A stretch of DNA of 63,357 nt, counting the filler, from Olpidium bornovanus S191 (taxonomy: Eukaryota; Fungi; Olpidiomycota): assembly GCA_017911155.1 (NCBI GenBank). It is 27 parts of 27 records of this genome, joined end to end, with 100 filler letters (N's around TTAATTAATTAA, not from the genome) between each part and the next. Parts side by side here need not be neighbours in the genome. Positions count along the whole stretch, not along the records: positions 33,084 to 35,042 come from JAEFCI010001572.1; 26 more parts are not named here. One strand, written 5' to 3'. A program made the translations under genes and the position numbers. Positions 1 to 63,357 of this stretch are shown in pieces (the first letter of the stretch is position 1; every line of letters begins with the position of its first letter). The notes under the pieces were generated by a model. It saw only the letters and a program-made list of their open reading frames with translations. It did not search any database and was not told the DNA's origin.

Positions 1-518
1 CCCGCCTTCCCCTGAGCCCTCCCCTTCCCTCTTTCAAGGGGGCCAATCACCGTCTGTCCCTTTCAGAAGTTGTCTGACCAGGTGTTAAACTTCCTCCCTG
101 CCATTCCCTGTTGGTTGCATGATTACGAACGGTGATCTGGCAGGTTAAACGACGCCGTTGATGCAGTGCGTTCAGGTTTGGCAGGGGTTTCAGGTTAAAC
201 AACGCCTTTCCCCGGCAGTGCGTTTAGCCCCATACGCTCTGCTGCACAGGCTCGCGGGGAAGTTTTGGCTAGCCCCGCCGACACCCCCGCCCCCCCCCTT
301 CGCCCAATCTTGGCTGCCCTCACACTCCGCATCTAGCTGGGCCGGCCGCCCCCGCGCCGGTCACTCCGTGGGAACTGGTGGCCCGTCTCCGCAAGCCCGG
401 CCTCCGCGTCACCTTGGCCGCCGCCACCACGAGGGCTTTTTGCGCGGCTGCCGGCGCGTTCGCGAGAGGACGGAAGTCTTCGCCACCGCGGCCTTTGGCT
501 TGCTTCCACGCGGCCTCG

Positions 519-2351
519 ATGGCGACCGCGCTCAGGAGACGCAGCGTGCGGCTCGCAGGACTTCGCGAGGGCCACGGCGGTCGGTCCGCAGCCCTTGTCA
601 CGGAAGCCAAACGGGTCGAGGTGACGAGCGCGGTGGAGCCTGCCGGCGACGGCATCGTCCCGCAAGCTGTCGCACCGCGCCGCAACCGCCAAGTATCGGA
701 AAATTCGTTTGCCGTCGCGGGCCCGGCCGTCCATGAAAGTGCAGAAGCCGTTGACGACGTCGAAGGAAGCGGGCCGCGTGCAACGGCGCGGACGCGGCGG
801 AAGCGTGCGAGCAAGTTAGCGGAGGCTGCGCCAGAAAAGGGCGTGGAGGAAGTCAGCGGCGAAAAAGGCGGTTCTCTGACCGAAGACCATTCGCATAACA
901 TGAAGACGCTGACAACTGCGGTCGACGATGGGACACCAGTTGAGCACCAGCGGAAACGGCGCGCGTGCGGCCAGAAATCGACCGCAGTGATTTCTACGCG
1001 GGAGACCAAGAAACGGAGTCTCCTGAAGAGAACGGCGGACGGCGATCTGATCCTGCCGACTATCGGAGAAGTGGAGTTACTGTGGGCCAGGGCACGGGCC
1101 AGTGGCAAATACGTTGGCGCGCATGTCAGCGCCGCGAATGGGATATTTCAGGCTGTTGTTAACGCCGTCTCAATAAAGTAGGTTGCCGTCCCGCTTTGGT
1201 ACCATTTGGATTAGAAACGTCGCCAGCTTGTCCTCGGCTGACGCATTTAAGGCCGTCCCAGCGGCAGTGCGTTTGCCCTATTTCTTCGGCCGCAGCAGCA
1301 ATGGGCAGCCCCTCCTTTGCTAGGCGAAACCGTTGAGGCTTTTAAGAAACTTTGCGACCTGGCGAAGTTTGATCCCAGTGCCCACATATTACCTCACGGT
1401 TCGTACCTCGTCAATTTGGCCAACTCGGATGCCGATAGAATGGAAAAGGCTTTTGAAGCCTTCCACGACGATTTCGTACGTTGCGAAAGGCTGGGAATCC
1501 TTCTCTACAACTTCCAGTAGGTACATATAAAGTGCCGGCAATGTTTGCTTTTGACGCGCCAGTTATGTTCAGCGCCAAGCCCCGTCGGCCGGCCGCCGCC
1601 CCTCGCATCTCACTCGAATTCGTTCAGCCCGGGCAGCGCAGTCGACGGCGACATCCCGGCGGCCATCGCGCGGATCGCCGCCGCCATCAACCGCGTCCAC
1701 TCGCTGACTTCGCGCACCGTGGCCGTCCTGGAAAATTCCGCCGGCCAGGGTAATTCTGTCGGTTCCACGTTCGAGGAGCTAGCCGCCATCATCGACCTTG
1801 TCGAGGACAAAGGACGCGTCGGCGTGTGCTTGGACACTGCGCACATGTGGGGCGCAGGTGGGTCTGAGCTCCGTCTTTTGGCAGCTGCAAAAGGGTGGAT
1901 AGTAATAGGGCGAATAAGAGGAGGCCGCGAGAAAACGTCGCACTAAACTGTCACCTATCGCAGGGTACGATATCTCTACAAAAGAAGGTTATGACACCGT
2001 CATGTCCCTCTTTGACAATCACGTCGGTTTTCGGTACCTCCGAGCAATGCATTTGTAAGTGTAAACTTTCTTTGTCCTCTTTAGTGTAACAGTCGGGCTC
2101 CCCGGCCTGGACAGGGCTGATCAGGCTCTTGACCTTTACAGAAACGACTCGAAGGCGGACTTGAATTCGCGAAAGGATCGTCACCACAACATCGGCAAGG
2201 GCAAGATCGGGCTCGACGCGTTCCGGTGCATCATGAACGACAAGAGGATGAACGGCCTGCCCCTCGTGCTCGAAACGGCGTGCCCACCGGAGGAGAACGG
2301 CAGGATATGGAAGGAGGAGGTGGACCTGTTGTATTCACTTATCGAGGATTC
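519..2351 (+). CDS. APN1: AP endonuclease, endonuclease IV family; spliced, 3' partial
   Basis: Exons splice in frame: GKYVGAHVSAANG...VSIN | GSAFALFLRPQQQW...HILPHGSYLVNLAN...YNFH | PGS...VLENSAGQG...GVCLDTAHMWGAG | YDIS...LRAMHL | NDSK...DRHHNIGKG...LPLVLET. First intron 1178-1261 is GT-AG with a GCTGAC branch point. The EndoIV zinc-ligand motifs are present. Confidence 0.95.
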
Positions 2352-2930
2352 NNNNNNNNNNNNNNNNNNNNNNNNNNNNNNNNNNNNNNNNNNNNTTAAT
2401 TAATTAANNNNNNNNNNNNNNNNNNNNNNNNNNNNNNNNNNNNNNNNNNNNCATGCATTTTGGGGTGTGTTCTTTGGATGGAGAGCACAGGCCTGCATTC
2501 GTTAGAACATCCCAAAAACAAAAGGCGGAGCAAGGAAACAGAATGTAGAGACCGGGGAAAAAGATGATGGAAAAAATTATCACCGGTTCCAGTCTAGGAA
2601 AATAATCTTCGAAAGTCCGAAAGGTGCCAAAGCTACAAAAAATTTCCCTCTTGAAACGTATCGGAGCCGCACCCGCCATTTGCGTCGCCGCCGGCGATTA
2701 CGAGCAATCCCAAACAAAAAAGAGGGGGAAAGAAACCATTAGAGTCAAAAAAATGAAGAAAGGACTAGATCGCAGAAAAAAGTTATTTCTATTGGAAAGA
2801 ACAAAGAGAATCCGGGGGAGGTTGGGGAATAGGCGAAGGCTGACGAGGTAAACTTGGAGCCTGGTACTCAGACACGTCCACTGACTTGGACAACAGAATG
2901 AGAACTTTCCGTCGACCGGCGGCCGCGCCA

Positions 2931-4348
<1,418 letters not shown>

Positions 4349-4593
4349 NNNNNNNNNNNNNNNNNNNNNNNNNNNNNNNNNNNNNNNNNNNNTTAATTAA
4401 TTAANNNNNNNNNNNNNNNNNNNNNNNNNNNNNNNNNNNNNNNNNNNNGGCGAGCTCGTCGCGGCAAGCAAAGCCGGAGAGCGCCGTTGGCGCAACGGCC
4501 GGCCGGACGGAAGGGTCGGGCGGAGGAGGAACAATCAAGGACCCCCTCCCCGCGCGCCTCTTCCCGGTCTCGGCCCCGCTTTGACCCCCCACG

Positions 4594-4626
<33 letters not shown>

Positions 4627-5104
4627 AAGAAACGCGAAACAGAACCAAACTCTTTTCCCTCTGCATTTACACGGGCTTGGGACCGTCCTGGGCTCAGAAG
4701 AGAGCACCAGGGCTGCATTAAAAAAAGATGGTTGCGCCTCAGATCAGATAATTTGATCCGACTTTCCCCCATCATCGGCGACTTTATGCTAACGCCGCGC
4801 CCCTGGCCTGGGCGCGGCGAAAGCGGGGAAAGGGATTTTCACCCAGGGGCCGACCGGGCTGCGGCGGCCGACCCCGGGCCCTCACGTAAGCGAGGTAAGC
4901 CGTTCTCCGCCCGAACTCGCGTGCCAACCAAAAAACCAAAAGCACGCCCACGCGGTTCGGACGGCGACCTGCACCCCAACAGTGCTGGGCCGAATGTTTT
5001 GATTACCACCGGAACCCTCACCTCGTCCTGACCTCCGGTGTCGCGCCGCCGTGGAGTCTGTCGTATTCTGTAAAAAGAGCGAGCGAAACCAAAAAAAAAA
5101 AAAA

Positions 5105-5330
5105 CACAGAACAAGAAGGGGCGGGGGGGGGGAGGGAAGGAGGGGGCACATATCTTTTTGTCTTTTTACAATTTTCTAATTTTTTTGGTTTTTTTTCTTG
5201 AGAAAAAGAACGAAAGCACAGAACAAGGAACAGTGGGCACATATCTTTTTGTGTTTTTGTAATTTTTCTAATTTTTTTTTTGGTTTTCTTTTTTTCATAA
5301 AAAAGAACAACGAAACACACAGAAAATGCA
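5105..5330. repeat. Degenerate tandem duplication, about 91-bp period
   Basis: GGGCACATATCTTTTTGT...AATTTTCTAATTTTTTT...AAAAAGAAC...CACAGAA starts at 5144 and again at 5235. Confidence 0.8.
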
Positions 5331-5574
5331 GTAAGGGGCGGGGGAAGAGGGGGGCACTGAAAAATGGTTAGCGTGGCTCACCCATCCATGGCGGACTTGA
5401 TGAACTTCGGCGAACTTGGCGACCGAGCTTGGCAAGTCTCGGACTCCGGCGACACGACACCGAAGGTCAGGAACGAGGATCGGGAAGGGGTGAGGAAAAA
5501 AAAAAAAAAAGAACGGGGCGTCAACGCCTTTTATACCCGCGGGGGCGGGGGGGGGGGGGGGGGGGGGGGGGGGG

Positions 5575-5607
<33 letters not shown>

Positions 5608-5620
5608 CGGGGGGGGGGGG

Positions 5621-5653
<33 letters not shown>

Positions 5654-5953
5654 AACGGGCGGGAACGGGCGGGACCAATGGCGGGCGGGCGGCGGGACCA
5701 ATGGCGGAGCTCATTCCCGCCGCATGAACGCGCATGACGTGAGCGTGATAATCTGACAACCGGGGTGGCCCCGGCGGCCCAGCCGAAACGGCGCCGCCGC
5801 GCGCGTGCGAAAAACCAACCACTCGTTCAGGACGGCCGGCCCGCGCGTTTGACNNNNNNNNNNNNNNNNNNNNNNNNNNNNNNNNNNNNNNNNNNNNTTA
5901 ATTAATTAANNNNNNNNNNNNNNNNNNNNNNNNNNNNNNNNNNNNNNNNNNNN

Positions 5954-6180
5954 CGCTAACTTCCGGTCGATATCGTACAGTACGGCCAGTTGGTCGGCGC
6001 CGCCATTGGCCACGTCGTCAAAATTATATCGGCCGTTCAAGGATGCCACCAAGTGATAGTGCACGCGCCCCATGTCTGCATTTTTTAGGAGCCCGTAGTC
6101 GACGATGAATAACGGGATCGACGAACCCCACGATTTTTCCGCACGCACGAAAACACCGGCCCAAACGAGAGCGTCCAATC
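5954..6180 (-). CDS. Probable exon of an unidentified protein
   Basis: Non-repetitive frame LDALVWAGVFVRAEKSWGSSIPLFIVDYGLLKNADMGRVHYHL... follows a possible CAG acceptor and is open to the contig edge. No family recognised. Confidence 0.35.
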
Positions 6181-7454
6181 TGACCGGCTGAGGGACCGTG
6201 GGTTGAGCAGACCCATCGACTGGCCTCTCGAATGCACGATGGCAGCGCAAAGGCGTCAAAGGCTCTTTGTGTCATAGATGGACATATCGAAGTTGTGATC
6301 GGATGAACATGCAGCTGTCTGCCGGTTGATGCTCCGTGGTGTACCACGCGTTATGGCGTGCCGAGCTTAATCACGGCAGGCCGCTCGATATCCAAAGGCT
6401 GTTCCCGGTGGGCCGCCCACATCTGCCTTCCGCTCACGATTTTCGCGGGAAAGCCGGCGTGGAGTGGCCCACACGCTTCTACCTGACGACAGACCCACAA
6501 GATTCACTTGCCGGCCAACGTGTCCCGACGAAGACTGGGATCTTCGGCGGAAGAGGCCGCAGAGAAGCAGTGTCCGCAAGCCGCCATCCCCCCCTCCCCC
6601 GGGTGCTCGTAGGCCGACCGACAAAAAGCTGGTGACATTCCTTTTGGATGATCAGTGGAGCATTGTCACCTCGCCTCAGACCCAAATGTATGTAGCAGGA
6701 AAATGATCTTTGTAACCCGATGGCGCACTGCAGCGCCAGTTGATATACGCCGCTCACCTGTGTGCGGCTTCGGCCATTCAAGGTTGTTTTCTGCGATGGC
6801 GTCGGCGAAGCAGATGTTGCTCACATCTCCGCGCCTCGCCCCCCACGTCGTCGCCCGTTCCTGAATGACCACCGAGAGTCGCGAGAGCCGGTCCCTTTAA
6901 CGACGGCGGCGCCTGCGTTTCGCTGCTTGAGAGGGTGACGGACCCCCACATTATTGGCCCATAGCGCCGCCTCAATCGGGGCCGCGGGGCGGTTGGTTGG
7001 TCGGGGGGAGGGAAAGCACCCGCTCATTCAGCTCAGGCGCGGAAAAATCAGCCCGCAGACCGCACGCCTGCCCCCCCCCCTCCTCTCGCGCCTTCCGGCC
7101 CAGGACGCTCTTTTCTGCCGGAAAAACTCAGCCAAAACGACAGCGGTCGCGCTCGAACCATGAGCCACAGTCGCCAAGGCCTGCCGCTTTGGAACCCCGC
7201 CGGAGCCGCGGAGACGGCGGCCCCGGACGGTGCCGCGTTGCTGCCAGGTGCGCCGCCGGCATGTTCCGGACCCCGGCGCGGGGGAAGGAAGTGGGGGAAG
7301 GGAAGGAAGAGGGGAGGAAACGCTTATGCGGAGGTTACCAATGCGCCGACATGCTCTCTGTTGGGGGGAAGAGGACAGTGACTTGCTTCAAAGCTCATAC
7401 CGGCGCGGGAGGCGCGGTCGCGTTGCTGTTCGATGCTTCCCACGCGTTCACTAG

Positions 7455-8516
7455 GAAAACTGAAACGTCCGGCCACAACGGTTTTGACCGGGAATCCGGC
7501 GAAGCGCCAAACCGTGGCCCTGGACGTTAGCGAACCCGAAGTCACGGAGGCGGCATCACTGTTCTACCACCTCCGCACCAACCAGCCGAAGCCAGGCGGC
7601 GCCAAGATCGCCACGAACGACCAGAGTGCGTGCTGCTGACGTGACCGTTGTGGGTGTAGACAATTGCGCGCGACCACGAGGGGGGGAGAGGTGGGGGGGT
7701 TGGTTTTCGGGTGTTGGGTAACGGTTGACGTCTTCTTTTGCCCTCTTTGGCGAACGCCCCAGTCCTCCACGCGCTCACCGACGATCCCAGCGTTCTGCCG
7801 CACGATGTATTCACGCGTCTCCTGCTGCACCCCCGCCAAAATTTTTTGGGCGTCAACGAGAAGATCACCTTCGGCTTAAAACGGCTGGCGGAGACGGCAC
7901 CCGAGAAGTTGCGGAACGAAGAACATACGAACGTGAGGGGTGGCGGCTGCCGCGGCACGAGTCGACCGCGGTGTTCCAATTCTCAACGCAGAGCGCCCCC
8001 TCCCCCCTGCCGGGCGTGACTCTGACAAATGTACGTCCAGCTGTTGATTTCATGGCTGCACGCAGACCCATCGCGCACCACGCTCGAGAAGAAGAAGGAC
8101 GGGAAAAAACTCGCGCGGTTTGGCGCCAGTCTTCTGTATCACGTGTACGAAGACAGCAGGGAGAGCTGGCCGGCGGACCTCATCGGGGTGAGTACGACGA
8201 TCCCACGTCTGCAGTGACTTTGTTCTGGCGAGCTGCTGAAATATCTCGGGATCTCAGGTACATATGGAAGACCTCATGTGCCACAAGGTATGGGTGGAAG
8301 CAGAGGAGGCGCGGCCCCTCGTCTGGAACATCGAGACGGCTTACCCGGGAAACGAAGCTGTGGTGAGTGTGCATACTCTCTCGTGGGAGTCTTTCGTAGC
8401 GGCTGTGAGTGACAAGAGAGTTGACCTTTATCTTGAAGTACCGGGAACTTGCAGAAGAGGAAATCGCTGAAGGATCGCTGAAGTATGCTGGCCGATGCCT
8501 GTCTAAGGGCGTGGAG
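7455..8516 (+). CDS. INTS1: Integrator complex subunit 1 (INTS1)-like, N-terminal exons, partial
   Basis: Spliced exons (including 8041-8187 and 8258-8362) give GASLLYHVYEDSRESWPADLIGVHMEDLMCHKVWVEAEEARPLVWNIETAY. This is colinear with recalled animal INTS1 ACNLLMAAYEEDENWPEIFVKVYIEDSLGERIWVDSPHCKTFVDNIQTAF, and upstream LKRLAETAPEKL aligns with LMYLAKIKPNIF. Confidence 0.72.
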
Positions 8517-10347
8517 GTGGCGAGCTCGCCTAACTGTCGTTCTTTGACTCTAGGTGGTCAGCAACGAACCGTCCTATANNNNNNNNNNNNNNNNNNNNNN
8601 NNNNNNNNNNNNNNNNNNNNNNTTAATTAATTAANNNNNNNNNNNNNNNNNNNNNNNNNNNNNNNNNNNNNNNNNNNNGTAAACTCTGAATGTTTTATCT
8701 CTTTCGTCCGTATTGTTCAAACAACCTCTGCGCCGACGGCACCTGGTGTATACTACGTTACGTCATTAGCGACCGGCACGCCATTAAGAACAAGGCATGC
8801 TGTCGAGGTAAACGTAGTATCTATTCGGGAACTTTCGGATATCTTTTTTTTGTGAGTTCGGACGCACCGGGGCAAGGACGTAAACGCTCCGGCTTTTTTG
8901 CCGGGGAGGTGTTTCGTCGTCGATGATCGCGTTGACAACTCGACCTTCTGGGCTCTAAGCCTGGGGCAGCAAAAAAAAAAAAAAAAAAAAAAACGCTTTT
9001 TTTCGGAAACTGTCTCTTGTGTTGTTTTGGTTCCTCGCGCGGCTCGGTGCTGCGCTAATTTACGGCGCTTTCAGCGAACGGCCGAATGAGATGACCGAGA
9101 AAGATTAGAAGCAAGCGAACTACGCACCTCCGGTAATATAATAAGCGGTACGGAATGGAAAATGGGTGGATGATCCCCTTAAATCGTCCTTGGCGCCCGT
9201 TGCGCGACGTTGCTGCCGCATTTTAACCTGGAAGCGATTCGAAGGGTGTTTGGTCGAAGGGGGAAAGAAAAAAGTGGAAGCGCGCGAGCATTGCATGCGG
9301 AGATGCGTCCCGGTGAGCCAAAAACGCGATGCTACATACAGCGGCAGTTTCCTGACGTACTACAGCGGTCTCTTGTTCGACCTGTCAGGCGGGGACCTAA
9401 CTCTTTTTAGGAAGATCGAGTAGTTGACGAACCCGCGACGCATGTCAATCATTTGAGTTACTTTCCAATGCCTAGTGCGCGGAAACGACTTGTCAAAGAG
9501 ATCGGCACAGGTGTCAGGTTTTTGACATAAATGGCCTTTCCAATTATTTTCTGACAAGTTATTTGGTGCAATGCGCATTCTCCACTGCGGTTTGACCCAC
9601 CGTTTACGGGTTAGAAATCTCTTCCAGGATCGGTCGTTGGAACTGCAGCGGGACCGGAAGTAACGTTGCGGCGCGTCTCCTGCGGTGCGGTTTGTAGGGG
9701 CGGCGCGTATGTTTGCCGGTCTTTGTTGAAAAAATGCCAGTAGCGTCGTCAGATACTACTTTAAGGCCCGCAGAAGCGCTCTGTCAGAAAGTTTGCTGGT
9801 AAGCAGTTCGTGGAATGAACGAGTTTCTAAAGAGGAAGTACGAAAAGAAACAAATGCAGCAGCAGGAGTGTAGTGGCGTGAGTGCAGAATGCCGCGAGGC
9901 TCCTTCCTGGGGAATGGGACTCTTCAGGGTCAGTCGCGCGATAAGCCGTTTGATGAAAGAAACCGAGATGGAAAACAGAAAAGCAACTGCCCTCTTGCGA
10001 ATGCGTCGGCGCGGGCTCCAGAAAGTTTTGGAAGAATGCCGCGAAACTGTTGGGGTTGGAGTCGGGGTCGGCGAGGGGTGGAAGGGGGGGGGGGGGGGGG
10101 GGGGAAGGGGGGGGGGGGGCGGGCGGGAAGGGCTGGGGCGGCTCACGGTCACGCTCACATACGATGTCGCCACATACACCGATTACAAAAAAGGAAGAAA
10201 AAAAAGGCGTGTGGGGGGAAAGGAATCAAAAGAAAGACATCGACTAANNNNNNNNNNNNNNNNNNNNNNNNNNNNNNNNNNNNNNNNNNNNTTAATTAAT
10301 TAANNNNNNNNNNNNNNNNNNNNNNNNNNNNNNNNNNNNNNNNNNNN

Positions 10348-10629
10348 CATGCTGGTTAGTATTTCGGGCCAGGGGAACGTTCGCCTTTCGGCCTTTCTGT
10401 CTGCCTGGCTGCGTGCAAAGCTAACCTGCGAGCATCGTATCCGCTTCAAGTCGACTGGTACACCGGGAGGGCCCTTTTGTATGAGAATGTCGATGAGTTG
10501 TACGACGGCGAGGACGACGAAGACGCGTTCGGAGGCGATGATGATGATGATGATAATGAGGAGGAGGAAAGCGATGATGACGGTGAAGAAGACGAAGAGG
10601 TTGGCAGTAATAAAGCAGGCAAGATATAG
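10348..10629 (+). CDS. NAP1: Nucleosome assembly protein 1, last exon(s), 5' partial
   Basis: HA | intron 10355-10450 (GTTAGT...GCTAAC...AG) | VDWYTGRALLYE followed by an acidic tail and TAG at 10627-10629. Matches the NAP1 C-terminal AVDWFTGxAL motif. Confidence 0.85.
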
Positions 10630-11307
10630 GAAAATGATGTAGTGCCGCTTCCAAAAGCTCTTAATGTATATGTTTTTTCTTGTTCCCGATTTCCTCCCAT
10701 CGCCCTTTTCCTATGATCGCCGCGCTCAACGCAGGCCGCTTTGAAGGATGAAAAGCCGCCGGAGTGTAAATAGTAGTTATTTCTCGTACAGCGTCTCCTG
10801 ATTCTTAAAATCACAACGCCGTCTGACCAGTTGATTTGATCGATCGGAGGAGTCTCTCTGGGAGACAAACCCGGCGTCCCCGCTCGATGCGGCCCTGCCC
10901 ACCAATAAAAAAAAAAAAAACGAAACCGAGGCAAGCCTCCGGACGGATTTTTTTTGGTCGATGTCCCCTTCTGGACCGAGCACCGCGCCACACGTCCCCC
11001 GGGGCGTTGCGCGAGCGTCTCTCGAACGAGTAGAAAAATAAAAAAAAATTATGAGGATATCACGGAACAAAGGTGGGGGAGTGGAATGGGTCTGTCACGC
11101 GCGCGCGGGCGGTAGGCAGAGAGAGAAAATGTGTGCGCATTTCCAGGGCGCGCTTCTCCCCCCCCTCCTTTTTCCCACGCTGCCCCCCCGCCCTCTCCCG
11201 CCCCCCGGGTTTTCTCCCCTTCCCGCTCTCCCCCGCCCGAATTGGAGAGGAAAAACGCTCGCTCTCTCTGTCTCTCTCTTCGCTCGCTCGCTCGCCCTCT
11301 GTGCACG

Positions 11308-11369
11308 ATGTATCCGCCCCTGGCTGACGCCCTGGCCCAGCCGCCGCCTGCCGACGACGCCCCGGCCCA

Positions 11370-11405
<36 letters not shown>

Positions 11406-11409
11406 GGAG

Positions 11410-11445
<36 letters not shown>

Positions 11446-14400
11446 GTCCACAAGGCGGACGAGCGCAGGCCGGCCGCGATCACGGAGGAGGAGGATGTGG
11501 AGGAGGAGGATCAGCTGCTGCTGCAGCGGCGCGACGGGAGCCGGGAGCAGGAGGAGCACGGCGGCGCGGAACTGACGGGAGCCGCCGGCGCCGTTTGCGG
11601 TCAACCGAGCGGGGCGCGGGGGCAGCAGCCGCGCTCGCGAAGACCGCTGCTGCAGCCCCAGACCACCACGACCGCCACGACGGCGGCCGCCAGCGCGCCG
11701 CCGTCGGCGGGCGACCTGCAGGCCTGCGCTTCTGCGGGGTCGGCTTCGAGCAGGGACGGCGGCGGCTCTCCGAGGTGGGCGCTTTTAAAGAAGGAAGAGG
11801 AGGAGGAGTCCCTGTTGGCTTCCGCGCTGGAAACGACGGTCCTTCCGAAGGACAAGGTCAAGCTGCTCTACTCCAAAAGCAAGGTCTATGTGCACCCGTC
11901 GAGCGATCCTGACGCGAACATCGCCGGCTACTTCTCCCTCGTGGAAAGGGTACGGGGGGCGGGAAGGGAGGGGGGAGGGGAGGGGGGGAGGGGTGCCCCC
12001 GAGCTTGCTGGGCGCGAAGCGCGGCTGTTCGCGCCACCCCGCGCCGGAAAAGGAACGCGGCGCGAAAGTGCCTGAAGTCCTGCTCCGCGCCCTTTTCCCC
12101 GACTCGTAAAAAGGGGCAGAACGACTACCTCCTCGCTTGGACGCCGGAGGCGCTCGTTCCGTTCTGCGACCGTGAAGCGTACGTGTACGTGGACTCAAAC
12201 CCGGACGGCTCGTTCAGCTTACTGGAACTGACCCCGTCTCAATCAGCGAAGAGAAAAGGTTGGTTTCTGTGTTCAGCGTACCCGTGGGGTCTGCGGCTGC
12301 GACGTTTTGGCGGCCCCTGAAGAACCATCGTGCTGGTCGTTGTCGGCGGTGACCGGAACGTGGTCGGCAGTTTGCGTCCTTTGAACAGAGATGCCCAGGT
12401 CTCCCGAGGGTTGCGTAAAGTTGCACTAATTGCGTCTCTTCCCAATTGTCGGGGCGGGGCGGGCAGACATACTCGTTTCGCTACCCGGATCGTCCACGGA
12501 CTCGCTATACGCGGTGTGCGTCTCCGTCTTTGACATCCACTCCATACGGGTCCAGCCGCCGTCGCTCTCGTCGTGGTACGGCTTCCTCATGGTCAATCTG
12601 CGGGAAGTTCGGCAGGACCCTGCGATGAACGCGCCGCTGCCGTTCTGGTTCCACGACGACGAGAGCAACAGCACTATGCAGGAAGGGTACGGCCGCTGGG
12701 GCGGCGACGAGGTGGCCATCCTCCTGGAGAAGTTAGCCGGCGGCGTTTGGTGAGCTGCCGTGGATTGTGTTTTCCGTGTCCGGGTGCGTTCGTATTTGCG
12801 CGCGAGTGCCTTTGAGTTTGGTGGTCGATTCCACCAATCCGGTGAAGACGGTCTTGCAGCTGACGCGGGTTTTTCCTATGTGGGACGTTCCGCGGTGTAC
12901 GTGAAGGTCATCTACCGAACACGGTCTGCTGTATCTCAACCACGCGAAGGGCGACGCACATGAGACTACCTCGGTGCCTCCAAACGATACCAGTGGTGCC
13001 CGCGGCGCGGAATCCAACGTCCCGAATTCTTTCCTGGGTTCCTCTTCGCAGGCCGCAGCCTTCATGCGCTCCGCATTGAATAATCTGCGCGGCGTTGCCA
13101 ACGGTAACACAGTTGAGGATCGATTAAAAGTCGATCCCCTGCTGGCTGCGATGAAGGAGGCGAAGTGGAATATATTGGAGAGGTTCAGCAAAGTAACTAA
13201 ATTTTCCAGGGACACCACTGGTACGACCACGCCTGTTTTTTGTTTCTCGGCTTATAAACCGGCGAGCGAGCCCGGAATCTGCACAGATATAGAAACTTTG
13301 TGAACTGCTTCTGTCCAAACAGCTCAAATTCTCGATCACCCTCTCGGTCGGCCTTTTGTGCCGTTCCTGCATCCGAAGATCGCCGCGCTCGCCGCCTCGG
13401 CACCCGCCCGGTCCGTTATGGACGACTTCGAGGGCGCGCGTTTGTATCTGGCGAAGTGGGCGGCGGGAGTGGCAGCGCGCGCGAAGAAAGAGCGGAAAAA
13501 GGAAGACGGAGCAGGCGGGATACTCGAGGAGGGGGAGGACGTCTGGGGTGAAACCACGACCGACGCTGCCGGGCTCGGGGTGTGGGAAGTGCTAAGTGTG
13601 AGTTTCCGGGTTGGCGTTCTGACATATCTTTGCAGTCACGATTATTACTGTCTTGCGTGTTTTAAACATATTTGCTGCCGGATGCCGCCATTTTCCTGAC
13701 AAAACCACTTGTTGCTTTCGGTCGTTCGCAGCTCGATGACGCTCTTCCGCCGCCTGAGTCGACGCGGACGTCGCGGCAGGTCAGCGCGGAAGAGTGGCTG
13801 TCCTTCTACGATCGCGAGGGACGGCTGACAAAAAGCGAGGCCGAAATTCGCGAGATGCTGTTCAGGGGCGGCGTGGAGAATGACATACGCCCTGACGTCT
13901 GGAAGTATTTTTTGGAATTTTGGCCGTGGACGGCCAATGAGGAGGAGAGGTTGAATATAAAAGCTGAGAAGACGTGAGCATGCTCCGTGATATCCGCGTT
14001 CGGAGCGTTCCTGCGCCCTGTTTGGCTCCCCCCACAGGCGTCGAATGGCATCCGCGTTATTAACTTTGCTTTATCTCGCCGCCGCGCACCGTCATTCAGT
14101 GCAGCGTATTTGGCATTGAAGGCCAAGTGGAAATCTCGGCCGCCGGCCGATCTGGAGGCCGACGAGTACTTCATTGAGCAGCGGCATCGAATCGAGAAAG
14201 ATGTTGTGCGAACCGACCGCACGGTCCCATTCTTTTCGGGATACGAGACGAGCCACGAGTTTGCCCACAACGCAGACGGACGGCCCGCGCGACAGACAGA
14301 ACAACCGGACAGCTCATCGGCGCTGCCGCCGCTCAACGGGAACCTGGTCGTGCTGAAGGAGATGTTGCTGACGTATAACTACCATAATGTTGACCTCGGT

Positions 14401-15429
14401 AATGAAGCTGGTTGAGGTTTTCATATCGGCAGACTATGAAGCTGGCGCCATTTTGCTCTCTCTTTAGTGGACGGCCCGTACTCATCGGTTTCACGATTAC
14501 GCCATCGCGTTTGCGCAGGCTACGTTCAAGGGATGTCGGACCTGTTAGCGCCGATATACGCCGTTATGCGAGATGACGTCGAAGCATTTTGGTGTTTCGT
14601 GGGGTTCATGAAGCGCATGGTGAGCTCTATTTTCGCGGAGAAACTAGCAGGACGACGGAACATCTGTTGACTCGTCCGCCACTTTGCGCTTCGTCAGGAA
14701 CCAAATTTTTTGAGAGACCAATCTGGAATGCGAACACAGCTCGCAACCTTAGAAGCGATGATCAAATTTATGGACGTGCCTTTGTACAGACACCTGGGTA
14801 AGAATTTTCTTTTCGCCAGCGCAAGTCTAATAATTTGGCGTCAGAAACCCGCCCGCGCGACTGCCCTCTTACACGCTGAACGAGAGCGCACCTTTTATAT
14901 AGAGCAATCCGACAGCCTGAACCTTTTCTGCTGCTTCCGGTGGCTGTTGGTGTGGTTCAAGCGGGAGTTCGACTTCGACAAGATCCTGCAGTTGTGGGAG
15001 GTCTTATTCAGCGATCACCGTACGCCCGACTTCCACCTGTTCGTGGCGCTGGCAATCCTGGACGCGCACCGAGACGTGCTGGTCGACCACCTGCGGACCT
15101 TCGACGAGATCCTCAAATACGTCAACGACCTGACCGGCTCGATTGATCTGGAGGAAATGCTCCGGAGGGCCGAAGTGCTGTTTTTGACGTTCTGTCGGCG
15201 GTGGGAGAGGGCGCAGAAGGTCGTCCGTGCAGCAAGGGAGGAGGTCGATGTCGGCGATCCGGAGGAGGACAAGGCGGCCGGGAAGAGCGTCTCCCCGCCG
15301 TCGACGGTGGGGTCGAGCGAAGGCTCCCGCTCCGCTGGCAGCTCCATTCCAACGCTCGATCCGTTGCTCTGCAAGCTCGTCGAGAGGTTTGTCGTGGCGA
15401 GTCCGTCGACACAAGCGCCACCGGCCTGA
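11308..15429 (+). CDS. GYP7: TBC-domain Rab GTPase-activating protein (Gyp7/TBC1D15 family), multi-exon
   Basis: N-terminal KVKLLYSKSKVYVHP and PFWFHDDE. TBC motifs GGVENDIRPDVWKYFL, IEKDVVRTDR, GYVQGMSDLLAPIY, AFWCFVGFM and FCCFRWLLVWFKREF. Likely ATG at 11308 and TGA at 15427-15429. The N-terminus has poly-Ala and poly-Asp tracts. Confidence 0.93.
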
Positions 15430-15732
15430 TACTGCCCCCGCTGCTATCTTTGTTTTGGCACCATGTTGTTTGTCATCTTTCGCACGTTTCACTGTGTCAT
15501 CATCCCCCCCCCTCTCCTCTCCCTTCCCCCCTCCCCTCCTCGTTCAAGCAGTCGTTCCTAAAAGGAAAGAGCATTTTTTGTTTCAACATTTTTCGTTGGT
15601 TTCCTATCGTACCGCGCAACTGGTACGTTTTTTTTTCTTTTGCTTTCTTTTGTCTGACTTTTGCTCAGGAATTCCGACGGCGATAGTAATTTTCTTTTTC
15701 TCATTTTTTTGGTTGCTCTGTTAGATCTATTG

Positions 15733-15774
15733 AGGTTAAACGCACTGCCGGGGAACGGTACAGTTTAACCTGAA
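15733..15774. repeat. Small dispersed hairpin element, also at 189-226
   Basis: Inverted arms AGGTTAAAC (15733-15741) and GTTTAACCT (15763-15771). The reverse complement matches 189-226 with identical spacing: TTCAGGTTAAAC-N7-TTCCCCGGCAGTGCGTTTA. Confidence 0.7.
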
Positions 15775-17807
15775 NNNNNNNNNNNNNNNNNNNNNNNNNN
15801 NNNNNNNNNNNNNNNNNNTTAATTAATTAANNNNNNNNNNNNNNNNNNNNNNNNNNNNNNNNNNNNNNNNNNNNCATGACTTCTTTCTTTCGAATTTTCC
15901 TAAAATCCTCTTTGCGTCTTTCGGCTACAATACTAATTTCGACAATAAAGTTGCTTTTTATTTGGCGGAGAATGGACCCGGATTGGAAAGGCACTTCCGA
16001 CATCGCAAAGGGATGTCTGATCGAGAAAGTGTGAGGGAAAAGCCGTCGCAGGGGGACGCTCCATATGTGTCAGAGAGGAAAAGCATTAAAATCTTGAAAG
16101 GATGAAACAGAGGGAAACTGATGAGCCTTGGTTTCGCGATGCAGAGAACAGGTCTCCGGTCGATAGGTAACGCGCAGCCGAGCCGGCGAAAGCTGCAAAT
16201 ACTAAAGGAACTGAGACCCAGAGTACCGGTACTCCAACGATTGTCGTTGGCGGCCGATCCACTAGCAACGTCAGGGTGTTCACTTGTCCCCGGCTGTTGC
16301 TGCTCCGGCGGGTTTTTGTCCGAAGAGTTATCAGTGTGCAAAGCTTTTTAGGAATTTTTGTAAGGTGATAAGCGAATTGACAGCTTCGAGAAACCCCGCT
16401 CGAGGCCCACTTCTGCGTTTTTATTTCCGGACCCTGGGACCCGTTCCAGCCTGCCATAAATCTTCCGACCTCGCGAACCCCGTTGGCGCCTTCGGAGACT
16501 TTTTTTCGGCGTTGCCGTTTTCGCCCTCTCTGTCGGATCCGCACACCCGCAACCGTAGCAGATTGTCGAGTCTCCGGCCCGCCTCCCTCTTTCGTGCCAT
16601 TTGACTGCCGTTGCTGTCTGACCGCCGTCAAAATCCTCAGCTTGTCTTCTCCGTTTCTGCAGCAATCTGGGCTATCGTTCGGGAATCTCTTTCCCGAACG
16701 GCGACATTTCAAAGCTCATATTTGTACGCGAACCGGAGCGGTATCGCTCGCACGGGATAGCCTGTTCCAAAAACGGATCTCTGAGTGTCCGATCGCGCGA
16801 CCTGGTGTTCCTCCAAGGGCCGCTATGGGGCACGCCTCGGTGCCGACAGCTCGGTGATTCAGCGACACGAGAAACCGTGCTCTGCGCGGACGGAATGCGC
16901 GAAACGACGTCGTCATTCGGGCGGTATAGCGTATCCGGAAACTGCGTTTTCACCTTAACTGCGAACGAGATATGCGCTGGCAGCCCGGCGGTTAAGCAAA
17001 ACTGGAAACCGCGGACGCGGTTCTGTCGACGCGTGCGCACTCCTGCGGTCCGCCGGTGCGGGCGTGAAGGACCGCGTGACCCGCAGTCCATTCTTTTGCC
17101 TGTAGAAGGGCCGCACGCCCGCAAACGCTTTCGGGTGTCAGAAGTCGTAAACTCCGGTTTCTGTTTTAACCTCCCTAGTTTGCGTCCCCTTAATACACGG
17201 TTTTATAGTAAACGTCGCCCGGTGTGACAACGTCACCCGGACTAAATCAGTTCCATCGGGATATCGCATCGTCATTCGACATTTTGGGATGCTTTCCCAG
17301 ATCACCGTATTTATCTAAAAGCTAAGATCTAGAAATCTGTTTGAAGGCGGGCTGTCACGGGCTCACCGTCGGCTCTCGGCTCCCCGCTCTCAGTCGGCTC
17401 TGTCACGGGCTTTCCGGCAAAACTGCGAAGTTTCACCGCAAAACCCTTTTTCTCGTTTTTTATCACTTTCGAATAGTTCGGCAGGTTTATGTTTCCCCTG
17501 GCCTTTTTTCCAATGACCTAATGCAGCTCGCCCGGGCAGCGAAATCTTCGTCGTCATCTTCCTTTTCTCAAACGTAGGCGTACATCTCGGACCAGTGCAG
17601 TCTCGACATTTCAGGAGCGAGAGCGGCGGCGCCTACGTCCCGTCCTTCTCGGTCCGGATCGCGTATTTCTTGCCATAATAGCAATCATTTCTCCACGTTC
17701 GGCCATGNNNNNNNNNNNNNNNNNNNNNNNNNNNNNNNNNNNNNNNNNNNNTTAATTAATTAANNNNNNNNNNNNNNNNNNNNNNNNNNNNNNNNNNNNN
17801 NNNNNNN

Positions 17808-18270
17808 CATGTCTCGAAGGCGCTCGTCGAGTGCTATAAGCCTGCCGACTTTCAATTTTCCGCTTTGATCTCACCTGCTTGTGGTAAGATCAGTCCGGGG
17901 GTTGGTGGGAAGACTAGGTATTGTGGTAAGAACACTTGAATCGGTGGCGTTCTCGGGAACCTGTGATCAGATCTGGCTGATCCTCAGCGTGTTTGAAAGC
18001 CCTCGTTGAGTACTATAAGCCTGCCGAGTTTCACAATTTTCCGCTTTGGTCTCACCAGCTGGTAGTAAGATCAGGGTTGCGGGTAATTATTGTGGTAAGA
18101 ATACTTGAATTGGTGGCGGTCTCCGAATCCTGTGATCATATCAACGTGATCTTTGGCTTGTTTGGAAACCCTCGTCGAGTACTATACGCCTGCCGAGTTT
18201 CAAAATTTTACGTCTTTAATGTCCTTTGCTGTTGGCAAGTGATCAGGTTTGGGGTGACGTTTGGGCAAAA
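17808..18270. repeat. Degenerate satellite array, about 170-180-bp monomer, about 2.6 copies
   Basis: CTCGT(C/T)GAGT(G/A)CTATA(A/C)GCCTGCCGA at about 17823, 18003 and 18171 (periods 180 and 168). Downstream blocks (AATTTTCCGCTTTG, GTAAGATCAG, TGTGATCA) also recur. Confidence 0.85.
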
Positions 18271-19822
18271 ATGATGCGGAAGTTGGGAAAAGATAGGGGG
18301 GGCTGTGCGTCGGGAGGCCAATAGGGACCAAAATAAAATTTCGTTTCGGAAAATATGCGCAACCCGCCCCTCACAGGGAGGGCCAATTCGGAACACGAAT
18401 AAAATCGCTGCAGCTCCAAAAGGCCTTGGTCGCGCTGTTTAGGACCTCTGAAGTACCTGGACAGCTAGATCGGGCTCTTGCAAGGTGCGAAACGCGCCGA
18501 TTTAACACCTCTCCGGATACCACGAAAATCGCGACGGAGACCTCCAATCTCAGTAAAAACCTTGCCCGCGTTCGGATATTCTCGATATCGACGTTTCGTA
18601 CCGAAGTCTCCAGTGGCTACCCCGAATACTTTTTTGGCTTATTTTTCCTCTTTGCTTTTCGGCTCACTTTGGTCCGGGTTCGTTTGCACCGGAAAACACC
18701 AGGGTAACCCCTGGCACAAGCCGGGCCGCTATTGTGGTATGATAAAATGCGAGGGGTTACCCCGGAAATTTCTGTGAAACCGGGTTTTAAGGTTCAGGTT
18801 CACCTGAAAAAAAACGATAAACCCACTGTTTTTCCGTTATTTTCGATTTTCATTCGCCAATTCTTCAAGGAAGTTAATTCCGGCGGCGCCTAATAAAAAA
18901 ACATGAAGAAAAGAACAGGTACGCCGGCGGTCGCAAAAAAAAAAAAAAAAAAAAATGCCGGGCGCGCGCGATGCCGGCAAGGAAGGGAAGGAAGGAAGGA
19001 AGCGGGGCAGGGCCTGGTCGGCCGCCACCCCACCCCCACTGTTCCCCATACAAATTCATACGTCAAGTCAGGAAAAGTAAAGAAATCAAATTTCGGGGTC
19101 TGTATCTCACAGGGGCATCTCGTGCGCTATTTCCAAGGGCGCGAAGCCCACCGGCACATAGCAAATATACGGGTTTGATCCTTGCTGGGGGGTGGAGGGG
19201 TGGGAGAGCTTGGGGTGAGACCGCTTGCGGCATCCGTTTACCCCGGCCCCCCCCCCCCCTCCCCCTTTTCCGCCAAGCGTTTTTGTGCGCGCCCGGCGCT
19301 CGTTTCAAAGTGTTGGCCGCCGCAACGGGTGAACCGAAGGGCGCCACCAAAACGCCGGAAAAAAAAATCCAGCTTCGCCCTCCATTTGTGTCCACGGGCT
19401 TTTTCCCTTTCTTTTTTTCCTTTTTTTTATTTTGCGAAGTGTCCCTTGCCGGGGCAATGCGGGAAAAGTTTTTGCCCGCACCGCGAAAAATGCAGACGCG
19501 CGCGGGGGGAAAATAGCGGAGGGCTATTCTCGCCCGCGTGCTAACCTTTTTTTTTTTTCGACCCGTCCGGCCCCCAGCCCCCCCAGGCCCCCCCGGGCCC
19601 CCCCTTCCCCCCCCCCCCACCNNNNNNNNNNNNNNNNNNNNNNNNNNNNNNNNNNNNNNNNNNNNTTAATTAATTAANNNNNNNNNNNNNNNNNNNNNNN
19701 NNNNNNNNNNNNNNNNNNNNNCAAGGAAGGCGGGGAGGGGGGGGGGCCGAGCGAGAGATACTTTTTTTTTTTTTTTTTTTTTTTTTTTCGGGGGGGGGGG
19801 GGGAGGGGGGGGGGGGGGGGAG

Positions 19823-19866
<44 letters not shown>

Positions 19867-20696
19867 AGAAGCAAACGAAAAGCATGTTGCAGATCTCGCT
19901 TGTCGGCAGGGGAAAAAGGGGGAAAGGGGAACGAGGCGGGTTTCGCTGTTTCGCTCAGCGCGCCGCGTCCACCGGCAGCTCCCCCGTCCCTTTTCCCCCT
20001 TCTCCCGTTTCCCTTCTCCCCCCTCGCACGTGCTCGGCGTGCTCTGCTTAGTGCGTGTGCTTGCGAGTTGCGAGTGCGTCCGGAAGTAACGCTGCCTCCC
20101 TTTCTTCCTCGTCGTGGCGTTGTCGTTCCTGCCCGGCGCCGCCCCCCTCCTCCCCCGCCTCCGTGTCTCCTCCCCCTTTTCCCCCTTTCCCCGCCCGCCC
20201 ACCCGAACCCCCCCCCCAAGCGGACTGGCGTGCAACATCTCCGGTCTTTCCCCTGCCTACCACCGCACAAAATATTTCCCCCCCTTTGCCCGTTTCGGTG
20301 TGCGGGGCATCAAAACCAGAAGAAGAGGGGGGGGGGGGGGAAGGAAAGCGGCTTCAGTAGTACTGTAGATGGGATTCCGCGCGGTAGAATCCGGTATGGT
20401 GCAGATCGCCTAGACTCGACATTTTTTGACCGAGACGCCAAGGGAATCAAGTCTCTGGACACTAAACAATCCCATGATTTTTTCTACAGGATTTGTAAAG
20501 CAAGATCTCCTCTACAATCCGTATAAAACGGATCTTGGATTGGTGAAGTTTCCAAAACGCAGTGTCGAAGTACGTGACCGCCTACGTAGTTTGTATGGTG
20601 CGGCGGCCGATTTGAAACATCCCGGGTCCACCAGCGTGAGGTACTCAACACATAAGTATTGACTGACGGAGCAAAATTAATGCGTTCCAAGATATA

Positions 20697-21153
20697 CTAT
20701 CTACTTATCTGCTTGAACGCGTCGGTGTGACTTGAACGCTTTCTGCGCACGCTCGGCATCGTGTGCGTCAAGACCGTTGGCGTACAACCAATATAGCGCC
20801 ATGCCTTCCGACTAAAATGTCGAATCTTGTCCAGGCTGATTTCATCCAACATTCGGGGGACTCGCTCGCAAAAACTGTTGAATGAGTAATCGCACTCGTA
20901 GCGTGCGATACGCTTTGCCACACCCTAAAAGCGTTCGATAAAATTGCACTAAAATTTGTCACTGCGGTCAGCAGTTTCTTCTGTGAGCCACTGATTGAGA
21001 GTGGTGTCATCAACTGAAGCGTGCTGTTTGCCCTCCGCTAGATCATTGACATTGCCATCATTCAGGCTGAGATCATCGTCCAACTTTTGCATTTCCCTGG
21101 TGAGACGGACATGCTCTGTGTCGGCCCGTCGCGCTGCTTTAGCTTTTGACATC
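20697..21153 (-). mobile_element. Degenerate IS630/Tc1-like DDE transposase relic, probably internally deleted
   Basis: KF*CNFIERF*GVAKRIARYECDYSF...VPRMLDEISLDKIRHFSRKAWRY, then after a frameshift LYANGLDAHDAERAQKAFKSHRRV*. This matches the recalled C-terminus of fungal Tc1-like transposases (PKFHCELNxIExxWG...Y..GL......K..KSHR). Confidence 0.75.
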
Positions 21154-22023
21154 TTCGGCATTTTTGGGGTGGGGCGTTGGGGGCGTTGGGGGATGTCTTC
21201 TGTGTGAGGTGTTGTGTGGGGTCCAAAAGTCCAAAGTTTCGGGAGATCTTGGGACCCCGCACCCTTTATATACCCCTCACCCCGCCCATCCCCACCCGCG
21301 GACACTATTTTGTTTTTCCGGGCCAAATAGAGGAGACTTTACGACACATAGAAATAGAAACGAGCGTTGAGTCTAGGTGATCTGCACCATACGACAATGT
21401 TGAACAGTAGCGTTGCAGCAGTCGCATTAAACACAATCCCACCGCAGTAGGACGGGGAAGTTCGTTCGTCCGTTATCCCCGCGAACGGGATGTGGCTTTA
21501 CGGGTGGGGACAGCAGGAGGCGTGTCTCGCGTCCTGGAGGCGCGAGCAAGACAGGTTGGCCCCGCCCTGTTCGAAACTTTGTTTCCACGGGCGACAGCTC
21601 TGTTTCTATGCGTTTGCCGCGCTCGCGACGGGGGGAGGAGATGCGTAGTGGCAATATACCATCTAATTTATTATTAATTAAGATATAAATGTAGCAATGT
21701 AATAGCAATATTTTACCTAGTAAAAGTATAAGTATTCATTTATAAAATGGGTTTTGTGTGGGCGCGGGCGGGTCCTTTCGCTCGGCGGTTGTCGGGGGGT
21801 ATGATCACGTGATTTTGTGGCGGCTCGCACAGGAGGAAAAGTCAGGACGAAAAAAAAAAAAAAGTAAAAAATAAAATAAAATAAAAATAAACAAATTCCA
21901 ATAAAAAAAATAAAAAAATTTTGTTCCGCGCGCCCGATCCGACTCGCAAAAACCACCCCCAAACCCCAAACCCCAAACCAAAACCAAAATTCTTCACGGT
22001 TTCCTCCGGCGCTCCGCCTCGCC

Positions 22024-23768
22024 ATGGTAAAGCATCAAAGCGTTGCTGGGAACCCGGAGCGCTGAGAGGGGGAGAGAGAGGCAGAGTCAGGGAGAGAGAC
22101 GGCCGAAGGCGTGCGCCGAGCGGGAACCATCTTGCCGCATGGATTTTCGACGGCCCCTCGCCTTCAGACACAGCAGCGCAGTCGCACAGGCTGGACTGGA
22201 AAAGACCCTTCCCGCGCGCTCTCCGACCGGACACACGACGGGCGGGGAGGGGAAAAAGGGGAGAGGGAAGGCCGGGACGGGAGGGGAAGGGAAGCAACTG
22301 GAGTGGAAGAGAAACAACGGGAGGGGGAAGAGAAGAGAACGAGGAGACCCAGGGCCGGGCGGAGCGCTTTTGTACCTGAAGTGCGCCGGCGGCACAACCG
22401 GACACGGCAGTCGTATTTTCCCCGTGGTTTGGCTCCGACACGCGGCGGCCCCGTTCGCGCGAACTCCGGAGAGGACCGGGGAAACCGGCCGGTCGCGAAC
22501 CGCCCTGGGCCAAGCCGCTGTTTGTCCTTTGTTTCCGCGTCAAGTATCAGAGGAGAGCGGCTGACGCGCCCCAAACTCCTCCTCCTCTTCCGCCGTCGCG
22601 TCCGCGGGACCCCGTTTTACACCCTTTTCCCCCCCACACACACACGCGCGCGCGCGCGCGCGCCACCTGCCGCGTCCCCTTGGAAAAAACAGTCGCTCGT
22701 TCTCCCGGAGAAGATGCAGTTCCAGCACATTCTGCGTCTGCTGAACACAAACATCGACGGGAAGGAGAAGGTCATGTACGCCCTCACGTCGATCAAGGGA
22801 GTTGGCCGCCGCTACGCCAACTTGGTCTGCAAGAAGGCCGACGTGAGCTTGAACAAGCGGTGCGTTATTTGGGGGTTTGCGGAGGGCGGCGGAGGCCGAG
22901 AAGAAAGAACGCGAACCGGGGATTTATGCGTGCATGCGTCTTTCGGGCAAGTTGTGCCCGTTTGGGCGGAAGAAACGTCCGCTTTCGCTCGCTGGCCGCG
23001 CGCTCAGGTGCACCGGAACTCACCCGGAACTCCCCCCTTCCCCTCTGCCCCTCCCTCCTGAAAGGGCCGGTGAGCTTTCGAACGACGAGCTGGAGCGGCT
23101 GGTCACCATCATCCAGAACCCGCGTCAGTTCAAGATCCCGGAGTGGTTCCTCAACAGGCAGAAAGACATTAAAACCGGCCAGTACTCGCAGTTGTTGGCC
23201 AACGGCCTAGACAACATGCTTCGCGAGGACCTCGAGCGCCTGAAGAAGATCCGGGCTCACCGCGGTCTCCGCCACTATTGGGGCCTGCGCGTGCGCGGCC
23301 AGCACACCAAGACGACCGGGCGCAAGGGTGCGCCCCCCCCCCCCTTCTTCCCCCCCGTTTCGTGGAGCATGCGACAGTTTGACAGGGCCGACCTGCGGAC
23401 GTTCCGGCGGCCACTTATCTCTAATCGGTGCCGCAAACTCGCTTTTCCTTTTTCCCCCTTCTTCGTTCTGGCGTAACAGGCCGCACCGTCGGGTATGTTT
23501 TGCCGCGAAGCGGCTGTGGGCGAAAAGTGGCATGTCGGTCGGCAGGCGTTGTTGCGGTTCTGACGTTACATTTTCCCCCCCCATCTTCCGCGGCCTGCGT
23601 CTACGGTGTCACAGTGTTTCGAAGAAGAAAGTAAGTGGCATTTTGACTTCACCTCTCTTTTTGTCTGGCAAATCGTGACTAACAAAGTTCTGCTTTTCGC
23701 TATGTTCTTCGTTTTTTTGCTTACCCCTCGACGTACTTCTTTTCTCGAATTTGCGTGCTGTGCAGTAA
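22024..23768 (+). CDS. RPS18: 40S ribosomal protein S18 (uS13), complete; join(22024-22026, 22693-22859, 23065-23327, 23480-23492, 23615-23630, 23766-23768)
   Basis: The six exons sum to 465 nt (154 aa plus stop): [24 protein letters not shown]...[33 protein letters not shown]. All five introns are GT-AG with consistent phases. Confidence 0.96.
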
Positions 23769-24677
23769 ATCTTCCGCACGATATAAAGTTATCACGCTCA
23801 TTCCTGCGCGCTAATACGGTGTCTGGCTGGTGGATGTCTTTTCGGTCGCGCGTGTTGTTTCGTCACCGCCGCTCGAATGCGGCGGGTTTCTATGATGCCG
23901 GAAACGTTTGTAGGGACAGGGCCAAAACGCCGAACGCGCTCCACGCGCGTCACTCAGCCGCTCGGCAGCTTCAAAGGGAAGCCCTGCACGCACGGCGGGC
24001 GGCACGGCCCAAAAACGGACTTCTGCCGCGTGCCCCCAGGCACGTGAAAGGGACCGGTGGCCTCTGAGCTTTTGGAGTATGTTATGCTGTGTCGATCGTC
24101 ATATAGCGCCGGGTACCAGAGTGCGAATTAGCCGTATCCACAAGGAATGCCTATGCTTACATGGAACGTGCGAGTTATTTCTGCCGTATCGAAAAAAAAA
24201 ATTGGGTCTGGCTGGGGGAAGGGAGGGAGAAGGAAAATATTCTTTCTGTTTTGCGAAACTGGCAGATTTCGAAAAAAAAAAAAGGAAGAAAGGATTTGTA
24301 CGTTAACATGCGAATGGAAAAAAAGCGAAAATGTGATGAGGGGGAAAGGGGAGGGAGGGGGGGAGGGAGGGGGTCGGACCCCTACTGAAAACAAGATTTA
24401 AGTGTTGAAAGGTCGTTGGGATGCGGCGCAGTAAAGAGCGGAAAGAAAAAAAAAATGCAGGATCTTCCGGCGCAGGAAGGGAGGGGGGGGGGTGCAAAAG
24501 AAAAAAATAATCTTTCTCACGGCTCGCGCTCGCGGCTGAGCCGCCTGACTTCGACGCTGTCGAGGCATCTGAGGAAGACGCAGCGGGGGTACCCCGCCAC
24601 GTCCGCCGTGAAGTTGTAGCGCCGCGAGAGCGCCTGAAAAATGAGCACCTTCTTGATTATGGCCGCTGGTTTTTTTT

Positions 24678-24713
<36 letters not shown>

Positions 24714-24723
24714 GGGGGGGGGT

Positions 24724-24776
<53 letters not shown>

Positions 24777-25190
24777 GTAACCGAGCTACCGTAGCACTGC
24801 GCTCACCCGCCCGGAGATTTTCCTTCTATTTAGAACCCGGCAGATCAGCGGAATACAGAAGCTCTTTGAGCTCCTCTCAAAGCTCATATTCTACAGGTTA
24901 TGAGCCCAAACCGTTGACTCCCCGTCCAACCATCACCACTCGCCGCTCGCCGTCCGTCGGCGCTTGCGAAGAAAAGCCGTCCGTCGGCGCTCGCGGAGAA
25001 AAGAAGAAGANNNNNNNNNNNNNNNNNNNNNNNNNNNNNNNNNNNNNNNNNNNNTTAATTAATTAANNNNNNNNNNNNNNNNNNNNNNNNNNNNNNNNNN
25101 NNNNNNNNNNTGGTAGCAATTCCAGGCGGGCGGGCGTGGATCGCAAACGGGCCAGGAGGCGCGGCCGGAGGCGATGGTCGTTGGTCATAA

Positions 25191-27068
<1,878 letters not shown>

Positions 27069-27279
27069 AACTCGGTCATTTGGCCGCTTCAAAGAACGTT
27101 ACGGGAAGCGCTTCGGCAAGTCCAAAACGGAGTGCAGTTGCTGTAATCTGGACGCTCACAGAAANNNNNNNNNNNNNNNNNNNNNNNNNNNNNNNNNNNN
27201 NNNNNNNNTTAATTAATTAANNNNNNNNNNNNNNNNNNNNNNNNNNNNNNNNNNNNNNNNNNNNAAATGAAAAAAAAAA

Positions 27280-27313
<34 letters not shown>

Positions 27314-27545
27314 GAACCACGAAAGAGCCACAACCGCTGAGCGGGGGGATAGACGGGAAACGCCGCCGTGTCCCGCCCCAACCCCCGCCCCCCACGGCGT
27401 TCTGCGGCCCGGTCGCGGGTGTGCCGGACGCAAAAAGCCGCCCCCCAGCGAGCTCCATCCCTCCCCTCCCCAGAACCCAAGCAAGAGCGGTCGGCCGCGC
27501 GGCCAAAAAAAAAAAAAAAAAAAAAGGCCTTGTCGAGATCCCCAG

Positions 27546-27740
27546 CCGGCCGCGCGCGGGAAAAAAAAATTCTTTCGGACGAATCAAAAGAAAAAAAAAA
27601 AAAAAAAAAAAAAGCCGGCCGCGCGCGGGAAAAAGAAAAATATTTTTTTCGGACGAATCAAAAAAAAAAACAAACAAACAAAAAAAATAGCCGGCCGCGC
27701 GCGGGAAAAAACAAAATTTCTTTCGGACGAATCAAAAAAC
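27546..27740. repeat. Three tandem copies of a roughly 70-75-bp unit
   Basis: CCGGCCGCGCGCGGGAAAAA...TTTCGGACGAATCAAAA at about 27546, 27615 and 27691, separated by variable poly-A. Confidence 0.8.
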
Positions 27741-28193
27741 AAAAAAAAGCCGCCTAGAAAGGGGGGGGGGGGAAAGGAAAACGAAACGAGGAATGAATCG
27801 CCTCCTCACCCGGGCGCAAATGAAAAATAAATAGAAATTCCGGGCGGGTTCCCCCCCATTCCCCCCCCTTTCCCGCCCTCCGCTCGCGGCTGGTTGTGCA
27901 GCGGGCCGGTTTTCGGGAGCGAACTTTTTTTCTTTCTTTTTTCTTTTCTTTTTTTTCTTTTTTTTTTTTTGGGATCGCGCGCGCGCAGCGCGCGCTTTCG
28001 TGGTAAACTTTCGGGCGCGGAAAATACATCCGACCCCGTCCTTTCCTCCCCGCCCTCCCGCCCTCCCCCCCCCCCGTATTCTTGGGCCGGTCGCGCGGAT
28101 TTCGGAGCGATCTGGGCGGCCGCGGGGGAAGAAGAGGGGAACCCGCCAAAAAATCGGCTGATGTCGTTCTCCTCTCTGTCCATCCCTCCCTAC

Positions 28194-28229
<36 letters not shown>

Positions 28230-29469
28230 CCACCCCGCCCACCCCTTCTTCCCCCTCCCTCCAGGCTTTTTTTCACGTGCCAGATTCCATTGGCCGACTC
28301 GTCGTCGCAAAAAAAAAAATCCCGATCGGGCGTTTCCCTTCTTTCGCCTCGCGTGGGGCCCGCGGTTTCTTCCCTGCGGAACGGGTGCCCTGCGGCCGAT
28401 TGCGTGAGGGGCGGCGAGCCCCCTAACGTGTGACGGACGTCCTTTGGGGTCTAACGCGCAAACTCGATCTCGCGCTGCGGGCGGCGGGAACCGTCATGAG
28501 CAGTCCGGGAAAGAACCGGTTTAGATTCTGCGAGAAGACGAAAAAGAAAGATCCGGGGCCCGCGTTCTCTCCCCTTCTCTCCCCCCTTCTCCCACCCCCC
28601 CCCACACACACACACACACACACCGGGATCCCGAGCCCCGCATCTCTTTTTCATCGGAAAAGCGCCGGCTCTCTCACGCCTCTCAAGGGGAGAAGGCGCA
28701 CCCACCATTGCGACATTGAAGGCGGAAAAAAAATCGTCCTCCTCTTGCGCCGTCGACCTCCGGCGGCGGCGGAGACCTTGGGCGGACGAGTAGTTCCAAC
28801 GCGAGCCGGCGGCGTGGGCGGCGGGGTCGGCGTGGGCGGCGGGGTCGGCGTGGGCGGCGGGGGCGGCGCGGTCGTCCCGGGAGACGCGGTCGTCCCGGGA
28901 GACCCGGCCGTCCCAGGCGCAAAACGACGACGACCACGACGACCTCTTGGGAGCAAACGCGCCAACGAACTTCGCGGCGGCGGTCTTCCCCGCCGAGAGC
29001 GCTTGCCGGAAGTGCTCTGGGAAACCGCGGTCGGACGCCGCCGCCGGGGACGCGCCCCCTCCTCCGTCATCGTCAGGCGGCTGCCGCTGCTGCTGCTCTC
29101 GGGATGTCGGGGTTGCGGGAGAGGCCGGCGAGGGGGCCAGGCGAGGGGCGAGCGGCGCCGAAGCGGGCGGCGTCGCCGGCGACCCCGCTCCCCGGTCGGC
29201 TGCCCAGTCGGCGAAGTATTCGTGGCGTCCAGGTCGCCGTTCCAGTCCAGGACCCCGCCGCTCCAGCGGCGGCGGCGGCGAGGTCCGCCCGGGGCTGATG
29301 AGGCGGGGGGCGACTGGGAGGTGGAGGGGGACGGGGAGGAGGAAGAGGACGGGGAGGAGGAGGAGGACGGGGAGGAGGAGGAAGACGACGAGGAGGAGGA
29401 GGACGAGGGAGAAAAGGCGATCGACGGCGGCCAGGCGAAGGGACTGCGCATCTGGTTGAGGGCGGGGAG

Positions 29470-29509
<40 letters not shown>

Positions 29510-29619
29510 GGGGGGGGAGNNNNNNNNNNNNNNNNNNNNNNNNNNNNNNNNNNNNNNNNNNNNTTAATTAATTAANNNNNNNNNNNNNNNNNNNNNNNNN
29601 NNNNNNNNNNNNNNNNNNN

Positions 29620-31290
29620 CATGGATCCCCTCCGGAAGCAGCAGCAACTCCACTGACTGGATGCTGTCCCTCAACGCTCAGTGATGCGTAGGATTGACGG
29701 CTCTTGGGAATGCTAAGGACCGTGCCATTGGCTGCTTCGCCCAACATCATCGGCGTCGGGTGCTCTGGAAACGTTGCATTATCGCTGCCCAAGTCTCTGG
29801 CTTGATCAAGTCTGCTGGGCCCGACTACCCTCGATTGTTTCCGCGTCGACTCGTCCGAATAACGACGATCTTCCGGGACGATCGCCGGGCGGACCTCTGA
29901 TACTTCTCCACCTTTCTCTCTCTCGATGAGCGAGTGGTGTATCTGCGTGACATATTTTGTCGAAGAAACGGTCTGGCCCTTTTTTGAAAATAGCAGGGTC
30001 TGACGAAGCTCGTCTTCCGCGTCATCACCCGACGTCTCATTCGTCGAAGTGCGCAAGACTCCGGGCGGCAGGGGAGCCTTCGGCCCTGGCATATTTGCAA
30101 TCTCCGTGTCGAAGGCAGACTCGGCGACAAATGGCCGCCTAGTGTTCGCGGGCGGCGATCTCGCACCACCTTCGGGCGTCGTTCCTCGCGTCAAACCGTC
30201 GGCCATCAAGGCCGCCTCTTCTGAAAGGTGAGCAGCAGAATATCCACAAATCGACGGAGTTATCGCTGAAGGAGTTGATATTGGCCGAGCGCGCTCGTCG
30301 TCCAGCCAATCCTTATGCAAAGGTTGCTTTTTCTTCGCCGGACTTGAGAAAATTGCTTGGCCGGTGGACAGCAAACCCGCAGGCTCTTCCTCCAAAACGC
30401 CCGTGTCAAATGTCCTGCCGCCCGAAAGTTTATCAAATGGAAAAACCGATGGATACGACGGTAGGCCACCGTCAAAATCGTCAAAATCTTCCGGATCGAA
30501 TAATCTCTTCCTCTTCAAGGGGTTGGATGGATGGTCCTGGCCAGCCGAGAACAAAGTCCCGTTCGGGGTCAAAGACAGCAAAGTCGCCATTGCCCTTTCG
30601 CCCGACGAAGGAACTGGGGAGGAAGACTCCTCATGTTTTTCCATAGGCAAAGTCACGCCGCAGACGCCAGCAGTGGCCTGCACGGCGGCCATCTCCCGCG
30701 GCCTCCGGATTCTCCGCTTCGCGTTGTGTCGACGCCATTCCAGCACCTCGGTGAGAAACCGATAATAGAAGCGTATGGCATCCGCTCTCCCGCCCGTCGC
30801 GCCCGCCCTCATTTTCTCCTTACGGGTGTTGACTCCCGTCAGCAGGGACTCGAGGTCCTTCAATTTCAGCTTTCCGGACAATGCGCGGATCATGTCCGTT
30901 TTCGCAGATGGGAACTCCTGCAGCAAAGACTTTGGTTTCCGTCGAAGGTGAAGGGTGAAAAACTCTTCCTTTGTAGCGGATAGGGCAGCCACACGGCCCT
31001 CGGCCGCAACACGCCCCCTACCCACAGTGGGCGGGCTTTCCACCGCGGTGAACGGATCCGAGTGTGAATACGACGATTTGTGGCCGAACTGTTCCTGCTC
31101 TAGCGCCTGGAAGCGGGCAAGAACCGCGGCGACATCCTCACTGTCGTCTACATAGTTGGCCCGATCCGCAGCAATGGAAAGAGCTTTGCTTTCGTTCTTG
31201 CCAGATATAAAACCCGTTTCAAACAAATCGTGCAGTTCCTCCGCGGATAGACGTGGAATATCTGATTCCTGCTCGCTGATGCGGAAGAGA
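29620..31290 (-). CDS. Large internal exon of an unidentified protein
   Basis: Over 530 codons open with natural composition (FFTLHLRRKPKSLL...FYYRFLTEVLEWRRHNAKRR...), running to the contig edge. Upstream GT-AG-flanked segments exist at about 31340-31609. No family recognised. Confidence 0.65.
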
Positions 31291-31709
31291 TCGTGATCGT
31301 TGATTACTTATAAATCATTGCCACAAAAATCTCGCAAACAGGCGGCGACATGCCGCGACACTGACGATCCACTCTAGGCCACAACTTACTAGTCAAGAAA
31401 ATTTTCCAAAGAGACGTTGCTGCGTATGCGGAACAGTCAACACAACATTATTTTAGGTAAGACCAGCGCACGAGCTTCGTACCTGGGGACTGCGACCTCC
31501 TCGAAAAGTGCGTCCTCATCTGATGTCTCGCACGACGAATCTGGACCCTCGTCGTCCACGTCTATCTTCACCGGTTGGCTGGCGTCCGACCCGGCGGTAG
31601 CGCCCATGCNNNNNNNNNNNNNNNNNNNNNNNNNNNNNNNNNNNNNNNNNNNNTTAATTAATTAANNNNNNNNNNNNNNNNNNNNNNNNNNNNNNNNNNN
31701 NNNNNNNNN

Positions 31710-32975
31710 CATGGACGCATTGTCTTGAACCTTTCCATTGTCAATATCGACTCTTGCTCCATCAGTGTTCATCTCATCCTTGCTTGCTTCGTTCTCGGGC
31801 ACTTCACCGATCCTATTCAAAATGCTGGGTATCTTCTTCAGTTCCGCAGCTTTCTCAGGGACGCGCGCTGCTGGCCGCGCGGTTTTGGGCAGGGCTTCCG
31901 CTTGCGCGTTCGTTTGGGTTTCCGCATCCTTGGGTCTTCCTTCTCGGGTTTTCGTATAAGGAGTGAACGCGGCCTTCCCTCTTCCGATGGGAGTTTTCCG
32001 GATGCGACCGGTCGACGTAGTCGAGCCTTCCGGTTCCTATGATTCGGAGGAGGCGTGGTGAAAACCCGCTCAACTTTACAAACTTTGCTCTCCGGCTTAT
32101 AACAAGTCTTACCTCCGCGCGACCGAGCAAACGCGACCGAACGGACGATGGGTACTGTGCACAGAAATTAACAGGTTAAGAAGTCGCCGGCAAAATGTAA
32201 AACAAATTCGAAGTCAAATGTTCGTAGCCCAACACGTGGCAGACGGCGTACCGCGTTTCTTGCGTACATTGCAGGCGGCGCCTTGCGCGCTTCCTACAAA
32301 CGAACAACGCACGTCATTGATAAATGGATTCCCGACTTTGACGGGTGCCACCGGAAATCGGACGAATTCTTTACCGTCAGTGGAGTTCTTCCGGTACGTA
32401 AACTGTACATGATCCGCTCTACCGTCGCCGTATTGAACTCCTCGTAAACGCTCTCCTTGGAAGGCACCGCCAAGTTCGCGCCGAAGAAGCGGCCGCGGTC
32501 GTCGGCATTGCCATGCTCGAACTGCCGTCTTTTCCCGGGCGGCTGAGCACGACAGCCAGAAAAGGTGAGTCGTCTCAGTCGCGTGAACCGCCACCGAATC
32601 CATCGTTAATCGCTTTGTACCTCTCCTCTGCTGCCGAAGGTCGCAAACGATTCCCCCATGGGACGCATGAATTCGTATCCCGGTGGCCGTCCACCTTTCG
32701 TAGAACGTGTTACGGGTCGGCCTACGTCGCGCGGCGGGGAGTAAGGTAGGGTTCGCTTCCGACCGATGAGCACGTTCTGGGCAATCGGGGCGTCCGTGGA
32801 TTTGTAGAGCGGAGCGGATACTTCCACAGGAGCAACCTCCGGACGTCCCGACGAAATAGACAACGACTGTGCTATTCGTTGTCGTTCCGCTTCTGTGATG
32901 GGGGAGCAGCCCTTCCGTCGGAAGAATTCTGACATTTGCAAATTGTAGTCGTACGCGGCCTCGTCGTGAGACTAA
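31710..32975 (-). CDS. Multi-exon hypothetical protein, possibly nuclear-basket nucleoporin (Nup60/Nup1-like); partial
   Basis: Natural-looking frames separated by splice signals. LQMSEFFRRKGCSPITEAERQRIAQSL resembles the recalled Nup60/Nup1 helical motif (L..FF..KG..PL...E..GV.SL). The family call is weak. Confidence 0.35.
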
Positions 32976-33102
32976 AAACCATGNNNNNNNNNNNNNNNNN
33001 NNNNNNNNNNNNNNNNNNNNNNNNNNNTTAATTAATTAANNNNNNNNNNNNNNNNNNNNNNNNNNNNNNNNNNNNNNNNNNNNAAAAAAAAAAACCCCCG
33101 GT

Positions 33103-33136
<34 letters not shown>

Positions 33137-33542
33137 GTTTTTCCACGGCCTGCGGGCGTCGTTTCGCGGGACGCCTATTGCCCCTACGAATGCCCGTGAG
33201 ATAGCAGGGCGTGGTGAGATAGATGCGCGCAGACGCCTTTGTGAGCCGCCCCTCGGGGCGGGCGCGTCCCGCGTTTTTTTTTTGTCTGTGACACGCTGGT
33301 TACTTCGCGAGATGCAACGCGGGTACTGCGCGCGCGCGTCGGAAGAGAAGCGGGGGGGGTGGAAGGGCGACGACGGGTCACGTGACGGCCGAAGCGGCCG
33401 GAAAAAAAAAAAAAAAAAAACAAAAAAAAAAAAAAAACCCCCCCAAAACGGGGGGGGGAACTTCCCGGCCTCTCCAGATTCCCCCGCCCGGCTCTTTCTC
33501 CGCCCGCGGACAGGGGCGAAGTAAGGCGCCCGGCGGCGGCAA

Positions 33543-35042
33543 ATGTCGGCTTCCCTCACCAGCGGGTCGCCCTCCGCCGCGAAGCGGGCCCCGCCGAACG
33601 TCTGCTTCCTCGTCGACTGCTCCTCCGGCCCTCCGGCGGCGGCGGCGGCGGCCGAGGAACCGCCGCGGCGCCCGCGTCGGAACCGCGTCCCCGAGCGCGC
33701 GCGCCGCCTCCGGCAGGCCGCGTTCAAAATCCTGCTTTACTTCCACCACTACGTCGACAGCAGGTTCCGCTGGGACTACCGGCTGGTGGACCTGCGCGGC
33801 GGCGCGACGAGGTTTGAAGAAGCCCCTCCCCCGCCGACGGGCGGCGGCCGCAAGGCCGCCTCCGGGTTCCGGGAGTTCGGCAAGGACGAATTCGAACGCT
33901 TCGCCGCCGATCTGGAACGCGGAGTAGTCCGAGCGGCCGCTGCGGACGCGCCCGCGCGCGCGAGATCTCCGGAGCGCTCGGAAGCCGCCCAGCCGCCGCT
34001 CGTGACGCTCAAGATTGAGCTCAAGAAAGCGCTGGCAGACTTCAAATGGATGCAGGTGCGTGAAAAAATGTCCGTCGGCGTGGCCGGAACGCGTCTCGAG
34101 TTGCGACGAAAAATCCGCATCAGGACGGTAAACTGTCGTCTTGCCCCGGGCCAGGTGGACTTCAGCGAAGTCAGTTCGCCCGTCACGTCGAGGACTCGAA
34201 ACCCCGCTCGAGGAGCGCAGTCGGACGCCGTGGGACGCCCGCCGACGACGGCGAAGAACTTCATTTACCTGTTCACGGACCGGCCGCGGTCGCACGCAAG
34301 TCTCCTCGAACACATCCAAAGCGCCGGACTCTCCCCCTCGCGATCGACCGGCGGGCCCGGCGAAATTTCGCCAGAGCAGACGACGGCGATCCTGGACCAT
34401 ATCCGCGATGCTTGGATAGAAACGGACATTCCGGACGCGTACGCCAGGGATAGGATGGGCATATGCTGGGTCGACACATCAGTCAGACAGCAGGAAGCTG
34501 GAGAACCTGACGCTGTTTACCACATGTTTGCCGCCATCATGTCTGCTTTCGGAGGCAAGCTTGTGCACCTGGACGACATCCTCCACGGGGAACGCCTGAT
34601 GCCTTCCTCGGCAATACTTCACTATGCTCGGAGCAGAGTACTACTTCCGGATCGTCGGTTGGCGGACTTGCAGCAGGGCAGGTTATCGTTTACCCCAGAG
34701 CGAACGGCCGTATCCCCAGCCAGTATGTGGATTGTCAGGCTCGTCGCAGCTTCTGACATCTGCGCGAACTGTGAGTGGGATGCCTTCTACTTGATTGTAC
34801 CGCGCTGGAGTCATAGATAATTTTGAGGCTTATGTCCTATTGTTCTAAACACCGGCAACTGTAGCAAATGCTCAGATATGTCCGGCCAAGGTGCAACGCC
34901 TGGTAAAGTCCGTAACGCAGAATGTTTCCGCCGTTCGCCGCCCTTCGAAGCAGGGCGTTAACAACTTGATTATCCACCCAGACAGCCGGCATCCGACCTA
35001 TCCTCGCCGAGAACGTTCGCCCTCAAGCTGAATGGTGCCATG
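33543..35042 (+). CDS. TICRR: Treslin/TICRR-like protein, N-terminal (CIT/vWA-like) domain; 3' partial
   Basis: At least seven colinear blocks match recalled human Treslin: NVCFLVDCSSG/KVMLLLDTAGG, RLRQAAFKILLYF/RVRRAALRLLTYL, FREFGKDEFERFAADLE/FRELGSRSWEDFEEELE, LKKALADFKW/LMETLLDYQW, NFIYLFTDRPRS/NAVFLLAPCPHS, ICWVDTS/FYWVDTT and FGGKLV/GGGTVL. Probable 99-nt intron at 34056-34154. Confidence 0.78.
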
Positions 35043-36622
35043 NNNNNNNNNNNNNNNNNNNNNNNNNNNNNNNNNNNNNNNNNNNNTTAATTAATTAANN
35101 NNNNNNNNNNNNNNNNNNNNNNNNNNNNNNNNNNNNNNNNNNCATGACACCGGTAACGAAACAGTGAGCGAGGATGAGGAAGAAACTGGCAACGTTCCCC
35201 CTGCAATTTGGGCCGAACGGCCCACCGGCCCTCAGCCCCGTCGTCTGGAGCCGCAAGATCCCTTTTTGTCTGCCCGTGACCGCAGCGATCGCGATGAGCT
35301 GGTCAGCCGGCTGTTCAATCAATCGGAAGAGAGGGGGGTTGTTCACAGGGGAAGAACGGTCCATCCCGGAAATGTCGTCGCGAGCATCCAGCTGCCCTCC
35401 CGGGTTCCCAGCTACCCCAGTTTTCGGCACAACGAAGGCAAGCGACAGAACGTCGTGACAAAATGATCGTTTTTTTGCCTTAGCCGTCGCTTTCGCGTAC
35501 GCGCACGCTAAATTTCGAACGTCCCGAAAACAAAAAAAAAACGTCGTGATCGGGGTGGCCGCATTTTCGCAGAGCGCAGCCACCATCTGAGGACCGGCTC
35601 GCGGCAAAATCTGACGTCTATGTTCAACGCCCTCCGGCGGCAATCGAACCAGCTACGGCAGAGGTCGAGCCTACTGCTCGAGCAGGTTCGACAGCGTCCG
35701 CTGCTCTCGACGGCGGCCCCGAACGCCGCGCTGATTTCAGGGTTCGGTTCGAGGGCCGCCTCGGGCGGTGCCGGAGCAGGTTTTACGGGTTTTGGCGGCG
35801 GGGCGGCCGCCGCGTCCGCGGCCGCCGTGAGCAGGGAAGTTATTCGCGTCCCGGTGAGGGTCACCGTTGCGATGGAGACGCGGGTTACAACTGGATCGAG
35901 CTCGGAGGGAGGACGTTCCGCCGCCAACATCGCCCGCAGGCCTCCCGCGGCCTCAGCCGGCCCGCGCGCGCCCGAATGGCACGCCGGCGCTCGCCCCCTG
36001 TCAGGTAGGAGCGGCCAACACGGCGGGCGGGTTGCCGCTTCGCCCCTAGAACCCATGACCACGACCGCGTTCACTTTCCGCCACATCAATGGCGCCGGAG
36101 CCGCCCTGAGGTTCGCACACGGTGCCGGCCCGTACCAGCCTGCGGCGTCTGCTCTGACTGGCCGGCGTCCGATCCGGATGCCGGATCGAAGGTTCGTTGA
36201 TAAGCGCTGTATATTTTGTTGTCTGGAACCGTTCTCAAAAGCTTCGTCGCAAGGGCCGTCGGCTGACTCCGTTCTTTTTATCGGCTCTTCTGGTTGCGAC
36301 TCAGCGTCTTTAACGAACATCCGTCGAACGCCTAGGGGACCGGTTGATGCTCCGGTCGCGTTTTCGCCCGTTCTGCTGCTTCCAACTGAGCTTCCCCGCG
36401 GGCGGGCCATCTTGGCAAACGAGCGGAACGATGCAACGCATCGACCCATCCACCCTTCCCGTTGAGTGACCACGAAAGAGCACACGGGGCAGCCGGCATC
36501 TCGCTAATGAAAACCAAGCGTGTGCAACCATACGGTTCCAAATGCCCGACTCCACTGTCGGGACAACTCAACACTTCGAATTTCCAGCAGTCAAAACGTC
36601 CCCCCACGTTTTCTCCACTCAC

Positions 36623-36660
<38 letters not shown>

Positions 36661-37128
36661 AAAAAAGCACCCAGTCCTGAAACCGGCAATCCACCGGTTT
36701 TACCCGGCCAGCTTCCTCAGGTTATTCAGACACTTTTCTAACACATTTCAGTTTGCGTTTCATCAAAACCCCATTATTCTCAGTTTGCCGGCGGGTGCGC
36801 GGAGTCTGCCATGTCCGCCCCCCCACCCACCCCACGCCTTGGTGACTTGCAAACGGCTCAATACACACCACGCAATGGACTTGTGTTGCGGAAGAGAGTG
36901 TGCCCGCCATGGTTGCGCGTGCGTGGAAGGCTCAATCGTTGGGGGGCGGGAGGGAGGGAAGGGGGGGAAGGGGGTGTTGGTTTTCGGGAACTGGCAGGTG
37001 GGGAAGTTTAGTTGTAGCCCGAAAGAAGNNNNNNNNNNNNNNNNNNNNNNNNNNNNNNNNNNNNNNNNNNNNTTAATTAATTAANNNNNNNNNNNNNNNN
37101 NNNNNNNNNNNNNNNNNNNNNNNNNNNN

Positions 37129-37256
37129 GCAAAGGGTGTTCGGAAACAAGGTCCCCGACAACCTCACGCCGCCTCTATTCGGCGGTTACCTCCGCCCCGA
37201 CTGCCTGGCCCTGAACCACGCCGGCGTGCAGTGTGCCCAGCGGATCATGAACGAGC
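37129..37256 (+). CDS. Exon of an unidentified nuclear gene
   Basis: GC-rich open frame KGVFGNKVPDNLTPPLFGGYLRPDCLALNHAGVQCAQRIMNE ends at a GTGAGA donor-like site at 37257. Confidence 0.5.
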
Positions 37257-37379
37257 GTGAGATGTGTGCCGGGTTCTGCCGGGAGCGCGGGTTCTCTCCG
37301 CGGGAAAGAATGAAAAAAGGAATAAGAATGAAGGCTGGAGAGTTTTCTTTAAAATTTTTGACCATTTGCACAAATTAGC

Positions 37380-38480
37380 TGACAAATCCTTTTAGCTATC
37401 CACCACTGTGGTGGTATATTTATCCTAATAATTCTATTATGGTATCTTATAATGGTATAAATCTAGTGGTGGATACATAATACCAGGTAATGGCATCCAA
37501 TCCAATCCTACGTACACTTTTAGGAGTACTCAAATTAGAATGCATATACAAGTTATTAGTGGAATCTGTATAGCATTATATTATACACCAGACATACCAT
37601 TTAGTAGTATTCAATTAATATATAGGGATATATGGTATGGTAGTATAACTAGATATGTACATATAAATGGTGAATATTAATTACTAATAAATTAAAAATA
37701 ATATTTAATTATTCATTACTATATTACATTTAATTAAGATATACCTTTACTTAAGGTAAGTACTAATTATACGTCTGATACTTTTAGCCAACTAATAATC
37801 TATCTTTGGTGGAAGAATAGTTTGGTTCAATTCCATATCGATGCTCATACTAATAGTTGGTTCATTTACATTTGGTTTGGATCCAATTTATAGACGATAC
37901 CGGACTGGATGCTATCCACCACTGTGGTGGTATACATTAAAGTGTACGAGTTATCGATATTGAAGAGTTACTGCTAAGATATAATTAGCTAACTATAAAG
38001 TATAGTATTATACTATCCAATCTATTAATACCAACTATTTTGCCTTGAGTTATAGTATCACATATACCACTCACTAAAGATACTATCGAGCTGGTTTATA
38101 TTTATATGTAGCAATTATACTATTATATAATTAATATTATACACCCAAATTGGATCGTCTATTAACCTATAAAGTTACTGTAAGTCTAAATGTAATAATT
38201 ATATTATAGGTATATTACAATATAATTATTATTATGTAATTAGTATAAGTATTGCTATGATATTGCTACATATCTTAGGTAGTAGTTGATATATTTTACA
38301 CCATTAAATTTAGTGTTACACTAATATTTAAGAGTCGAACATCACTTTATCGATAACATTAAAAAGTACTTTGCTAGGTTAATAGTATACATAATTTATA
38401 GTAAGAATTATTAAAGGAGTATTGCCGGATTGGATAGTAATTACATACTAATTTATACAGTATATAATTGATGCTGATTA
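37380..38480 (+). pseudogene. cob: AT-rich organelle-like insert containing a decayed, highly divergent cytochrome b (cob)-like sequence (NUMT candidate)
   Basis: The composition shifts abruptly to AT-rich. 37549-37671 reads QVISGICIALYYTPDIPFSSIQLIYRDIWYGSITRYVHING (cob Q..TG...A..YTP...SS...I.RD...G...RY.H.NG). Weaker motifs follow in cob order: ILP-TGA(W)-xxxS at about 38037-38060, LLHILGSS at 38263-38286 and VLPDW at about 38419-38433. Many stops and frameshifts. Confidence 0.7.
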
Positions 38481-39344
38481 CAGAAGCCGTAATGAGATAC
38501 AAATACTGTAAGCATCAAATATTGGTACGTTCGAGTGGTACCACCAGAGTGTAAGTGATCGTTTTTTCTTGACGCTGGCAGAATTCAGAGGTACAATCGC
38601 GCATTTTCTTTCTTTCTTTTTTTTTTTTTTTTGACACAGCTGAATTCGCACTTTGTTTGCTCGCCATACTTTCTGTTTGTGCGCTCTCAGGATCTCAGTC
38701 ATGTTTGTATAAAAAAAATTCCACGGGACGATGAAAACCACTGCAAAGCGTGCACGGCTGTGTCGCCGGAGGCCCTTTTTAGTTTTTTTTTTCTTGTCTT
38801 TGCTGGTCCGTCGCCCCTTTTTTTTTGTTTTTTTTTTTTTGTTCGCGGTATAATTCAGCGGTACGGTCGTCGATTCGTGTACTTCTATTTTTTTTTTTTT
38901 TTGATGCTGCTGACGCTTTGTTTGCTCATTACGCTCTCTGTTTGAGAGCTTAAGTAGAATTTCAATCTTGTTTGTACGAGAATTCCGCGGGACTGTGAAA
39001 CCACGGCATAGCGTGCGCGGCGAGATCTCTCGGGTGACATGCCTCGTGTTTGTCGTTTTCCGAACGGCTGTGCCGGCACCCGCCGCCGTTCCAACCCGCG
39101 AAGTTTCCCGGGTTTTCAAACCAGGCGACGGGGAACTCGTGGTGCTCCTTTTGCGAAACAAAGCTCAACAAGCTTGCGAAAAAAAACAAGGTCAGGGCGT
39201 GTCGCCGAGATCCTGGCCCCGTAGTTTGTGGCGGGTGGTAGGTTGTTGTGGTGAAGAAAGAGAGTGGAGAAGAGCGGAAGCGGGGTGGGGAGTGACGTCG
39301 GGTGGGGGGATGTGCTCTTAATCTCTTCCAAGCGCCTCGTAAAG

Positions 39345-39431
39345 TTACGGGCGTCCTGAGCAACTTACGGGCATCCGTAACAACAAGTGTCGGATGTCCG
39401 TAGCCCACCCGTAAGTTTTTGACGCCCGTAA
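39345..39431. repeat. Imperfect nested inverted repeat (hairpin or MITE-like remnant)
   Basis: Paired arms TTACGGGCGTC (39345) / GACGCCCGTAA (39421), AACTTACGGG (39362) / CCCGTAAGTT (39408) and CATCCG (39372) / CGGATG (39391). Confidence 0.75.
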
Positions 39432-40201
39432 ATTCCTTTTAGGACCAGTGTTTGACATGTGCTGATAATTACAAAATTGGGGCCTAACGGTGACGCCCTC
39501 TGCTTCAGGGTAACCAAGGAAGATCAACGTGCCGGATCTGCAGGAAGAGCGGGCCTCAAGAGAGAATAACCGGCGGTGCGTCTGCGGGCCGGGAGCGGCG
39601 GCGGGAGAAGCGCATGGCTTGGCCCGTGCCGCACGTTTCGCAATTCTGTTGGGCGGGGAAATACGGATGTGCGGCGAAAGGCGGAGCCCGGGATTCAAGT
39701 GTGTGGGAGAGGGGAAAGCGCGAATGATTTTGGCGCGGGCGAGGTTGCTGCGCGCGTCCGCGTGGCACCGGCGGGGTAAACTCGCAGAGCGGCGGCGAAG
39801 TGCGGCGCTTGGAGATGTCGACGGAGTGGCCGGTTGTGCTTCGCGAAAGCCGTGGCAAAGGCGGGCTTTAGTCCTTGCCGCGCCGCCGTCCCTTGCGTCT
39901 TCATAACTGGGCGCCCTAGTGTGTTAATAGTTATTTTACGAATTGAACCTGCATTCGTATTTTATCTTTTTTTCCCCTGCGTCCAAACCAGATTTCGCCC
40001 GCCCGCGCGTCTTGAAACGCCGCGGCACGTGGGAAGCGCGTGTCGTTTGCTCAACCGTAAAAAAAGTCGCATATGCATTGTCCCCACCGTTTGACGAGGA
40101 GTCCTTTTTCTATATCGAACGGGAAAAGGGGCATTTTCTTTTCCTGAGATAATTATGCGGAACGTGACAAAATAAAAGCGTTCTTTTCGGAACGTGGGGG
40201 G

Positions 40202-40277
<76 letters not shown>

Positions 40278-40326
40278 GGTGTCTCCTCTTCCCGCCTCCG
40301 CCCGTTTTTTTTTTTCTCTCCCGGTC

Positions 40327-40537
40327 CTACGCGGCGAATCCGTCGTTTCGGATATCCCTCAGCCTTACGGCGACGGCGTTGCGGTGGGCTTCGAGGCCCT
40401 CTACTTCGGCTAGGGTCATGACGGCCTCGGCGATTGCGTCCAGGCCGTCCCGAGTCAACCTCTGCGCCGTGATGTGTTTCTGGAAGGAGGCGGTGTTCAC
40501 TCCCGAGTACATCCGCGCGTACCCGTACGTCGGGAGA
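40327..40537 (-). CDS. HIS4: Histidinol dehydrogenase C-terminus (His4-type trifunctional enzyme), 5' partial
   Basis: LPTYGYARMYSGVNTASFQKHITAQ...VMTLAEVEGLEAHRNAVAVR...* matches the fungal His4/HisD C-terminus. Confidence 0.93.
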
Positions 40538-41353
40538 NNNNNNNNNNNNNNNNNNNNNNNNNNNNNNNNNNNNNNNNNNNNTTAATTAATTAANNNNNNN
40601 NNNNNNNNNNNNNNNNNNNNNNNNNNNNNNNNNNNNNAAGATATGGGGCAAAGACTAGGATAGTTTCTCCCCTGGCAAGGCCGGCCTGATTATAACGAAA
40701 CGCTGGGCCTTTCCCCTCTCCTGCCCCCCGGGAAGAGCTGGCAGGCGCGGTGACATGCGTGCTTGTCCATCCGCATAACAACGCGATTTTTGCGCGCGTG
40801 CGCTGCGGATAAGGCGAATGCCTGAGCGGCAAGCGCATTTCCGGTGGGCCCCCTATGTCCATCTTGTTTGCGCCAGCCGGGTGAAGCCGGCGACCGTAAT
40901 CCTTCCATAAACGGCGCAAGTTCGCAGCCGGCTCTTCGGGTTTCCGCTTTCCGTTGGTGGTATCGCGGAACCCGTAAAGCGAGGAAGCCCGTCACAATGA
41001 CAAGAGACCCAGAACCACTGCCGGCCACCAGCCCTCCTTCCCCGGCGAAAGTCCCGTTTGTCAAAGTGATCCCGCCGGTGCGCAACCGCCCGGGCAGTAA
41101 TCGGATTTTTTTTTTCGCGCCACTAATTTTTCTCTAGTTCGGCAGAAATCGACAGGGGCAGGGCACCCGCTAAGGACCAGCGGAAAGAATGAAGTTAACA
41201 TGGGATTCCCCCCTTTGTAGTTCGCTTCTTCGACGAAGCGCCGCGCAAGATCAGCACCAGTTCTAGAAGATGGGCGAGCTTGTCGGGTTTACGTCGGCAA
41301 AGCCAGGTCTTCCCTCGAAATTTTGCAGGCGCGCCTTGACGGCGAAAACACTT

Positions 41354-41510
41354 TGTAACAGGTAGGTGAATTTCGGAATCTGGTGGCTGTGGGAAAAAAG
41401 CAGAAGAACTGAGTATTTGGTATGAGACAACACCTGCACGGACTTTAAATAAATATGACACGAAAGAACATGATAATTCCTGGGACCTGTGACATGGTAC
41501 TGTTGGATCG
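41354..41510 (+). mobile_element. Candidate short 5' LTR (about 141 bp) plus primer-binding site
   Basis: TGTAACAG at 41354 and CTGTGACA ending at 41494 form an 8-bp terminal inverted repeat with one mismatch. AATAAA lies inside, TGGTAC follows directly at 41495, and a gag-like region lies downstream on the same strand. No second LTR was found. Confidence 0.5.
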
Positions 41511-41689
41511 CACTGATCGGAACCCCTTAATGTTTTGTATCCTTTTTATGTAGCTTTCCTCTCCGAATATGACGCGTTCTGTACGCACTCCAAAACTCTC
41601 CGAAACCAACAGCTTACGATCCCAAGTCGGACCTGGCCGTTTCCGTCAGACGCTTCCCCGTCCCCGGCTCCCGCCCGCAGCCCCCGCTT

Positions 41690-42600
41690 CGCTGCGCCCG
41701 CCAGTGCCTTCTTCCCGCAGCGCCGACTTCCCGCAGGTCCCATCCGAAGCTTCCGCCCGCAGCGCCGGCTTCCCGCAGCCCCCGTCTAAAGCCCCGCAGC
41801 CCTCGTCCGAAGCCCCGCAGCCCCCGCCCGCAGCTCTGCCAGCGCCGGCTGCCCCGCAGCACCACCGCCGACGTTTCGCTTCCAGCACCGTCGGCACCTT
41901 CGACGCTCTGCTGCTGCCGTTGACGCTTGGCCTCTGCCGTCGCCACCCTTGACGCCATCGTCTCCGGCCCCGCAGCCGCGTCGGCGATCCGCAGCGCCCG
42001 CCGCCATCGACCCTTCGCCTTCCGCATCGTCGACGCTTCGCCCGGCACAGTCGGCTTCGCTTCGGCCCCATTCGGCACTGTCGCCACCGCCTTCGACGCT
42101 TCGCCATTGGCACCGTCGACGCTTTGCCCTGCACCGTCGACGCTTCGCCCCGGCACCATCGAGCGCTTCGCCCTGGCACCGTGGCCTCACCCCCCCCCCC
42201 CCCCCCCCCCCGCCCCCCCCCCCCGGCCCCCGCGCCCCCCCCCCCCCCCCCCCCCTTCACCGGCACCATCGGCCCCTTCGCTTCGACTTCGGCGCTTCGG
42301 CCCGTTTCAGCATTCTCGTCGCTCCGCCACCGTCTTAGGCAGACCCGGCGGCACCGCTTCACCTTCCAACGCTTCGCCTCTCCATCGGCACCGTCGACGC
42401 TCCCCCCGGCACCGTCGACGCTCCCCCCGGCACCGTCGGCGCTTCGCCCCAGGCACCGTCGCTTCGCCCCCGGCACCGTCGCTTCGCCCCAGGCACGGTC
42501 GCTTCGCCCCCGGCACCGTCGCTTCGCCTTCGGCACCGTTGACGCTTTGCCCGGCACCATCGGCCCGCTTCTTTGCTTCGCTCTTCGGTATCGTCGCTTT
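41690..42600. repeat. GC-rich minisatellite upstream of gag
   Basis: Many 19-23-bp variants of CGGCACCGTCG(ACG)CTTCGCCC, clearest at 42385-42560, plus CTTCCCGCAG-type units at 41690-41830. Confidence 0.85.
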
Positions 42601-42706
42601 GCTTCGCACTTCGACGCTTCGTCCTCCCTTCAACCCCCTTCTCCGAGCGCCGCCGCTCTCCGCCTCTCTCGCTTCTGCGATCCGGAGAACCGCCGTCATC
42701 GCCATG

Positions 42707-43458
42707 CCGTTTGATAAAGGCGAGCAGAATGGTGCCTCCAAGCCGGATAAAGTGCCATTTTCTCGCAAGCTCTGCGCCTTGGGGATCCCTTCACCGTGAT
42801 TCCCACCCATCAGGTACAACCGCCCCCCGGCCTGAATGAAGTAGAGGAACTGCGTGCCGCTCTGCAAGAAGCACAGAATCAACTTCGACGCCAAGAACGC
42901 CGGCAAAGAACCAACAGTAGTCAAAACCCCATGCAGGGGCTGCTTAATAGCGACTTTCTCAAGTTGGTTTTTGCCGAGATTAATAAGTTCAATGGCAAGG
43001 GCCCGATCATTGCCACAGATTTACGCTTGTCATCACAAAAATGGAAAGATTTTTAAACTCAGTTGCACAGGCGTTACCACACAAGCGGATCTAGCTGCAA
43101 CCAAGTTTGACGGTGTGCCCGCCACTCTTTGGTTCAACCACCTTAAGACTTTCCAAGACGAGGATGATGCCACATGGGCGGACATGAAAGGTCCGCTGCA
43201 AATGCATTACCGCAACGACGACGAGTTTATGGAACGTCCAGGAGACTGCAAAGATTGAAGCAAACTGGTTCTGTCATTGAGTATACCGCCCAGTTCAACA
43301 TACTAAACTACCTTCTTGAAGGCGCTTTGAGCTTAAGGGCATTGACAATGCAATACTTTGATAACCTGGCAGATTACGTAAAGCGGGCCATTGCCGCAGT
43401 CCCAGGGAATCTGGATGGCCTGAACATTTGTCAAAGCGCTGTACTACAGTTTGATTAA
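42707..43458 (+). mobile_element. Degenerate Ty3/gypsy-like gag
   Basis: Frameshifted segments: coiled-coil EELRAALQEAQNQLRRQE, INKFNGKG, ATLWFNHL...TWADMK and RRLQRLKQTGSVIEYTAQFNIL...QYFDNL (Retrotrans_gag-like). Confidence 0.75.
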
Positions 43459-43849
43459 CGTAGTCTCTATTTCGCAGCCGAACAAGCGTGAAGACCTTGC
43501 TGTGCCTGCATTTTAGTGCATTTGAGGAGTGGATTCACTTGCGACCCGGAATAAATAAAAAAAACAACTTGGCTGTTCCGTGCGATGGCAGCAAGTAATG
43601 CCATTTCTGCTTTCGCTTCTTGATGTAATTGGCCTCGGGAGTGCTCCGTCTTCTTGTCGAATTCCAGACGGTATTGTACATTTTTTTTGGATAATCTTCT
43701 TCGTCATTCCGGGAAAGAAACGTCAACAGGAGTGCAGAAGTGCAAGCTTGCTGGGTCCACGGGTCAGCCGTTGTTGTCGCTCACGTCGCTGGTAACCTCG
43801 CACTTCAGACCCTCCAGTTTCAGCCAGCTCGATCTCATCAGACGCGAGC

Positions 43850-44070
43850 GTTTTGCACAAAACCTTTGCCGTAGTGAACCCGCCGGCGCTGGTTCGTCCG
43901 CCGGCGAAACATTGTCCTCGCACATCTCAACCGGGGCTTTGGACGAAGAAACTGTACGTGGAGCAACCAGAAGGATTTCTACGTCTGACGTCGATAAGAA
44001 AGGTGTGCCGAACTCGCCCGAGCAAGTTTTTGTGGATGGAAGCAAAAGCGGGGCCGTGTGTTTGTTTGTG
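43850..44070 (+). mobile_element. Ty1/copia reverse transcriptase relic
   Basis: Across frameshifts: KTFAVVN; AHLN / GALDEE / LYVEQPEGF; KVCR; CGWKQ..GRV. This matches copia RT ETFAPV...AFLNGxLDEEIYMEQPEGF...KVCRLxKSLYGLKQxxRxW. Confidence 0.7.
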
Positions 44071-44691
44071 CTCGGCCGAGGAAGGCGGGTCGCTGGCACA
44101 GAGGAAACAACACCCGGCGGTTGCGGAAACCATTGAACCGGGAGGCCGCGCGCGGCAGGGCTCGCTCCGTTAAAAAGGAGAAACCCGACTTGCGGCCGAT
44201 AACGAAAACCCCCTGTTTCAAGCCCACCCGTTGCGAGCAGGGAGGACAGGGAAGTTTCCGACTTCCGGGCGTTATAGCCCCAAAAAACTGTCCTGCGAAA
44301 GCAATGCCGAATTTAAAACCGCGGCTTGGCGACTGCGTGAACTCTGAGGGCGAGAAGCGGTAAAAAATGGTGGATTACGTCGAACGGTGTTGGCGAAAGC
44401 CGTCCGACGGACAAATCATCAACCGGGGTGTGCCCCCCTCCCCCCCCCCGACCCCCGATNNNNNNNNNNNNNNNNNNNNNNNNNNNNNNNNNNNNNNNNN
44501 NNNTTAATTAATTAANNNNNNNNNNNNNNNNNNNNNNNNNNNNNNNNNNNNNNNNNNNNCATGCCAGGCGGTGGGCTAGTGTTTGGACCCTTCGCGGGAA
44601 GGGCTCAAAGTCGGCTGCGCGTTTTCGCTGCGACGTGGTGTATCGAAGAGTGCCCCGGGTGGGCGGCGTTCGGGAGATAGGAACCGCGGCG

Positions 44692-46102
44692 TCACGACGG
44701 GCCCTTTTTTGGTTGTTTTTGCGTTTTACGCGAACGCAACCCTATGCAGCAACCGCGCGGTCGCGCGCGATCAGCGTGAAAACCTGCGGCGGCGTCGCGC
44801 TGGCCGGCTTTTCGATCCACACGGGGTAGCCCGCGGGCAGCGGAAGGCGGCGGTTTGGGGCCTTCGTTGAAGACCGCGACCATGCCCATGGCGAAGTGGG
44901 CGACGATGTGGCAGTGGAAGGGCCGCATGCCTGGGCGACGAACCTGACGACCCAGCCGCACGGGGTGCCGAGGTCCAGGGGCGGCTGGAAGTAGGCCCCG
45001 TCGGAAGGGTAGACGATGACGGTGTCGCGCAGGAGGGGCCGGCGGCCCGCCGAAGCGGCCGCCGCCGCGGCGTCGGGCGAAGCAGGGTCGTACGCGCCGG
45101 CCCCGCGCCCGACGTCCCAGAACGAGTGGCCGTGGAGGTGCTAGGGTGGCTCCTTGCAGACGCCGTTCAAGCCCGCGGCGTTCCCAAGCACGACGTCGAC
45201 GACTTCCCCGGTGGACAGGCCGATCGGCCTGCTGCCCCCGGGCAGCCGGCCGACAGTGCCGTCGTACGCGGACCGGAGCATGGCCTTCTCCGGGACGCGG
45301 AACGCCGTGCTGTTGACGGCCGACTTGATGCGGCCGTCGATCACGACCTGCTCCCCGGTGAGACTGATGGTGCGGTTCGCGGCGGCCGGCATGCGGGCCT
45401 TCTCTTTCGCGGGGCGCAAGCCGCGGGAGGACCCGCACGGCGCTCTCCCCGGTATCACCGGCAGTGCCGACCCGTCGGTGGCGAGGGACTTGGCGTCCAG
45501 TTGGAGGTTCCCGCCGGCGGAGGCGGCGGCTCCCGCGTATTGGAAGATCACCCTGTCCGTCCACCGGGCCCACGGGTCGCCACATGACCTCCGCGTGCGT
45601 CCCCTAGGCGCCCGGGACCTGATCCGCCTCGACGATGACGCTGTACCGCTGGCCGGCGTTGATTTCCATGTGACCGACCTCGAGCGGCTCCACCAGCGTC
45701 CCGTCGGTTGTGACCGCCTATCGCGAACCCGAAATACCCGAAGGTCTCCGCGTTGATGACACGGAAACGGTACCTCTTGCCGGCGGTGACCTCGGTGACG
45801 GCCATTCCCGCGCACTCCGCTCTGCACGCCGGCGCCGCCGCCCCGCTTCCGCCGCCGCCGCACTCGGCGGAAACTGCCCGGCCGTTCGTCAAGGTCGGCC
45901 CCGCGTCTCCGACCCAGGTGAAGTTCCGTGACAGGACGCGGGCCTCCTGCGCCGGCTCGTGGGTGTGCCACCAGTCGGAGAGCATGAAGACGCGTTCGTC
46001 GTCGTACTCCATTTGGGTTTGATTCGTCTCCCTTGACGACGATGGCGCCGAACACGCCTCTGCTCCAGGAACCCTTGGTGCGCGTGGTACATGTGGGTCC
46101 CG
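44692..46102 (-). pseudogene. Multicopper oxidase (ascorbate oxidase/laccase-like) pseudogene
   Basis: Motifs GTHMYHAH, VFMLSDWWH, GKRYRFRVINA, EINAGQRYSVIV, P*HLHGHSFW, RDTVIVYP and PFHCHIVAHFAMGM are spread over different frames. In-frame TAG stops at 45604-45606 and 45141-45143, plus several frameshifts. Confidence 0.85.
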
Positions 46103-46271
46103 CTGTTGGGGGGAAAAGGGTGCGGCGCGCCAAAAAAAAAAAAAAAAAAAAAAAAAACGGAAAAGAGAATATAAACAAATAAAAGATAATCGGAAACAGA
46201 TGGGAACAGCGCGTCAGGTTGGTAAAGGGATTGTGCGCGAACACACAAAACAACCACGCGCAAAACAACCC

Positions 46272-46390
46272 TAGGGTTCCTACCCGCGGGGTCGGGTACG
46301 GGTTTTGCCTAAACCCAAACCCGTACCCGTGGCGGTTTGAAGAACCCGCGCCGGTACCCGAGCAGCTTCAGCGAAACCCGTACCCGTACT
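46272..46390. mobile_element. Probable end of a hAT-like non-autonomous element (MITE)
   Basis: Starts TAGGG. Subterminal motif CGGGTACGGGTTT (46293-46305) has its exact reverse complement AAACCCGTACCCG at 46317-46329 and 46374-46386. Only one end is visible. Confidence 0.5.
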
Positions 46391-47660
46391 ATTGAACTTT
46401 ACTTCTGCTGATATTCATTCGTAATTTGCTTTTCTTTTTTAGTACATGNNNNNNNNNNNNNNNNNNNNNNNNNNNNNNNNNNNNNNNNNNNNTTAATTAA
46501 TTAANNNNNNNNNNNNNNNNNNNNNNNNNNNNNNNNNNNNNNNNNNNNCATGTTTTGCAACCCCGTGCCAATCACGCCGCACGCAAATATTACACCAAAA
46601 TATTTGAACGGTCAGGCAACGACCTGACGGTGACGATAATGTGCGGCTGCTTTTTCTTATGATACCAAGTTATGAGAGCGAAAATTTGAAGGCGGGATTT
46701 TGCCGTCGCTGGTCTCGGCCGACTGGAAATGACAGAATATCTCGCAAAATCAGCCCGCTTTCCGCCCGTTCGTTCGTTGTTTTCCCGGTGAAAACTCACT
46801 TTGCGCGCGATATGGAGAGCCCCGTTTCGGATACCTCCTCCGGACAATCCTCTCGGGGCCTTTTGTTTTTTGTTTCCCTGAACAACTTGCCCTGCCTGAA
46901 ACGCGCGGCCAGGGAGCCCGAGGGGCCCACGGGAAGTGGCTGATTTGACCGACGTCACCCACGGGTCAACGAGCGCCGGAGAACGTCGGGAAAGAGCATG
47001 CCCTCGCCCCGAAGGAGAGGCGGCGCCGAAACACGCGTGACGGCAAAGGAGAAAGCGCTTTGATCACAGTGCAGCATTGTAATGTAGCTACAATCGTGTT
47101 CCGGTTGGTCAAAAAAAAAAGAAAAAGTACAACCTTTCCATTCCCCCCGGCCCGGCGAATTGCCCTTCCCACTACCTCAAACGCAGCCGACTTCGCCGCA
47201 GACCCGAACAGCGGCAGGGGCGGCGACCTTCAGGTTGGGAAGGCCTTGGGGGTGAGGGCGCCCTTCGGCCGTTTGAAAGTGGAGAATTCCATCCGACTGG
47301 TTACCGTGCGGACGTGGGCGTCGAGGCGCCGGTTGGGAGCGTGCAGGGCGCCCGTTACCGGCTCTCTTACACAAAAAGCGCGCCGGGGCCCCCCCGCCGG
47401 TCAAACTACACTGGGACTCGATAGTTTTGCGGGGTGGGCGAAGGCCGCGTTTCAGCGACGAAAATGAGGGCCGGGATTTTCGCCCTTTTTCCGCGCGGTC
47501 TGCCCCTCAAAATTTGTTTTGCCGCGGTTCCCAAACCTTCGGGGGGCGGGGGGGTTCGAAGGAACACGTTTCGGATCGGGCGTAATCAAAATCCAGCCGG
47601 CGATAGCGGCGGCGGCGGGAAAAAAAAAAAAAAAAAAAACCCCACAAACCCCCCCCCCCC

Positions 47661-47694
<34 letters not shown>

Positions 47695-47868
47695 GGGGAG
47701 TGTCCGCCGGGCCTTGTGGCCCCGAGTCGGCCGAAACGCGACGATGTCGGGCTGCTTTGCGCCGAAGAACTCGTTACCGCCGAAAGCAGGGGCGTACAAG
47801 CGGCGAGACGTCGGAGACAAGAAGGAGATATCCAGTTGCGTTTTTTTTTATTTATCATTCCTTTCTCC

Positions 47869-47942
<74 letters not shown>

Positions 47943-48182
47943 CTCTCCTCCCNNNNNNNNNNNNNNNNNNNNNNNNNNNNNNNNNNNNNNNNNNNNTTAA
48001 TTAATTAANNNNNNNNNNNNNNNNNNNNNNNNNNNNNNNNNNNNNNNNNNNNTGAGAGGACGACAGTTGGGACGAAAAGAAAAAAACCGGAAAGGGAAAA
48101 AAAAAAAATGGGGGGGAGAAAATAAAAAAGGGGGGGGACGGGGCCAAATGAAAAAAGAAAGGAGAAAAGAAAAAGTTAAGAA

Positions 48183-48231
<49 letters not shown>

Positions 48232-49534
48232 GGGGGTGGGGGGGCCCCCCGGCCCTTCCCCCCCGAGGGGCCCCAAAGCCCCCCCTACGGGGGGGGGGAT
48301 TTAAAGGTTTAATCCGGAAAAAAAAAAAAAAAAAAAAAAAAAAAAGCGTGGAAACAGAGAAGTGCTGGAAACCACGGTCGCGCGCGGGGTTTGCTGCCTG
48401 GTCCCTCTCCGGCTCCCCGCCGGCGAGGTGCCGTTTTTTAACGTCGGAAAGAGGGAAAGCCCCAGAAACGGAAAAATCCCCGGTGGGAGCAACAAATGTT
48501 TTGTTTCGCTTGCAGTTTTTTGGCGCGTTTCTTGGGGGGGGGGGGGGGGGGGGGTCGTATCTGTTAACGTCTTCTCATCTTCGAAACCCAAGTATACGAA
48601 AAAAAAACCTTGACCGGAGCTACCGCAAAAGCAACTGCTTGAGAGCGACGTAACGTTCATTTTCCTGACCCTCTTCCTGCCTTCGTTCAATCGGCGTGAT
48701 CGCCGGTGATCAGAACCGCCTTGTTGCAGGAAAAATCCCGGGGGGGCGACGAGCTGACACGTTGGGCGGGTGTGCGCTCGCCCGTTGGAAATTCGCCGTC
48801 GACGAAACGACGAGCGTAATAAGTCGCGGAGGGGGCGCTGTCGGACGCCGTCGGCCCGCGCCCCGCCTCGTTTTGTGACGCCGAGTGCCGGCTGCCGGGG
48901 GAAAGGCGGGGTTCCGAAGGGGCCCGCGACGGCGCGAATGCCGCGACGAGCCGCGCTTGAAAGCGGCCGGCCGTGTCGCTCTTGCGGTGGGAACATTTCC
49001 GGAGCACTGGTGAAAGGGTTCAAGCCCCGGCTGCGTAGAAAGCACCCCTCCCTCCTCCCTCGCAACGTGCGGAATAAATGAACGCCGCCGCCGCGACTCT
49101 TCCGGTGGAACGTGCGGCACGGAAAACTCTTTCCTTTCCCCGGCGCGTAGGGAAGGGTTTGGCAAAAAAAAAAAAAATGCGATTGTTGAACGATTTTGGA
49201 CGGGGGGAGGGGGGGGGGGTTGGTTTGTACGGCGGCAGGAATAAGCGTTACGTGGTAACATCGTAAAATCCCGTGAACTCTATTGAGTCCCAAATCACCA
49301 AACCGCCTTTTGACATGCAGTGACCGACACTGCCGCTAAACCCAAAAATCGTCTCCAAATCAAATCGGCCACAGAGACAGGTGCCCGCCAGTCGAACGAC
49401 TGCGCCTATCATCCTTCCCGGGAATTCCCCAGAANNNNNNNNNNNNNNNNNNNNNNNNNNNNNNNNNNNNNNNNNNNNTTAATTAATTAANNNNNNNNNN
49501 NNNNNNNNNNNNNNNNNNNNNNNNNNNNNNNNNN

Positions 49535-51155
49535 CATGCTTTTTATAAATCGAGTTTCACGCAAAGTTGGCGTCGGCAGCACGGCATTAATGAGCGGCAT
49601 AAGTTTCTCGTCAGCCCTCGCCACGGCAAACGCCTTCCGAATTTCCGCCGATTTTTGGTCATCCGGCTGGGCGTCGGAGGATACGGATGTGCGGGATGCG
49701 TCCACCAATGAGGAATTCGACGCGCCGGCGGCGAACCGGGGGGACGTCCTTATCGAAAATCTCCTTCCCCCCAAGGTCGCGAAAGGGTACTCCACGACGG
49801 CATCACTATTCAACTGCGGAATTGAGGCCCTAATCCTCCCGACACTGGAACGGCGATTCCTGTCGGGCTGGGGGATACTCAGAGTGCTGGCAACAGGAGT
49901 GGAACATCTTTTTGCACGCAAGGGCGAGGTCTTATCTGACTTGAGCGGGGCGGCCGCTGGTTCCTCCGCCGCTGTCGTGTCCATCACTTCCGCGTGCATC
50001 GCAAGCATTCTGATAATCGTCGGCATTATCGAGTAAAACACGAAACCGCTGGTGTGCAGCTCAGGTTCCGTGGCTGGGAAACGCCGTTGCGGAAAATTTT
50101 GCACCACAGGCGTTTGCATACGTAAAAGGCGGAACCAAACAAAACCGTCACCGTACAGCTTACCTTGCGCCCCAGCAATGACAGCACCCCGCTCAGCTAG
50201 CTCGTTGGCAACAAACTCGGTAAAGTGGCTCTTTCCGGAGCCGCTCGGCCCTACGGTCATTTGGTGAGTGATTCGTTATTTCTCCGGCACTCCGGCTCAG
50301 TCTCCGGACGGGGAGGGGAAGGGAGACTCACCCTCCACAATCAGTGTGCGCCGCTCTTTCCGGTTAAACCACGCGTCTATTGCCTGCATGGCTTCCTGCC
50401 TCTCGGCGGGGTACCCGATCATGGTGCCGTTGAAGGTCGAGTTGGTCAATTGCTTTGCGTACATGTTCTGTAAGCGCCACAAAGGAACCGGATCTGGTTT
50501 TCCTTTCAACTATGCGCGTTGAAGGGTGCAATGCGGTGTAGATGTTCAGTTGAAGGAATAATCTCCTCCGTGCGGTCTGGCAAAAGCGCTGGCACCGAGA
50601 CGTACCACTTTCAGACCCATGTCTTCAAACGCAAATATTCTCAAGTTTTTTACTCTGATATAGCTCGCTTCGTCGAGTAAGATGGAGCATTGATCCTCAT
50701 GTTCAGAAGACAAGCACATCAACCGGGCGGAGACGTTGACGGCATCCCCCAAACACGTTACGAATGTTCGGGACTGCGTTTCGGCGGATTGATCATATCC
50801 GATTATTGTGTAGAAAACGTGTCCGGAAGCGACGCCGATTGCTGCCGGTGGCAGATTTTCGTCTGCAATCGTGCGGCGCAAGTCCCAGCAGAACGCCAAA
50901 GCCGCCGCGGCGTCATTGGCGGACTTCCACGGCGGCAAACCGAAAAATGCCAAGATGGTCTGGCCTTTAGGGTAACCAAAAAAAAAAAAAAAAAAAGGGA
51001 AAGCCTGGCGGGATCGTCATCGTCGAATAGAACACGCGTGTAAAACTCGATGCACATTGAGGCGCGAAGACGCCCCGGCTGACCTTTGTCGTCCACCGAA
51101 AATTGCTGAAGAACTCCCTTGTGGTCTTTCAGCAGCGGCACGACCTTCTGCATGA
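49535..51155 (-). CDS. Soluble adenylyl cyclase-like protein (ADCY10 type): second class III cyclase domain followed by P-loop NTPase; internal fragment
   Basis: GVLQQFSVDDKG | QTILAFFGLPP...AIGVASGHVFYTIIG...TCLGDAVNVSARLM is the cyclase domain. KGKPDPVPLWRL...MIGYPAERQ...TLIVEGES | GSGKSHF assembles a Walker A motif across an intron. Confidence 0.85.
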
Positions 51156-52269
51156 NNNNNNNNNNNNNNNNNNNNNNNNNNNNNNNNNNNNNNNNNNNNT
51201 TAATTAATTAANNNNNNNNNNNNNNNNNNNNNNNNNNNNNNNNNNNNNNNNNNNNCATGACCGAGACCAAAGAAAGCAGGTTTTCAAGGCGGCGCAGAGC
51301 CTCTTATTTGTGGGACGGTTTATGTTAAGAGTGGGCGATTACGCGTTTTGAGGGAGAGGGAGAGAGAGCGGGAGGGAGGAAAGTCGGCTACCGTTCGCGT
51401 GGGTTCGCACGTGTCTAGGGGAGGAAAGAATGGGCCTACGCGTAATACAAAATTATTCCGTGGCAACCGACTTCCCACTCTTTTACAATAGTTGGAATTC
51501 TATGCTTGGTTTCTGGAATTTAATGTGCGGCTCTTGGTTTCCTCACGACTTCTCCCGTTTTCCCCTTGTACCCGTCGTTCCCCTTCACTACACCGCGACG
51601 GAAAGTACGGGGGGGGTGCTGTGGCACAGTCCCGGCCGCCCGCCGAGGACCTCAGTCGGGCGGCGGGAAGCTCCGATGGAGGACGGTCACGTGATCCGTG
51701 ACCCAGCCCGGAAACTAGCCCCCATCTGCAGTAACCCGGCCACAGGGGGCACCGCCGCCAACCCCATCCCCCCTTGATGATGGGACTGCCCCACGGGCAC
51801 AGTCCTGTGACCATGGAGCCCCGTGTGGGAACCGCTCCCGCGCGGACGACCGCCGGGACCCGTGCGGACGACCGCCAGCATCCACGCGGATGCCTGCGGA
51901 GAATGACGCGGCGCAGCACGATGCCTGGCGCGCGTCATCACATAAATAGCGCCCTGTTCATTTTGTAGCTCCACACTTTTTCCGTTGTACTTCTCTGCGG
52001 ACGAATCTTACCGAACTCGCCAGCCTTCGTCACCTTACCCGTAGCATCCAGCTCGGACAGGATTTCAAAATACAGAGACTTGAATCTAGCCGCAGTACAG
52101 CGAATTGGCGTGCTATCGGCATTAATGGTGTCCTGTCTGGCCGGTGGTGACTAACAGCTATGTGTGAAGAGATGGCGGAATTGGCAGCAATTGAAGAGCA
52201 CTGACCAGGGAGGCTACCTGCAACCTAGAGCACATTCAGCTTTTTGACGGCTGCGGCATCCCTGTACGG

Positions 52270-53183
52270 CGGCGTGGTCAATGGCGGACTGTGTGGGCGG
52301 CGTTCGGGGCGCGGCAGTAAGAGCAAACATTGTGTGCGAGGCAGCACTCTCGAGCTTCAGGCGTGAGACACGTAGTGCTTGACATATTGCTTGACGTCCC
52401 GACGCGGCTAGTGGTCCTTCTGGCCGTGAACAGGTTGCCGAGGCGGACGTTCACGGTATCGATCTCCATTGGACTGGGTCCCGAAGTTGTAGCTGAAATG
52501 ACCAGGCTGGCGCGGAACATGATTGCGTCAAAACGGTTAGCGAGTTGAATCGCTTCAATAAGGGATAACAGTCTTCCCATTCGACTTCATGGCGTGTGCG
52601 CGCACGATGGCCTTGCATAAAGCGGAACTTGGCCTCGTCATCTGAAATTAGCGTTGTAATCTGCAGCAGGATGTCATGGAACTTGGCCGCGTAGTCGGAA
52701 CCCGAGCCGGTCTGCTTGCAGGCGGCCAACTGTTTCGTGGAGGGTCGACGCGTAGTTCGTCGGTAAGAACAGCAAAAAGACGGTCGGCAAAGTCCTGGAA
52801 AGTGGAAAAAGGTGTGGTGGTCTCCTGATGGCGGAACCACATAGCGGCGGAGTCTGAGAGTAGGAATCCGGGAACCGGGACTTGTTGGCGTGCGTTGTTC
52901 GGGTAACGCCGGTCGACGAAGGTACGGACTGCGAAGATCCCTGCTTGTATTTTGCTCCCTGAACTTGTTCCGTTATACTTTTCCGGCGTTGGGACTTTCA
53001 CAGTGGCGTAAGTGTTCGGCGCCGGATGCGGTGAGTTGACAGAGGCGGCCAGCTCAGCCAGACGATTGACGGTGTCCGCGGTCATTTGCGCATTCTGGGC
53101 GAGAGCGACCAAAGAACGGTTTTGTTGCTGGAGCGTCTGGTTTTGTTGTTCGAGCTCCGCGCTGCGAGTTCGAGGGCAGACAT
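52270..53183 (-). mobile_element. Degenerate Ty3/gypsy-like gag with zinc knuckle
   Basis: Frameshifted segments: VKVPTPEKYNG, SAAMWF...TFQDFADRL, KQLAACKQTGSGSDYAAKF...DEAKFRFMQG, PSPMEID and LTPEARECCLAHNVCSYCR...HTVRH. Confidence 0.85.
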
Positions 53184-53509
53184 GCGGTTAAGTAGCTGCT
53201 GAAAGGCTTGTTCGGCCATAGGGTTGGTGTCCGGAGTGGCGACTCGACGATGCGGAGATGAGAAGGAAGGCGACGAAGCGAGTCACAGGGCAACGGCGGC
53301 GAGACAGAGCGGGCGGCGTAACGGCGACGGAAGGCGGACGGATGGCGAACGGATGCGCGTTGTTGGCGACGGAAGGCGGACCTGGCGGCGGGCGGCGGGC
53401 GACGAACTGCAGATGGCAAAGGGCTGATGGTGGACGGCTGGCTAAACGATGGCGGACGGTGGACGGCTAAGTGGTACTTGATGGGAGCTATCAAAATAAG
53501 CTAAAGCGG

Positions 53510-53820
53510 TGCCAGATATGATTATGGGATCTTGAAAACAGGCCACTCGTAAAAACGTGAAATAGTACTAATACTTCAGCCCAAAGCTGATCACTTGCCA
53601 CCAGCCAACAAGTTCAAAGCATAAAATTTTGAAACTCAGCAACATTATAGTTCTCAGAAAGGGCTTTCCAACGAGTTAAATCGCTGCCAGATCTGATTAC
53701 AGGATGCTGAGAACGCAGTATTCGACAAGAACGCAAAAATAGTACTAATAGTATTTCCTTCACCCCAAACCTGATCACTTACCACCAGCAAAAGGGATCA
53801 AAGTGGACAATTGTGAGAAA
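53510..53820. repeat. About 1.8 monomers of the same ~175-bp satellite as 17808-18270, in opposite orientation
   Basis: CCAGAT(A/C)TGATTA at 53513 and 53687; AATAGTACTAATA at about 53561 and 53738; CTGATCACTT at about 53587 and 53771. The sequence aligns with the reverse complement of 17915-18260. Confidence 0.8.
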
Positions 53821-54089
53821 AGCCTTTGTGGTTTATTCGGGACTGTGGGATAAGAGGGAAGTACCGTGACTACACGGTTACGACAGCCAAAGGGTGGTCA
53901 CGTGATTGGCAAGTCTGAATTCTGACACCCCCCGCAATCACAGAACTAATGACCTACCTCAAGATGACCGATAGTGGAACGGTGACATGNNNNNNNNNNN
54001 NNNNNNNNNNNNNNNNNNNNNNNNNNNNNNNNNTTAATTAATTAANNNNNNNNNNNNNNNNNNNNNNNNNNNNNNNNNNNNNNNNNNNN

Positions 54090-54637
54090 CATGAGAATCT
54101 CGCGTGCCTGGTTGATTTTTGAGCGGGTGAAATTTGCTTGAGCAAACAAAAACTCCGCATTTATCCACCCGGCAGAAAGGCAGAAATCCGGGACCCGGGG
54201 CGTTCTCGATCTCGTCATCGCGGGGAACGGTTTTGGCTCAAGGAGGGTTTGCCAAACATCGGTTCCGCCCCAAGAGGTTTTCCCCCGAACGGCAACTCCT
54301 GAGCTCCGGCTCAGCTGTTCCGCTAAGTCCCCGGCAGCCATTGTCGCGGGATTGGCCTACGGCGTGGTCGTGCGCGACCAACCCGAGTTTGCGCCGACCA
54401 GCTGGCTTCGAGTGACCGGCGACCATCGGGAACTTTTTCTCTCTTCCAACGGGTTCCCCCTCCACCGCTTCCTTCCCGTTAGCGTCCAGTTTATCCAGTA
54501 TTTCGCACCTTTTCACAGAGCTTCTTGACGTCGGCCTCGGGAAGCTGCTTGCACTGAGAAAGGTGCTCGATCCAGCCGTCGACGTCGGAAACGTCGCTCA
54601 AAATCGCCGAGCTTCCTTCTGTTCCTGCGGCCGCCAT
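54090..54637 (-). CDS. PPH21: Protein phosphatase 2A catalytic subunit, 5' part
   Basis: Exon 54509-54637 reads MAAAG...DVDGWIEHLSQCKQLPEADVKKLCEK. After intron 54108-54508 comes AREILM. WIEHL..CKQL fits PP2A better than PP4 or PP6. Confidence 0.88.
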
Positions 54638-55332
54638 CGCTCCCCTAGTTCATAAAACGAGCCTGTCCGTTTCGCGATCAGGAAAAAAAGAAGCGAGGTT
54701 TCGTCAAAACTCGGCGCCCGGTCCCCCGCACCCCGCGTTCGCCGCTGTCACTTTTCGTTTCGGCCGGAGGACCGCTGCTGATCGGGGCCGGAATTTTCGT
54801 CGAAGAGGCGGCGGGCTCGGACCGGCAGGCGAGAAAAAAAAAAAAAGGAAAAAAACAAACGGCCGCCCGCCACCCGCTCCTCCCCCTTCCCGCACCACCG
54901 CCGAGCGGCTTCCGAGGACCACGCGTCCCGCTCCCTGTCACTGTTCCGCACGCCGGCCCGGCTCCGCAACACTGGGGTACCCCACGTCAGCGGAAAAGGG
55001 GAATAAAAAAAAAAAAGGGAGAGAGCCGAGAGGTTGGAGACCCGATGGCGCAGGGAAGGGTGGAGGAGCGCCCGTTCCGTCTTTGCGCTGGCCAAGAGCT
55101 CGCGCGCAGTTACGATGGCACCGGCCCCCACCCTCTTCCTTCCCCTCCCCCCTCCTGCCCTTTCTTTTTCCCCGGAAATCCCTTTCGGCAGAACAAGAAA
55201 GAGGGAAGGAGGGCGGAGAGGAAGGATTTCCAACCAGGTTCCTCTCTTGCACAACCGCCGCTTCCCTCGCTTTCTTTTTTTCGCATGGGAGCACACCGAC
55301 GTGCGCCGTGCCGCGGCGACTCACCGGGGTGT

Positions 55333-55444
<112 letters not shown>

Positions 55445-55544
55445 NNNNNNNNNNNNNNNNNNNNNNNNNNNNNNNNNNNNNNNNNNNNTTAATTAATTAA
55501 NNNNNNNNNNNNNNNNNNNNNNNNNNNNNNNNNNNNNNNNNNNN

Positions 55545-56887
55545 AATCCCCTTCGCCATCCGCACAATGAAAGATCCAACAAGCAGCTCAAGGCGGCACG
55601 CACTTGGATGAGATACCGAGCAAGGAGAATGTTCCCTGGCGCGATGTGCAACGCCCGCTCCATGGAGCGCATGGCCTGGTGCCTGTGCGCGCGGGAGGAG
55701 CTGCTTTCCTGGGCAAGATAAGAGCTCTGCTCCAGATTGTCCTCGTCCTCGGATCCACCGCTTTCCATTTGTTTGCCTGATGGGCAATCGATTGGCACCA
55801 GGAGGCCGACAGGGGGCGGTTTGCCCGCCCGTTCCAATCGAATCATCAACGGCTGCCGAAAACTCGCGTCCCACAGAGACAGCGCAATCATGCCAATATA
55901 GGCGTGGCAGAGGGCGTGGTTACTGTACGGATGTTGAGTGATGTAGCTGGAGACACAGCGAATTTCAGTCGTACGGCGGCCGGTTGAGCGGCGGCACGGC
56001 GTTCTGAATGCGGACTGCTTAATTATAGATGGGCCGCCTTACCTCGACAAGTTCGTGAGCGCTTCCTGAGTTTCGTTAAGCGCGAGCTGCACTGCAGTCG
56101 TAGCGACAAGAAGATCCGGTTTCTGTTGGAAAAAAACCGGCACCAAGAGCTTGAGAGACCGGAGAAAAAGACGCACCGAACCGCCAAACTTAATCACTGG
56201 CAGGCCGTCCTGCGCGTCACGCCAACAGCAAACTCACGTTGTCGACAGGCGCTTGAACAAACAGCGTATGCAAGAACCAAAGCAACCGGTCGGAACTGAA
56301 CCGGTAGGTTGTAGCAATCTCCAGCATAGCCTAAGGCACAGGGAAGAAAAGATTGGAGTAAAGCTAAGCCGCAGGCCACCAGGACACCTCCGGCAGAGCC
56401 GGCTTAACAAGCTCAGAGTGCGCCCAGGTTTCTTAACCAACTAGGGCTGCAGGTCGTCCGGACCTCCCCCCCACCGGGCAGCATGCCGACCGGGCAAGAG
56501 GCGACTCACCTGCAAGACAGAGCCTACTCCGCCGCCAAAGTGGGACATTGAGGGACGGGACAAGCGCAGGACGCAGCGCACGGCGAGCCGCAGCGCGCGG
56601 AGGTCGCGCGGCGAGAAACGGGGCGCCGACGCGGGCGTGGCGGCGGCGGCAGGCAGCGAGAGCAGCAGGAAGTGGAGGGTGTCCCGCAGCTGGTAGAAGG
56701 CGACCCTCGAGACGGACGTCTGCGGGGCGACCCTCACGCGCGACAGCATGTGCGGGGCGGCGGCGCACCGCGGGAGACTGGACGGGCACGGGCGGGCGGC
56801 TGGCGCGACGAGCAACGACGGGGGAGGCGGCGGCGGCGGCGGCGGGAAGGGGTTCCGCGCCCGGGACTCTGCGGTGCTCCGCTTCAT
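55545..56887 (-). CDS. Multi-exon protein, possibly RNA polymerase I core factor Rrn11/TAF1A-like; 3' partial
   Basis: Clear GT-AG exon chain: FYQLRDTLHFLLL...RALRLAVRCVLRL...GSVLQ | AMLEIATTY...QAPVDN | KPDLLV...QEALTNLS | YITQHPYSNHALCHAYIGMIALSLW.... The resemblance to recalled Rrn11 motifs is moderate only. Confidence 0.45.
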
Positions 56888-57253
56888 TTTCCCCCCCGCC
56901 CGCGCCCGCGCACGCGCCGCACGCCCGCCAACCGGGGAAATCGCCCTCTCGGCAACGCGGGAGAGGGAAAAAAAAAAAGAAAAAAAAAAAAAAAAAAACA
57001 CCCTCCCCCACACCCTCCCCGACCCCGACCTTGACCCCGAAGAAGTGAGACCTTCCGCCCGTTAACGCCGTGTGCACCGCGACTCCTGCGCCAAGAGCCC
57101 ACGAGTGCCGCCCGCGCCTCGCTCGAGTACGTGGGGCCCTTTCCCCTTTCGCTCCGCCGTGCCACAGGTGGCAAAGGCGAGGGAGCTTTCTGTCCCCCCT
57201 TTCCGGTTGCTGCCCCGCGCTGATGCGACGCCCTGCGCTTCTCTTCAGTGGCG

Positions 57254-57681
57254 ATGCTCAAGGACATTCTGCGGACCCGTGAGTGCGAGCCGGCGGTTTA
57301 AAGCTGCGCTTTCCCAGAGATCCCTGCTTGTTCTCTCGCGTCTCACCAACACGTGGTGCCGCGCCGCGCGACCCGCAGGCCTGCTGGACATGATCCGCAG
57401 CGTGAAACCCGCGGGAAACGCCTGGAAGGTCGTCGTGGTGGACCCGGTGTCCGTCAAGATCCTCTCGGCGGCGTGCAAGATGTTCGACATTCTAGAAGAG
57501 AACGTCACCGTCGTCGAGACGATCACTAAGCGAAGGCAGCCGTACCCAAATTTCGATGCCGTGTACTTTCTCTCCCCGACGGCGGAATCCGTAAACAGGC
57601 TCATCGACGACTTCACTGTTGGCGTGCCCGGCGGCAAGCCCGGCGCGATATATGCGGCTGCGCACCTGTTTTTCACGTCCG
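57254..57681 (+). CDS. SEC1: Sec1/Munc18 family SM protein, 5' part
   Basis: MLKDILRTR | intron 57279-57378 | LLDMIRSV...WKVVVVD...KILSAACKMFDILEENVTVVE...RRQPYPNFDAVYFLSPT...YAAAHLFFTS, ending at a GTGAGC donor. Confidence 0.92.
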
Positions 57682-57834
57682 GTGAGCTTCCCCCCCCCCC
57701 CCCCCCCCCCCCGCCCCGCCCGCGCGCGCCCCTCNNNNNNNNNNNNNNNNNNNNNNNNNNNNNNNNNNNNNNNNNNNNTTAATTAATTAANNNNNNNNNN
57801 NNNNNNNNNNNNNNNNNNNNNNNNNNNNNNNNNN

Positions 57835-59038
57835 ATGCCCTTGACGAGAGGCGGGTCCTCGGGGGCTTCCCGCCTCGAAACTTCGCTCCCTCCGCTCGCG
57901 GCGGCGGCGATCACCGCGCCCTCGACGACGCGCTCGACGTATTTGCCGAGCATGTCCACCTCGACGTTGACCGTGTCGCCGGCCCGCTTCCGCGCCATGA
58001 CGACGCGCTGCTGCGTGTAGGCCACGAGCATGACGCTGAAGCCGAGCTCCCGCGGCCGCGTCTCCGTCACCGTCAGGCTCGCCCCGTCCAAGGCCACGTA
58101 TCCCTTTGGCACGATCGTGGACATCAGGTGCGCGTCCTTGGGCAGCAGGGCCAAATCGTACCAGAGTGCGTTGCCGTCCGGCCGCACGTTCGTTATTGTC
58201 GCCGTCGAGTCCACGTGGCCCTAAAAATGCGCAATGGAGACGCGTCGGTCTCCGTCAGGAACGGCCAAAAAAAAATGGTTTTGCGGGGAGGAAAAGAGGC
58301 GTTCCCGCGGCGCAAGCGTGTGGCAACTCGTATGCCGAGTCGTAAAATGTTCTCACCTGGACGAAATGGCCTCCAAACCTCGCGCTAGCGGACATGGACC
58401 TCTCAAGGTTAACAGGAGATCCCACGACGAGCTTTCCTGTCCAGCGCGGGGAAACAAGGTTGTATGAGGTTAACGGTCACCGCGCCGCTCGTCCACAAAC
58501 CAAAAACCACGCAAACATCCTCCGGATGTTGCGCACGATACGCCTTCCAACGTCAAAGCGCAACGAACACCCCCCCCCCATTGTCGCCGCGCAACCACAA
58601 AAGGTTCAAGCGCCGGTGCGGCCTCTGTCCGACCAGCGCCGCCCTGGTTACCTAGGTTCGTTTTACGGAGCGTCTCTGGCGCGACCCCGACCTTGAACGA
58701 CTGGGAGTCGAATTCCGTGACCGTGAGGCATGTTCCTGATCCGTCGACAGCGGGACGTTCGACAGAAACGTGCCAACAACAGGAAAACTCCGTTTGAACA
58801 TTTTCTCTCTCGCGCAGTGTCTCGGTAGCTCTTTCTCTCTTCCAATCTATTCTTGATGAATCCGGGGGAGGAACGCACCGTTCACGGCGATGCTGTCCCC
58901 CAGCTTGCAGTCGCCCAGGATTGCCGCGGCGCCCTTGCCCCCGACGGTAACGGCGAACCCGCCGCCCGCCGACGCGGAGGTGTCCGGAGGGGAGACGGCG
59001 ACGACCTCGCCGATTTCCTCGACGAGCCCTGTGAACAT
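57835..59038 (-). CDS. RIB5: Riboflavin synthase (alpha chain), four exons, 3' end at contig edge
   Basis: MFTGLVEEIG...GDSIAVNG | TCLTVTEF...VAPETLRKTNLG | VNLERS...RFGGHFVQ | GHVD...PKGYVALDGASLTV...VNVEVDMLGKYVE. Confidence 0.96.
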
Positions 59039-59141
59039 CGTGTTTCGCTTTCGGCCGCGGGGTGGGGTGGCGAGGTTGGGAGGCGGGTTTCTGGTTGGGT
59101 GCGTGTTTGAGGGCAGTGGTTGCAACCCAGACAAAACAACG

Positions 59142-59178
<37 letters not shown>

Positions 59179-59223
59179 ACGCTTTGCTTGAGTCAATGGA
59201 GTGGCCGTCGAAGTATTGCATTC

Positions 59224-59670
59224 TCAGCCCTTGCCAGTGACTAATTCTTTCGATTGCTCCGGCCAGATATTTTCGTCGAGATGCCCAATGAGGTAAGCCA
59301 GAGCCACGTCCCCTTGGCACATTTTCCACCCTTGGGCTGTGGCGATGGCTACGCTGGCTTGCATGACAATCACAGACATCACAGGGGAGAATTGTCTCAT
59401 TGTAACCAATGCTTTTGGTTTTGCCAACAAAACGTTGGGCGAGAAATTGTGCTCGGTATTTGATGACTGTTTTTTTGTGTTTGAAGACCCACTAGCCAGT
59501 GGAGGATTTTTTGGTTTTGGGGTTTTGGAACTGGGGGAGTTCCGGAAATAGGTCACGTTGCCGCCCGCCCAATGCTCGGCCTCGCAGCTCATGACTGCTT
59601 CCTCAAAGGTCTTTGGTTTTTGGTTGTAGTGACCTGCTTCGGTCGATGTGAGTGCAAAGTCTGGCAATTA
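59224..59670 (-). mobile_element. Ty1/copia pol relic (RT N-terminal region); degenerate sequence may extend to about 60368
   Basis: KPKTFEEAVMSCEAEHW, then FSPV...VAIATAQGWKMCQGDVALAYLIGHLDENIWPEQ. This matches copia EPxTYxEA...W and FAPV...GWxLxQxDVxTAYLNGxLDExIYMxQ. Confidence 0.78.
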
Positions 59671-60468
59671 ACCCGTCCAGGACGGAAAGATGATGTGCTG
59701 TGCAGAAATCCAGGATCGTCTTCGGGTTTCCGATTACGTTGGTTTCTTGCCGCATTGTGGACCCGTTGCCCCGCTTGACCTTGAATTGGAGTGTTCCCCG
59801 GGCGAAATAGCGGTAGGTGATTATTTTGCCTTGGCTTTGGTTCCGGCACTTCGGAGTTTGTTCCGTCTTGGTTGAAGTCTTGCGGTTGGTCTCGGGGAAG
59901 ACGGAGACGGAGATCTTGCATCCCCCAACCGCAGAAAAAGATCAACGAGACAGAGCTCTGTTTTATCACAGGATCACTCCAGCACGCGTGTCCTGAAAAA
60001 AGTTCCACTGTTGGATCTGCGTCGGATTCGGCGTCCGAATCTGCCATCGGATTCCGCGAGCCGAAAAGCTGCGTTGGATTCCGGGTCAGGTCCTGCGTCC
60101 GGATTCCGCGTCCGAAGTCCGCGTCGGGACCTGCGCACCAAAATTTTCCGCTGAGACGTGATACACTTTTGCAAACAGGCCTATTTACTCGGTTGTGCCT
60201 TTGGCCATTCGACAATTCTCTTGTACCGACTGTTTTGCTCAGAATGGCGTCAACCAAAAAACCGTGCTATTCTGGGCACCTAGAGTGAATCCCGGCATTA
60301 TCTGTGAGAAACGCTTTCCGAGAGAGCCAAGCTCACCAAGATTGGCAATATCAAAGTGATGGTGCATGNNNNNNNNNNNNNNNNNNNNNNNNNNNNNNNN
60401 NNNNNNNNNNNNTTAATTAATTAANNNNNNNNNNNNNNNNNNNNNNNNNNNNNNNNNNNNNNNNNNNN

Positions 60469-61504
60469 CAATGAACCCGTTTCTCCTCAGCTCGACTCCT
60501 CAACTCGAGGGCAAGCCCCACCCGGGGCACTCCGCGCCCGGAAAATCACGCAACGCCGCTTACATCCTCCGGAAAATGTTCGATCATGTAGTTCCAATCC
60601 TTCGTCGGTTTTGGTCCCGGTCTGCGCTCGTCGAATTCGAACAGCTTTTCTGGCTCGGGCGCCACGTTGCGAACGTTGGTTACGACCACGATGTCGCCGC
60701 AGTCAGCTGTTCACGCGAGAATTTCCGAAGAGAAAGGAGTGTAAGGGCACAAGAATTTTTTTTGTATGACTGTAACATTTGACAGCTCGGAAGCCGGCCC
60801 CACCGCTGTCGAATTACAAGAGGGCCGGGTTCCTCTCTGCACTGCGCGTCGCGTTCGCAGGCGATGAAGTCCGCAACCCTCTACCGCGCCCAACCTGGCG
60901 GATACACTCACTTTGCGGGTGGTAGATTGGCTTGTGCCTTCCCATAAGTGTTGCGGCGATCCTTCGGCAAAGCTGAAGAAGGTTGCGGTCGGTGGCGTCC
61001 ACGTGGTGCCACAGCCGGGTGTACGCGGGCCCGGTCTGCGCAGAGCGAGCAGGGCGACGGAACGGCGAAACCAAGCGACGGGCGGGTGAGTTGCAAATCG
61101 CCGTCCACAAAAGCTCCTGCTTCGCCGGCCCAAACTGCCTCCGGTAACACCACAACCAAAGGCGGCGCAACCAGTCCACGCTCTCTCCACCCGCGTGGTG
61201 AGGGAAACGTGTTATTATTTTTTTTTTCCGTGCACGTTACAAAACACGGTCGGCCGGCAGTTCCCTTCCGGAGAGCGCTCGGGCGCAAGACGTCCGACAG
61301 ATTGTCCTCGCGTCCCGGCTTTCGAGGTGGGGCGGAGAGAAGGGGGTTCCTCGGCTTTCCCCTTCAACGTTCCCCGACCGGGCCCCGCCGGGCTTCCCCG
61401 GGGGTCCTCTTCCCCACCGGCCCGCGGCGAAAGGGGGAAGCGCCTTTCCCCCGCAAGGACGTCTCTGCGCCCTCGCCGCGCACCTTGCCGATGATTGAGG
61501 ACAT
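60469..61504 (-). CDS. uL13m: Mitochondrial ribosomal protein uL13m, divergent; 3' partial
   Basis: Exons 61484-61504 (MSSIIGK), 60912-61035 (TGPAYTRLWHHVDA...IAATLMGRHKPIYHPQ) and 60564-60706 (TDCGDIVVVTN...HFPED). Splice phases are consistent. Confidence 0.85.
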
Positions 61505-61883
61505 TCTCGTGCTTTCGCCGGTGGGCAACAAGCAACGAACGTGGGTGGGCCTGTCGCGGCCGGGAGACGTGGGAGGGCCCGGGGAAGGTTGCCTGCCGGC
61601 TTGGGTTGCGTTGAGTAGCCGCCGTCGTTCGGGCGTTGTCCGCGGACGGAGGCGGGGAGGGGCAACCCGAAAACGCCGGTCACGTGAGCGCACGCCACCC
61701 CCTCCCTTTCTCTCCTTCCCCCCCCCCCCCCCCCCCCCCCCCCGGGGGGAAAAAAAAAAAAAAAAAAAAAAAAAAGCGCGCACNNNNNNNNNNNNNNNNN
61801 NNNNNNNNNNNNNNNNNNNNNNNNNNNTTAATTAATTAANNNNNNNNNNNNNNNNNNNNNNNNNNNNNNNNNNNNNNNNNNNN

Positions 61884-62150
61884 GCATGCCCCTTGAACGG
61901 TACGGTTTAGCCTGCAGCCCTTCCGGCTTGACGTCGAAACCGCCTCGGTTCTGAAAAAGTGTCTTGCCCGCCTTGCTTTTCCTCTCGCGTGTCATAACGA
62001 TACTCACCATTCTGCTGTCGCTCAATCTTTGGTGCTCTCCCTTCTGCCAGACCGAAATCTTACTCGACCGAGGCCATCATCAAGATGTTCGAGAAATAGA
62101 GAATATTCGAGGTGCCAATAAAAGAATGCATAGAGCAGAATTACGTGAGA
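61884..62150 (-). CDS. Probable exons of an unidentified, possibly membrane, protein
   Basis: A CTAAC branch and AAG acceptor precede ATQFGSHVILLYAFFYWHLEYSLFLEHLDDGLGR. Two further GT-AG-bounded segments stay in frame to the contig edge. Confidence 0.35.
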
Positions 62151-63315
62151 ACCAAATTGTGTTGCCTTTTAGTTAGACGCTGCAAATTAGGATTTTTGGA
62201 TTTACCGCATCGCCGCTTTCGATTTTTTTCCTCGTAGCTTGGGGACGCGCAATTCCGTCTTCCCTCTCCTCGTTTCTTCCCCTCTCCCGCACTCCATCCG
62301 TGCTCCTGCACAAATTCTTTCTTTCACTTTCACGTAAGAAGTATTGTAAAAACATTTGGACGAAGCTTGCGAATCCGCGATTGTTTTCCGCACCAAATTT
62401 TCCGCGGCTCCGATTCCGTCCCCCAGCGAATTTTCCGGGAATCCGGAAGCGAGCCCGTGATCTACGGGGGACCCTGCCCAGGGCGCCGTTCCTCAGGTTG
62501 TCACAACGCCCGAGTCAGGCAGTGGGTATTCGCACCACGAACTGCTGTCCAGGAAGCTTGGATCACGGAAACAGAATGTGCACGTAGACCCCAACAACCT
62601 TGCGGTTGCTTTGTCGGGCCAAAGCAACTGGAGCTATAAAGCTTCTGTAATCCGCGGTCAAAACTTTTCGAAAAGCCACCGGGGAAAAGAAAGAAAAAAC
62701 GACCGCCGCCGCAACCCGAGGACGTTGGCAGAGGGGCGGGGCGGGGGGGGGAAGGGGGGGGGTGGCGCACTCGAAAGATTTGAGTGGCGCTTTGACGCCG
62801 AGGGTTTTGCGGGGTCCCAACCGAACCTCACGTCTCCCGAACCTGCCTAAGTCGTCCAGCGCGCTTGAAGATCGGTCCAATTTGCGCTCCGAAATAACTC
62901 CCGCCGCCGGAATCGCTACGCCGGCAGGCAGTTCAAAACGAGCGCGTTTCTCTCCCCCCTTCCCCCCCCCCCCTGCCCTCCCCGGTCTTGCTCTTTCCTT
63001 TCCTACCTGGACGTTGAGACTGTCAGCGCTTGATGCGCGGGGACGAAAGAGAGCTCATTTGGATGCCAGAGCGTGGAATTGAACCGATGCTACATTGGCA
63101 GTAGTTTATGTTAGTAAATAACTATTTACACATTACAGAGCACCTCAGAATCTAAATTATACGCGCATAAGAACTTATACTCCCCGCCTTTGGCGAGAAC
63201 GTTCGACAAAAGGCGTTTTTTGTACGTTTTTTTTTTCCGCCGAAGCAAGCATGGGCGAGCGTCTCCTGAGCGGCCGCGCCCTCTGCACGGAGGCGATCGT
63301 CGAATCTTGGCCACT

Positions 63316-63357
<42 letters not shown>

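Follow-up and report, generated by a model that had tools for sequence, protein, structure and literature searches.

The piece of DNA at 33084-35042 is, with a probability of about 0.9, the 5' part of the single Treslin/TICRR-Sld3 family gene of Olpidium bornovanus S191, and it encodes the N-terminal vWA domain (CIT / Treslin_N) of that protein. Proteins of this family load Cdc45 onto licensed MCM double hexamers. The window, that is, the whole stretch of DNA that was analysed, is 63,357 nucleotides long, filler included, and joins 27 parts of the assembly end to end. Within the piece, an ATG at 33543 on the + strand opens a gene that runs up to the edge at 35042, and a sequence-only reading had placed a Treslin/TICRR N-terminal domain at 33543-35042. 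To evaluate this assignment, we built a profile from 16 relatives, excluding the query, and scored each exon on its own. Exon 1 gave 110.6 bits over profile positions 1-146, and exon 2 gave 91.1 bits over positions 150-311, colinear with exon 1, while the maximum among shuffled controls (1000 per exon) was 3.6 bits. The assignment therefore stood, and at the level of sequence the homology of the piece to the Treslin N-terminal domain is confirmed far beyond chance.

Homology and predicted fold of the encoded domain

The sole meaningful Pfam match of the query was Treslin_N (PF21854), with 21.1 bits and an E value of 2.4e-4 over about residues 52-170. Exon 1 by itself scored 17.0 bits against the same model, and exon 2 by itself had no Pfam match. 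The Treslin_N match foreseen by the sequence-only reading was thus found, but at 21.1 vs 26.5 bits it remained under the gathering cut-off for Pfam membership, and the stronger evidence for the family comes from the relatives of the query.

An exhaustive phmmer (HMMER) search of the open frame against 1.84 billion representative proteins (threshold E<=1e-3) returned 17 matches, with E values from 1.4e-15 for the best to 8e-4. One of these, P0004 (2840 aa), was rejected as a repeat-driven false match, with 31 weak alignments that all fall on query residues 270-340 and a UBA_ARI1 repeat. Together with the cluster members P0018 and P0019, the remaining matches made up a set of 18 relatives. Pfam Treslin_N and/or Sld3_STD was detected at E<=0.01 in 13 of the 18, Treslin_N itself in 11. 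Seven relatives scored above the Treslin_N cut-off (P0002, P0003, P0007, P0012, P0015, P0016 and P0017; 27.3-37.0 bits), and six scored above the Sld3_STD cut-off (P0003, P0008, P0010, P0012, P0014 and P0017), the six Sld3_STD matches sitting in the same chain as the query-like region. No Pfam match is on record for five of the 18; scans of P0001, P0006, P0009 and P0013 were blank, and P0018 and P0019 were unscanned.

In every full-length relative, the match begins at residue 3-17 in query and target alike, and the matches split into two blocks on either side of a retained intron, intron 1. The query accordingly shows significant colinear homology to proteins that pass both the Treslin_N and the Sld3_STD cut-offs, with identities to the relatives of 19-33%. 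Alignment A2, which combines the N-terminal regions of 16 relatives with the query (17 rows), contained about ten colinear conserved blocks, at query residues 8-25, 61-84, 109-125, 151-170, 211-214, 233-256, 283-312, 325-346, 353-370 and 395-401. A motif G-S-P-S-A-x-x-R-x-P-P-N-V at residues 8-25 (33564-33617) is common to the query and most fungal relatives; it lies just before strand beta1, holds an S-P site and falls outside the Pfam Treslin_N match. A word-index protein search with the 425-aa frame was blank, and the same search with alignment A1, a profile of eleven full-length early-fungal proteins, returned only A1's own first sequence. Since low-complexity words probably fill the candidate list, we did not read these blanks as absence. 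Looking up the exact product of the open frame returned no contig.

For structure prediction, we used the natural frame that keeps intron 1, as far as exon 2 extends (33543-34769). A single-sequence AF2 model was unusable (pLDDT 35), and the model built on A2, a shallow alignment of 17 rows, reached a pLDDT of 70.7 and a pTM of 0.75. This model consists of alternating beta/alpha elements in the strand-helix order of a Rossmann-like domain, with low confidence over retained intron 1 and over the low-complexity inserts. It superposes on solved vWA domains, and the predicted fold is that of a vWA, Ku-like domain. The sequence-only reading had named AlphaFold and Foldseek as a check on the domain, and this check bore it out in part. 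Among the predicted structures of the ESM Atlas, the best match was a plant cluster carrying Treslin_N, Treslin_M and Treslin_STD (TM 0.54 by query, 277 residues), with vWA and Ku clusters ranking after it, but Foldseek against the PDB returned nothing at E<=0.001 and merely weak vWA and Ku rows, so that the informative structural comparisons were those by VIA-align and the atlas search. The top match of a protein-language-model search was a chordate Treslin_N cluster (0.91), and the A2 sequence profile found no solved relative in the PDB.

The MIDAS motif D-x-S-x-S expected after strand beta1 of a vWA domain is absent, the query reading D25-C-S-S-G at this position. The relatives read D-I-A-A-P, D-S-K, D-T-G-A-C and the like, and the motif is not conserved among them. 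Residues ~395-409 would supply at most the first strand of a Ku70-like beta-barrel (M domain), at pLDDT <50. Given the vWA and Ku-like character of the model, we considered whether the piece could encode another protein of this construction, such as MTBP/Sld7, Ku70/Ku80 or INTS6/13/14, instead of Treslin/Sld3. This is highly improbable: the relatives are specific, as the 11 Treslin_N matches, the seven above the cut-off and the six with Sld3_STD in the same chain attest, a Treslin cluster from plants ranks first among the structural matches, and a Pfam scan of the query with the threshold relaxed to E<=10 contained no Ku_N, VWA or integrator family. The N-terminal domain of a Treslin/Sld3 protein is the reading we carry forward.

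Layout, splicing and expression of the gene

To define the gene, we aligned public sequencing runs to 33462-35042 and obtained transcript-derived contigs in runs X1 and X8, which delimited three introns, all GT..AG, on the + strand. The base composition of the piece is that of GC-rich eukaryotic DNA, with a GC content of 0.55-0.72 in exons and lower values in introns 2 and 3. An in-frame TAA at 33522-33524 lies 18 nt upstream of the ATG at 33543, and from this ATG the open frame comprises 425 codons. The X1 transcript contig reaches 33475, which sets the minimum extent of the 5' untranslated region at 33475-33542.

Exon 1 (33543-34055; 171 codons) encodes the first half of the vWA domain and includes the N-terminal GSPSAAKR motif and, by the secondary structure of the model, strands beta1 (NVCFLVD) and beta2 (RWDYRLV). 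Exon 2 (34155-34770; 205 codons plus 1 nt) encodes the second half of the domain, as judged from the relatives' profile, alignment A2 and the model, and contains the strands NFIYLFT and MGICWVD and an AFGG motif; its end is probably the start of the next domain. Intron 2 (34771-34864; 94 nt) has a GC content of 0.45, compared with 0.60 in the flanking exon 2, and its joint is present in the X1 and X8 contigs. Both joints of exon 3 (34865-34902; 38 nt) are likewise found in X1 and X8, with the frame open in phase, as is the joint across intron 3 (34903-34981; 79 nt). Exon 4 (34982-35042) is cut by the edge of the piece, its frame open to the last base. The X1 transcript contig is 3416 nt long, of which 2021 nt lie past the edge at 35042. 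The three joints, together with this contig running past the edge, indicated that the gene is expressed, spliced and much longer than its visible part. In raw RNA runs X23 and X20, of each of which ~6% was read, zero reads fell on the stretch, a result that we weigh neither for nor against expression.

Intron 1 (34056-34154; 99 nt) is in frame, free of stops and sometimes retained: the X1 contig (depth 53) and one X8 contig keep it, and another X8 contig is spliced. All relatives show an alignment gap in A2 exactly at this position, the read-through of the intron had no match to the relatives' profile, and the predicted model over it has a pLDDT <50. Retention would lengthen by 33 residues a loop of the vWA domain that is disordered in any case. 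It could represent alternative splicing, or it could be merely unspliced RNA.

Upstream of the transcribed part, the 5' flank (33084-33474) is probably the promoter region and carries unusually long homopolymer runs and a single CACGTG at 33379. The runs within 33084-33460 are A11, T32, T10, G8, A19 plus A16, C7 and G9, amid GC-rich stretches, with T32 at 33104-33135 and A19 plus A16 at 33402-33437. These could be promoter or nucleosome-excluding tracts, or could reflect assembly trouble at the contig end. Scans for promoter motifs (MCB, SCB, E2F and E-box) gave isolated matches only, on which we base no conclusion, and an Rfam scan matched no family.

Early-fungal relatives, source organism and loss of the domain

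The 14 named relatives all belong to early-diverging fungi of the Chytridiomycota, Zoopagomycota or Mucoromycota. Seven are chytrids (Rhizophlyctis, Synchytrium, Polychytrium, Cladochytrium, Gaertneriomyces, Geranomyces and Fimicolochytrium), two belong to the Zoopagomycota in the broad sense (Dimargaris and Basidiobolus) and five to the Mucoromycota (Jimgerdemannia, Benniella, Mortierella, Zychaea and Bifiguratus). No Dikarya, animal or plant protein was found at E<=1e-3 among the 1.84 billion proteins searched.

The piece is a short 2-kb contig, as might be expected had it come from a contaminating animal, plant or other organism. We give this origin very little credence, because the stretch recurs in 19 runs of seven studies under one organism label with few strain-level differences, which argues against a one-off contaminant, and because its named relatives are early-diverging fungi, with animals and plants missing from the matches. 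Relative to the window, contigs of other runs under that organism label show differences at 34016, 34121, 34186 and 34694; two of the four differences are synonymous, one lies within intron 1 and one, at 34186, changes Thr to Lys, and together they look like strain-level variation. Small parts of the stretch also occur in soil metagenomes.

We then considered the placement of the query among its relatives. In a maximum-likelihood tree of the domain, built with no outgroup, the query pairs with the metagenome protein P0001 (support 96/95) and lies outside a supported chytrid clade (97/99), on a poorly supported backbone. P0001 is the nearest relative among 15 billion public proteins (248 aa, 31% identity) and comes from a 932-nt contig of JGI metagenome sample 3300071325; annotated proteins otherwise lack a copy of the gene from the query lineage. 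This placement, with a metagenome protein as the only partner of the query in an unrooted tree, and the 19-33% identity to every relative would also suit a eukaryotic source outside the fungi, such as an amoebozoan or a fungal relative, in which case the domain would be uninformative on loss within fungi. GC-rich exons and introns of 79-99 nt moreover occur in several protist groups. We nevertheless consider such a source unlikely, since every one of the 14 named matches is fungal, the GSPSA..R..PNV motif is common to chytrid, Basidiobolus and other fungal sequences, and animal and plant Treslins failed to reach the search threshold.

With O. bornovanus taken as the source, the hit list bears on the evolution of the domain. 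The sequence-only reading had proposed secondary loss in later fungi, and at the sequence level such a loss fits the hit list, with 14 of 14 named relatives outside Dikarya. The animal and plant blank reflects divergence, not absence, so we treat the Dikarya blank as suggestive only. Loss of the N-terminal domain during yeast evolution has already been published (PMC8807876), and the evolutionary conclusion is to that extent not new; the same paper describes the domain as 'not present in fungi'. Our literature search found no paper noting the domain in early-diverging fungi. Public entries already carry precomputed Treslin_N and Sld3_STD matches, both of them in the case of the Synchytrium protein. 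Many entries from early-diverging fungi that bear the label 'hypothetical protein' clearly represent Sld3 orthologues and have a Treslin_N domain in addition.

Models of origin firing in the replication field are based on yeast Sld3-Sld7 and animal Treslin-MTBP, and the N-terminal vWA domain has been deemed specific to 'higher eukaryotes'. The query gene, whose core would lie beyond the piece, and the 14 named proteins show that non-Dikarya fungi possess proteins combining a vWA domain with an Sld3 core. This occurrence narrows the timing of vWA loss, and early-diverging fungi offer simple, haploid and partly tractable systems for testing what the vWA domain does. The gain is incremental, because others had inferred the loss before and the entries were on public record; the piece adds one more, rather divergent, family member, a sound but fairly ordinary result. 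A more ambitious reading is speculative, and we regard it as possible rather than probable: the gene would represent a deep lineage with no annotated relative for this gene among 15 billion public proteins and, together with the chytrid and zygomycete proteins, would place the vWA loss at or after the origin of Dikarya, contrary to the published 'not present in fungi'; the GSPSAxxR motif could be a lineage-specific regulatory phosphorylation site, and the vWA loop could come in two isoforms through in-frame retention of intron 1.

Proposed role and comparison with known systems

From the architecture of the relatives, the Sld3 core (STD), the rest of the beta-barrel and the CDK/TopBP1/Dpb11 region would lie beyond 35042. 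Judging by human Treslin, the vWA domain would most likely flank a Ku-like beta-barrel and there aid pairing of the protein with an MTBP/Sld7 partner, much as the vWA domains of Ku70/Ku80 add to the Ku dimer interface. Acting with the rest of the protein, the vWA domain would then support efficient origin firing, and the downstream core, if it resembles that of the relatives, would serve as the CDK-responsive part that binds Cdc45 and MCM. The functional analogy is drawn from PMC8807876.

The N-terminal vWA domains of Ku70/Ku80 resemble the domain encoded here in being vWA domains without a conserved MIDAS motif. They differ from it in cellular role and in sequence, the similarity being undetectable (no Ku_N at E<=10).

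Considering that the sequence-only reading had also stated that yeast Sld3 lacks the domain, we compared the early-fungal proteins with Sld3 of Saccharomyces cerevisiae (PDB 9tgm, 9rhi, 3wi3 and 3x37). Profile A1 matched the full-length protein (668 aa, from cryo-EM entries; chain 9tgm_8) with an E value of 1.6e-14, and the alignment was confined to profile positions 565-1116 and Sld3 residues 96-653. The N-terminal profile A2 matched no Sld3 chain at E<=10. This core-only match indicated that the early-fungal proteins are orthologues of Sld3 that carry about 500 additional positions at the N-terminus. S. cerevisiae Sld3 is thus orthologous to the core of these fungal proteins, but it has only ~95 residues before the matched core and no counterpart of the domain encoded here, so for this species the statement is correct.

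The name 'CIT' for the domain of animal and plant Treslin/TICRR (PF21854) reportedly appears in Sanchez-Pulido 2010. It was also used by Ferreira 2022 (PMC8807876). Our comparison with these proteins rests on the Pfam model and on cluster matches, and by this measure the query is set apart by its weak similarity to the model (21.1 bits). In addition, an extra conserved motif, GSPSA..R, precedes strand beta1 at the N-terminus of the query and its fungal relatives, and the query has long low-complexity inserts at residues about 30-50, 90-105 and 215-232.

The early-diverging fungal proteins that combine Treslin_N with Sld3_STD differ from the query in sharing merely 19-33% identity with it, and those of chytrids form a clade that leaves it outside. 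They are nonetheless the closest known sequences and are colinear with the query from residue 1, as exemplified by the proteins of Synchytrium microbalum (XP_031022277.1), Jimgerdemannia flammicorona (RUP43852.1), Bifiguratus adelaidae (OZJ06039.1) and Geranomyces variabilis (KAJ3177427.1).
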